35,211 nt of DNA from a virus (lineage: Duplodnaviria; Caudoviricetes): IMG/VR virus record IMGVR_UViG_3300037310_000508, positions 1 through 35,211 of that record; one strand, 5' to 3'. Shown here piece after piece: positions 1 through 35,211 of the stretch. The translations under genes and the position numbers were made by a program. The notes below the pieces were generated by a model. That model worked only from the letters and a program-made list of their open reading frames with translations. It was not told the origin of the DNA and did not search any database. How positions within the stretch are numbered: the stretch's first letter is position 1; the number at the start of each line of letters is the position of its first letter.

Positions 1-96
1 GGATGTCGCAGTTATGCATAAAAAACGCATAACTGTATAAAGATAGGCGAAAAGACGCCTTCCGTCAATGTCGGCAGGATTGATTTTAAGGGCCGG

Positions 97-171
97 TGTT
101 GATTTGCGTATCGTTTACTAAACGTCTGCATATCATTTACTAAACAGCCGTTTTCATATCTTTTACTAAAC
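97..171 (+). repeat. Prophage end: terminal 5'-TG plus three direct repeats TATCNTTTACTAAAC (putative transposase-binding sites)
   Basis: TGTT at 97-100. Repeats at 109-123, 131-145 and 157-171 differ at one position only (periods 22 and 26 bp). Confidence 0.8.
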
Positions 172-186
172 GAGTTCAATTAATGT

Positions 187-447
187 TCAAAAAGTGGGCC
201 GCCTGAGCCAATCTTTGCGATAGCAGCGACCAATAAGGCGGGATTTCTTCTTGGAGTGCGGCTGGCAGAGTATAAACCGCACTCCATATACACATTCAGA
301 GGATTTGTAGCCTGTATGGTTTTTAGATTTCTTGCGGTAACCTTGACGCCGAGAGCGGTTTTTCAATATGCGCTCTAAAACAAAGCACTCGGCATTGAGA
401 CCCATATTCATTGGCCGGCGTATTGTTTTGGAAGGTTCTTGGGGCAT
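187..447 (-). CDS. Doubtful basic hypothetical ORF
   Basis: ATG overlaps the upstream stop (TAATG), but the region is AT-rich and no motif is recognisable. Confidence 0.2.
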   Translation of the reverse strand: MPQEPSKTIRRPMNMGLNAECFVLERILKNRSRRQGYRKKSKNHTGYKSSECVYGVRFILCQPHSKKKSRLIGRCYRKDWLRRPTF

Positions 448-2195
448 TATTGAGCCTCTGTTGAAATAAATTCTGTAATCAGCCGGCCTTCAATATCAGT
501 CGTCTCTGAGGCGAGAATATGCGGGTCGCTTCGTTCGCCAAAAACACAAAACCCTACCGTTTCATTTGAGTTTGAATCGGCGGCAATTAGCGTGACTTCA
601 GCGCCAATGATTGAAGCGACACGGACTGGGGTAAAGCCGTCCACACTCCAAGCAAACCCGTCCAAATTTTGAGTGAGCGCGGCAAATGTGCCTGGTGTCA
701 TGCCAAACAGTTCATCCAGATTTACAACCGCCTGGCCCGCGTTGAGATTGACGCGGCCACGATAAATCAGGTCATAGCGCGGCCCTTCAATGAAGCCGTG
801 ACGCAGTTTATGAGTTGACCTCAAGGCCCCTACCGGGTGGTCAATTAAAAACGTCCCAGAGCCTTTGGCTAAAGAGCCGGCGACAGTAACGTCCCCCCCA
901 AAAGTGACCAGATTATCACCGCGAGCGGCGAAAGCTACCACACCTTGCCGTCCGATGAATTTCGCCATGTAACCGAAAGGCGCTTGCGGAGTCCCCGCGC
1001 TGACATCAGCAATGGTGAGAATCGTCACGTTAGGATTTCTGTCGAGAGAGGCAGTCATTTTGACAGTTTGCTCAAAAACCGAAGTAGAGCCTTCACGGGC
1101 ATAAGAATTAGGTTGCCCCTCAAACAGAAATAACGTCTGGCTAATTTGCTGGTCGGCTGGCTGTGTGTAATTTAGCCCAGTGAGCCGCATATCTCCTGTG
1201 ACCTGCCAATTCCCAACCAGCGTATCACCGTTTTTGTTGGCGGGCGTGTAACCTAATCCGGCAATCACAGAGCCGCTATCCAGGGGTTCCCAAATAGATT
1301 CTCCATTAGTTTTACAACGCAAAAAAGTCCCGGCAATCGGCACGCTGTTTCCAGTCCCTAATTTGATAAATTGCGTAGCAGACATCAGACCAGGAGCGGC
1401 GTTTGTCGCCATCACGCCACTAATTACCAGTTCGCTTTCTTCATCATTCCAACTCAGGTTAATGCCGGAGCCGCTGACAAGGGTCGCCGCCACGCGGTCA
1501 GAAATCGTCTCCGCGAGAATTGCAGGGTTTATTTGCGCTGCGAGTCCGTCCAGTGTAGCAAAAACGGAGTGAAGCGAACGGAGCAACGGCCTGGCATCGG
1601 CTAAATTACCTTGCTGCAACAACGTCGCGTTCGCCGGCACAGTGACGCGCCACAAAGGGACTTCGTTTGCTCCGGCAGCGGGCGCAACAGGGTTCGCTGA
1701 AGGCGAGCCTTGACGCACAGCCAGCACAATCCGAGTATGGCGTTCGGTTGGCTGGTCGAACTGCTGAGGAGCGTAATACACGCCGTCCTGAATCTCTTGC
1801 GCCGTGCGAAGGCGCACAAACGGGCGAAGTTCATTCACCGCCGCCACATCCGCTTGCAGTTGCGCGTAAATCAAATCAATGCGGGGCTGTGCGCCACCAG
1901 AGGCCAATTCCAAAGTTGTCGCCGTCGCGGGAATGGAGTCGTACAATTTGCCCGCCTGGTCAACCGCCACGCCGGGACTGATAGTGACATTCATGCCGCC
2001 GGCCAGTGTCGCGTTGAGGCCGTAGCATTGACCGGCACTTGCTCCTCTGACAAGAAGTTCGCGGGTGATGGCTTCAATATGCTCACGCTGGTAGGTCTGC
2101 GCGGCCAGAAAATCGGCAGGGTCATCAACTTGCCCGAATTGCGGGCCGGAAGGCGGATTTGGCTGAATGATATGAACAACAACTTCTCTACTCAT
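447..2195 (-). CDS. Tail fibre / receptor-binding protein
   Basis: Follows the baseplate genes. N-terminal baseplate-anchor-like region (PRIDLI, EVPLWRVTVP). C-terminal KGSGTFLIDHP..LRHGFIEGP..YRG motif typical of fibre C-terminal chaperone-like domains. Confidence 0.8.
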   Translation of the reverse strand: MSREVVVHIIQPNPPSGPQFGQVDDPADFLAAQTYQREHIEAITRELLVRGASAGQCYGLNATLAGGMNVTISPGVAVDQAGKLYDSIPATATTLELASGGAQPRIDLIYAQLQADVAAVNELRPFVRLRTAQEIQDGVYYAPQQFDQPTERHTRIVLAVRQGSPSANPVAPAAGANEVPLWRVTVPANATLLQQGNLADARPLLRSLHSVFATLDGLAAQINPAILAETISDRVAATLVSGSGINLSWNDEESELVISGVMATNAAPGLMSATQFIKLGTGNSVPIAGTFLRCKTNGESIWEPLDSGSVIAGLGYTPANKNGDTLVGNWQVTGDMRLTGLNYTQPADQQISQTLFLFEGQPNSYAREGSTSVFEQTVKMTASLDRNPNVTILTIADVSAGTPQAPFGYMAKFIGRQGVVAFAARGDNLVTFGGDVTVAGSLAKGSGTFLIDHPVGALRSTHKLRHGFIEGPRYDLIYRGRVNLNAGQAVVNLDELFGMTPGTFAALTQNLDGFAWSVDGFTPVRVASIIGAEVTLIAADSNSNETVGFCVFGERSDPHILASETTDIEGRLITEFISTEAQ

Positions 2196-2204
2196 AATTC
2201 CCTC

Positions 2205-3116
2205 TTAAATCAATACTTGAACAATTTGTCGGGCAGTGGCGTCACGATGGGCGCTATCCACCACTGTCAACCTAAGGAGATAAAATCCTGACGCCTGATA
2301 GATATGTCGCGCCTTTACGCCATAAGTCGCAGGGCTGCCGTCGCCCCAATCCCATTCATATAATTCCAGTGCGCCATTGGGACTGGTCGCTGCTGTGGCG
2401 TCGGCTTCAACGCGCGGGTCAAATTCATAAATCAATGAATCGCCCGGCGACCAGCGAGAGAGGCTAAATGCAGGCGACGGCGGACGGCGGCGAGAAGTAA
2501 AGGGAGAAGCCGGCTGCATTATCTGAAGCATAATGACATTGCCCAAAGGCCATCCCCAACGCACTAATTCTTCTAACTCAGCGCGGGTCATCTGTTGGGA
2601 CGGATGCGCCCAATAACTCTCTCCTTTGACGGATTCGCCCCAGAATCCTAAATCTTCAGTCACGCCCGGAAACGGCGGAAAAAGACGCACCAGCAGTCCC
2701 AGAGGCCCCCCGATGGACACATCATTCGCGCCCCAGATTCGTTCTCCCCAAACCAACGGCCCGTTGATGACTTCCGCCGGCAGGCCAAAAGCGGCAAGAA
2801 ATCCTTCAATGCCGCGCTTTGTGCCGCGTCGGGCCAAGTGCCTCGCCATATTTGCGTACAGTTGCCGCTTGCGTTCTAACGGGAGCCAAGCGGGAAACCA
2901 TGACCAGCCAAAGAGCGCAGATAGCCAATACTCTACCCACTCTTCCGGCGCAGTGTCTGGATTTAGCCTTTCCCAGAAAGTGTCGAAGGTTTCATCAATC
3001 GCATCCAATTCCTGCCCAAACCACTGCAAAAACCTATACAGAAACGCGCCGGCATCGTCGCGCCGCAGACGCGCCGGCAAGTGTTGTAGCAGGTATTCTT
3101 TGTTATTGAATGACAT
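2205..3116 (-). CDS. Baseplate wedge / tail protein (P2 gpI-like) with C-terminal PKD domain
   Basis: LP...LYRFL...LNPDTAPEEWVEYW...RRGTKRGI pattern. C-terminal YEWDWGDGS...HIY...G.Y...LTVVD PKD signature. Confidence 0.8.
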   Translation of the reverse strand: MSFNNKEYLLQHLPARLRRDDAGAFLYRFLQWFGQELDAIDETFDTFWERLNPDTAPEEWVEYWLSALFGWSWFPAWLPLERKRQLYANMARHLARRGTKRGIEGFLAAFGLPAEVINGPLVWGERIWGANDVSIGGPLGLLVRLFPPFPGVTEDLGFWGESVKGESYWAHPSQQMTRAELEELVRWGWPLGNVIMLQIMQPASPFTSRRRPPSPAFSLSRWSPGDSLIYEFDPRVEADATAATSPNGALELYEWDWGDGSPATYGVKARHIYQASGFYLLRLTVVDSAHRDATARQIVQVLI

Positions 3117-4308
3117 GAAGCGTGACGGCCAATAGCGCAGGGGTTTGGTGCGCTCTCAAAATAGAGTCGGTCATGGGCGCAGTCAGTATCGGCCCTGCCA
3201 CAGGCGACACCAGGCGGTCAACGCCGGGCGTGGATTCTACAATGGCGATGATATCCGAGCGCAAAATCGGCTTGCCAAAATTACCATATTCAATGGCATA
3301 AAACGCTCTCAGGCGTTTCTCAGCTTCATTGAGGGCTGCCGAAGCTGTCGCCATCGCGCTCAGACGAACGCTGGCCTCAATGCTGAAAGTAATGTTATAC
3401 GGGTCATCTACATAGACATATTGGTTTCCCACAAGCTGTTTGAGCAGCAATCTTATTTCTGCTTTGACCTCATCCTCTAACGGCAAGCCGTTGGCCCCAG
3501 CCACAACCAGAGTCGTGTGGCCGGGTTGAATGCCAGTAAAATCGCCGTCGCGGGCAAACTGAAACGCCCGCGCCAAGCCGACTCCGCCTAAGACCTCTTC
3601 ACGCACGGCATCTTCCAGGTCTTGGGCCGTGACTAACCGTTCGCCGCGTTTTTGATAATTTCTGGCGCGGGCTAAAGCTGCCGAAACGGTCTCCGCCTCC
3701 GCGCCGGAATCAACCGCCTTTGGATTCGTCACACCTGTTACAAAACCTATTGTGTCAACCTCGTCAGTCAATGTATCAGGGGCCAACAAAGTCTTGCCAG
3801 GCACATTGCGAACAGCTTCTACTTCCCCGCTTGAAGCGCCGGAAGGAATGGTAAGCGACGCGACGGTCGCAAAAACATATTCCCCGCCCGGCGTCTGCAC
3901 TTCTACGCCTGAAGGAATGGTTACATCAGTGCCAAGCGGAGCATTCACTGTGAAACGGAGAAGCGTCTGCGCCGCAGACGCTTCCCGCAACTCAATGCCA
4001 AACAAACGGGCAAACTCAATCAAATTGCTGTCTGGCACTTGGTTCAAACGGCGGGCCAATTGTCCCACGAGCCAGGCTTGCGCTTCGAGCAACACGGTAT
4101 GCGGGCTGGAAGGATTGGCATTGGTCAGTTCAGGGCAAATAGCCGGGGCCAAGCCGCCGCTCGCGACAATGGCCCGGAGACTTCGCAGAGTTTCTATTTG
4201 ACGGTCAATATCAACCACCGTCAACGCCCCCGTCACGCGGGCGATGGCCTGCGCTGCGAGTAATTCCTCGTTGCGGAGTTCTAAATCAGGACGTGGTATT
4301 AAAGCCAT
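3103..4308 (-). CDS. Baseplate J-like protein
   Basis: VTNP..VDSGAEAET..RLVTAQDLE motif; position between gp25-like and gpI-like genes. Confidence 0.9.
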   Translation of the reverse strand: MALIPRPDLELRNEELLAAQAIARVTGALTVVDIDRQIETLRSLRAIVASGGLAPAICPELTNANPSSPHTVLLEAQAWLVGQLARRLNQVPDSNLIEFARLFGIELREASAAQTLLRFTVNAPLGTDVTIPSGVEVQTPGGEYVFATVASLTIPSGASSGEVEAVRNVPGKTLLAPDTLTDEVDTIGFVTGVTNPKAVDSGAEAETVSAALARARNYQKRGERLVTAQDLEDAVREEVLGGVGLARAFQFARDGDFTGIQPGHTTLVVAGANGLPLEDEVKAEIRLLLKQLVGNQYVYVDDPYNITFSIEASVRLSAMATASAALNEAEKRLRAFYAIEYGNFGKPILRSDIIAIVESTPGVDRLVSPVAGPILTAPMTDSILRAHQTPALLAVTLHVIQ

Positions 4309-4712
4309 CAGTCAGCAAACTCCCATAATGGGTACAGCAGATTGCGGGGAGTATTTGCGCCGCGTTCCGTCCAGGTTATGTTTACCGCTACTCGTCCAGC
4401 GAGAGAGCGGTCAAACGCGCCCTCAGGGTTCAAACTGCCAACAACGGCATTAACTTCGGCGACAAGCGGCTCATAACGAAGCACCTGTTGTTGAATGTAG
4501 AACGCAAGACGAGCCGCAAAGCCGGCGTCCTGCACCTCAAACACAACATCCGGCAAACCATAGTCAGGGAGCATCACCCGTTCTCCTTGCCGGGTTTCGA
4601 GAATACTCACGATGGACTGTTCGATGAGATCCACAGGCGAAGACACAATCACCAACGCCCCGCGCTCGTCGGCGCGAAGAGGGTGACTGAGCATGGAGCC
4701 GTGAAAATTCAT
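4308..4712 (-). CDS. GPW/gp25 family baseplate protein
   Basis: IEQSIVSILETRQGERVMLPDYG...YEP motif. Confidence 0.9.
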   Translation of the reverse strand: MNFHGSMLSHPLRADERGALVIVSSPVDLIEQSIVSILETRQGERVMLPDYGLPDVVFEVQDAGFAARLAFYIQQQVLRYEPLVAEVNAVVGSLNPEGAFDRSLAGRVAVNITWTERGANTPRNLLYPLWEFAD

Positions 4713-4715
4713 GGT

Positions 4716-5084
4716 TTATACAGTAACTAGCCAGCCAAGGGCCAGCGCGTCAGTGGGAGAGATTTCAGCGTCGCCGAATTCCGCCAGAAGGATAGCCTCA
4801 CATTCCAGCGTGATATTCGTTGCTGTAAGCTCTGCGGCCTCTTTATTAAATGCTGCCATTTGTTCTTGTGGCACTTTTAGAATTTCGCCTTCCGGCCCGT
4901 TATCCTTTTTGCCGTATTTCTCAAACAACTCCAGTCGTGTTTTGTCGAAATCCTCCATCTTTGCGCGATTGGCGCGTAACACTCCGGCCACCCGAAAAGA
5001 AACTCTCGCCGGCAATTTCATCAAACCCAGGTTAGCTAATGCTTGCTGTGAGTTTAGCAACTCGTTTAAGGTTAAAGTAATCAT
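4716..5084 (-). CDS. Hypothetical protein, possibly tail-fibre chaperone
   Basis: Helical 122-aa protein coupled to the fibre gene (ATGA overlap). Confidence 0.55.
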   Translation of the reverse strand: MITLTLNELLNSQQALANLGLMKLPARVSFRVAGVLRANRAKMEDFDKTRLELFEKYGKKDNGPEGEILKVPQEQMAAFNKEAAELTATNITLECEAILLAEFGDAEISPTDALALGWLVTV

Positions 5085-7264
5085 AAGTTTGTCACCGTCA
5101 ACATTCCCAAATTAGAGACGCCCACACGCCAGCGATTGCCGTTCGGGGAGCGTAAAATCAAACCCTTTGCCGAATCTGTGATTTCAATATCGCCGGCAAC
5201 TTCAGTGTTGCCGTTGGCGCGGTGAACGAAGGTCAGAGGGTCGGTAAACCCATTCTGCAAACCCAAGGCTACATACTGACCAGGGTTAAGGCCGATTCTG
5301 ACACCCACTCCCGTCCCATCATCATTGACCGCATTGCGAAAACTGATGCCGTCCTGACGCCCGCTGCCACGCATGAACCCGTACAGCGCGTTGGTCAGGT
5401 CAACTTGCCACGCGCCAAAACCGGAGGCCAGTAACGGCGTCCAAAACATCTCGCCATCGCTGTTGAGACGCTGCACTGGAGAGCCGCCCTTATCAAACCT
5501 GTACAAACTGCCGCCGGTCATCACATTCACCGCATCTACAATCAACCCTGCCCAGGCGTCGGCGGGCCGGTTAGCCGCGTTATAAGTAACACCGAGAGCA
5601 GTCTGAAAGCCGGCGGTAGTGGGCGCGTGCGAAAATGCTCCGCCACCGACGACACCAAGCGTCGCGCCCAAGCTGATACTTTTACTTGTGCGGTTGTAGG
5701 TGAAAATACTGTGGCCGTGAATGAATATACCCATATCCGCGCCTGGTTGCTCGTTGAACTGGTCTATCCGAATCTGCCCATAATTGAGCCACAAATCACT
5801 GTCAACGAAATCAAACTCCGGAGCGGCGCGCCCAGGCAACGCCGGCCAATGTTTGATAGCCAACCGCGAAACTGAGAAATCGGCAAACGCATTTTCCGTC
5901 TCGCGTTGCATGGTTATCCCAAAGGGCCGCACGGAGAATTGCCCCTGCGAATTTACCCACTGCCAGTACCATTCCAAGCTGGAGGTGTTGCCGACAGGGT
6001 TCCACCGCGCTTCGATATTCTGATACCAACTGGGTTCAGAATTGAGCGTGCGACGCGAGTTGTAGCCATAGGAAAGGACTGGATTGACGCCTAACGCGCC
6101 TCCCTGCGGCACGCCGAAAACAACCAACTCAAACGGCGCGGCGTTTGAGTTCGCCGTATTCACGCTGAGAACTGTGCCGCTTATCGGAAAGTTGGCCTGA
6201 TACGCAATGGAATCTCCACCCATCGCCGCCACAAACGGCCCGTCAGCGGAGGCCGGGGCGTAGCCGAGCGCGTCGGCAATCTCGGTGTCAGTCAGCGGGC
6301 CAAACTCATAATGCGCCGGAAACGTGTCATCCACCCAACGCGCAAAACCCGTCCGGCTTGGCCCCGCTAAATCTGTCAAAACCTCCGAGAGTGGCTGCTT
6401 GCCACCCAGCGAGGCCGTGACTGTTGAGGCAAAATTCGCGTCATTGCCCAACGCTGCCGCCAATTCGTTGAGCGTATCCAGTGCGCCCGGCGCAGAACCA
6501 ACGATTGCAGCGACTTCGTTGCGAACAAAGGCCGTTGTTGCCAACTGCGTAGAGTTTGCGCCAGGCGCGGCGGTGGGGGCCGTCGGCGTGCCGGTCAAGG
6601 CAGGAGACGCCAGTGGAGCCTTTAGATTCAAGGCCGCTTGAGCCAGATTTGAAATTGGTTTATTGGCGTCGCTGGTATTATCCACATTGCCAAGCCCCAC
6701 AGCCCCTTTGTTTAGAGGTTGCCAGGATTTATCGCCGCGCCAATACTGCGCCGTTGTTCCGGCGACAATCGCAGGTTCAGCCAAACCAATCTGAGCGACC
6801 AGATTGGCTGACACACTGAGAACACCTTCAGAGTTCACTTCCAGATGCTGCCCAATGCGAACGTGGCCGAGATTGCTGGCAGAGGCTTTGAGTCCCGTGT
6901 GAGCCAACAACAAAGCGCGAATGGCAAGAAATGCGGCCTCCCGCGAAACCTGCGGAGAAATCACGCTTGAAGCCCGCAACACCCCTAATTCCACAGGGGT
7001 TCCATCGCCATAGGCCAGATTGATGAAGAAAGGCGCGGAATCCGGCCCTTGAACTACATATTTGGTTGGCGTCAGGCCCTCTGCATCGCACCACAACCGG
7101 ATAGAAAATCCGCCGTCTTCAGCCAGCGCAACTCGCTTCACATCACGCGGATAATGAACATCCGCCGTGTAAGAGCCAGGAATAAGCTGGAACGAGACTT
7201 TCCCGCCGGCCCACGCTTGGCCGTCCGGGTGTTCAAATCTGCCTGTAACAGTTCTGAGAGCCAT
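5081..7264 (-). CDS. Tail fibre protein
   Basis: Fibre repeats VGLGNVDNTSDANKPIS, KAPLASPALTGTPTAPT, APGALDTLNELAAALGNDANFA; C-terminal GLILRSPNGNRWRVGVSN. Confidence 0.88.
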   Translation of the reverse strand: MALRTVTGRFEHPDGQAWAGGKVSFQLIPGSYTADVHYPRDVKRVALAEDGGFSIRLWCDAEGLTPTKYVVQGPDSAPFFINLAYGDGTPVELGVLRASSVISPQVSREAAFLAIRALLLAHTGLKASASNLGHVRIGQHLEVNSEGVLSVSANLVAQIGLAEPAIVAGTTAQYWRGDKSWQPLNKGAVGLGNVDNTSDANKPISNLAQAALNLKAPLASPALTGTPTAPTAAPGANSTQLATTAFVRNEVAAIVGSAPGALDTLNELAAALGNDANFASTVTASLGGKQPLSEVLTDLAGPSRTGFARWVDDTFPAHYEFGPLTDTEIADALGYAPASADGPFVAAMGGDSIAYQANFPISGTVLSVNTANSNAAPFELVVFGVPQGGALGVNPVLSYGYNSRRTLNSEPSWYQNIEARWNPVGNTSSLEWYWQWVNSQGQFSVRPFGITMQRETENAFADFSVSRLAIKHWPALPGRAAPEFDFVDSDLWLNYGQIRIDQFNEQPGADMGIFIHGHSIFTYNRTSKSISLGATLGVVGGGAFSHAPTTAGFQTALGVTYNAANRPADAWAGLIVDAVNVMTGGSLYRFDKGGSPVQRLNSDGEMFWTPLLASGFGAWQVDLTNALYGFMRGSGRQDGISFRNAVNDDGTGVGVRIGLNPGQYVALGLQNGFTDPLTFVHRANGNTEVAGDIEITDSAKGLILRSPNGNRWRVGVSNLGMLTVTNL

Positions 7265-7275
7265 TTGTAACCTTT

Positions 7276-7803
7276 CTAACTGAGGCAGCCGAGCGTAGAT
7301 TCCAGCCGCGCTATTTGACCATTCAATTCACCGACATATTCGTTGTAGCGCATGAGCATACGCCTCTGTGCCGTCGAACGCGCCGATTCCGGTATAGAGA
7401 GAATGTCATTCTTGGCAGTGTTCACCTCTCCGATTTTGGAGTTGACAGCGGCGACGGCGGCTTGCGCCTCGGCATTTGCCGCCGCCAGTATTTGATTCAA
7501 AGCCGCTACCAACTGGGCAACCTGCTGAGTCACCTGCGCGGCGCGTTGGGCATATCGCGGCGCACGCGCAATCTGGGGCAGTTGGCCGTCAATGAGCGCG
7601 TAAATCTGCTCTTCGAGTGCTTTCTTCAGGGCGCGAATTTGCAGCACCGCGTTCAAATCAGGCAAGTTGCCGAATTGGTTGCCCACAAACGATGTGGCAT
7701 TGCCCGGAGCGCAACCCACGTTGGGCAGTTGTGGCAAGCTACGAATCTGCGGCACGCCAAGGCGCGGCAATTTCGGCGGAGGAATTGGCGGCAGTCCACT
7801 CAT
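7276..7803 (-). CDS. Hypothetical Pro-rich / coiled-coil baseplate-region protein
   Basis: In the operon directly after the spike gene; Ala/Gln heptads. Confidence 0.6.
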   Translation of the reverse strand: MSGLPPIPPPKLPRLGVPQIRSLPQLPNVGCAPGNATSFVGNQFGNLPDLNAVLQIRALKKALEEQIYALIDGQLPQIARAPRYAQRAAQVTQQVAQLVAALNQILAAANAEAQAAVAAVNSKIGEVNTAKNDILSIPESARSTAQRRMLMRYNEYVGELNGQIARLESTLGCLS

Positions 7804-7810
7804 AACTTAA

Positions 7811-8305
7811 TCAGGCTATTGGCTTTCCGTTAATAAACAACCCGCCCGGCGCAGTGATTGACACTTTGGCGTCCGCTTCGATATGAACGCGCCCGGCGCG
7901 AAGTTGCATATCACCTTCCGCGATGAGTTTGAAATCCGCCGGCACCCGAAAACCGCTCACAGCAGAGTCGGGAAAATCCGCCGGCACAGGAAAATCCTCG
8001 TTATAGCAAGGCGTGTAAAAGAGCGTGTACTTTTCGCCCAAATAACCAAACAGCAACACTTCGGCCCCCAACGGCGGAATGAAATGACCGCCGAAGCCTC
8101 GCCCCAACACAAAAGACATCATGCTGGTCACCCATTTGTCATAAACCGCGTTTTCATCCAGCACAGGGATAATGACTTTGACCCGCGCCTGCCGTTCAGG
8201 GTCTTCGCTTTCAGCGACAATGCCGGACACGCCGAACATCCACTGTTGTTCGCGGGCCGTCGGCGCGGCGCGTCTCATTGCTTCGCGCAAGTTCTTAGCC
8301 ATCAA
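7811..8305 (-). CDS. Baseplate spike (gpV / gp5 OB-fold)
   Basis: DPERQARVKVIIP...GGHFIPPLGAEVLL pattern followed by short beta repeats. Confidence 0.85.
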   Translation of the reverse strand: MMAKNLREAMRRAAPTAREQQWMFGVSGIVAESEDPERQARVKVIIPVLDENAVYDKWVTSMMSFVLGRGFGGHFIPPLGAEVLLFGYLGEKYTLFYTPCYNEDFPVPADFPDSAVSGFRVPADFKLIAEGDMQLRAGRVHIEADAKVSITAPGGLFINGKPIA

Positions 8306-9369
8306 AAATTACCTATGCCGGATGCCGGCGATAACGGCGTCGGCAGAATCCCTTCATCTACATCGCGGGATAAATCAAAGGTAGTGGTCAATTCTTCCTC
8401 AGAATAATTATGCGTTACCCTGTCAGCCACATACAGGCCACTAAATAATTGCCCCAGCCCTTCCAGTTTCAGCGTCTCGCGCACGTCCAGCCGTAAATCT
8501 ATGACCGGCGGAAGCGTCCGCACGGTGACACTGAAAGCGCGTTCGCGCTCAAGTTCTTTTTGCGCTTGCGCTCGGCGCGAGGCGTGGCGGTGAGTGCGCT
8601 GGGTAAAATCTCGCTTAACAACTATCTCCTCGACACCGCGCCGGCTACGGTCAGACGCTCCTGCCAGTTGTTTTCCGCCTTTGCCCCGCCCACGCGCCAC
8701 GACCTGTTTAGGTCTGCCGTCCTGATTCTCCGGCGTGCGGTAACGCATATCAAACTGGTCGAGCAGCAAGAAATCTTGGCGGTAACGCAGGGTCAACTTC
8801 GGCGCGCTCACCTTTGCCGGATATTTGGCAAAGAGAGTGTCTTGGCGCACGAACAGCACCAATCCGGCTTCACGAGCGCGTTCCTGCGCGTGTTCCCAAT
8901 CGGTTTGTTCGTCTTGGAGCATCGCGCCGTGCGGCTCCAACCTGAGCGGCCTTTCGGGGCCTTCAAAGAGCAATTGATTATCCTTCGCTACGCGCGCCAG
9001 GATTGCCAAATCATCGCGTTTATTGTGATACCGAGTCCGTTTCACCAAACGCATCTTTAAGCCCATGTCATAAGCCCGAAATGTCGTGCTGCCGTCCCCG
9101 CGCTCTATTGACGCCAGGATTCCTTTGAAGACGGGTTCTCCCAAGTCGTCGCCAAACCCAAGCCAAAATCTCATCACCAGCATCGGCACGCCGCCGGGCC
9201 TGGTGTATTTATCAATCATCCGAAAGTTCGGGTCGAAAACCGTCCAGACCGCCTCTGACGCCTCGTTAGTCGCCAAATCCACCGACAGGCTTTCAAACAA
9301 ACGCGGATGGCGGCGCGAGTCCCAAAGGGTGTCGCCGATTTGCACGACTGCTGTTCCATTGGCATTCAC
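8302..9369 (-). CDS. Baseplate hub (late control D / Mu gp44-like)
   Basis: QDEQTDWE..ERAREAG..FVRQDTLF and G.GQLFSGLY...VTH motifs. Confidence 0.85.
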   Translation of the reverse strand: MNANGTAVVQIGDTLWDSRRHPRLFESLSVDLATNEASEAVWTVFDPNFRMIDKYTRPGGVPMLVMRFWLGFGDDLGEPVFKGILASIERGDGSTTFRAYDMGLKMRLVKRTRYHNKRDDLAILARVAKDNQLLFEGPERPLRLEPHGAMLQDEQTDWEHAQERAREAGLVLFVRQDTLFAKYPAKVSAPKLTLRYRQDFLLLDQFDMRYRTPENQDGRPKQVVARGRGKGGKQLAGASDRSRRGVEEIVVKRDFTQRTHRHASRRAQAQKELERERAFSVTVRTLPPVIDLRLDVRETLKLEGLGQLFSGLYVADRVTHNYSEEELTTTFDLSRDVDEGILPTPLSPASGIGNF

Positions 9370-9623
9370 CTGGCTTCATACCTTCCATCAGCTAAGGGGC
9401 GCGGCGGAATCAGCAATCGCGTGCCGGGTGTAACGCGCCGGGCGTCAACGATGCCATTCCGGTCAGCTATAACCCGCCATAGCCGCCAGTCTCTGTAATA
9501 CTTGGCCGCCAAACCTGATAAGGTCTCTCCGGCGACAAAGATATGTTCGGCTAAAAAGCTCTCGCTAAAGGGCGTCGCTTGGCCGTACCGCTCAAAGGGG
9601 CTAATGTCGCGGGAACTATTCAT
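9366..9623 (-). CDS. LysM-domain tail protein (gpX-like)
   Basis: GETLSGLAAKYYRDWRLWRVIADRNGI...PGTRLLIP. Confidence 0.88.
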   Translation of the reverse strand: MNSSRDISPFERYGQATPFSESFLAEHIFVAGETLSGLAAKYYRDWRLWRVIADRNGIVDARRVTPGTRLLIPPRPLADGRYEAR

Positions 9624-10081
9624 GGCTGAGGCCCTCCATCATCATCAAGAATTCTCACATTAGAGAAACCATTTTCCTGCAATTGCAGCAGAGCCATACT
9701 CACCCGCGCCCGCAAAGGAAATCCGTCGTCTGTGTCAAATAGCTGAATCTCAATGCGTAAATCTTCTAACACGCAGCGCACTGCGCGTTCCCCCCATATT
9801 GCTTGTAAGGCCGGCGGCGTCCCGCGTTCCGTCTCGGCCTGTAACGCCTGTAACGCGGCGATTTCAGATTCAATAGACTGCCTCAGCGTGGTTTTATCCA
9901 ACCACATCTCTTCAAAGCTCAACCGCATCGGCTCCCGGTTGCCAAAGTAGAGAGGTTTGACCCCGCTGGTCACATTTTGCGGAGACCAATTGGCCCGTGT
10001 TTCCATTGTGATGACGCGCGGGAAGTAATGGAACACAAACGCCCCGCTTCCTTCCAGATTGACAAGCTGAAACACAGCCAT
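9620..10081 (-). CDS. Tail tube initiator (CIS tube-like / gpU-like)
   Basis: F.YFP..I, PP.L...WG...CVLEDL, PLRARVSMAL motifs; located between tape measure and LysM genes. Confidence 0.75.
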   Translation of the reverse strand: MAVFQLVNLEGSGAFVFHYFPRVITMETRANWSPQNVTSGVKPLYFGNREPMRLSFEEMWLDKTTLRQSIESEIAALQALQAETERGTPPALQAIWGERAVRCVLEDLRIEIQLFDTDDGFPLRARVSMALLQLQENGFSNVRILDDDGGPQP

Positions 10082-10085
10082 CGTC

Positions 10086-12695
10086 TTATGCCCTCTCGCC
10101 CATAATCTCTAGTTCCCGCGCCAACATTCGCGCCAACATTCGCGGGTCAGCCTTAGCCCCTGGAGGCAAGTGGATGTTGATGCCGCCATTAATAATCACG
10201 GCCTTGCCGTTGCCGCCGTTGTTACTGTCGTTGGCAGGACGCAAGCCTTTGGGAGTTTCATAGCGGGCCGTCACATCGGCGGGAGTAATATCTTCGCCCT
10301 CATGCACTACCGCCAGACCGCTGCGTTTCACTCTGCCACCGGCGGCTTTGGCCGGCGGTTTAATCACGTTAAAGGGGCCGTTCAACGGCCCGCCAAAGCC
10401 AAAGGACGGCGGAGCCGCTGGCGTCGGCACGAATTGGGGCTGCTGAATTTGAAACGAACCAAAGCGATTGCCTAACGAATTAAGGCCGCTCGAAGCATTG
10501 GAGATGCCTGAGCGCAGACCATATAAATCACCAGGCAGAGGTCGCAACGCATTGCCCATTTGCCCCAACGGGCCGTTAGTCTGCTGAGTAAGACTGGTGA
10601 ATTGATTGAGCGGGCCGGCGGCTTGTTGGGCGTTATAGCCCAAAAATTGAAGAGGACTGATTGGCTGCCGTAACCCCATTGATAGATTTTGAGCGCTGGC
10701 CGCCGCCGCTCGTTCCTGCTCTGTTACCAAAGCCATCGCTTGAGCGAACGCCTGGGGGTTGGCAGCCTGGAAACCTTGCAGCAAGCGGGCGACAGCGTCA
10801 CTGTTCAGTTTCATGTCACCCGCACCAGCCTTGACGTAACGAATCATCGCCGCCATGACATTCGGGTCGGCCAAAGGCTTGCTAACATCGCTGGCGCGAT
10901 AGTATTCGGCGAAGACTTTAGGGTCGAAGGCTGAATCTTTTCCGCCCTTTGTTGTCCATTTGTTGTCGTAAGGCCGTTGGTAGGTGAAGAAATGCTCGAA
11001 CAGCCCGGCCCTTTCAGGATGCAGACTGAACTCCAAACCCCGGTCTAATTTCAGAGCTTCTAAACTCTGCCGGGCGATAGCGTCAAATTGAGGGCGGTTT
11101 TTGGCGGCGTCGCGGTTATTGAACAAAACACCGCGTCCAACCAGCGCGTCGTAGTTCGCGCCAACATCCTGGCTTTTGCCTTCAAACTCTCCCTTGATTC
11201 GCTGGAGGTCTTGAATAGCGGCAAAGACTTGTTGCGCTCCTTCCAAGACAATCGCTACTTTTATCATGGGGGCAATAGAACGTAGCGTATTTCGCAACAT
11301 TCCGGCCTGACCGTTAGTTTTACCTAATTCCACCCCAACGCCAGCCACACCATTGCTCACGGCCCCTAGCTGCGAAACAAAGCGATATAAACCAATCGCG
11401 CTGGCGGCTGTTTTGTAGGCCCCCCACAAAGTCAACGCCACGCCGCCGACGCCAATAACATGGGTTATAGCCGAGGCCAGCGATTGATGCTCTTGGCTGA
11501 AATCCTGTGCTGCCCCAGCACCTTTATTAAGAACATCCACCATTGGCTTCAGGGTATTCAACATCGGCATAAAGGTAATCGCTTTGACGTTTTCCAGTGT
11601 GCCGAGCAGAGCTTCCATCTTGGCGTTGTAGGTGGCGGTTTGTTCGCTGATTTCCTTCGTCAAGCCGATTTTGCGCGACATTTCTTCGTTGGTGGCTTGG
11701 AGACTGCTCAGTCCGCCTTCGGCGAAGATGTTCGCCACGCCAGCGCCTTCGGCCTCGAACAAGTCGCGCATAACGCCGATGCGTTCTTTTGGGTTCAATC
11801 CGCGCAGTTTCTCCAACTGCTGCATCATGTTATCAACGCCGGCAAACTGGCCTTTATCATCGAAGAAATTCAGCTTGATGCCCTTCGTTTTTTCCAGCAA
11901 CTCCACCGCGCCGACCTGCGCTTTGGTCTGGTCGAGCGTGAGACGGCTAAGGAACGTCGCCAGGTTTGTGCCGGCCTGTTCGCCGGACATCCCTGAACGG
12001 CGCAACAAAGTGAGAAGCTGCACCATCGTGGACGCGCCTTCGAGACCTTTGAAACCCAAAGGCAGACCGCCGCGCAGTTGCGCGTACTTGGAGGCCATGA
12101 TGATTTCTTCAGGCATGATGCCCGCCGTCGCCCGCGCCCGCGACATTAAATCGGTCAGTGCGATGTAGTCCTTTCCGGCCAGTTGGAATTGCTGCCCAAA
12201 CGCGGCAAAAGGCTCCGCCAACTCTTTCGGCGCGCGCTTCATGGTGACGGCCAGATGCGCGACGGATTCCCCCGCGCCGTCGAGGATAGTTTGCGTGGAG
12301 ATGCCGCCTTGTTTCATGGCGGTGAAGAGTTCGAGAAAGTCTTGAGTTGTGCCTGGCAACCTTTGGCCGAGGCGTTCGCCGGCCACCGTCAGCTTATTCA
12401 TTTCCGCCGCGCCGTCACGTCCCGCTTCGGCGAAGGCCACGCGCATATCCGTCAGGGCCGCTTCGTAGTTGCCGGCTGCCTGGACGCCTTTGTTGAGCAA
12501 GGCCAATGTCGCCACGCCCGCGCCGCCGATGGCGATGCCACGTCCAGCGTCCTCCCGCAGTTTTTTGTAGTCTTCGAGGGCGCGGCGCGACTCCGGCCCC
12601 AACCGGCGCAGACGGGCTTCAAAACGGTCTAATCCGCCCGACGCCATATCCTTTAGCGTCAGCAACAGACTCAATTCGTAAACCGATGCGCCCAT
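10086..12695 (-). CDS. Tail tape measure protein (start probably MGASVYEL)
   Basis: About 870 aa, Ala/Gly-rich helical; GMSGEQAGTNL motif; hydrophobic segment; C-terminal AAGG..GLAVVHEGE. Confidence 0.92.
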   Translation of the reverse strand: MGASVYELSLLLTLKDMASGGLDRFEARLRRLGPESRRALEDYKKLREDAGRGIAIGGAGVATLALLNKGVQAAGNYEAALTDMRVAFAEAGRDGAAEMNKLTVAGERLGQRLPGTTQDFLELFTAMKQGGISTQTILDGAGESVAHLAVTMKRAPKELAEPFAAFGQQFQLAGKDYIALTDLMSRARATAGIMPEEIIMASKYAQLRGGLPLGFKGLEGASTMVQLLTLLRRSGMSGEQAGTNLATFLSRLTLDQTKAQVGAVELLEKTKGIKLNFFDDKGQFAGVDNMMQQLEKLRGLNPKERIGVMRDLFEAEGAGVANIFAEGGLSSLQATNEEMSRKIGLTKEISEQTATYNAKMEALLGTLENVKAITFMPMLNTLKPMVDVLNKGAGAAQDFSQEHQSLASAITHVIGVGGVALTLWGAYKTAASAIGLYRFVSQLGAVSNGVAGVGVELGKTNGQAGMLRNTLRSIAPMIKVAIVLEGAQQVFAAIQDLQRIKGEFEGKSQDVGANYDALVGRGVLFNNRDAAKNRPQFDAIARQSLEALKLDRGLEFSLHPERAGLFEHFFTYQRPYDNKWTTKGGKDSAFDPKVFAEYYRASDVSKPLADPNVMAAMIRYVKAGAGDMKLNSDAVARLLQGFQAANPQAFAQAMALVTEQERAAAASAQNLSMGLRQPISPLQFLGYNAQQAAGPLNQFTSLTQQTNGPLGQMGNALRPLPGDLYGLRSGISNASSGLNSLGNRFGSFQIQQPQFVPTPAAPPSFGFGGPLNGPFNVIKPPAKAAGGRVKRSGLAVVHEGEDITPADVTARYETPKGLRPANDSNNGGNGKAVIINGGINIHLPPGAKADPRMLARMLARELEIMGERA

Positions 12696-12740
12696 AAACC
12701 TAAAGCAAAAGCGGTCAAGAACTCTCTCAACCGCCGTCAT

Positions 12741-12929
12741 TCAATCCTTTCGCTCACGCCGTTCGTTGATTAACCCAATATAGGTATTCAATCGTCGCAC
12801 TGACAGCGATAAAATGTAGTCTTCCGTCCAGCCATATTCACAGGCCAGCGCGTCCACCGCCGCCGCCCATTTACTTTGGAACGTCTCTTCTGGCGCGGCG
12901 CAGACTTTGGCGAAAGATTTCCCCCGCAC
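12741..12929 (-). CDS. Frameshifted C-terminal extension of tail assembly chaperone (gpGT-like)
   Basis: LACEYGWTEDYILSLSVRRL matches typical GT/E' extensions; overlaps the chaperone in the +1/-2 frame. Confidence 0.75.
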   Translation of the reverse strand: MRGKSFAKVCAAPEETFQSKWAAAVDALACEYGWTEDYILSLSVRRLNTYIGLINERRERKD

Positions 12930-13509
12930 CCAACAGGGTCACGATGTCGGCGGCGTCTAGCTCTTCAAACCAAGACAACAAAATCGGCCCGTCAATGGTG
13001 GCCTGGCCGTCGCTCTGCCGCAATTGTTTGATTTGCCGTCCAACCAAAAAACAGCGTCTTTTGCTGCCTACAAAGAACTCCTTATCGGCAGCTACTTCGT
13101 CGCGGCCAGTCAATAGATGCCCAAATTCTGCCACGTCATAAACTAGGCCCTCACGCTCGAAGCCAAAGGCCAGCCGCACGGTAGAATCGTTAATACGCTC
13201 CACTTCGCGCCCCTCTGCGCTTTCAAGCTGAAATTTGTTATAGGCGTCTTCTACATCGTCGCGGTCAAGCGAATCCAAGTCCAACAACACGGATAAAGGA
13301 ATCGGCATCTTCAGCGCGCCGAAAGAGATGATGCTCTTGGCCCATATCAAACTGCCATGCTGTGTTGAAAGGGTCGCTTGCGGGTCTGTATCGAGCGCAA
13401 ACAAATCGCGGCCTAGCAACCGCCGTCCAAAAGTCACGCTTTTGTGGGTTACGCCGCTTTTATCCGTGTAACCTGTAAGCAGTTCAATTGTCTTCTCAAA
13501 ATTGCTCAT
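12871..13509 (-). CDS. Tail assembly chaperone
   Basis: Located between tube and tape measure; LTGRD and LDAAD motifs as in Mu gp41-like chaperones, present twice. Confidence 0.78.
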   Translation of the reverse strand: MSNFEKTIELLTGYTDKSGVTHKSVTFGRRLLGRDLFALDTDPQATLSTQHGSLIWAKSIISFGALKMPIPLSVLLDLDSLDRDDVEDAYNKFQLESAEGREVERINDSTVRLAFGFEREGLVYDVAEFGHLLTGRDEVAADKEFFVGSKRRCFLVGRQIKQLRQSDGQATIDGPILLSWFEELDAADIVTLLGAGEIFRQSLRRARRDVPK

Positions 13510-13946
13510 TAGTATCTGCGGAAGTCTTCCGGCATCAGTTTGAAGGTAAAGAATGAACCGTTAGTGCCGGAAGCAGAATGTGATTCCACCATAAACTCTG
13601 TCGGCGCGCAGTCCTGAAGATCATAGATGTCCACCGGCGATTGGCCGGCTTCGTCCAGCACAATTACCCGGCAACCCCGACGTTCGGTATTCTGGCCTCT
13701 GGCAAACCCTTCCATCCAGTCCAGATACTCACGCCCTGTCTGATTCACCGCCGAGGCGTGCTTGAACGAGGCTTCGTTGACCTCATAATTCCCACGCACT
13801 ATGTTAGGGTTAGGCCGGTTGCCTTCGTGAATCTTGACGGGAGTATGCTTAAAGCCCAAGCCGGAAAACTCGCTGGCGCGAATGGCCGTTATCCCGTCAA
13901 TCTCAATTAAAAATCTGCCTTCAGCAGTGCCTGTATTAGCTGGCAT
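13509..13946 (-). CDS. Tail tube protein (T4 gp19-like)
   Basis: F.IEIDG...SEFSGL..HEG...W...RR...IVLDEAG...L..C.P pattern; follows the sheath gene. Confidence 0.88.
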   Translation of the reverse strand: MPANTGTAEGRFLIEIDGITAIRASEFSGLGFKHTPVKIHEGNRPNPNIVRGNYEVNEASFKHASAVNQTGREYLDWMEGFARGQNTERRGCRVIVLDEAGQSPVDIYDLQDCAPTEFMVESHSASGTNGSFFTFKLMPEDFRRY

Positions 13947-14022
13947 ACGATTTCTCCGTGTTGGTAAATTATTGGGATATTATCCCGCCGGAGAACCAAT
14001 TCTCCGTGCAAACCGTTCTGAC

Positions 14023-15540
14023 TTAGGAATTTAAGACAGTCAGGTCTTGGAAAAGCGGCGCATTGTCAACGGCGATTTCAATGCGCTCGGCAGTGGGCGA
14101 GAGTTTCACGCCCCACTGGACACGCACCACGCCGTTCGCCAAATCCTCTTGCGGATTGTTCGATTCATCGGCCACAACAATAAACGCCTCTTCCTCGCTC
14201 TTGCCATACAGTGCGCCGTCGCGCCACAACCCGCGCAGAAAGTTGCGTCCTGTCGCCGCCAAATCGCGGAACAGACGGCCTGTGCCGTCCACTGCCGCAA
14301 ACACCGCCCAAGCATAGGCTTTCTTCGCGCTGTGATAACACAGGTTAAGCATCCGCGCCTCGTGGACAAACTGCACCCGCGCATCCGGCGTCAACACGCG
14401 CCCACCGTAAATTCTGACGCCAGCGCCGCCAATCGGGGCGATGACGTTAATGTTTTTAGCGTTGAGCAACGCCCGCACGTTGTCGTCCACTTGCGGCTTG
14501 CCGTCAAGTAGAGTTTCGACGTTGATTGCGCCAGGAATTTGGATATTGGCCGGGGCTTTATGAGTGCCGATTTCGCGGTCAACTCTAGCGCACGCGCCCG
14601 CGACAAACCCTGAAGGCGGATAGTGTCGGTTGACCCCGCTGCCGTCGAAGGCGAGACACTCCACCCAAGGCCAGTAGATGGCGGCGTTAGAGGATACGGC
14701 CACCGTTGATACTTCGTCATAGCTCATGCCCACATTGGTATCCAACAGAGCCAGACGATAATTTCGGCCCGCATGAGCCGCCAAAGCTGTGTGAATGGCG
14801 TCGGTGGAATAACCCGGCACAGCCACTTGTCCGGTGCCGAGGTTTTCATCGTTAAAGACTTGCAGGCCAGTCCTTGTGCCTTCGCTGTCAATGCCGACGA
14901 GATCCCCATCGTCAATACCGGCAAAGTCATCCGAGCCGCCGGCCAAGACAGCGCTTGCCAGCACGCGGGGAATGTTGTTTGGAGCCGCCGTTGCGCTGTT
15001 CAGGTTGGTCAGTTTCACGAGTTGCGAACGCTGGTTCACAACGGTCAAATCGGCGGCGGCCAAAGTCAGATTGTCATAAACTTCACGGCTTCCAAGAAAC
15101 GCGCTCGTGGCAATTAGCCTGAAAGTATTTACCGTCGAACCATCCGCAATTTCGATTTTGACATCTACCCGCGTCGACGGGAATTTGGCGTCCGCCCGTA
15201 GAGTGTTGACTCCTGCGCCACCGCTACGGTCTTTCAGATTCAGAGTGCCGACAGCCGCCGACGAGCCAACCACACGGCAAACCACCGCGTTGCCGCCCGG
15301 AAACTGGTTAAAGAATGGATAGAGAGCGTCATCCAAAAATGAGTTGGCGTCAAAACCGCCGAATTTGCGTACAAAGTCCGCCCAAGAAGTTACTGTCGTC
15401 GGCGTATTGACCGGCCCCCACGGGCAATAACCGACAGCAAAAAAGGTGGACGTAGGCTGGCGTTCAACAGGACGCGCCACTTGTCCGGTATTTATGCGGA
15501 CGATGACGCCCGGCAACGTATTTTCTCTGGCGACAGACAT
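14023..15540 (-). CDS. Contractile tail sheath protein
   Basis: PGV N-terminus; YWPWV, PPSGFVAG, HKAPAN, INVI, YGGR, DESNNP, PTAERI motifs. Confidence 0.95.
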   Translation of the reverse strand: MSVARENTLPGVIVRINTGQVARPVERQPTSTFFAVGYCPWGPVNTPTTVTSWADFVRKFGGFDANSFLDDALYPFFNQFPGGNAVVCRVVGSSAAVGTLNLKDRSGGAGVNTLRADAKFPSTRVDVKIEIADGSTVNTFRLIATSAFLGSREVYDNLTLAAADLTVVNQRSQLVKLTNLNSATAAPNNIPRVLASAVLAGGSDDFAGIDDGDLVGIDSEGTRTGLQVFNDENLGTGQVAVPGYSTDAIHTALAAHAGRNYRLALLDTNVGMSYDEVSTVAVSSNAAIYWPWVECLAFDGSGVNRHYPPSGFVAGACARVDREIGTHKAPANIQIPGAINVETLLDGKPQVDDNVRALLNAKNINVIAPIGGAGVRIYGGRVLTPDARVQFVHEARMLNLCYHSAKKAYAWAVFAAVDGTGRLFRDLAATGRNFLRGLWRDGALYGKSEEEAFIVVADESNNPQEDLANGVVRVQWGVKLSPTAERIEIAVDNAPLFQDLTVLNS

Positions 15541-15737
15541 TACTTTTTCTCCTTACCATTCTTCGGGGCAACAACTTCCTCGACAACCTGAATCGCTGTG
15601 ATTGCCAACCAACCCATTACCCCCAGGCGTTTGTCGCGGGCGCTGACTGTGGCAACCTCGCATTCCATGCCCGCCCCCAGCATCGGGCCGTCAGATAACG
15701 CCAGCCTCGCGGCGGTCAGGTTTTTGACTTTGTGCAT
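15540..15737 (-). CDS. Small hypothetical tail-associated protein
   Basis: ATG at 15737 with an AGGGG SD-like sequence; stop overlaps the sheath ATG. Confidence 0.6.
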   Translation of the reverse strand: MHKVKNLTAARLALSDGPMLGAGMECEVATVSARDKRLGVMGWLAITAIQVVEEVVAPKNGKEKK

Positions 15738-15747
15738 ATTCGCCCCT

Positions 15748-16410
15748 CTACATCGTAAACACGCCGGGCGCGCCCGCGATAAATTTGATTTTGGCATTCG
15801 GCGGCAACGGCCCGACGGTGACTATAATTTCTTCCACCGGCACGCCCGCCTTTCGCCTGTCTGTTTCACACCACTTGAAGCGGGTTGTGAAGTGCTGCGC
15901 GTAGGCCGTCATTGCCGGCAGCCGCGCCACATATTCCGCGCCATCCAATTTCAAAGGGTCAAACGTCAGCAAAAAGTTATGCGTTTCTCCCCCTTCATCA
16001 ATCGTGGCAAATAACTGCAATCCGGCCAGCAACCGTCTGGCATCACTTATCAGCTTGTAAAGTCCCGGCTTTTCTCCGGCCCCGCGCCGGCGCGTCCTAT
16101 CGCCCCTCGCGTCGTTATCACAAGCAATGACGCTGAACGTGCAAGTATGTTCCCAGATGCGGGGTTCGCCATAGACCGACGCAACGGCGGGTATCTGCTT
16201 ATCCTCGCCATCGGTGTAAGACACCAGGAAAAGCGGGAAACGAGGCGAGATTTGACTGACGGCCCTGCGGAGCGTCTCACTGTCGAGTTCGCCGGCGTAG
16301 GAGGCAATTTCCTTGACGTATCCGCCTTGCTTCACCGAAAGCGTCTGCAAGACCGCAATTATGCCATCTTCGATGCCGCTAACAGCTTCATCCCACTCTA
16401 GTTGGCGCAT
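15748..16410 (-). CDS. Tail terminator (Mu gp37 / DUF1834-like)
   Basis: IEDGIIA.L...SYAGELD...P...V...GLYKLI...R..L pattern; synteny. Confidence 0.75.
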   Translation of the reverse strand: MRQLEWDEAVSGIEDGIIAVLQTLSVKQGGYVKEIASYAGELDSETLRRAVSQISPRFPLFLVSYTDGEDKQIPAVASVYGEPRIWEHTCTFSVIACDNDARGDRTRRRGAGEKPGLYKLISDARRLLAGLQLFATIDEGGETHNFLLTFDPLKLDGAEYVARLPAMTAYAQHFTTRFKWCETDRRKAGVPVEEIIVTVGPLPPNAKIKFIAGAPGVFTM

Positions 16411-16421
16411 TCAAAGACCCC

Positions 16422-16874
16422 TCACAAACGGTTGCTGTGGCGTTTGAAGATTTCCGTGAGTTCCGTGAAGTCCTCATCCTGAAACATCAGGAAAGGCCGC
16501 GCCGGAGTCTTGCTGCGTCCGCGCCCTGTGCCGCCTTCATAGCCAAAATGCTGGCGCGGGCCGTAAACGGCGTTTGTGCCGATTTCCACGCCCGGTTCGC
16601 TGACCAGGCGAAACGACATCGAATTTTTCAAACGCGCCGTGTCAATCAGGATTTGGCTTTTGCCTGCCCCCCGCCCTTTGCGCCGCCGCTTTAAGGTCTT
16701 AGGCGATAAGAGCTTCCATTTCTCTGGCCGGCCCTGCGCCCGAAAATTCTTTTCAATCGAGCCGAGCATATAGGCCCCGGCTGACTTCAACGGTTTTTCA
16801 ACCTGGCGCGTGTCAGTAGCGAGTTTCTCAACGCGCCGGATTACTTGCTCTAACCCTCGAAGACCTTCGCTCAT
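16422..16874 (-). CDS. Virion morphogenesis protein (Mu gpG / P2 gpS-like)
   Basis: W..LSP.T, ILIDTARLKNS, IGTN..Y...H.G, PARPFL motifs. Confidence 0.9.
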   Translation of the reverse strand: MSEGLRGLEQVIRRVEKLATDTRQVEKPLKSAGAYMLGSIEKNFRAQGRPEKWKLLSPKTLKRRRKGRGAGKSQILIDTARLKNSMSFRLVSEPGVEIGTNAVYGPRQHFGYEGGTGRGRSKTPARPFLMFQDEDFTELTEIFKRHSNRL

Positions 16875-16877
16875 TAT

Positions 16878-17321
16878 CTAAAATCTTCTCAACGCATCAT
16901 CTGTAAACACTGGACGGCTGCTGCCGCTTAACACCCTGTCGGGCGAAGCCGGCTTCTGCGCGGTTTCTTCAGCAGCCGGCACATCCAACGCCGCTTTGCC
17001 GTTTTGCAACGCCTCTAAAAACTTCATCGCGTCGGCGTGGGCGTCCTTACGGATTTTGTATTCGCCTTCGGCATCTGTGGCGCGGCTTTTGAAGAGGTGA
17101 AAGATAGCCAAGTCAAGGCACGTCGCCTTGACCTTTTCCGTTGTCGGCACGGGCAGCGCGTAGCGCGTCCGGGCATAACTGTCAAAAGTTCCCACCGCGT
17201 AACCGATGGCTTTGCTCACGCGCTTCTCATTCAGCAAACCCGCGCCTTCGTCGTCGGTCAATTGGATGAGCCGTTCAATGCCCAGCTCATCCTCCAAGTC
17301 TTCTTGGGTCAAATAGCTCAC
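16878..17321 (-). CDS. Head-tail connector (Mu gp36 / DUF1320)
   Basis: MSYLTQEDL...LIQLTD...DSY..RY.LP...DLAI.HL...A..FL..L..GK..L. Confidence 0.88.
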   Translation of the reverse strand: MSYLTQEDLEDELGIERLIQLTDDEGAGLLNEKRVSKAIGYAVGTFDSYARTRYALPVPTTEKVKATCLDLAIFHLFKSRATDAEGEYKIRKDAHADAMKFLEALQNGKAALDVPAAEETAQKPASPDRVLSGSSRPVFTDDALRRF

Positions 17322-17509
17322 TTGACTTTCTCAACCAACTTGCGCGGGTCGTCCAACAAGGCGACGATTTCCGCGTCGTCCGTGACCGCGCCAGCCTGAT
17401 ACAGCTTGGGGCCAAGGTTATTAACCAACACTTTTACTTTCACAACGGACTTGGCTGCCGGCGCGGGCGGCGCGGGTTTGGCTGCCGGCGCGGGTGTTTC
17501 TTCTGGCAT
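17318..17509 (-). CDS. Small Pro/Ala-rich head-associated protein (Mu gp35 position)
   Basis: Between capsid and gp36-like gene; SD AGAGG. Confidence 0.6.
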   Translation of the reverse strand: MPEETPAPAAKPAPPAPAAKSVVKVKVLVNNLGPKLYQAGAVTDDAEIVALLDDPRKLVEKVK

Positions 17510-17531
17510 CGTTTTGACCTCTGACTTTCAA

Positions 17532-18593
17532 CTAGATATTCATCTTGATAATGGAGCGCTTGAACATCAGGCGCGGGCCGCCGGCTAAACCGCCAGTGAT
17601 TTCGATTTTGGGGTTTTTGCCTCGACCTAAATCTTCAGCCGAGATACCGACCTGACCGCCATTAGACTGGCCGTTGACTTCGATGAAGCTGAACATCCCA
17701 GGCGCAGGCATTCCATTCTTAGTGCGATGCAGAGTTGGCGTAAGGCAGAAGTCCCCGGCCTTTTCGCCCATCGGACGCATACCTTCCACAACGCCCGTGT
17801 CATCGGGAACGAAGATTCTGTATGAGCCATCATCCCTATACATACCGCCGTCATATTCCACGATTTCCGGCAAACCCCGCGCCACGCAGATTTTATTCAA
17901 ATCGGCCAGGCTGAAATTGAGATTGCGGAAATTTTCGGCGCGGAAGCCGGCGATGTCGTTGGCATTGGTGTTTTCCAACAAACGGTTGAGCTGCTTGCGG
18001 TTCAGATAGAGTTTCGCGCCTTGCATTGTCGCTCCAGTGCCGCGAAACATCAGGGCTAAAGCGTCTAAGTCTTTCAAGGGCGCGGAATTTGCGGAGTTGG
18101 CCCAAGGCACTAAAGCGTTGTAAACCTGCACATCAAAGGTTTCCTCAATCTTCACGCCGTTTTCGTTGATGGATATTTGCCCTGTCAACGCCTGCCAACG
18201 CAAGTCTTCGGCGCGGAGGCGGTTTTTGTCCATCCTCGCTTTGAGAATGCGGGCTACGATTTCGCCAAGGTCAACTACACCGCCGAGCGTAGCGTAAGCA
18301 CGCGCCATCAGGAGTTCAGACTCTTTGATTACGTCCGTCTCCTTGAAGTACATCGGCTTGTATTCCTTGACGTTGGAACCAGGACGCTGGCCGACTTTCG
18401 GGTCAGCATCCATGTTATGAGGCGCGGTCATACCGCGCTCATTATCCAGTTCGTCCCACTGCACCTTTTGCGTCGGCACTTCGCGGAACGGCAGAATCTG
18501 TTCGCCCACGAGCGTAGTCGCCCCGATTTGATACTCCTGCACCACTGTGTCAAGAGAGACGTTAGTGGGAAAGCGATAGGTAATTCCTGCCAT
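17532..18593 (-). CDS. Major capsid protein (lambda gpE-like family)
   Basis: 353 aa after the decoration gene; P.YFKE...I, E..RWQAL.G.I, W.....PL.DL motifs. Confidence 0.85.
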   Translation of the reverse strand: MAGITYRFPTNVSLDTVVQEYQIGATTLVGEQILPFREVPTQKVQWDELDNERGMTAPHNMDADPKVGQRPGSNVKEYKPMYFKETDVIKESELLMARAYATLGGVVDLGEIVARILKARMDKNRLRAEDLRWQALTGQISINENGVKIEETFDVQVYNALVPWANSANSAPLKDLDALALMFRGTGATMQGAKLYLNRKQLNRLLENTNANDIAGFRAENFRNLNFSLADLNKICVARGLPEIVEYDGGMYRDDGSYRIFVPDDTGVVEGMRPMGEKAGDFCLTPTLHRTKNGMPAPGMFSFIEVNGQSNGGQVGISAEDLGRGKNPKIEITGGLAGGPRLMFKRSIIKMNI

Positions 18594-18602
18594 TGCTGCT
18601 CC

Positions 18603-19160
18603 TTAAAAGATAAAAATTCCGTTGGGGGCACTGCGTCCCAGCAACTCGGTTTTGGCCGTCGCGTCGAGGCCACTTAATTTACTCTCCTTGAGCGGGCCGC
18701 CGATGATGAGCGGAATGCCCGCCTCCGCCGCCCCGTCCACGCCTTCGTCAGCGATGCCCTGCGCGACTTGCGAACCGTCGCTGCCCAAAACGAACGCGCC
18801 CGATGCTACCGCCACCGCCGCATTCGCAGTCAAAGTGAGGATGTTGGTGACGAGATTGACTCCTCCGGCGGCAACCGTGCCGATATTGGCCCCAGCATTG
18901 TTGGTGATAACGTCGCCAGGCTTAAACAACGAAGCGTCAGCCACCTGGCCTGTTGCCGAGTTAGTGGCAAAGCCCGCGCCCGCCGCCGTCGTTCGCGTGC
19001 GCCGACGACCCAGCCCTGAAGAGGTAATGACCCCGATAACTCCGCCACGCGGCGCGGCCAGACCAGCAGCCATCGTGAGGCCAGTGATGACCAACTCATC
19101 AGCGCGGGTCGCCGCTAGCGATTCGAGAGCAGGAAAGGTTTCAACGGTACTGGTTCCCAT
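18603..19160 (-). CDS. Head decoration protein
   Basis: DGSQVAQGIAD...I.GG......L.GLD...K..L motif; between protease and capsid. Confidence 0.75.
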   Translation of the reverse strand: MGTSTVETFPALESLAATRADELVITGLTMAAGLAAPRGGVIGVITSSGLGRRRTRTTAAGAGFATNSATGQVADASLFKPGDVITNNAGANIGTVAAGGVNLVTNILTLTANAAVAVASGAFVLGSDGSQVAQGIADEGVDGAAEAGIPLIIGGPLKESKLSGLDATAKTELLGRSAPNGIFIF

Positions 19161-19765
19161 TATTTTTTCTCGCCTCCGTTTTCTATTTTCAAGCCCATAC
19201 CAGCGCGTAACACTTCAACTTCCTTCGGATTGGGCTGGGATAAATCCATATCTCCCACAGCCATATCGCCGAATTGTTCGCCGAACTGGATGTAGGCGGG
19301 CATAGCGCCAAAGAAATTCTTCGCCCAGTCAAGGCGCGAGAATTTGTGTTCAGTGCGTTTGCCGCCTTCGCCTTCAGAGAAACAGACCACCGCCAATTCC
19401 TTGTCGGCGGCGTCGGCGACGGCGAGGGATTCGAGGAACTCCACCAGGCCGACGCGCTTCATCCAGGGCGGGCATTTGTCCGCGCCCAGCGATTCGACAA
19501 ATGACACGATTTCGGCGTGTTTGCTGTTAGTCGCCTGAGACTGAACTTGTTGCCGAAGCTCGAGGATTTCAGCGTCGGCTTTCTTCTGCGCTTCCGCAAA
19601 TTCCGCCCGCAACTTTTCCTCAGTCTTAGCGGCAGTTTCCGCCGCAATACGTTCAGCGTCGGCTGCGCTGAAACTAGCCGTTGGGGGCGCGGCAGGATTG
19701 CCGCCACCAAGCAATGACCTGAACCACTCGCCAGCGGTCATTTTTTCTTCTGGTTTGTCTGCCAT
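19160..19765 (-). CDS. Nested in-frame scaffolding protein (Mu gpZ-like)
   Basis: In-frame ATG (MADKPEEK) preceded by GAGGA SD, right after the protease domain. Confidence 0.6.
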   Translation of the reverse strand: MADKPEEKMTAGEWFRSLLGGGNPAAPPTASFSAADAERIAAETAAKTEEKLRAEFAEAQKKADAEILELRQQVQSQATNSKHAEIVSFVESLGADKCPPWMKRVGLVEFLESLAVADAADKELAVVCFSEGEGGKRTEHKFSRLDWAKNFFGAMPAYIQFGEQFGDMAVGDMDLSQPNPKEVEVLRAGMGLKIENGGEKK

Positions 19766-20200
19766 AGGTTCCTCACTGAAAGAGATTTCGACGGTAACTG
19801 CGTCGCCGCCTGTAAACTGAATGTCGCGCAAGCCTTTAACCGCCGGCGGTTGCGCCCCTAAAAATCCGACATGGCGCAAACGCGGCCCGTCCTTCAAATA
19901 AAAACTGGCCGAGCGGTTTTTGAATCGCCGCGCCGCGACCATCTTCTCGAATTCGTCGTCGGTGTCGCCAAACTGCGCCCATAAACTGCCGTCCGAAAAT
20001 TTCAAGGCTGTGGCCCACCCATACGCCGGCGCGTTTTCTTTGGGGTGGCCTATCACTGCCGGGGCTTCGTTCGGTTGAAAGGATTTAACGACCTGCTCAA
20101 AGAAGGAAGCGTCCAGATTGCGGTCAATGCCCGCGCTATCCGTGACCTGTCCCGTCCGGCAAATCTCAATCCATTGCCCGTTGAAGCCTTGTTTCGCCAT
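19160..20200 (-). CDS. Prohead protease / scaffold (Mu gpI-like)
   Basis: WIEI.RTG, APAVIGHP...PAYGW, SASFY, LRHVGFLGAQPPAVKGL motifs. Confidence 0.9.
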   Translation of the reverse strand: MAKQGFNGQWIEICRTGQVTDSAGIDRNLDASFFEQVVKSFQPNEAPAVIGHPKENAPAYGWATALKFSDGSLWAQFGDTDDEFEKMVAARRFKNRSASFYLKDGPRLRHVGFLGAQPPAVKGLRDIQFTGGDAVTVEISFSEEPMADKPEEKMTAGEWFRSLLGGGNPAAPPTASFSAADAERIAAETAAKTEEKLRAEFAEAQKKADAEILELRQQVQSQATNSKHAEIVSFVESLGADKCPPWMKRVGLVEFLESLAVADAADKELAVVCFSEGEGGKRTEHKFSRLDWAKNFFGAMPAYIQFGEQFGDMAVGDMDLSQPNPKEVEVLRAGMGLKIENGGEKK

Positions 20201-20209
20201 AGTCTAAGC

Positions 20210-20488
20210 CTAATCGTTGTCTCGCTTAGTTACAGCGAATTTTGGATACTCAGTATTGTGGGGGCCGTCGGCCCAGCCCTTTGTCAATTCCTCTTCACGA
20301 TACCAGCGTCCGTCCGTCGTATCCGGTTCGTCGTGGGGATGGTATTTAATGTCGTAGTCAATAACCGTGCCACTTTCGCCACGCCTCAAGCCCGTGCCGG
20401 TGCGCGTAATTACCCCTATGACCTCAGCGCGGCTGCCGCACTCGGTAACCGCATCGCCAATCTCAAATTTGGGGACTCTCTGTGCCAT
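20210..20488 (-). CDS. Hypothetical protein (SH3-like beta pattern)
   Basis: KFEIGD.V...V.G...Y.I.Y...WY.EEEL pattern; first gene after the attenuator-like element. Confidence 0.55.
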   Translation of the reverse strand: MAQRVPKFEIGDAVTECGSRAEVIGVITRTGTGLRRGESGTVIDYDIKYHPHDEPDTTDGRWYREEELTKGWADGPHNTEYPKFAVTKRDND

Positions 20489-20489
20489 G

Positions 20490-20530
20490 AAAATAAAAAA
20501 AGCCCATCGGCCTTAATGACCGATGGGCTT
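20490..20530 (-). terminator. Intrinsic terminator overlapping box B (copy 2)
   Basis: AAGCCCATCGGTC-ATTAA-GGCCGATGGGCTT followed by TTTTTATTTT. Confidence 0.85.
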
Positions 20531-20616
20531 CTCACGAGCCTCTAAAATTGCTGTTATAAAGGGCCTCTCACGGGCCTCGCTTTTGTCCTTATAATATAAT
20601 AGGACGAATTTGTAAA
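20525..20616 (-). promoter_or_regulatory. Sigma70-like promoter plus twin 18-nt boxes (copy 2)
   Basis: TTTACA(20616-20611)-N17-TATAAG(20593-20588). Box A GAGGCCCGTGAGAGGCCC at 20578-20561; box B GAGGCTCGTGAGAAGCCC at 20542-20525. Confidence 0.7.
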
Positions 20617-20618
20617 CT

Positions 20619-20804
20619 CTACCCTGCCCGCGCCACTGCGCCAGCCGGCATTCCCGTCGGCGTCCGTTGCAGCCAGTTCTGCAAAGGCAGAACAATCTTC
20701 GCCAGCCGCTTGCATTTTTTACAGACAACTTCCATCTCGGCTTGTGAATCCGGTTTGGCTTTGAATAAAAGCTGGTGACAAGAATTGCAGCGAACTTCTT
20801 CCAT
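20619..20804 (-). CDS. com: Com-like zinc-finger RNA-binding regulator
   Basis: MEEVRCNSCHQLLFKA...EVVCKKCK closely matches the Mu Com N-terminal C4 zinc finger; 61 aa. Confidence 0.82.
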   Translation of the reverse strand: MEEVRCNSCHQLLFKAKPDSQAEMEVVCKKCKRLAKIVLPLQNWLQRTPTGMPAGAVARAG

Positions 20805-20930
20805 AACTAGGTTAGGACTGGCTTAGAAACTCCCTTTCAATTGCGCCCAAAACGTCCAGAATCGCTTTGATTGACTTCTACGGCTACGACATTGATGGGT
20901 TCAACACAGGGCAAATATGCGCGAAATCCG

Positions 20931-21152
20931 TTATGCGGCTTTGGCGACCTCGAACCGTTCAAACTGGACGCCCTTATCGCCTGGGTACGGCGCGGTGTGA
21001 CCGTTGCGTCCCGACCAGATTTCTTCTGGGATGCCGGACGGAAACGCCTGGCATTTCTTCGCGCCAGGATTAGAAATATCAAAATAACTGCAAAAAGTAC
21101 AAACGGGACTCAACGGATTGGGGTCAACGCTTTTATGTTTGCCAAAATTCAC
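20931..21152 (-). CDS. Small Cys-rich protein downstream of MuF
   Basis: CTFC...C.AFPSGIPEEIWSG...H..PYPGD.G..FE; ATGA-coupled to MuF. Confidence 0.7.
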   Translation of the reverse strand: MNFGKHKSVDPNPLSPVCTFCSYFDISNPGAKKCQAFPSGIPEEIWSGRNGHTAPYPGDKGVQFERFEVAKAA

Positions 21153-22567
21153 TTTTCGCTCCGTTTATAGTTCAACCCAAACTCTTTGGCTACTCTTTGC
21201 CAGGCTAGATAATGCGCTTCGAGGTTGGCTACCGCCAACGACAATTTACCCTCTCGCACCTGTAAAATCAACTCTACCAAAACTCTATCATAAGTTTGGC
21301 GGAACGCGGCGACAATCTTTTCGCCCAATTCTTTGTTCCATCCACCCGCCGGCGGGCGCATCGAATGACGATAACCAAACGAGACGGCGCGGAGTTCAGC
21401 GAGTTCGAGCGCGGACGCCGTTGCGACATCTTCAGCCGAGAACGTGCCGCCCTTCCAACGCGGGTCAGTTTCCGGCACGCCCGGAAACGTCGGATGATTG
21501 TGCGTCAGCGTGCCGCCCTTTGCCAGAGCCTCTTCCAAGCGCGTCAGGTCAAACTCAACCTGGTCTGGTTCGCCTTCTCTCTGCCAGAAGCGTTGCCCGT
21601 CGCGGTCAAAAATCGCTACCGTCTCGCGGGGGTTAAAGCGGATTTTGTCTTCCAGTTCCAACGCGGCCTTGGGAGTCTTAGCCGAGCGTTGCTCAAGAGC
21701 GCGTTGGGCGGCGCGTTCAACCGCCTCGCGCAACCGGCCTTGCGCCGGCACTCCCACGAATTTACCCGCGCTCAGGTCGTGAACCTGAATTCCGTCACTG
21801 GCCTTGACCGGCAAACCGTTAGGGTCATACGCCAACTTGTAATCGCCGCCGGTTGGATTCTCGTGGTTGTAACCTTCCGGCACAGACGCCCGCGCGGTTA
21901 CGGAACAGCGACAAGCAAAAGCCCAAGGCGGATAATGCGTCTGCCAAAATTCATGGTCGGCGGGAAGTATGATGCCGTCACACGCGGCGTGCGCCGGGCG
22001 AGTGCGGTCATCCTTGACGGCGTGGTATTCCCAATACGGCAAATCGTCGGCGACTTCCTCCAGTGCGCGACGGCGGCCTACGCCATAAGCGATGCCCATG
22101 TTGGTGCGAAAGATAGCCTCTAAATGCCAGGCCCCCAGTTTACGATGCCCCGCGCCGGCCAATATGTCGCGGAAACGCTTGATAACTTTGGCCTGTGGCG
22201 TGCCGTTTGCCAACGCAGCAGCGAGTTCATCCTGAAACGCCTGAAGCACGTCCTTCCGATAAATCCCAGACACGGTAAACGCCGCCGCTTGCGCGTCATG
22301 CCGCAAACCGTTGAACTCTTTTTTGGTAACAAGTTTCTTGGCTTTGAAGTATTCAACCGCCTCCGCCGGCGGCACATTGAAACGCAGCTTGATAGGCCCG
22401 GCGGTCATCTTCGGCGGCGGGTCGCCTTCGGCTAGTTCTAGTCTGCCCGTCTCGGCGCGAACGTGCGCGAGTCCGAGCAGGTACGAAGCCAGCAACGCAT
22501 CGCCCAACTCAATGCCAAGTTGAGTCCAATCATCATCCAAATTGTCAAAGAGCGAGTCGGGAAGCAC
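21149..22567 (-). CDS. MuF minor head protein with C-terminal JAB/MPN-like extension (start uncertain; frame open from about 22700)
   Basis: AFTVSG, L..IFRTN...AY..GR, YWEYHAVKDDRTRPAH, YPPWAFACRCSV motifs; C-terminal E...THNHP...FSAED. Confidence 0.88.
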   Translation of the reverse strand: MLPDSLFDNLDDDWTQLGIELGDALLASYLLGLAHVRAETGRLELAEGDPPPKMTAGPIKLRFNVPPAEAVEYFKAKKLVTKKEFNGLRHDAQAAAFTVSGIYRKDVLQAFQDELAAALANGTPQAKVIKRFRDILAGAGHRKLGAWHLEAIFRTNMGIAYGVGRRRALEEVADDLPYWEYHAVKDDRTRPAHAACDGIILPADHEFWQTHYPPWAFACRCSVTARASVPEGYNHENPTGGDYKLAYDPNGLPVKASDGIQVHDLSAGKFVGVPAQGRLREAVERAAQRALEQRSAKTPKAALELEDKIRFNPRETVAIFDRDGQRFWQREGEPDQVEFDLTRLEEALAKGGTLTHNHPTFPGVPETDPRWKGGTFSAEDVATASALELAELRAVSFGYRHSMRPPAGGWNKELGEKIVAAFRQTYDRVLVELILQVREGKLSLAVANLEAHYLAWQRVAKEFGLNYKRSEK

Positions 22568-22605
22568 CAGCTTGCCGGAGGTCTCTAATTCTTCAATAAC
22601 CGCGC

Positions 22606-24048
22606 CTAATATTCCGTCGTAGATGGGCGCAACCGCTGAAAGCGCGCCGTCTTCAAGTCCGACGGTTTCCGCAATTTTGAAGTTTTTTTTTCCGCGAAGT
22701 CAGCAGAATCCTCGTTGTCATCCAACCCGCCGCCCGTCGGCGCTGATTGCGCTTTGACCAATGTATCTCCCTCGTTTTCAGGCTTGGGGGCCTGGAAAGC
22801 GTTATAAATCCAGTTTTTCGAGAGAGGGAAATTCATGTCCCATAATTTGTTTATCCACTCTGCCAAAACGGTTTGGTCGGCAGCCGGTTCGCATTGAATA
22901 GTCCAGACCGGCGGTTTGCGAACCGTCGGGCCGTAGTTGAGATATGTCAAGGGGAAAATAATTTGCGTATTGACGGCCAGCATCAAGGATTTGGCGTCTG
23001 CTTCCACCTTTTCTTGGCGGACTGCGTTGTGAACATCGCCGAGCGCGCGCGAGCCTCCTCCTTCACTACCGCGACTGGTCAATGTTTGGCCTAAGACAGC
23101 TCGGGCAATTTCGTTATTGCAGAAATCATCAACCATCTCCTTGTGGGAACTGCCAATGGCGCGAACGTGTTCCATCACTTCCATGAGAAACTTCTTGGGA
23201 ATGGCGACGGCGGATTCTTCCGCAACAGCTTGTGCGCTTTCCAGGGCTTTGTCTTGCTCGCCTTCTCCGCTGCCATCGTTGTAGCGGCTGACAATCGTTC
23301 CAGTCCCTTTTTCGAGATACCTCAGCCATTGACGGACGGAATTACGCTTAAACCATGAAGGCCAATAGATGCGTCGGCCTAATGGCGAACCCCAACGATT
23401 GCTGTATCGCGGACGATATGTGTGAACAAAAAATTTGTTTTGTGGCAATTTTCCATCCGCGCCGGCATCGCCCAGCGCCACTCCCTGTCGGAGCCGTAAA
23501 GGGCCTGTCTGCGGATAGATATAAGAAGCCAATGTGTATGCGGCCAATCCTTCAGAGCCAAAACCAAATAACGTCGGCGGCTTAAAACGCACATCCCTGA
23601 TGGCAATCCGGTCAGGCGAATCCTGCCAAAGAATTTCACCGATGCTCACACCGCGCCCAACCGCGTCAAGTGCCTCATACAAAAAATTCTCGAAGCCAAA
23701 ATACCCGTCTCCTGCTTCAGCGGCGTCAAAATACTCGGTCAGAGTTTCATCAGCCCATTCCGCAAGTCTTTTATCTTGGGCTTTGTCGCCCGTCGCTAAG
23801 ACCACACGCGGTTTAGACAACACCCCATCACGGCGCGTGTCCAAACAGGACGAGACCATACTGTCTTTCTCAAAGACATCATCGAAAATAGCCTGAGCAA
23901 CGTAAGGCGAAGTCAGCAGCTGCTCCCAACACCATGAAGGGTCGTCGGGTATCATGCCAGGCCACGCCGCCGCGCCATATCCCGTCCACGAGTGAATGCC
24001 GTCGCTGGCGAGTATTTCCTTGAAGATGTCTGATTTAGGATTTGGCAT
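22606..24048 (-). CDS. Portal protein (Mu gp29 / DUF935)
   Basis: LDAVGRGVSIGEI.W, FK......W..Y.EK.G, EI..AVLGQTLTS, GSRALGDVH..VR motifs. Confidence 0.92.
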   Translation of the reverse strand: MPNPKSDIFKEILASDGIHSWTGYGAAAWPGMIPDDPSWCWEQLLTSPYVAQAIFDDVFEKDSMVSSCLDTRRDGVLSKPRVVLATGDKAQDKRLAEWADETLTEYFDAAEAGDGYFGFENFLYEALDAVGRGVSIGEILWQDSPDRIAIRDVRFKPPTLFGFGSEGLAAYTLASYIYPQTGPLRLRQGVALGDAGADGKLPQNKFFVHTYRPRYSNRWGSPLGRRIYWPSWFKRNSVRQWLRYLEKGTGTIVSRYNDGSGEGEQDKALESAQAVAEESAVAIPKKFLMEVMEHVRAIGSSHKEMVDDFCNNEIARAVLGQTLTSRGSEGGGSRALGDVHNAVRQEKVEADAKSLMLAVNTQIIFPLTYLNYGPTVRKPPVWTIQCEPAADQTVLAEWINKLWDMNFPLSKNWIYNAFQAPKPENEGDTLVKAQSAPTGGGLDDNEDSADFAEKKTSKLRKPSDLKTARFQRLRPSTTEY

Positions 24049-24065
24049 TAGTACGACGGCTACCC

Positions 24066-25883
24066 TTAATAGCCCCTAGCCTGTGCGCTGCCAAGTTTTC
24101 TGCCGCTTGATTTGTAGCCGGCAGTGCCGATGGAGTCTGTCTTCAACACGAAAATTCCGATGGCGCACGCCATAATCTCATCATCATGGAAGCCGCTTTT
24201 GGCTTCCATTTTGGTGCCGTTTTGAACGAATACTTGGGCCTCGCCAACGAGATTCTCGGAACAGGCGTGAAACTCGCCCTCGCGCCAAGCCTTTTCAAAG
24301 AATGAGATAGCGGTGCGCTTGACCTTTTCGGTCATGGGCAAACCCGGACGCGCCTCTTCCATCGCCTGACGCATCGTCTTGCGCCCGTCGTCCACGTCGC
24401 GCTGCGCCTGTACCGTGATGTATTTGTAAAGCCTGTGGCCGTAGCCAAGATTCTCAACTTCGAGTATCGCGGCCTCGCCCATGTTGCTTTCAATGACGAT
24501 TTCCGCGCCGTAATAAGCGTCGGACAAATCGCAGCAGCGACGCGCCTGTTGGTCTTGCTTTTCGTAGCCGCCCCAGGAATGCACCTGTTCCCACGTCAGC
24601 CTGTCTAAAACCACAACGCGGGCCGGGTCTTCGCCTTCAATGCCATTGCTGGGGTCAAGAATAACCAAATAGCTGTGGCCTGGTTCGGCGGCGCGTGGCT
24701 GGCGAGCAACGCGCAAATATGATTGGTCAAAGACACTGCCGCCGGTCTGCGCGAACGGGTCAATCTCATTTTCGGGGTATTCGACGCGAAATTTCTTCGC
24801 GCCCTTCTTTTCAATCTCCTGACGCCGCCAAGCGAGAAACGCAGCCACTTCCCGGCAATGCCATTCGGCGTCGGCGTGAATGTAGCCTTTGCGCTTAAGA
24901 TGGGCCAGCACCGCCTCGGCGCAATCGCGTTCGGATTGCAACGGCAGACTTTCCTTCTGCCGCACCTCATCCGTGTAATCCGTCACGCGCAGCGCGTTAC
25001 GTTCCTCATCCGTCAGGCCATCAAACCACGCCAGCGATTGGTTAGCTTTGAAGAGATACCAACCGTGCGAAAACTGCTCAAACCGCGCATTGACAAGCTG
25101 ATAGTTGCGATTCCACCACCACTCGAAGAAGTGCGAACGGATTGTTCCTTTCTTCTTACCTTGCAGGTACTTTTTGTGATACCAATCGCCAACGCCTTTA
25201 GCCGTTGACTCGCCAGAGGTTTTGCCGCCTTTGGCTGCATCACAAAGCGCAACTGCCGCCTTTTCCGCATCGCCTTGCCAAAAAGGAACTTCCGTCAGGT
25301 GCAGCCGGGTAATAGTTTCACCGCGCCCGTCTTCCTCATGTCCGGCTACTACTGAAGAAATAGAAATGCGCGAACCATTTTCAAATGCTAAATCATATCT
25401 GGAATTGTACTTAGACTGCGGCTTTATTTCGTCGCGCAAGTTGCCGTACATGACCTTAGCGGCCTCCATCAGGCCGCCTACGGTTTTAGGGGCTTGCGCC
25501 ACCAGCCGGACGTGATGTCCGTCCTCAATTACCGCGTCGGCCAGGTAGTCAGCCAAATAGTAAGTAGAAATCCCCAGACGCCGGCACTTCAAGGTGAAGT
25601 CTTCAAGGTCTGGGTCTTCACTGGCTTCGAGGCTGGCTTCGAGTAATTCGATTTGCGCGTCGTTGAGAATAAACGGCTTGAGCTTATTCTTGTCGAAGGC
25701 GTCGCGGATTTTTATTTCGTTTTCAATGAACTCGCGCTTTCGCGCCGGCCAGTCTTGCCGATACCATTCGAGGCTGAACTTCTCCGGTTCAATCTCAATG
25801 CCCGCATCCCGCGCCCGCGCATCGGCCCGGGCCAGGAGCCGGTCTATTTCATCGCCGCTAGTTTTGGGCTTGTGTTGAGCCAT
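24066..25883 (-). CDS. Terminase large subunit
   Basis: Walker A-like LKCRRLGIST, Walker B-like LHLTEV.FW, ESTAKG, EYP, nuclease motifs ILDP, IESN and HDD.IMA. Confidence 0.92.
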   Translation of the reverse strand: MAQHKPKTSGDEIDRLLARADARARDAGIEIEPEKFSLEWYRQDWPARKREFIENEIKIRDAFDKNKLKPFILNDAQIELLEASLEASEDPDLEDFTLKCRRLGISTYYLADYLADAVIEDGHHVRLVAQAPKTVGGLMEAAKVMYGNLRDEIKPQSKYNSRYDLAFENGSRISISSVVAGHEEDGRGETITRLHLTEVPFWQGDAEKAAVALCDAAKGGKTSGESTAKGVGDWYHKKYLQGKKKGTIRSHFFEWWWNRNYQLVNARFEQFSHGWYLFKANQSLAWFDGLTDEERNALRVTDYTDEVRQKESLPLQSERDCAEAVLAHLKRKGYIHADAEWHCREVAAFLAWRRQEIEKKGAKKFRVEYPENEIDPFAQTGGSVFDQSYLRVARQPRAAEPGHSYLVILDPSNGIEGEDPARVVVLDRLTWEQVHSWGGYEKQDQQARRCCDLSDAYYGAEIVIESNMGEAAILEVENLGYGHRLYKYITVQAQRDVDDGRKTMRQAMEEARPGLPMTEKVKRTAISFFEKAWREGEFHACSENLVGEAQVFVQNGTKMEAKSGFHDDEIMACAIGIFVLKTDSIGTAGYKSSGRKLGSAQARGY

Positions 25884-26448
25884 GTTTGGCAATTAAAAAA
25901 TGATGAAAGGGCTTGGCGTGTTTCTTGAAGAATGTCAGACCTTCCACGTCCACCGCCAGATAATCCAATAATTCGTTGATGATTTTCAGCCCGACTTCGG
26001 GGATATTCAGTTGCGTGGCTTGAACTTTTAGGCGTTCCAGTTCGAGATGTTCGCGTTTGAGGTCGAGTGCCTTCTCGCGCAATTTCCGCCGTTCCTCTTC
26101 CTGTTTAACAACAAGAAGTTTAAACGGGTTAAGTTTGGATACTTCGCGGGTGGCGGTCAGCAAACGGTCTTCGATAGACTCCATCACGACAGCGAATTTG
26201 TCGCGGTCTTCGTCGCCTAAATCCTCTTGCAACTTGCGGGCTTGGTAACGCGCCAGACGGTAGCGTTCGGCCAATTCGTCGCCGGCGGCTTCGCGCCAAC
26301 GCTGTAATGAGGTTCTTGCCAAAGCCTGCTTAAACTCGGCCTCAAACGCGGCGCAAATTTCGCGGTTCGTGGAGCCGTCCAAGATGGCGTCTATCACGAA
26401 AGTAAACTGCGCGTCGGGCAGTTCTTCTACGGCAAAATTCCGCGCCAT
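25858..26448 (-). CDS. Terminase small subunit (Mu gp27 / DUF3486-like)
   Basis: VEELP...N-terminal HTH (TSLQRW) plus coiled coil; directly upstream of TerL. Confidence 0.7.
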   Translation of the reverse strand: MARNFAVEELPDAQFTFVIDAILDGSTNREICAAFEAEFKQALARTSLQRWREAAGDELAERYRLARYQARKLQEDLGDEDRDKFAVVMESIEDRLLTATREVSKLNPFKLLVVKQEEERRKLREKALDLKREHLELERLKVQATQLNIPEVGLKIINELLDYLAVDVEGLTFFKKHAKPFHHFLIAKHGSTQAQN

Positions 26449-26450
26449 AA

Positions 26451-26831
26451 CTAATCTGCCCGCGAGACGCCGGCGCACTCTACGCGGCCCTCTTGAAAAT
26501 CAGTGCCTAATTTTGTCAGGCGTGCCGCCAGCGTATTCTCCAGTTCGCCTTCAGATTCGGCGTAGCGTTGGAGCAGTTTTGCCTGGCGCACATTATCCAG
26601 TTCACCTTCCGCGTCGCGGGGAAATACGCGCAGCAAACCCGACGTGCGGAGGTAATCAACCTGCGCCGCCAAGCCGCGCTTCGTAAACGGGAAATTGGCC
26701 TGGTCAAGCAGTGATTGGAGTTCGTTTAGTTCGAGCGGTGACGGATAATTTTCGCTCAAGTACCGAATCAGCCAACCGCGTGCGCGCTCGGCCCTAAGTC
26801 GTTGTATTTGCTTTGGGTCTGCCATTGTCAT
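26451..26831 (-). CDS. Mu gp26-like winged-helix protein
   Basis: R..LIRYL...VDYL...GLL...ARLT..G.DF.EG.....GV pattern; synteny. Confidence 0.7.
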   Translation of the reverse strand: MTMADPKQIQRLRAERARGWLIRYLSENYPSPLELNELQSLLDQANFPFTKRGLAAQVDYLRTSGLLRVFPRDAEGELDNVRQAKLLQRYAESEGELENTLAARLTKLGTDFQEGRVECAGVSRAD

Positions 26832-27216
26832 TTAGGAGAGTTGGTGACACCTGTTCTAATTGCGCCACTCGGTTGCTTAATTCTTGGACGATGCTGGTTA
26901 AACCGTCTGTGCTGTCAGCCTGTACACGCTGCATGATGCGGAGGGATTCCTGAGATTTACGCTGCTCAATCGCAATGGCCTGCACCACCTCCGCTAAATG
27001 ATTGAGGGCTCTTATCTCTTCAGTGCGGGTCTTGTTACTATCGGCAACAGCCTGCGCTACCAATGCTAAGGCGCTAGCCGTTTGCACACGGGCCGCACTA
27101 TCTTCTTCCCTAACCTTCTGATAGGTTGGAGCCAGTTTGATTACTGACCAGAAAAACAAGCCGCACAGCATCAGTACCGGCCCGCCGACAATAAGTTGCG
27201 CCCAAGGCAATTCCAT
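26794..27216 (-). CDS. Membrane-anchored coiled-coil protein (lysis cassette)
   Basis: N-terminal transmembrane segment followed by heptad repeats. Confidence 0.6.
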   Translation of the reverse strand: MELPWAQLIVGGPVLMLCGLFFWSVIKLAPTYQKVREEDSAARVQTASALALVAQAVADSNKTRTEEIRALNHLAEVVQAIAIEQRKSQESLRIMQRVQADSTDGLTSIVQELSNRVAQLEQVSPTLLNDNGRPKANTTT

Positions 27217-27218
27217 CT

Positions 27219-27533
27219 TTAGCTCCTATCGGCCAGCATCGTTTTATAGGCCAATGTCGCCAGGGCGAAAATCTGCAAACCACTGGCGGCCAGCATCTCC
27301 AGCGAGAATTTGCCGCCGGTCAAAATTGTGGAAATCACTACCGCCGCAAACGCCACGATAAAGGCGATAACAAACGCGGCCACTGTCGCGCCCAAGCCGG
27401 CCAAGCCGCTGCCGTTCTTAAACCACTGCGTCACTCCCAGGCTAACGAACGCGCCGACGATAGTGGTGACGAGTTGCTCAGGGCTGAAAAAGTTGAACGA
27501 GATAAAAATTAAGACGAAAGATAGTATGAACAT
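27219..27533 (-). CDS. Holin-like membrane protein
   Basis: ATG at 27533 with AGAGG SD; 3-4 hydrophobic segments in 104 aa; near the endolysin. Confidence 0.65.
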   Translation of the reverse strand: MFILSFVLIFISFNFFSPEQLVTTIVGAFVSLGVTQWFKNGSGLAGLGATVAAFVIAFIVAFAAVVISTILTGGKFSLEMLAASGLQIFALATLAYKTMLADRS

Positions 27534-27627
27534 AACTGCCTCTTTTGATTTGGGGCCGGCGTCAGGCGCTAACATGACGCTGGCCCCGATTTGGAGATTC
27601 TTGGCAAGAAAAATACCGAGATTCGCT

Positions 27628-27927
27628 TTAACTGTCGGCGCGGATGAACGGTAAGCGGTGCTGCTCATCCACGAGCGGCGGCGCGTTGTAAGTGGCTTTA
27701 GTCAAATACTCGCCAACTTCATCCGATGCGCCGGGCGGTTTCAGCAAAATGGTTGTGCCGGATAACAGGGCGTCTTTGACGCAGACTTTCGCCGCGACGG
27801 GCGGACTGTGGTTGATGGCGGCAATGGACTTGCCGGCGTCGGCGGATGGCGCGGCTGTAACCAGCAACGACGCCACCAACGCGCTTAACAAACCCAACAG
27901 CGCAAGTAGTGATGTGAATTTTCGCAT
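27628..27927 (-). CDS. Hypothetical exported protein
   Basis: MRKFTSLLALLGLLSALVASLLVTAA signal-like N-terminus; AAGGA SD. Confidence 0.55.
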   Translation of the reverse strand: MRKFTSLLALLGLLSALVASLLVTAAPSADAGKSIAAINHSPPVAAKVCVKDALLSGTTILLKPPGASDEVGEYLTKATYNAPPLVDEQHRLPFIRADS

Positions 27928-28044
27928 AGGACTTTTCCTTCGGACATTGGGGTTTGAGTCGGGAAAGACGCGGCCCCTCACTTGGAGGGGTAAGCGGGCC
28001 GCGTCTCTGGCTTGCGGGCGTGTACCCAGCGTTTCCCGACGCTG

Positions 28045-28392
28045 TTAGCCAACCATTTCAGGCGGCGCAACTTCTTCATCAGGCGGGCCGTTGGGCGTCT
28101 CGAAAATCGCGCTCACGTCGGCGGTAGCCTGGCGAATGGCGGCAATTTCCTCGCTTAAATCCGGCACACCCTCAAGGGCAGCGAGTTTAGCTTCCAGGTC
28201 GGCGACTTTGGCTTCGAGAGTGGCGACACGCGCATGGCCCTCAGCCTTTTCCGCCGCGATGGACGCCTGCAACTCGCCGATAGAGTTGTTGAGTTCAATA
28301 ACTTGTTCGGACATATTTTTTATCGCTCCTATCAGTCTGTGGATTTGGTACAAAAAGATGAAGAAGCCGATGAGCGCTAACCAATACTTCAT
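28045..28392 (-). CDS. i-spanin-like protein (TM + coiled coil)
   Basis: N-terminal TM, coiled coil, ATGA-coupled to the endolysin. Confidence 0.5.
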   Translation of the reverse strand: MKYWLALIGFFIFLYQIHRLIGAIKNMSEQVIELNNSIGELQASIAAEKAEGHARVATLEAKVADLEAKLAALEGVPDLSEEIAAIRQATADVSAIFETPNGPPDEEVAPPEMVG

Positions 28393-28943
28393 AAGAGCCT
28401 CGCAATCTCGAAGTGCATACCGTCAAGCCGATTGGCGAAGTGGCCGCCCCAATAGAAGCCATGCTCATTGGCGAGAGGGACGAGTTCACGCACCGAACCG
28501 GCGCGGCCTGAAAGCGGTGGCGTTTTGCCAAGACCGTTCCACGCGGCGTTGATGTCGAACGCCGAGCCGAAAGCATGGTTCGACAACACCGAACGGCTGC
28601 CACGAATGAAACGTGGTACATACGAACCCGCATAAGTGTTGATGAGCCGCAGCAGGTTCGCCTTTTCCCACGCCGCCCACAATGCGCGAAGCTGCTCGAC
28701 GCCCAGGCGGTGGAAACGAATCACGCCGTCGCGGTGGAGACCTTCAATCCCACGCAACTGCGGAATCTCGACCTTGACGATATTCTTGGCTTCCCAATCG
28801 CCCAGAATGCGAATCGCTTCCGGGTTGCCCGGCTGCGGAGCGGCGACAAAACGAAATGAACCGAAGACGGTTTGCCGGGCCGCTGTGTTCATCAATGGCC
28901 CGAAAGCGGGACGAGGCGGAAAGTTGGGGTCATTTGGCGACAT
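28389..28943 (-). CDS. Endolysin, M15 family Zn peptidase
   Basis: R....LSNHAFGSAFDIN...WGG.F...DGMHFE; GGAG SD. Confidence 0.92.
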   Translation of the reverse strand: MSPNDPNFPPRPAFGPLMNTAARQTVFGSFRFVAAPQPGNPEAIRILGDWEAKNIVKVEIPQLRGIEGLHRDGVIRFHRLGVEQLRALWAAWEKANLLRLINTYAGSYVPRFIRGSRSVLSNHAFGSAFDINAAWNGLGKTPPLSGRAGSVRELVPLANEHGFYWGGHFANRLDGMHFEIARLL

Positions 28944-28958
28944 GGCGTTTCTCCGGGT

Positions 28959-29001
28959 AAAAGCAAAAAGCCCGCCGACCTGTTACCAGGTCAACGGGCT
29001 T
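28959..29001 (-). terminator. Intrinsic terminator overlapping box B (copy 1)
   Basis: AAGCCCGTTGACCTG-GTAA-CAGGTCGGCGGGCTT followed by TTTGCTTTT; GNRA loop. Confidence 0.85.
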
Positions 29002-29091
29002 CTCACGAGCCTCTCAAAATTCGTATTCAGTTAGGGCCTCTCACGGGCCTCCGTAGATTGCTAAATTAACGCATTACTGGAATCTAGGCAA
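28996..29091 (-). promoter_or_regulatory. Sigma70-like promoter plus twin 18-nt boxes (copy 1)
   Basis: TTGCCT(29091-29086)-N17-TAATTT(29068-29063). Box A at 29051-29034 and box B at 29013-28996 are identical to copy 2. Confidence 0.7.
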
Positions 29092-29148
29092 GCAGTTAGA
29101 TTGAAAGCGCGTCAGGTTCATAATAAAACATCACGCGCCGTGGGGTAG

Positions 29149-29373
29149 CTAGACGAGGGGGTTGGCCGGCAGGTTCGGTCTTTCTGCGCTCTTTTCAAGA
29201 TTATTTTTAACTTCCGGGTCACGGGCCAGGGCGTGACCGAGCGCGGCGTCGGACTCGGTTAATTCGTCCGCCGAGAGTTGGAGTAGCGAGGCGTATAGCC
29301 GTTGTTTGTCGAGCAACAACAGATGCCGGCGCAGGGCCGGAGATTGATACTCTTTGATGAGCGTGCGGGTCAT
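29149..29373 (-). CDS. Hypothetical protein
   Basis: ATGA-coupled to PolX; last early gene. Confidence 0.6.
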   Translation of the reverse strand: MTRTLIKEYQSPALRRHLLLLDKQRLYASLLQLSADELTESDAALGHALARDPEVKNNLEKSAERPNLPANPLV

Positions 29374-30134
29374 AATGATTTCAAACTGCTGCTGTCAAGA
29401 CGCAGTTCCGGCGCGACGAACGCCAGATTAAGAATGCGGAAAACGCCCTCTTCTTCGGGCGTGGCGATGGCTTGTTCGCCGCGATGGAGACGCCCTTTTT
29501 CGCTGTGGTAGCCGAGTTGCTTGGCGTGGGTCAGCAACGCCGTGCTGAAATCCGCCGAACCTGTGCGGATGGCGAATATCCAGCCCCAATTATCCGGTTC
29601 GCAAAGAAAGAGGTCGAGTTTAATTTCCCGGCGCACCAGGCCGCGCCAGTATTTCTTGTCGGGTAGAATGCGCCAGTTGACGAGTTCCTGCGTCGCGGGC
29701 TTTATCCACTGGACGCCCAAGTCATCAAAGACGTGACGGCCTTCATAAAGCCTATTGACGCGAGTGTTGCCCGCGCCGACGCCAAACAAATCAGGCACAG
29801 CCTCCCAAGTCGGAATGGCGCAGATTTCGATGTCCTTCACCGTTGGCTTGCGCCGGCGCACGGAACCGGCAACGGACACGCGCTCACAAAACGGCGCAAT
29901 AGTCTGCGTGATTTCGTAGGCGATTTCTTCCGCGTCAGCTAAAATCATTTTTTTCGCTTGGCTTGCCTTCCGCATACATTCCATGCTGCAAAGGGTAATA
30001 GCCAGGCCGTCGCCGCGCCGCACTACAACGCCTTCAAGTTCCAGGTTTACGCCGCCGCTTTCCGCGCTGGCGAGAATCCCATGTTGGCTAGTATCAAACT
30101 CAGCAGCGCAGTAATCACAAATTTGCTTTCTCAT
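29370..30134 (-). CDS. Minimal family-X DNA polymerase with N-terminal Cys4 domain
   Basis: AGSVRRRKPTVKDIEI, KLDLF, TGSADF, EEGVFRILNL.FV.PELR (palm + thumb); CDYC...CSMEC. Confidence 0.88.
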   Translation of the reverse strand: MRKQICDYCAAEFDTSQHGILASAESGGVNLELEGVVVRRGDGLAITLCSMECMRKASQAKKMILADAEEIAYEITQTIAPFCERVSVAGSVRRRKPTVKDIEICAIPTWEAVPDLFGVGAGNTRVNRLYEGRHVFDDLGVQWIKPATQELVNWRILPDKKYWRGLVRREIKLDLFLCEPDNWGWIFAIRTGSADFSTALLTHAKQLGYHSEKGRLHRGEQAIATPEEEGVFRILNLAFVAPELRLDSSSLKSL

Positions 30135-30418
30135 TTCTTTTTCCTCACGGCGTAGCGGCTGGTCACCACTCTGAAACCGTCTTCAAACTCCACCCAGACG
30201 CTGTTCAATTTGCCTCGCGCCACAACACGGCACAATTGGCCTTTGCGTTCCGGCAGACGCGATTTCCAATACCAAACATGGTCAAACACAGGCGCGGCGA
30301 ACTGCGCGGCGACTAACTCCATCATCCGGCGTAAAGCGTCCAGCGTAGCGGGCTTGCAGTCTTTGGCGATATGCAGGGAATAGGGCAAGCCGTTTGATGT
30401 TTGGGCGTGGATTCTCAT
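30131..30418 (-). CDS. Hypothetical protein
   Basis: ATGA overlaps on both sides; basic beta-rich C-terminus. Confidence 0.65.
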   Translation of the reverse strand: MRIHAQTSNGLPYSLHIAKDCKPATLDALRRMMELVAAQFAAPVFDHVWYWKSRLPERKGQLCRVVARGKLNSVWVEFEDGFRVVTSRYAVRKKK

Positions 30419-30642
30419 GCTGCTTGCAGCGTTTGGCCTATTAAAATGAGGTACGCAAGTACTGCGTTCCGCCGTTGGTCAGCGGGAATTGCCTGGAATA
30501 CATCCAATGGAAGTTCGCTATCATCGGCTTGCAAATCAGCGTGAAGCTGCATCAATTTTGCCGCAACTTGTAATTTGTCAATATCCTTGTGCGAACCTTC
30601 CAGCATACGCATAAGTGCTTCTAACTGCTCTTTGATGTTCAT
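30415..30642 (-). CDS. Hypothetical protein
   Basis: GGAG SD before ATG 30642; coupled overlaps. Confidence 0.6.
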   Translation of the reverse strand: MNIKEQLEALMRMLEGSHKDIDKLQVAAKLMQLHADLQADDSELPLDVFQAIPADQRRNAVLAYLILIGQTLQAA

Positions 30643-30986
30643 ATTGTTTTCTCCAATTTCTTCACACAATTCGGGCAAAAGTCTCTATCGCGTCCGACGT
30701 GGCGGGCGCAGACAGAGCAGCTTCGGGCGTCGCAGGTTTTGCCGCCGGGCGCGGGGTAATCGCAGAGCTTCGTGGCCGAGCGTTCGCCGCAGAAGGGGCA
30801 ACGCGGCAAATTGGCCGAGCGACTACCGAGTTTGACGTGGATAACCGTGTCGCCCCAAGCGGCGCATTTTACCCAGTGGCAACCCTTCCGTTGCTCATCC
30901 CAACGCTGCTGCGCCTCCGGCCCGCCGAGTACTTGTATTTCGCGTTCCGGTTCGTCTGGTTCAAATAATGATGGTTGGCGGGGCAT
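30639..30986 (-). CDS. Cys-rich zinc-binding protein
   Basis: CPFC, CDY, CD..SC..C, CPNC motifs. Confidence 0.7.
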   Translation of the reverse strand: MPRQPSLFEPDEPEREIQVLGGPEAQQRWDEQRKGCHWVKCAAWGDTVIHVKLGSRSANLPRCPFCGERSATKLCDYPAPGGKTCDARSCSVCARHVGRDRDFCPNCVKKLEKTI

Positions 30987-30988
30987 GG

Positions 30989-31636
30989 CTAGGCGGCCTT
31001 CAACTTTCTTGAAGAGTACTCCTGATACGTCACACTCGGCATATAAGGAACCTTATTGGTAGTCATACTTTGGTAACTGAGATATGGCACAGAAAGGTCT
31101 TTTGGGCTCTTTATCATGTAAACTTCAACTGCCAACGCCCCTCGACAACCAAAAACACAACTCGCACCAGCGTACTGATTTACGGGATTTCCGTTAAAAT
31201 CTCGACCACAAGTTCCGCAGTGCCACACCTGTCGGAGACAAACTTCATAATCAACGCCTTCCTGCAACTTATAAGGGGCCGGAATTGGCAAAGGATTCAC
31301 GTCCACCAACTCATCAAATAGCGCAAAAAGCGTTCCTGCGAACTCAGGGGCAGGCAAAACAGGTTCAACAAAGATTTCATCATTCATGGACGTAAACCAA
31401 CGATTTCCAACAACCCTGATGTCGCTAATGTAAGAATCCGTCCTGTACATACCATCTCTCAAGTCTTCCAAAACAAGCGATATGTGCGGAGTGTCAAAGA
31501 TAAGCAGGGGCGTCCATTCGCCTCCGCTCCAATAGCACGGCCCTATAATTTGCGTCACACGGTAAGGCCCAGTCTTGTAGCTTGTGGTAACAATATCGCC
31601 CACAGTGATTCCTAAAGCTGAGTCCCTAAACTTCAT
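30989..31636 (-). CDS. Hypothetical protein (lower GC)
   Basis: 215-aa ORF, ATGA-coupled; contains HCGTC...C..GC. Confidence 0.65.
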   Translation of the reverse strand: MKFRDSALGITVGDIVTTSYKTGPYRVTQIIGPCYWSGGEWTPLLIFDTPHISLVLEDLRDGMYRTDSYISDIRVVGNRWFTSMNDEIFVEPVLPAPEFAGTLFALFDELVDVNPLPIPAPYKLQEGVDYEVCLRQVWHCGTCGRDFNGNPVNQYAGASCVFGCRGALAVEVYMIKSPKDLSVPYLSYQSMTTNKVPYMPSVTYQEYSSRKLKAA

Positions 31637-32229
31637 GCATACACCACACCGCCAGGTTTGCGGACGCTAATCCACTGGCTGTTGACGGGCGATTTCAGAC
31701 GCCCGGCGCGAATCACACGGTCAAGCAGCCGTTTGGTTAAATGCACGTCCGCGAGGCAGTAATCAACTACCGAGCCGACGGCCCCGCGCTGCCACTGGAT
31801 GGGGGCCGTCGCGCCGTCGCCGGTTTTCTCCAGCGAGAAATTGGCGCGGGCCATCGCCGAGAGGCCGTAGCCGGCGTGCGTCTCGTGGCGGTAGTCGCCG
31901 GTGACGCCGGCCCCGTGCCAGATTTCATCCAACAAGTCGTAGGATTTGCGTTCGGGCAACTCAATGCCCTGCGCCCGTAGAACCCAATCGTCAAAGCGGT
32001 AATTGTTGAAGCCGACAACCATTTCGTGCCGTTCCAGCAAAGCCCCAAACTCGCGCAGGTTGTCGCGGCAAAACACACGCGGCCGCTCGGCGATGTAGTC
32101 GTAAACCCCGATAACCGCGATGCCCATGCCGCCGTAGTCGTTCCAACCCTGGCAGTATCTAACGCCGGACTCGCGCCGTCCGTCTCGTTGGGGAATCGCG
32201 TTGCAGATTTCGATGTCGTAAATCAGCAT
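31633..32229 (-). CDS. DEDDy 3'-5' exonuclease (RNase H-like)
   Basis: Exo I YDIEI, Exo II GFNNYRFD, YDLL, Exo III YCLADV. Confidence 0.9.
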   Translation of the reverse strand: MLIYDIEICNAIPQRDGRRESGVRYCQGWNDYGGMGIAVIGVYDYIAERPRVFCRDNLREFGALLERHEMVVGFNNYRFDDWVLRAQGIELPERKSYDLLDEIWHGAGVTGDYRHETHAGYGLSAMARANFSLEKTGDGATAPIQWQRGAVGSVVDYCLADVHLTKRLLDRVIRAGRLKSPVNSQWISVRKPGGVVYA

Positions 32230-32498
32230 ACGCCTTCAAGCTCCACTAGGCCGGCAACCATGTTCGTCGCATTCACCAATTTTTCGCGCCGCGTCAAAGT
32301 GACGGGGTAGCCCTTCTGAAAACGCTCTCTGAGCAACAAGGGCATACTCCCGTCGGCAAAGGCTTGCACCAAATCTTCTTCGGCCTGAAGCGCTTGCTCA
32401 AGGAGCGCGGGCGAACCCATGATTTCAACTTCAACAGCGAATTCTTCCTCGTCGCTGAGTTCGCCGCAGAAATAGGCGATGATAGTTTTCGCGTCCAT
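32223..32498 (-). CDS. Stand-alone anti-sigma-like domain protein
   Basis: Y..GELS.EE...E.......EEDLV.AF.DG.M....RERF...Y.....RREKL duplicated helix motif. Confidence 0.55.
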   Translation of the reverse strand: MDAKTIIAYFCGELSDEEEFAVEVEIMGSPALLEQALQAEEDLVQAFADGSMPLLLRERFQKGYPVTLTRREKLVNATNMVAGLVELEGVC

Positions 32499-32504
32499 AA
32501 GTCG

Positions 32505-32753
32505 TTAATTAAACTTTGATTGCAGTGCGCGGGCCAGGCAACGCGCTTGGGCTTCCACATTGGCCGGACGGCAACTAACGCCATCCCACTCGAAGTAACC
32601 GTTGAGCGTTACCTCCTTGCCGGATTGCCGCGTCACAGTAAATTCGCAACTAAGTCCATTGACATCGAAACGCTTGCCGCGAAGTTTTTCGGTCAACATT
32701 TCCCCCGCTTCGCGCAAGGCCCGCGCTATAACTTCCGTATCAAGTTTCATCAT
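32505..32753 (-). CDS. Hypothetical protein
   Basis: ATGA-coupled start with GGAGG SD. Confidence 0.6.
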   Translation of the reverse strand: MMKLDTEVIARALREAGEMLTEKLRGKRFDVNGLSCEFTVTRQSGKEVTLNGYFEWDGVSCRPANVEAQARCLARALQSKFN

Positions 32754-32977
32754 TGCCAGCCTCCCAACGCCAGCCACGCGGCTATGCAAACTATCGCCAA
32801 CGCCAACAGCCAAAACGCCCCGAACCAAAATCTGCCGCGACGTTCCGCCGTCGCCAGCCGTTTGCGCAGATAAGTGAAGGAATCTGTCACCACAACCGTC
32901 TTAGCGCAGTGACAGACAGGAGTTTGCGTGTCGTAAATCACTTCCGGCCAATAATCGCTGTCGTCCGTTCGCATCAT
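32750..32977 (-). CDS. Small membrane protein
   Basis: AGGAGG SD; C-terminal transmembrane helix. Confidence 0.6.
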   Translation of the reverse strand: MMRTDDSDYWPEVIYDTQTPVCHCAKTVVVTDSFTYLRKRLATAERRGRFWFGAFWLLALAIVCIAAWLALGGWQ

Positions 32978-33582
32978 GCCGCCTCCTTTTTGGCGCGCCA
33001 TTGGTCAATGCCGAGTCGTTTCTTAACCACAGGCACATAATCTTTCATTTGCGCGCGGTTTACTTTCCCCCAGCCCGCCGCTTTCAAATCACGCGACGCG
33101 ATAATGTTGAGCAGTATGGCGATAAGCGAATTGGCCTCTTTTTGGCGCAACAGCGTAGCCGTGCCGTGTTTATATCTGGCCTCCAAAAATTTCCGTTGGC
33201 CTGCCGGCGACCAGCCTAAATCGTTGAATAGCACCTGAAGCGTATGCACCTGTGGTTCGCTGGCGAGGTGAATAATTCGGGCTTGCTCTTTCTTACCCTC
33301 GGCGATGGGCGAACGGTAGAGCAAATCTGTGCCTGGCAACTCGGGGTGGCTCTGCGCCTTGCGAAGGGCGTCCAACGCCAGGCCGAGTTGCTTGTCGGTC
33401 AAATCTTTGGTGGACTCCAGCGGACGGCGCAGATTGAGTTTGCGGGTCAGCCAATCCAGCCGGGCGTCACGCGATTCATCCGCGTCGCCGCGATAAAACT
33501 TTTTCCATTCAATGTTGAGCGCGGCGTTCATCTTCCGCCGCGTCGCCGGCGTCGCTGTCGGCTGTTTCTGCGCTGTTCCCAT
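32974..33582 (-). CDS. GemA / Mu gp16-like protein (DUF1018)
   Basis: R.DWL......ESTKDLTDKQL...LDAL and Q......L...LGW.......FL......L...EA..LI motifs; GGAGG SD. Confidence 0.7.
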   Translation of the reverse strand: MGTAQKQPTATPATRRKMNAALNIEWKKFYRGDADESRDARLDWLTRKLNLRRPLESTKDLTDKQLGLALDALRKAQSHPELPGTDLLYRSPIAEGKKEQARIIHLASEPQVHTLQVLFNDLGWSPAGQRKFLEARYKHGTATLLRQKEANSLIAILLNIIASRDLKAAGWGKVNRAQMKDYVPVVKKRLGIDQWRAKKEAA

Positions 33583-34003
33583 TTCGCGTTACCTCCAAAT
33601 CCACGAAAGCTAACTGCCCGGCAAGCGCCGGATAGTTGTGTTTGACAATCTGCGAGAGCGTGTAAAGTTCATCCAGCGCGACGCCGCGAAAGTACGCGAT
33701 GAAGCGGTTCATTTCGTCCAGGCTGTTGCACCACCAATAGCCCGCCGGCGCACTGCGTGATGACAGAATCGGCAATTTGTGGTTGCGCCGCAGACGGCGG
33801 ATAACGGCCTTCACCGTGCGCGGATTGAGCGGTTTGCCCAATTCCCCTACGGCCCGCCGGCGGATGTCGGCCAGGCCGATGGGAGCGTCCGCCGTGCCTC
33901 CGAGCAGTAAATGAGCAATGAAAAACTCCACGCGGTTCAACTCCCGCCCGCCGAGCGGGTCAAGTATTTCCAACTCAAATATCCTGAACTTTGGTTGCTC
34001 CAT
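33509..34003 (-). CDS. Winged-helix DNA-binding protein (start probably MEQPK)
   Basis: RTVKAVIRRLRRNHKLPILSS....GYW pattern. Confidence 0.7.
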   Translation of the reverse strand: MEQPKFRIFELEILDPLGGRELNRVEFFIAHLLLGGTADAPIGLADIRRRAVGELGKPLNPRTVKAVIRRLRRNHKLPILSSRSAPAGYWWCNSLDEMNRFIAYFRGVALDELYTLSQIVKHNYPALAGQLAFVDLEVTRNGNSAETADSDAGDAAEDERRAQH

Positions 34004-34070
34004 AAGACTTGCCTCGTCAGGCGCAGGGTCGTCATCCTCTGCGCGACGCGGGGCCTCCCCCGCGTTTCGG

Positions 34071-34193
34071 CTATTCTTCCCGCAGCCGGTCAATGGCTTG
34101 GTTACACTCGTCTTCGGAATAGCCTTGAGCAGATGCCAGCGCAACAAATGCTTCATATTGGGCTTCCAAAAACTCTGCGATTACGTTGTCCAT
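34071..34193 (-). CDS. Small acidic protein (40 aa, not in ORF track)
   Basis: AAGGA SD 6 nt before ATG; MDNVIAEFLEAQYEAFVALASAQGYSEDECNQAIDRLREE. Confidence 0.55.
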   Translation of the reverse strand: MDNVIAEFLEAQYEAFVALASAQGYSEDECNQAIDRLREE

Positions 34194-34263
34194 ATACATT
34201 CCTTTCTTTCTGAATTTCGGCTTTGTTAATTTCTGTCAACGATGGCTTCCAGTTCAACACCCA

Positions 34264-34923
34264 TCAGGCCGCCACCTCCATTTCCGCAAACTCCTCCGGC
34301 GCGGCTTCGATTTGAGGTTGGTGGGTCAGCATGAATTGAATGAACGAAGCGCGTTGCGAGGCGTCCAGCTTGGCTGCTGTGTTGACTCCGAATGTGCGTT
34401 GCAAGGCGGCGCGATAATGAGTGTAGTCTTCGCCCAGACCAGCTTCGGTGATGTATCCGCATTCACGGGCCACCAGCTTGATGCGGCCTAAATCCTTGCG
34501 CCGTTGTTCAATTTCGCCCACTACGGCGCGCTCGTTGCCCGCTACCACATTGCCGGCTTTGAGCGGGTTAAATCCTGCCGCCGTCAATGCCGCGCTCACC
34601 GCCCGGCCAGAGGCGATGATGTGTTCGTCCATACCGGGCTTCTCGCCCAGGGTGGCGATGCCGGAACGGGCGAAATCGCGCCCCTGAGCGTCAATTACTA
34701 CCGCCCGGTGAACCACCTGGTTAAGCGGCGCGATGTAGCTCACATAGTCTTCATTAACCGAACGCAAATCGGGCGATTGCCGGGCCAGCGCAATCAGGGC
34801 GTTGGCCGTAAGCCAGGGTTCTTCGGGTTTCTCTGGGTTGAGAAAGTAGATGTCGTCCTTACTGACGCCAAATTTGGCGATGAGTTTTTTAATGATTTCT
34901 TTTTGTTTTGTTATCAGTTCCAT
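34264..34923 (-). CDS. Candidate ssDNA-annealing protein (Rad52/Sak/ERF-like fold)
   Basis: Beta hairpin followed by ASGRAVSAAL...G helix; AAGGA SD before MELITK. Confidence 0.45.
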   Translation of the reverse strand: MELITKQKEIIKKLIAKFGVSKDDIYFLNPEKPEEPWLTANALIALARQSPDLRSVNEDYVSYIAPLNQVVHRAVVIDAQGRDFARSGIATLGEKPGMDEHIIASGRAVSAALTAAGFNPLKAGNVVAGNERAVVGEIEQRRKDLGRIKLVARECGYITEAGLGEDYTHYRAALQRTFGVNTAAKLDASQRASFIQFMLTHQPQIEAAPEEFAEMEVAA

Positions 34924-34945
34924 GAGTTCGTGTTCCTTTCCTGAG

Positions 34946-35211
34946 TTATCCGACCATGAGCCGCCGTCCGGCGGTCTCGATGAGTTCTTCGAGTTGAATT
35001 GAGCCTTCATTGAGACCCTTTTGGTTGCGGTTTGCGAGTTCTTTGGCGCGTGGCAGGAGCATGTCAACGTGGCGGAAATTGCCGCCTGTAACGCTGAGAA
35101 TCTTTGCTACCGCCGCGTCCGTCGCTTGGTCGCCGAGCGCGCGCCGGACGATTGCCTTGAGTTCGCCGGCGGAGAGTTCCACCAGCGGATAGTGCATCGC
35201 CACGCGGCTGG
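34946..35211 (-). CDS. C-terminus of MuB-like AAA+ transposition ATPase (5' truncated by window)
   Basis: SRV followed by lid motif TGGNFR....LL; position at the head of the early operon. Confidence 0.7.
   Translation of the reverse strand, partial: SRVAMHYPLVELSAGELKAIVRRALGDQATDAAVAKILSVTGGNFRHVDMLLPRAKELANRNQKGLNEGSIQLEELIETAGRRLMVG

What the first reader, a model, noticed from the sequence alone, without database searches (positions are those of the whole stretch)
22567..22705. A9 slippery run would fuse portal to MuF-JAB by a -1 shift
Seen: the portal reads GCG GAA AAA AAA ACT (nine A, 22691-22683) about 25 codons before its stop. The -1 frame has a TGA only three codons upstream of the run. 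It is then open through KNFKIAETVGLEDGALSAVAPIYDGILGAVIEELETSGKLVLPDSLF into the whole MuF ORF. This segment (..LGDALLASYLLG..) resembles the helical tail of Mu-type portals, and MuF has no convincing SD/start of its own. Downstream pairings CTTCAA/TTGAAG and CCGTC/GACGG are interleaved (possible pseudoknot). Known: A AAA AAA is a -1 slippery heptamer and A9 runs support transcriptional slippage. Inference: a 480-aa portal plus a minority fusion of about 966 aa would put a few MuF/effector copies on the portal ring.
Basis: partly seen in the sequence, partly recalled or inferred. Interest (0 to 1): 0.82.

Follow-up and report, generated by a model that had tools for sequence, protein, structure and literature searches.

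The report
Poly-A slip joins portal to MuF
This Mu-like phage's portal gene has a run of nine A's near its end, kept in dozens of related phages, where a one-base slip likely lets the same DNA make both a plain portal and a longer portal carrying the start-less MuF head protein and its JAB-like domain, a recoding that the cultured phage RcapMu would allow one to test.

Summary
Confirmed. The A9 (22691-22683, minus strand) is the window's only A/T run of 8 or more. MuF lies in the -1 frame with no start before its conserved region. All 27 close-clade split loci with a MuF hit keep the offset and a run. Of 38 distinct sites in two distant clades, 37 have A9-10 in three codon phases; no other run of 9 occurs in 320 kb of those loci. 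Both frames of the overlap are under selection. In-frame portal-MuF fusions exist, mostly keeping A10. One relative swaps the run for G_GGA_AAA plus a 12-bp hairpin. Cultured RcapMu, RcWaterboi and RR1-B share the layout. Best reading: programmed RNA-polymerase slippage (dnaX-like) gives a short portal plus a 966-aa fusion, probably cut at an F(A/S)E protease motif. No expression data exist. Ten literature searches found no description; only a RefSeq note on RcapMu guesses a frameshift. This scan found the same arrangement at least ten times on other DNA.

The parts
22606..24048 (-). Mu-type portal gene, 480 aa (short, 0-frame product)
   Evidence: PF06074 E 8.7e-73, phrog_113; profile hits Mu gp29 9khx and JBD30 portal 8rka
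22690..22698 (-). F-A-E codons (451-453), predicted maturation-protease site directly at the run
   Evidence: F[ASTG]E within 12 residues before the run in 24 of 25 loci; F[AS]E 65 per 7,330 aa in protease/scaffold ORFs against 12 per 18,140 aa in portal and MuF cores; cleavage itself is inferred
22683..22691 (-). A9 slip site
   Evidence: sequence; A9-A10 in 37 of 38 distinct related sites
22700..22702 (-). TGA closing the -1 frame upstream of the run
   Evidence: sequence
22606..22682 (-). Dual-coding overlap: 0 frame gives the portal tail ..KTARFQRLRPSTTEY*, -1 frame gives NFKIAETVGLEDGALSAVAPIYD..
   Evidence: 0-frame R and F in 25 of 25, L 24, R 24, P 23, S 23, with synonymous change in the 0 frame; top-codon frequency 0.79 (6 columns) against 0.48 (68 columns), p 4e-4
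22394..22682 (-). -1 frame linker of about 95 aa, likely homologous to the C-terminal helical tail of ordinary Mu-type portals
   Evidence: hhalign 57%, E 1.1e-4 against 55 canonical tails, control 0.05%; Rhodobacteraceae-type linker 97%; HMM hits
21899..22240 (-). MuF (Phage_Mu_F) domain
   Evidence: PF04233 E 1.1e-19; phrog_220
21149..21700 (-). C-terminal JAB/MPN-like domain (E..HxH..SxxD), candidate effector
   Evidence: motif invariant in 10 of 10 aligned; AF2 pLDDT 92; best structural match PfJAMM1 5ld9, Z 6.7, rmsd 3.5, 109 aligned; no Pfam match
20931..21152 (-). 73-aa Cys-rich gene overlapping the MuF stop, candidate immunity or partner protein
   Evidence: a homologue follows 10 of 10 complete JAB-bearing MuF frames and was not seen after short MuFs; phrog_33375
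19160..20200 (-). Head maturation protease/scaffold (Mu gpI-like), predicted to cut at F(A/S)E
   Evidence: phrog_976 E 2e-55; motif enrichment

Best explanation
The A9 run is likely a programmed slip site at which RNA polymerase would add an extra A to some transcripts, so that the gene is predicted to give both a 480-aa portal and a 966-aa portal-tail-MuF-JAB fusion from one start codon. Shown: the run, the -1 offset, the missing MuF start, conservation of both across clades, selection on both reading frames, and natural in-frame fusions. Inferred: (1) slippage happens in transcription rather than on the ribosome; (2) both forms co-assemble into the 12-subunit portal, so the slip rate sets how many MuF copies enter each head; (3) the gpI-like protease cuts at F(A/S)E just before the run, so all mature portals end up identical, and at a second site in the linker (FAE/FAD in many relatives, LAE here), releasing MuF-JAB inside the head for ejection with the DNA; (4) the JAB domain is an effector and the small Cys-rich gene its immunity protein.
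For: All 27 close-clade split loci (portal score above 600 bits) with a MuF hit are -1 with a run. After removing 4 duplicates and adding 2 partial loci and 13 Rhodobacteraceae-type loci, 37 of 38 sites are A9-A10 and 1 is A8; no other run of 9 or more occurs in 215,298 and 104,537 bases. Run length is kept across three codon phases, with more A's than a heptamer needs. This is the pattern of a 9-bp hybrid slip; 9 A or T slip efficiently in vivo (PMC5009743 passages). No conserved SD or downstream structure: 0 of 25 and 2 of 13 loci with z below -2; 0 alifold pairs. The 0-frame tail motif is kept in A10 in-frame fused alleles (L009, L010, L012, L095; L096 keeps it behind a stop), where it can be reached only by losing an A, and is lost in the run-less fusion L018. 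Fused alleles form clades (P0012/P0013/P0122, SH 98; P0092/P0108, SH 97), so they are heritable. In an unselected Rhodobacteraceae-family sample of 30 portal loci, an A9 is seen only in 3 split and 1 fused locus; 24 ordinary loci have no run of 8 or more. Cultured RcapMu (A8), RcWaterboi (A9) and RR1-B (A9) share the layout. Mu's portal lacks its last 124 residues in the virion, attributed to protease I (PMC11915804 passage).
Against: No RNA, ribosome-profiling or proteomic evidence was available. Every run also contains A_AAA_AAA or A_AAA_AAG in the portal frame, so ribosomal -1 shifting fits as well. L013 (A8 with a strong SD and a -32 kcal hairpin) and L091 (no run; G_GGA_AAA plus a 12-bp hairpin) look ribosomal. 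RcapMu has only A8. E. coli RNAP slips better on T than on A runs (PMC6260861 abstract). The fused L022 keeps an A9 but has mostly lost the tail motif, and L096 has a stop before it. L281 has the split layout with no run and no X_XXY_YYZ heptamer in the last 135 nt. L056 has A8 with the linker in the +1 frame. The window's own second site is LAE, not FAE. The JAB fold match is middling (Z 6.7). The 38 sites are related and are not independent trials.
Confidence: 0.66

Rival explanations
1. The same two products are made, but mainly by programmed -1 ribosomal frameshifting on A_AAA_AAA, as for E. coli dnaX or the lambda G/GT tail chaperone.
For: The heptamer is in frame at all 38 sites. L013 has A8, SD energy -11 and a -32 kcal hairpin; L011 and L021 also fold downstream; L091 replaces the run with G_GGA_AAA and a 12-bp hairpin 3-4 nt later. 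RcapMu has A8.
Against: Extra A's beyond the heptamer are kept in all three phases. The window has no stimulator (z +0.49, weak SD). In A10 fused alleles the conserved tail motif lies in the +1 frame, out of reach of a -1 ribosomal shift.
Confidence: 0.22
2. The run is a DNA-level phase-variation switch: replication slippage flips genomes between split (A9) and fused (A10), and each genome makes one form only.
For: Five of 6 complete in-frame fusions carry A10 that equals a split A9 plus one A; L258 has A11.
Against: A split genome would then never express MuF, yet its -1 frame is intact and conserved in all 27 close split loci with a MuF hit. Fused alleles cluster in clades instead of being scattered singletons. 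No A10 contig variant was listed in run X1, though contigs drop rare variants.
Confidence: 0.06
3. MuF is translated on its own from a downstream start (GTG 22567 or ATG 22408) or by re-initiation, and the A run only encodes lysines.
For: Ordinary Mu-like phages express MuF separately (Mu, RC1, ThpS-P1, POA1180). In-frame GTG and ATG codons exist. 8 of 38 loci have some start with SD energy of -5 or better.
Against: No start codon before the conserved LED..Y-D block in 25 of 25 loci; 14 of 25 have no ATG before the core; the SD-bearing starts share no position. AAA-only runs are kept in Rhodobacteraceae-type loci where AAG outnumbers AAA 419 to 126.
Confidence: 0.04
4. The window has a homopolymer assembly error and the true gene is an A10 constitutive fusion.
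For: Natural A10 fusions of the same architecture exist (P0121). Raw reads were not available.
Against: An assembly by another pipeline (Logan, possibly of the same reads) has A9. The identical context GCG GAA AAA AAA ACT recurs in many independent assemblies, and the nearest homologue P0002 (78%) is also short.
Confidence: 0.02

Closest known systems
Thermus thermophilus dnaX (tau/gamma by transcriptional slippage on a 9-nt run); split-ORF dnaX of Chlorobi (PMC5009743 and PMC3711429, passages)
   Same: A 9-10 nt homopolymer yields a short and a long subunit of one oligomeric ring; the family has both single-ORF and two-ORF alleles, and other members use ribosomal frameshifting instead.
   Different: Phage head gene; the added part is a portal tail plus MuF plus variable effector; both frames of the overlap are under selection; slippage not measured here.
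Phage tail assembly chaperone frameshift, lambda G/GT and Mu gp41 (named in PMC5009743, PMC2628397 and PMC4378225 passages; primary papers not seen)
   Same: A frame switch near the end of a morphogenesis gene sets the ratio of a short protein to a C-terminally extended fusion.
   Different: Here the gene is the portal, a virion protein; the site is a long A run without conserved stimulator in most members, and the second ORF is MuF.
MuF polymorphic toxins (Jamet 2017 PMC5576092; Zhang 2012 PMC3482391; Iyer 2017 PMC5512222; passages)
   Same: MuF directly downstream of the portal, variable C-terminal domain (JAB-like, ADP-ribosyltransferase-like or none), small downstream partner gene; SPP1 gp7 binds the portal at 1-2 copies per capsid.
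   Different: Described MuF genes are separate genes that bind the portal; frameshift and slippage do not occur in Jamet's main text. Here MuF has no start and would be made only as a portal fusion.
Phage Mu gp29/gp30 and RcapMu gp36/gp37
   Same: Mu-type portal with a cleaved C-terminal region (PMC11915804 passage) followed by MuF. RcapMu has the same split layout, and its RefSeq note says 'possible +1 frameshift would allow readthrough'.
   Different: Mu has the tail in the portal frame, a separate MuF start and no A run. The RcapMu note gives no mechanism or MuF fusion, and the offset I measure is -1.

Membership tests
Programmed transcriptional slippage (dnaX/mxiE type) | Homopolymer of 9 or more A/T conserved at the frame transition regardless of codon phase | tested here: met
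   37 of 38 sites A9-A10 in three phases; none elsewhere in 320 kb
Programmed transcriptional slippage (dnaX/mxiE type) | Transcripts heterogeneous in run length | not testable with these tools
   no RNA holder listed; contigs only
Programmed transcriptional slippage (dnaX/mxiE type) | Both products selected | tested here: met
   dual-coding constraint in the overlap; intact -1 frame
Programmed -1 ribosomal frameshift (E. coli dnaX, lambda G/GT type) | X_XXY_YYZ heptamer in the zero frame | tested here: met
   A_AAA_AAA at 22690-22684; present at all 38 sites
Programmed -1 ribosomal frameshift (E. coli dnaX, lambda G/GT type) | Stimulator: 3' hairpin or pseudoknot, or 5' internal SD | tested here: not met
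   window z +0.49; 0 of 25 below -2; pseudoknot whole in 1 of 25; 0 alifold pairs; present in L013 and L091 only as exceptions
Mu-type portal (PF06074) | Profile match over the core | tested here: met
   E 8.7e-73; PDB 9khx, 8rka
Mu-type portal (PF06074) | C-terminal helical tail in the portal frame | tested here: not met
   the tail-like segment lies in the -1 frame
MuF polymorphic toxin | MuF domain downstream of portal with variable C-terminal domain and downstream small gene | tested here: met
MuF polymorphic toxin | Toxicity neutralised by the downstream gene | not testable with these tools
   needs expression tests
JAB/MPN+ (JAMM) domain | E..HxH..SxxD motif | tested here: met
   invariant in 10 of 10
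JAB/MPN+ (JAMM) domain | MPN fold | tested here: inconclusive
   top rows are MPN proteins but best Z 6.7, rmsd 3.5, 109 aligned; Foldseek E 6e-3

The most novel reading that the evidence does not exclude
Many Mu-like phages load their MuF head protein and its toxin cargo by a recoded portal polyprotein. A frame switch placed directly behind the maturation-protease site makes a set fraction of the 12 portal subunits carry MuF into the head, and cleavage then leaves all portals identical. The switch has been built convergently from RNA-polymerase slippage and ribosomal frameshifting, and flips in evolution between split and fused alleles.
Probability: 0.45. Interest if true: 0.86.

Novelty: new variant of a known kind. 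Interest (0 to 1): 0.72.

Why it matters
It would add the portal, a core virion protein, to the short list of phage genes under programmed recoding, and it would be a rare case of a temperate phage using host RNA-polymerase slippage. It offers a concrete answer to how a few MuF/effector copies get into a head whose portal has 12 subunits. It means that portal and MuF genes are mis-annotated (short portal, invented MuF start) in many prophages. The cultured phages RcapMu and RcWaterboi of Rhodobacter capsulatus make it testable at once.

Tried and rejected
Raw-read check of A9 against A10: only Logan contigs were served, and no RNA holder was listed; this says nothing on expression. X2's contig ends inside the run and does not bridge it. 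A conserved RNA structure as cause of the synonymous-site conservation: 0 pairs. Single-sequence searches of viral contigs gave only distant loci. An exact DNA-motif scan gave 6 loci, 5 without a portal and 1 ordinary AT-rich portal, so it was uninformative. Pfam and PDB sequence searches did not name the JAB-like domain; the WD40 hits are repeat artefacts. The two linker profiles (Blastocatellia and Rhodobacteraceae type) did not align with each other directly (0.3%). Distant portals with -1 overlap but no run (for example L180, L183-L190) were not examined one by one. Literature searches that found no description of portal-MuF recoding. The RcapMu genome paper is not held and may discuss the site. 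One of 3 supplements of PMC3711429 could not be searched, the other two had no portal or MuF term. Only the first 300,000 of 449,034 characters of PMC5009743 are held. No complex prediction was run, as no binding claim depends on it.
Full report
Setting. The window is a whole 35-kb virus record with Mu-like head and contractile-tail genes on the minus strand: terminase, portal (PF06074), MuF (PF04233), Com-like, gpI-like protease, capsid, gp36, gp37, sheath. The best portal homologues are labelled Pyrinomonadaceae, Blastocatellia or Acidobacteriota where named, so the host is likely of that class (inference).

Observation. The run, its coordinates, the upstream TGA, the -1 peptide and the 966-aa arithmetic all hold. 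The run is the only A/T homopolymer of 8 or more in the record. A Logan contig, possibly from the same reads, has A9 with no gap.

Conservation in proteins. Of the 122 closest proteins (120 of 240 hits, 2 of 4), my script called 109 split and 13 fused. P0122 is a misclassified partial fusion, so the count is 108 and 14. 106 of the 108 have KK in their last 60 residues, a loose test, typically as F(A/S)E-KK. The exceptions are P0031 and the broken P0085.

Conservation in DNA. I analysed 247 fetched loci plus the window. Among portals scoring above 600 bits with a MuF hit, 27 of 27 split loci are -1 with an A run, 6 are in-frame fusions, and 2 have a broken portal frame but still an A10 at the site (L040, L102). 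Loci without a MuF hit were mostly cut by contig ends; L171, L100 and L101 keep an A10 with MuF disrupted or absent, and L177 has neither. After dropping 4 duplicates and adding 2 partial loci, 25 distinct Blastocatellia-type sites remain. A second clade at about 28% identity (Rhodobacteraceae-type, including RefSeq isolates) adds 13. These 38 were selected for a run of 7 or more in a -1 overlap. Their lengths: A9 in 32, A10 in 5, A8 in 1, in three codon phases. No other run of 9 or more occurs in 215,298 and 104,537 bases. As an unselected check, a class-wide search hit 7 of 401 genomes, all 7 being -1 with A9 (6, seen before) or A11 (1, new). A Rhodobacteraceae-family search gave 30 loci from 28 of 301 genomes: 3 split with A9, 1 fused with A9, 1 split without a run (L281, unexplained), 1 cut, and 24 ordinary loci with no run of 8 or more. 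Three cultured phages share the layout: RcapMu (A8), RcWaterboi (A9), RR1-B (A9). Mu, RC1, ThpS-P1 and POA1180 do not.

MuF has no start of its own. No ATG/GTG/TTG lies between the run and the conserved LED block in 25 of 25 loci; only 8 of 38 have any start with a decent SD before the core, at scattered positions. The post-run segment resembles the C-terminal tail that ordinary Mu-type portals carry in frame: 57% (E 1e-4) for this clade and 97% for the Rhodobacteraceae type against 55 tails chosen by layout, control 0.05%. So the tail has been moved behind the slip site and joined to MuF. A natural single-ORF portal-MuF-JAB protein (P0121, 963 aa) aligns to the whole -1 frame at 46% over 511 aa.

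Both products are selected. In the overlap the -1 frame keeps E, Y and D invariant, while the 0 frame keeps R and F in 25 of 25 and L-R-P-S in 23-24 of 25, using synonymous variation in the 0 frame. Top-codon frequency at degenerate columns is 0.79 (6 columns) inside against 0.48 (68 columns) outside, p 4e-4; the sequences are related, so this is indicative. The 0-frame stop sits at the same codon in 20 of 25. RNAalifold finds no pairs, so the constraint is best read at peptide level.

Mechanism. For slippage: length of 9 or more is kept regardless of phase; no conserved stimulator; and in-frame fused alleles keep A10 (5 of 6) together with the tail motif in the frame reached by losing one A, whereas the run-less fusion L018 has lost it. 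Fused alleles form supported clades, so they are heritable, like the one-ORF and two-ORF forms of dnaX (PMC5009743, PMC3711429; passages). Against: an in-frame heptamer is always present; L013 (A8, strong SD, hairpin) and L091 (G_GGA_AAA, 12-bp hairpin, no run, contig ending before the MuF core) look ribosomal; L022 and L096 weaken the shadow-frame argument; RcapMu has A8; and E. coli RNAP prefers T runs (PMC6260861, abstract). The family seems to use both routes, which strengthens the case that the fusion is the selected outcome.

Processing (inferred). F[ASTG]E precedes the run in 24 of 25 loci, and a similar motif lies in the linker of many. F[AS]E is about 13-fold enriched in the protease/scaffold ORF (65 in 7,330 aa, 20 loci) over portal and MuF cores (12 in 18,140 aa). 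Mu's portal lacks its last 124 residues in the virion, attributed to protease I (PMC11915804, passage). That head proteases often cut after glutamate is recalled, not from a call. A cut at this motif would make short and fused portals identical after maturation and free MuF in the head.

Cargo. Of 25 split loci, 8 end in the JAB-like domain, 1 in an ADP-ribosyltransferase-like domain (PF03496), 15 are short and 1 is cut. The JAMM motif is invariant in 10 of 10 and the model's top structural rows are MPN proteins at middling Z. A Cys-rich gene follows 10 of 10 complete JAB frames. This matches MuF polymorphic toxins (PMC5576092, PMC3482391, PMC5512222; passages), but toxicity is untested and the switch does not depend on cargo.

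Prior art. Ten searches and term look-ups in PMC5576092, PMC5009743, PMC3711429, PMC8601537, PMC2628397, PMC4378225, PMC3483164, PMC11445458 and bioRxiv 2025.10.02.679949 (passages only) found no portal-MuF recoding. The RcapMu RefSeq record notes a short portal with a possible frameshift and a MuF lacking a good RBS; its paper is not held, and one supplement of PMC3711429 could not be searched. This scan's own notes list the arrangement on at least ten other genomes. I fixed my reading before seeing them and use them only as leads.

Verdict. Real and conserved. A programmed frame switch is very likely (about 0.88 for the two recoding routes together), slippage is the likelier route here (0.66). 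New variant of a known kind; interest 0.72.

Noticed in passing
L091, portal 3' end: No A run; G_GGA_AAA followed by a 12-bp hairpin (-30 kcal for 60 nt) with the -1 frame open: apparent switch to classical ribosomal frameshifting.
   Followed up: partly
L281 (G461:C58): Short portal with the linker-MuF frame at -1 but no A run and no canonical heptamer in the last 135 nt; route unexplained.
   Followed up: partly
L252 (NC_016165.1), locus position 2255: RcapMu RefSeq also marks a potential -1 frameshift in the small gene upstream of the portal.
   Followed up: no
L172:5665-7836: MuF domain interrupted by an intein-like insertion (PF14890, below cut-off) ahead of the JAB domain.
   Followed up: partly
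L176:5794-7083; L010:5639-6904: Other MuF cargos behind the same slip site: an ADP-ribosyltransferase-like domain, and an unnamed domain with a different downstream gene.
   Followed up: partly
window 13509-12871 (minus), heptamer at about 13051: Tail assembly chaperone gene of 212 aa contains T_TTT_TTG in frame; whether it shifts was not examined.
   Followed up: no
window 20525-20490 (minus): Strong hairpin followed by a T run (terminator-like) after the Com-like gene at 20822-20619 and before the head-assembly genes.
   Followed up: no
window 30134-29370 (minus): DNA polymerase beta thumb (PolX-like) domain gene in the phage early/middle region (PF14791).
   Followed up: no
L027, L028, L030, L103-L105, L113: Related acidobacterial elements whose short portal is followed directly by the protease, with no tail and no MuF.
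   Followed up: no

Follow-up and report, generated by a model that had tools for sequence, protein, structure and literature searches.

The leader in front of the lysis genes of a Mu-like transposable phage carries two small hairpins, boxes A and B, the second of which shares its 3′ arm with a predicted intrinsic terminator. A Com-like protein encoded in the same phage probably holds box B and prevents termination, thereby acting in place of the C activator of Mu, as judged from comparisons of the leader and the protein among phages. The window, i.e., the whole analyzed stretch of 35,211 nucleotides (IMG/VR record IMGVR_UViG_3300037310_000508), encodes a B protein fragment, GemA-like proteins, an endolysin, a terminase, a Mu portal protein, F, a head protease, a capsid protein, and a contractile tail. 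Since the named relatives of the protease come from Pyrinomonadaceae and Acidobacteria assemblies, the host is probably a Pyrinomonadaceae-like member of the Acidobacteria; among 401 Acidobacteriota genomes, only distant Mu-like proteases were detected. PF08765 (Mor) had no match in the window at an E value of 1, in line with the earlier sequence-only reading, which had recognized no Mor/C activator before the lysis genes; the window spans the region from B to the lysis genes, and the genome is incomplete. An activator of the Ogr/Delta type was rejected as a candidate because no such Pfam match occurred among the window ORFs. Three further minus-strand genes were recorded: a 215-aa protein of phrog_2113 (33509–34156, unknown function), which adjoins a gemA-like gene and is a candidate non-Mor regulator; a PolX-like protein at the end of the middle region (29370–30134; PF14791 thumb, E 8e-11); and a short ORF with a weak anti-sigma-like zf-HC2 match (32223–32498, E 0.025).

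The leader ahead of the endolysin gene (copy 1) comprises the following features:

29086..29091, minus strand: predicted −35-like hexamer TTGCCT, with a TTGNNN equivalent at 17 nt in related leaders
29063..29068, minus strand: predicted −10-like hexamer TAATTT, 11 nt before box A
29034..29051, minus strand: box A, copy 1 (GA, 4-bp stem, 7-nt loop, C)
28996..29013, minus strand: box B, copy 1, with a 3′ arm that is the base of the terminator stem
28960..29001, minus strand: predicted intrinsic terminator with U-tract, copy 1 (15 bp, −29 kcal/mol)
28951..28954, minus strand: Shine–Dalgarno (SD)-like GGAG, outside the copy 1 hairpin
28389..28943, minus strand: endolysin (M15 peptidase, PF13539; ATG at 28943), first gene predicted to be gated by copy 1

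Promoter-like site, boxes, terminator, and endolysin SD were thus located on the minus strand where the sequence-only reading had placed them. The two hexamers are 17 nt apart and match the consensus at 7 of 12 positions, which corresponds to a weak promoter, and the site is not among the predictions of a promoter scan of the window. It is supported by equivalents in the leaders of the relatives. The terminator hairpin (29001–28968) has 15 pairs, two of them G-U, a GUAA loop, and a U-tract behind it; a terminator scan of the window did not include it among its predictions. Coordinates and pairing bear out the claim that the 3′ arm of box B doubles as the base of the terminator. The fold of the copy 1 leader is unusually stable (z = −5.7), while the boxes without the terminator are not unusual (z = +0.3), so that the value of the leader is due to the terminator and not to the boxes. 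Boxes A and B had been said to differ only by compensatory changes pointing to RNA structure. There are indeed only two differences, at the paired positions 6 and 14 (C-G vs. U-A), but this single change is no proof of an RNA fold, because an inverted DNA operator would change likewise.

The box pattern has four exact matches in the window, arranged as two pairs, and no further match was found with up to three mismatches; shuffled windows contained 0.14 matches on average, and none of 100 reached four. Building a covariance model and searching Rfam had been proposed along with the sequence-only reading. With filters off, the model recovered only the two box B/terminator copies in the window, and no Rfam family matched the leader (one chance match to RybB, E 1.8). 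The second copy lies behind the gene of the Com-like protein (com):

20619..20804, minus strand: Com-like CCCC zinc-ribbon protein, 61 aa (PHROG gpCom, E 4.5e-7)
20593..20621, minus strand: promoter-like site, copy 2 (weak −35; TATATT −10, 14 nt before box A)
20561..20578, minus strand: box A, copy 2 (box pattern match)
20525..20542, minus strand: box B, copy 2 (box pattern match)
20493..20530, minus strand: predicted terminator with U-tract, copy 2 (13 bp)
20210..20488, minus strand: 92-aa ORF without family, directly behind copy 2 (ATG 13 nt after the hairpin)
19160..20200, minus strand: head maturation protease, start of the head–tail operon (phrog_976)

The 92-aa ORF, which has no SD outside the copy 2 hairpin, sits between copy 2 and the protease gene, while in relatives the protease gene follows the leader directly. 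The com ORF ends 40 nt ahead of copy 2. No evident SD precedes it (20805–20830, minus strand), and no promoter is consistent across the clade of relatives described below. The encoded protein has an N-terminal four-cysteine zinc ribbon (C6, C9, C28, and C31); it is termed Com-like because its score against PF10122 (19 bits) is below the Pfam cut-off of 22.9. Its structure model is a four-stranded ribbon (pLDDT 73), which had no significant match in a fold search, all zinc-ribbon entries being weak and none reaching E 0.001. As a single query, the protein retrieved no relatives, and Com alignments were too variable for a locus search. Upstream of com, a second conserved non-coding block (20820–20930, minus strand) is recognizable in most of 11 clade sequences. 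It is situated between F and the head protease, the place of the central strong gyrase site in Mu.

A twin pattern with the exact loop of the window had one viral match. All other loci with this loop (40 metagenomic and 25 genomic) were discarded as chance coding repeats, none of the 65 having both stems and a terminator; because of this, the exact loop is, on present sequence collections, lineage-specific. Relatives were obtained by the protease alone, using the best 80 of 589 matches from 15 of the 64 parts of the collection. In each of the six closest loci of this set, the protease gene is preceded by two hairpins, with differing loops, and a terminator. A search with the box B pattern added five more records. 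Pattern hits in L079 and L091 and five further hits were dropped as irregular hairpins inside genes. Searched as a whole, all 10 clade records contain com, although these records trained the com profile, and each has one to five copies of box B with terminator (five in L171); the model was trained on 21 copies, and further copies are new. In L072 (6413–6775), com is located 3.3 kb further upstream and has an extra leader of its own. The genes behind the leaders in the clade include those for endolysin, portal, head protease, and baseplate J. Mor was detected in none of the 10 records, which are mostly fragments, so that its absence from whole genomes is not proven. As the records are also related, the counts are not independent.

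The covariation of the stems predicted from the window was found in box A and in the terminator stems of the relatives. The 12 different box A sequences that have a 7-nt loop are paired in all 48 cells, with double changes in three of the four pairs and one U-G pair; this result leans towards structure, since a hairpin heuristic (background 9.7%) was used to find box A. The terminator stems are paired in 93.7% of the cells, and 27 cells show double changes, higher values than in every shuffle and slide. They contain 25 G-U vs. 5 A-C combinations, although selection by fold energy favors G-U. The stem of box B is invariant, partly owing to the search pattern, but the six copies retrieved by protein share this invariance. 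In 22 of 24 leaders, box A is preceded at a distance of 9–17 nt by a −10-like hexamer TAnnnT, for which the background, most of it coding DNA, is 7.2%. None of 26 leaders has a promoter-like site between box B and the U-tract, and the gene behind the leader would therefore need read-through. The spacing between A and B ranges from 10 to 51 nt. All five spacers longer than 40 nt hold an inserted hairpin, while the other 20 are essentially unfolded, which suggests that the two boxes must stay close.

The co-occurrence of com with box-terminators held in the clade, in non-clade records, and in a scan of DNA only. The non-clade Mu-like set, chosen by protease, consisted of 39 records (34 of at least 15 kb and five shorter). 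Box B with terminator was found in four of these, twice by the model and twice only by the pattern on fetched flanks. A Com-like gene lies just upstream in three of the four, the fourth being a 7.7-kb fragment; com was found in none of the 35 box-negative records after removal of the hit in G434, which was off-frame within another gene. Six records have a completeness of 90% or more; Mor occurs in five of them, and com together with the box in the other one. No box-bearing record has a Mor match, as had been expected. Mor is present in 12 of 32 long records without the box, while none of the 13 with a box, the clade and the window counted among them, has it (p 0.01; the records are related); outside the clade alone, the exclusion (0 of 2 box-positive records) is not significant (p 0.53).

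The DNA-only scan yielded 119 loci from 33 of the 64 parts of the collection, 39 of them with only 300 nt of flank. Removal of 15 duplicates gave 104 distinct loci, from which 8 known loci and 4 with less than 250 nt upstream were left out. Of 53 boxes with a strong terminator, 29 have a Com-like ORF upstream; of 39 with a weak terminator, one does, and this lone protein is not Com. Some loci are related, so that p-values overstate the association. Among the strong-terminator boxes, a Com-like ORF is upstream of 28 of 39 whose loop ends in GA vs. 1 of 14 others; for the remaining 11 of the GA group, the upstream DNA that was retrieved contains no com. Com PHROGs are matched by 21 of the 29 box-linked Com-like ORFs, and 14 score above the Pfam cut-off. 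Five com loci of cultured phages were examined as well. At three Ralstonia phage loci, com runs straight into a methyltransferase gene, the classical layout (two annotated, one by like sequence). In Bacillus phage Slash (NC_022774; L333 985–1075), com is followed by a long-loop box with a 3′ arm that is the base of an annotated terminator; this box was spotted by eye, as its loop exceeds the limit of the script. Bacillus phage BCPST has neither a methyltransferase run nor a box-terminator behind com.

In the proposed mechanism, which the sequence-only reading had put forward and the comparisons support, the predicted promoter would start an RNA of approximately 95 nt, which would end by default at the predicted intrinsic terminator. 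The Com-like zinc ribbon would bind both small hairpins on the nascent RNA, possibly as two molecules acting together on A and B. With box B held, the base of the terminator would stay unpaired and transcription would run into the lysis genes. According to the folding model, holding box B costs 5.9 kcal/mol in copy 1 and 6.5 ± 1.4 kcal/mol over 26 leaders, and the bound protein could supply the ~6 kcal/mol needed. The residual upper hairpin would end 4–5 nt short of the U-tract; in intrinsic terminators, such shortening away from the U-tract weakens termination. As copy 1 lies upstream of com and the stretch between them contains no strong terminator, and as com has no consistent promoter of its own, a positive feedback is proposed, in which com itself would be transcribed from the gated leader. 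Against the read-through model stands the lack of a consistent promoter that would first trigger com. An uncharacterized protein such as that encoded at 33509–34156 could, moreover, be a non-Mor activator. Where the hairpin is close to the start codon, operation of the switch may in addition expose the site of ribosome loading.

This last point bears on a translational gate as in Mu mom, in which the long hairpin would mainly block ribosome loading, Com would open it, and termination would be minor. Opening ribosome loading is the known job of Com (available text of PMC6483171), and the Ralstonia phage loci show the classical layout. The start codons of 14 of 24 leaders, copy 2 among them, lie 9–16 nt behind the hairpin without an SD outside, the only SD-like bases being in the 3′ strand of the hairpin. 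For the far-start group (10 of 24, at 23–98 nt; for the three farthest, a short first gene may have been passed over), the situation is different: copy 1 and seven more have a good SD outside the hairpin. Hiding of the SD cannot explain copy 1, and termination is therefore the likely gate there. A U-tract is, moreover, kept directly behind the stem: a stretch of 9 nt contains 5–8 U in all but one of 26 leaders, and 6–7 in six copies found unselected. Translation as the main gate is thus considered unlikely. At copy 2, both layers may act, and a translational component is plausible in over half of the leaders of the family.

Two other explanations are less probable still. The boxes could be DNA sites for the zinc ribbon, serving as operators or for the loading of a polymerase modification like that of lambda Q; in favor of this, they form short inverted repeats close behind a promoter, and symmetric changes would suit DNA dyads as well. 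Box B, however, always has bases in common with the terminator base, each terminator has boxes of its own, and RNA hairpins shorten the variable A–B spacing. Between two close phages, one U-A pair has changed to U-G, which preserves pairing only as RNA of the leader strand, and we regard DNA sites as improbable. Slightly more remote is an attenuator that is real but opened by another factor, a host or phage protein, with com as a hitch-hiker. Four records (L149, L150, L157, and L170; G452–G455) have a single box B with terminator, with box A and com absent, and the BCPST locus has com without the box. In Pseudomonas syringae, com is dispensable for lscB, the expression of which was unchanged in a com knock-out (available text of PMC3899960). 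Against another factor stands the strong association of com and box across unrelated phages, most often within 110 nt, together with the resemblance of the box to the selected Com ligand. The 49 loops, too, resemble each other more within a phage than across phages (reached in 0 of 1000 permutations), a pattern that shared descent alone could give.

Beyond antitermination by the Com-like protein in the window, the balance tips modestly towards a wider role: Com-family zinc ribbons would be widespread RNA-binding antiterminators, and a single 60-aa protein would run the late programme of transposable phages without Mor/C. It would do so by holding twin hairpins at as many as five terminators, one of them upstream of its own gene (a self-amplifying switch), and would at half of the sites free ribosome loading as well. 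In the available text of PMC6240691, the wider role of com genes is stated as unexplored. Mor/C is treated as a marker of transposable phages, although it is absent from transposable prophages of Leptospira, and the late-gene switch-on in phages without Mor/C is open (accessible part of PMC8705779). No report of Com-mediated antitermination was found in the open-access literature, which excludes subscription papers and supplements; a term search of the accessible text of PMC12591593 and PMC13551039 returned nothing on Com, and "zinc" and "phage" are absent from the available text of a 2025 review. If the proposal is true, a zinc-ribbon class joins the short list of RNA-binding antiterminators, and the question of how transposable phages without Mor/C switch on their late genes has an answer that can be tested directly. 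The very small protein/RNA pair with phage-specific loops might provide orthogonal transcription switches, and the cultured phage Slash offers a test case for a com-linked box and terminator.

Among known systems, Mu com–mom is similar in having a protein of ~60 aa with an N-terminal CCCC zinc ribbon (PF10122) and a target-like hairpin (GA-stem-C…GA-stem-C) beside a longer inhibitory hairpin, activation occurring by RNA refolding. The Mu Com target given in the sequence-only reading agrees with the 19-mer printed in the available text of PMC6483171. According to the same text, Com selects GAG(N)2CC twice in SELEX and binds a hairpin loop of the form CC(N)2-3GAG. The boxes resemble this motif in part: box A fits it with a 4-nt spacer, its loop being one base longer, whereas box B closes with U-A instead of C-G. 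In contrast to mom, there are two boxes instead of one, the loop has 7 nt, and a U-tract follows the competing hairpin, which at copy 1 leaves SD and start codon uncovered. The leaders precede lysis, portal, head, and baseplate operons (one to five per phage) rather than one modification gene; endolysin and head genes lie downstream, and not an adjacent DNA-modification gene with its SD or start hidden in a hairpin.

The C protein of Mu (Mor/C; Plys, PI, PP, and Pmom) is comparable as one small regulator of late operons at matching places, in front of lysis, head protease, and baseplate genes; its lys, I, and P promoters (available text of PMC4461284) are located close to where the clade has its predicted gated genes. 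C is, however, a DNA-binding activator of initiation, while the conserved elements described here are downstream of the promoter and overlap terminators. The ANTAR regulators (EutV, NasR/NasT, and AmiR; available text of PMC3369931) share the two small hairpins, the second of which excludes an intrinsic terminator, and the control of several terminators by one protein. They differ in their hexaloops with A1/G4, compared to 4-bp stems with C…GA/GC loops of 5–8 nt here, and in their linker of 5–12 nt, compared to 10–51 nt in the leader family and 18–20 nt in the window. None of the 34 window ORFs compared with Pfam encodes an ANTAR-domain protein (the genome is incomplete), and there is no sensor domain. 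From its predicted architecture, the leader would work like ANTAR antitermination with a Com-like protein, and it is neither a member of the ANTAR family nor a com–mom switch.
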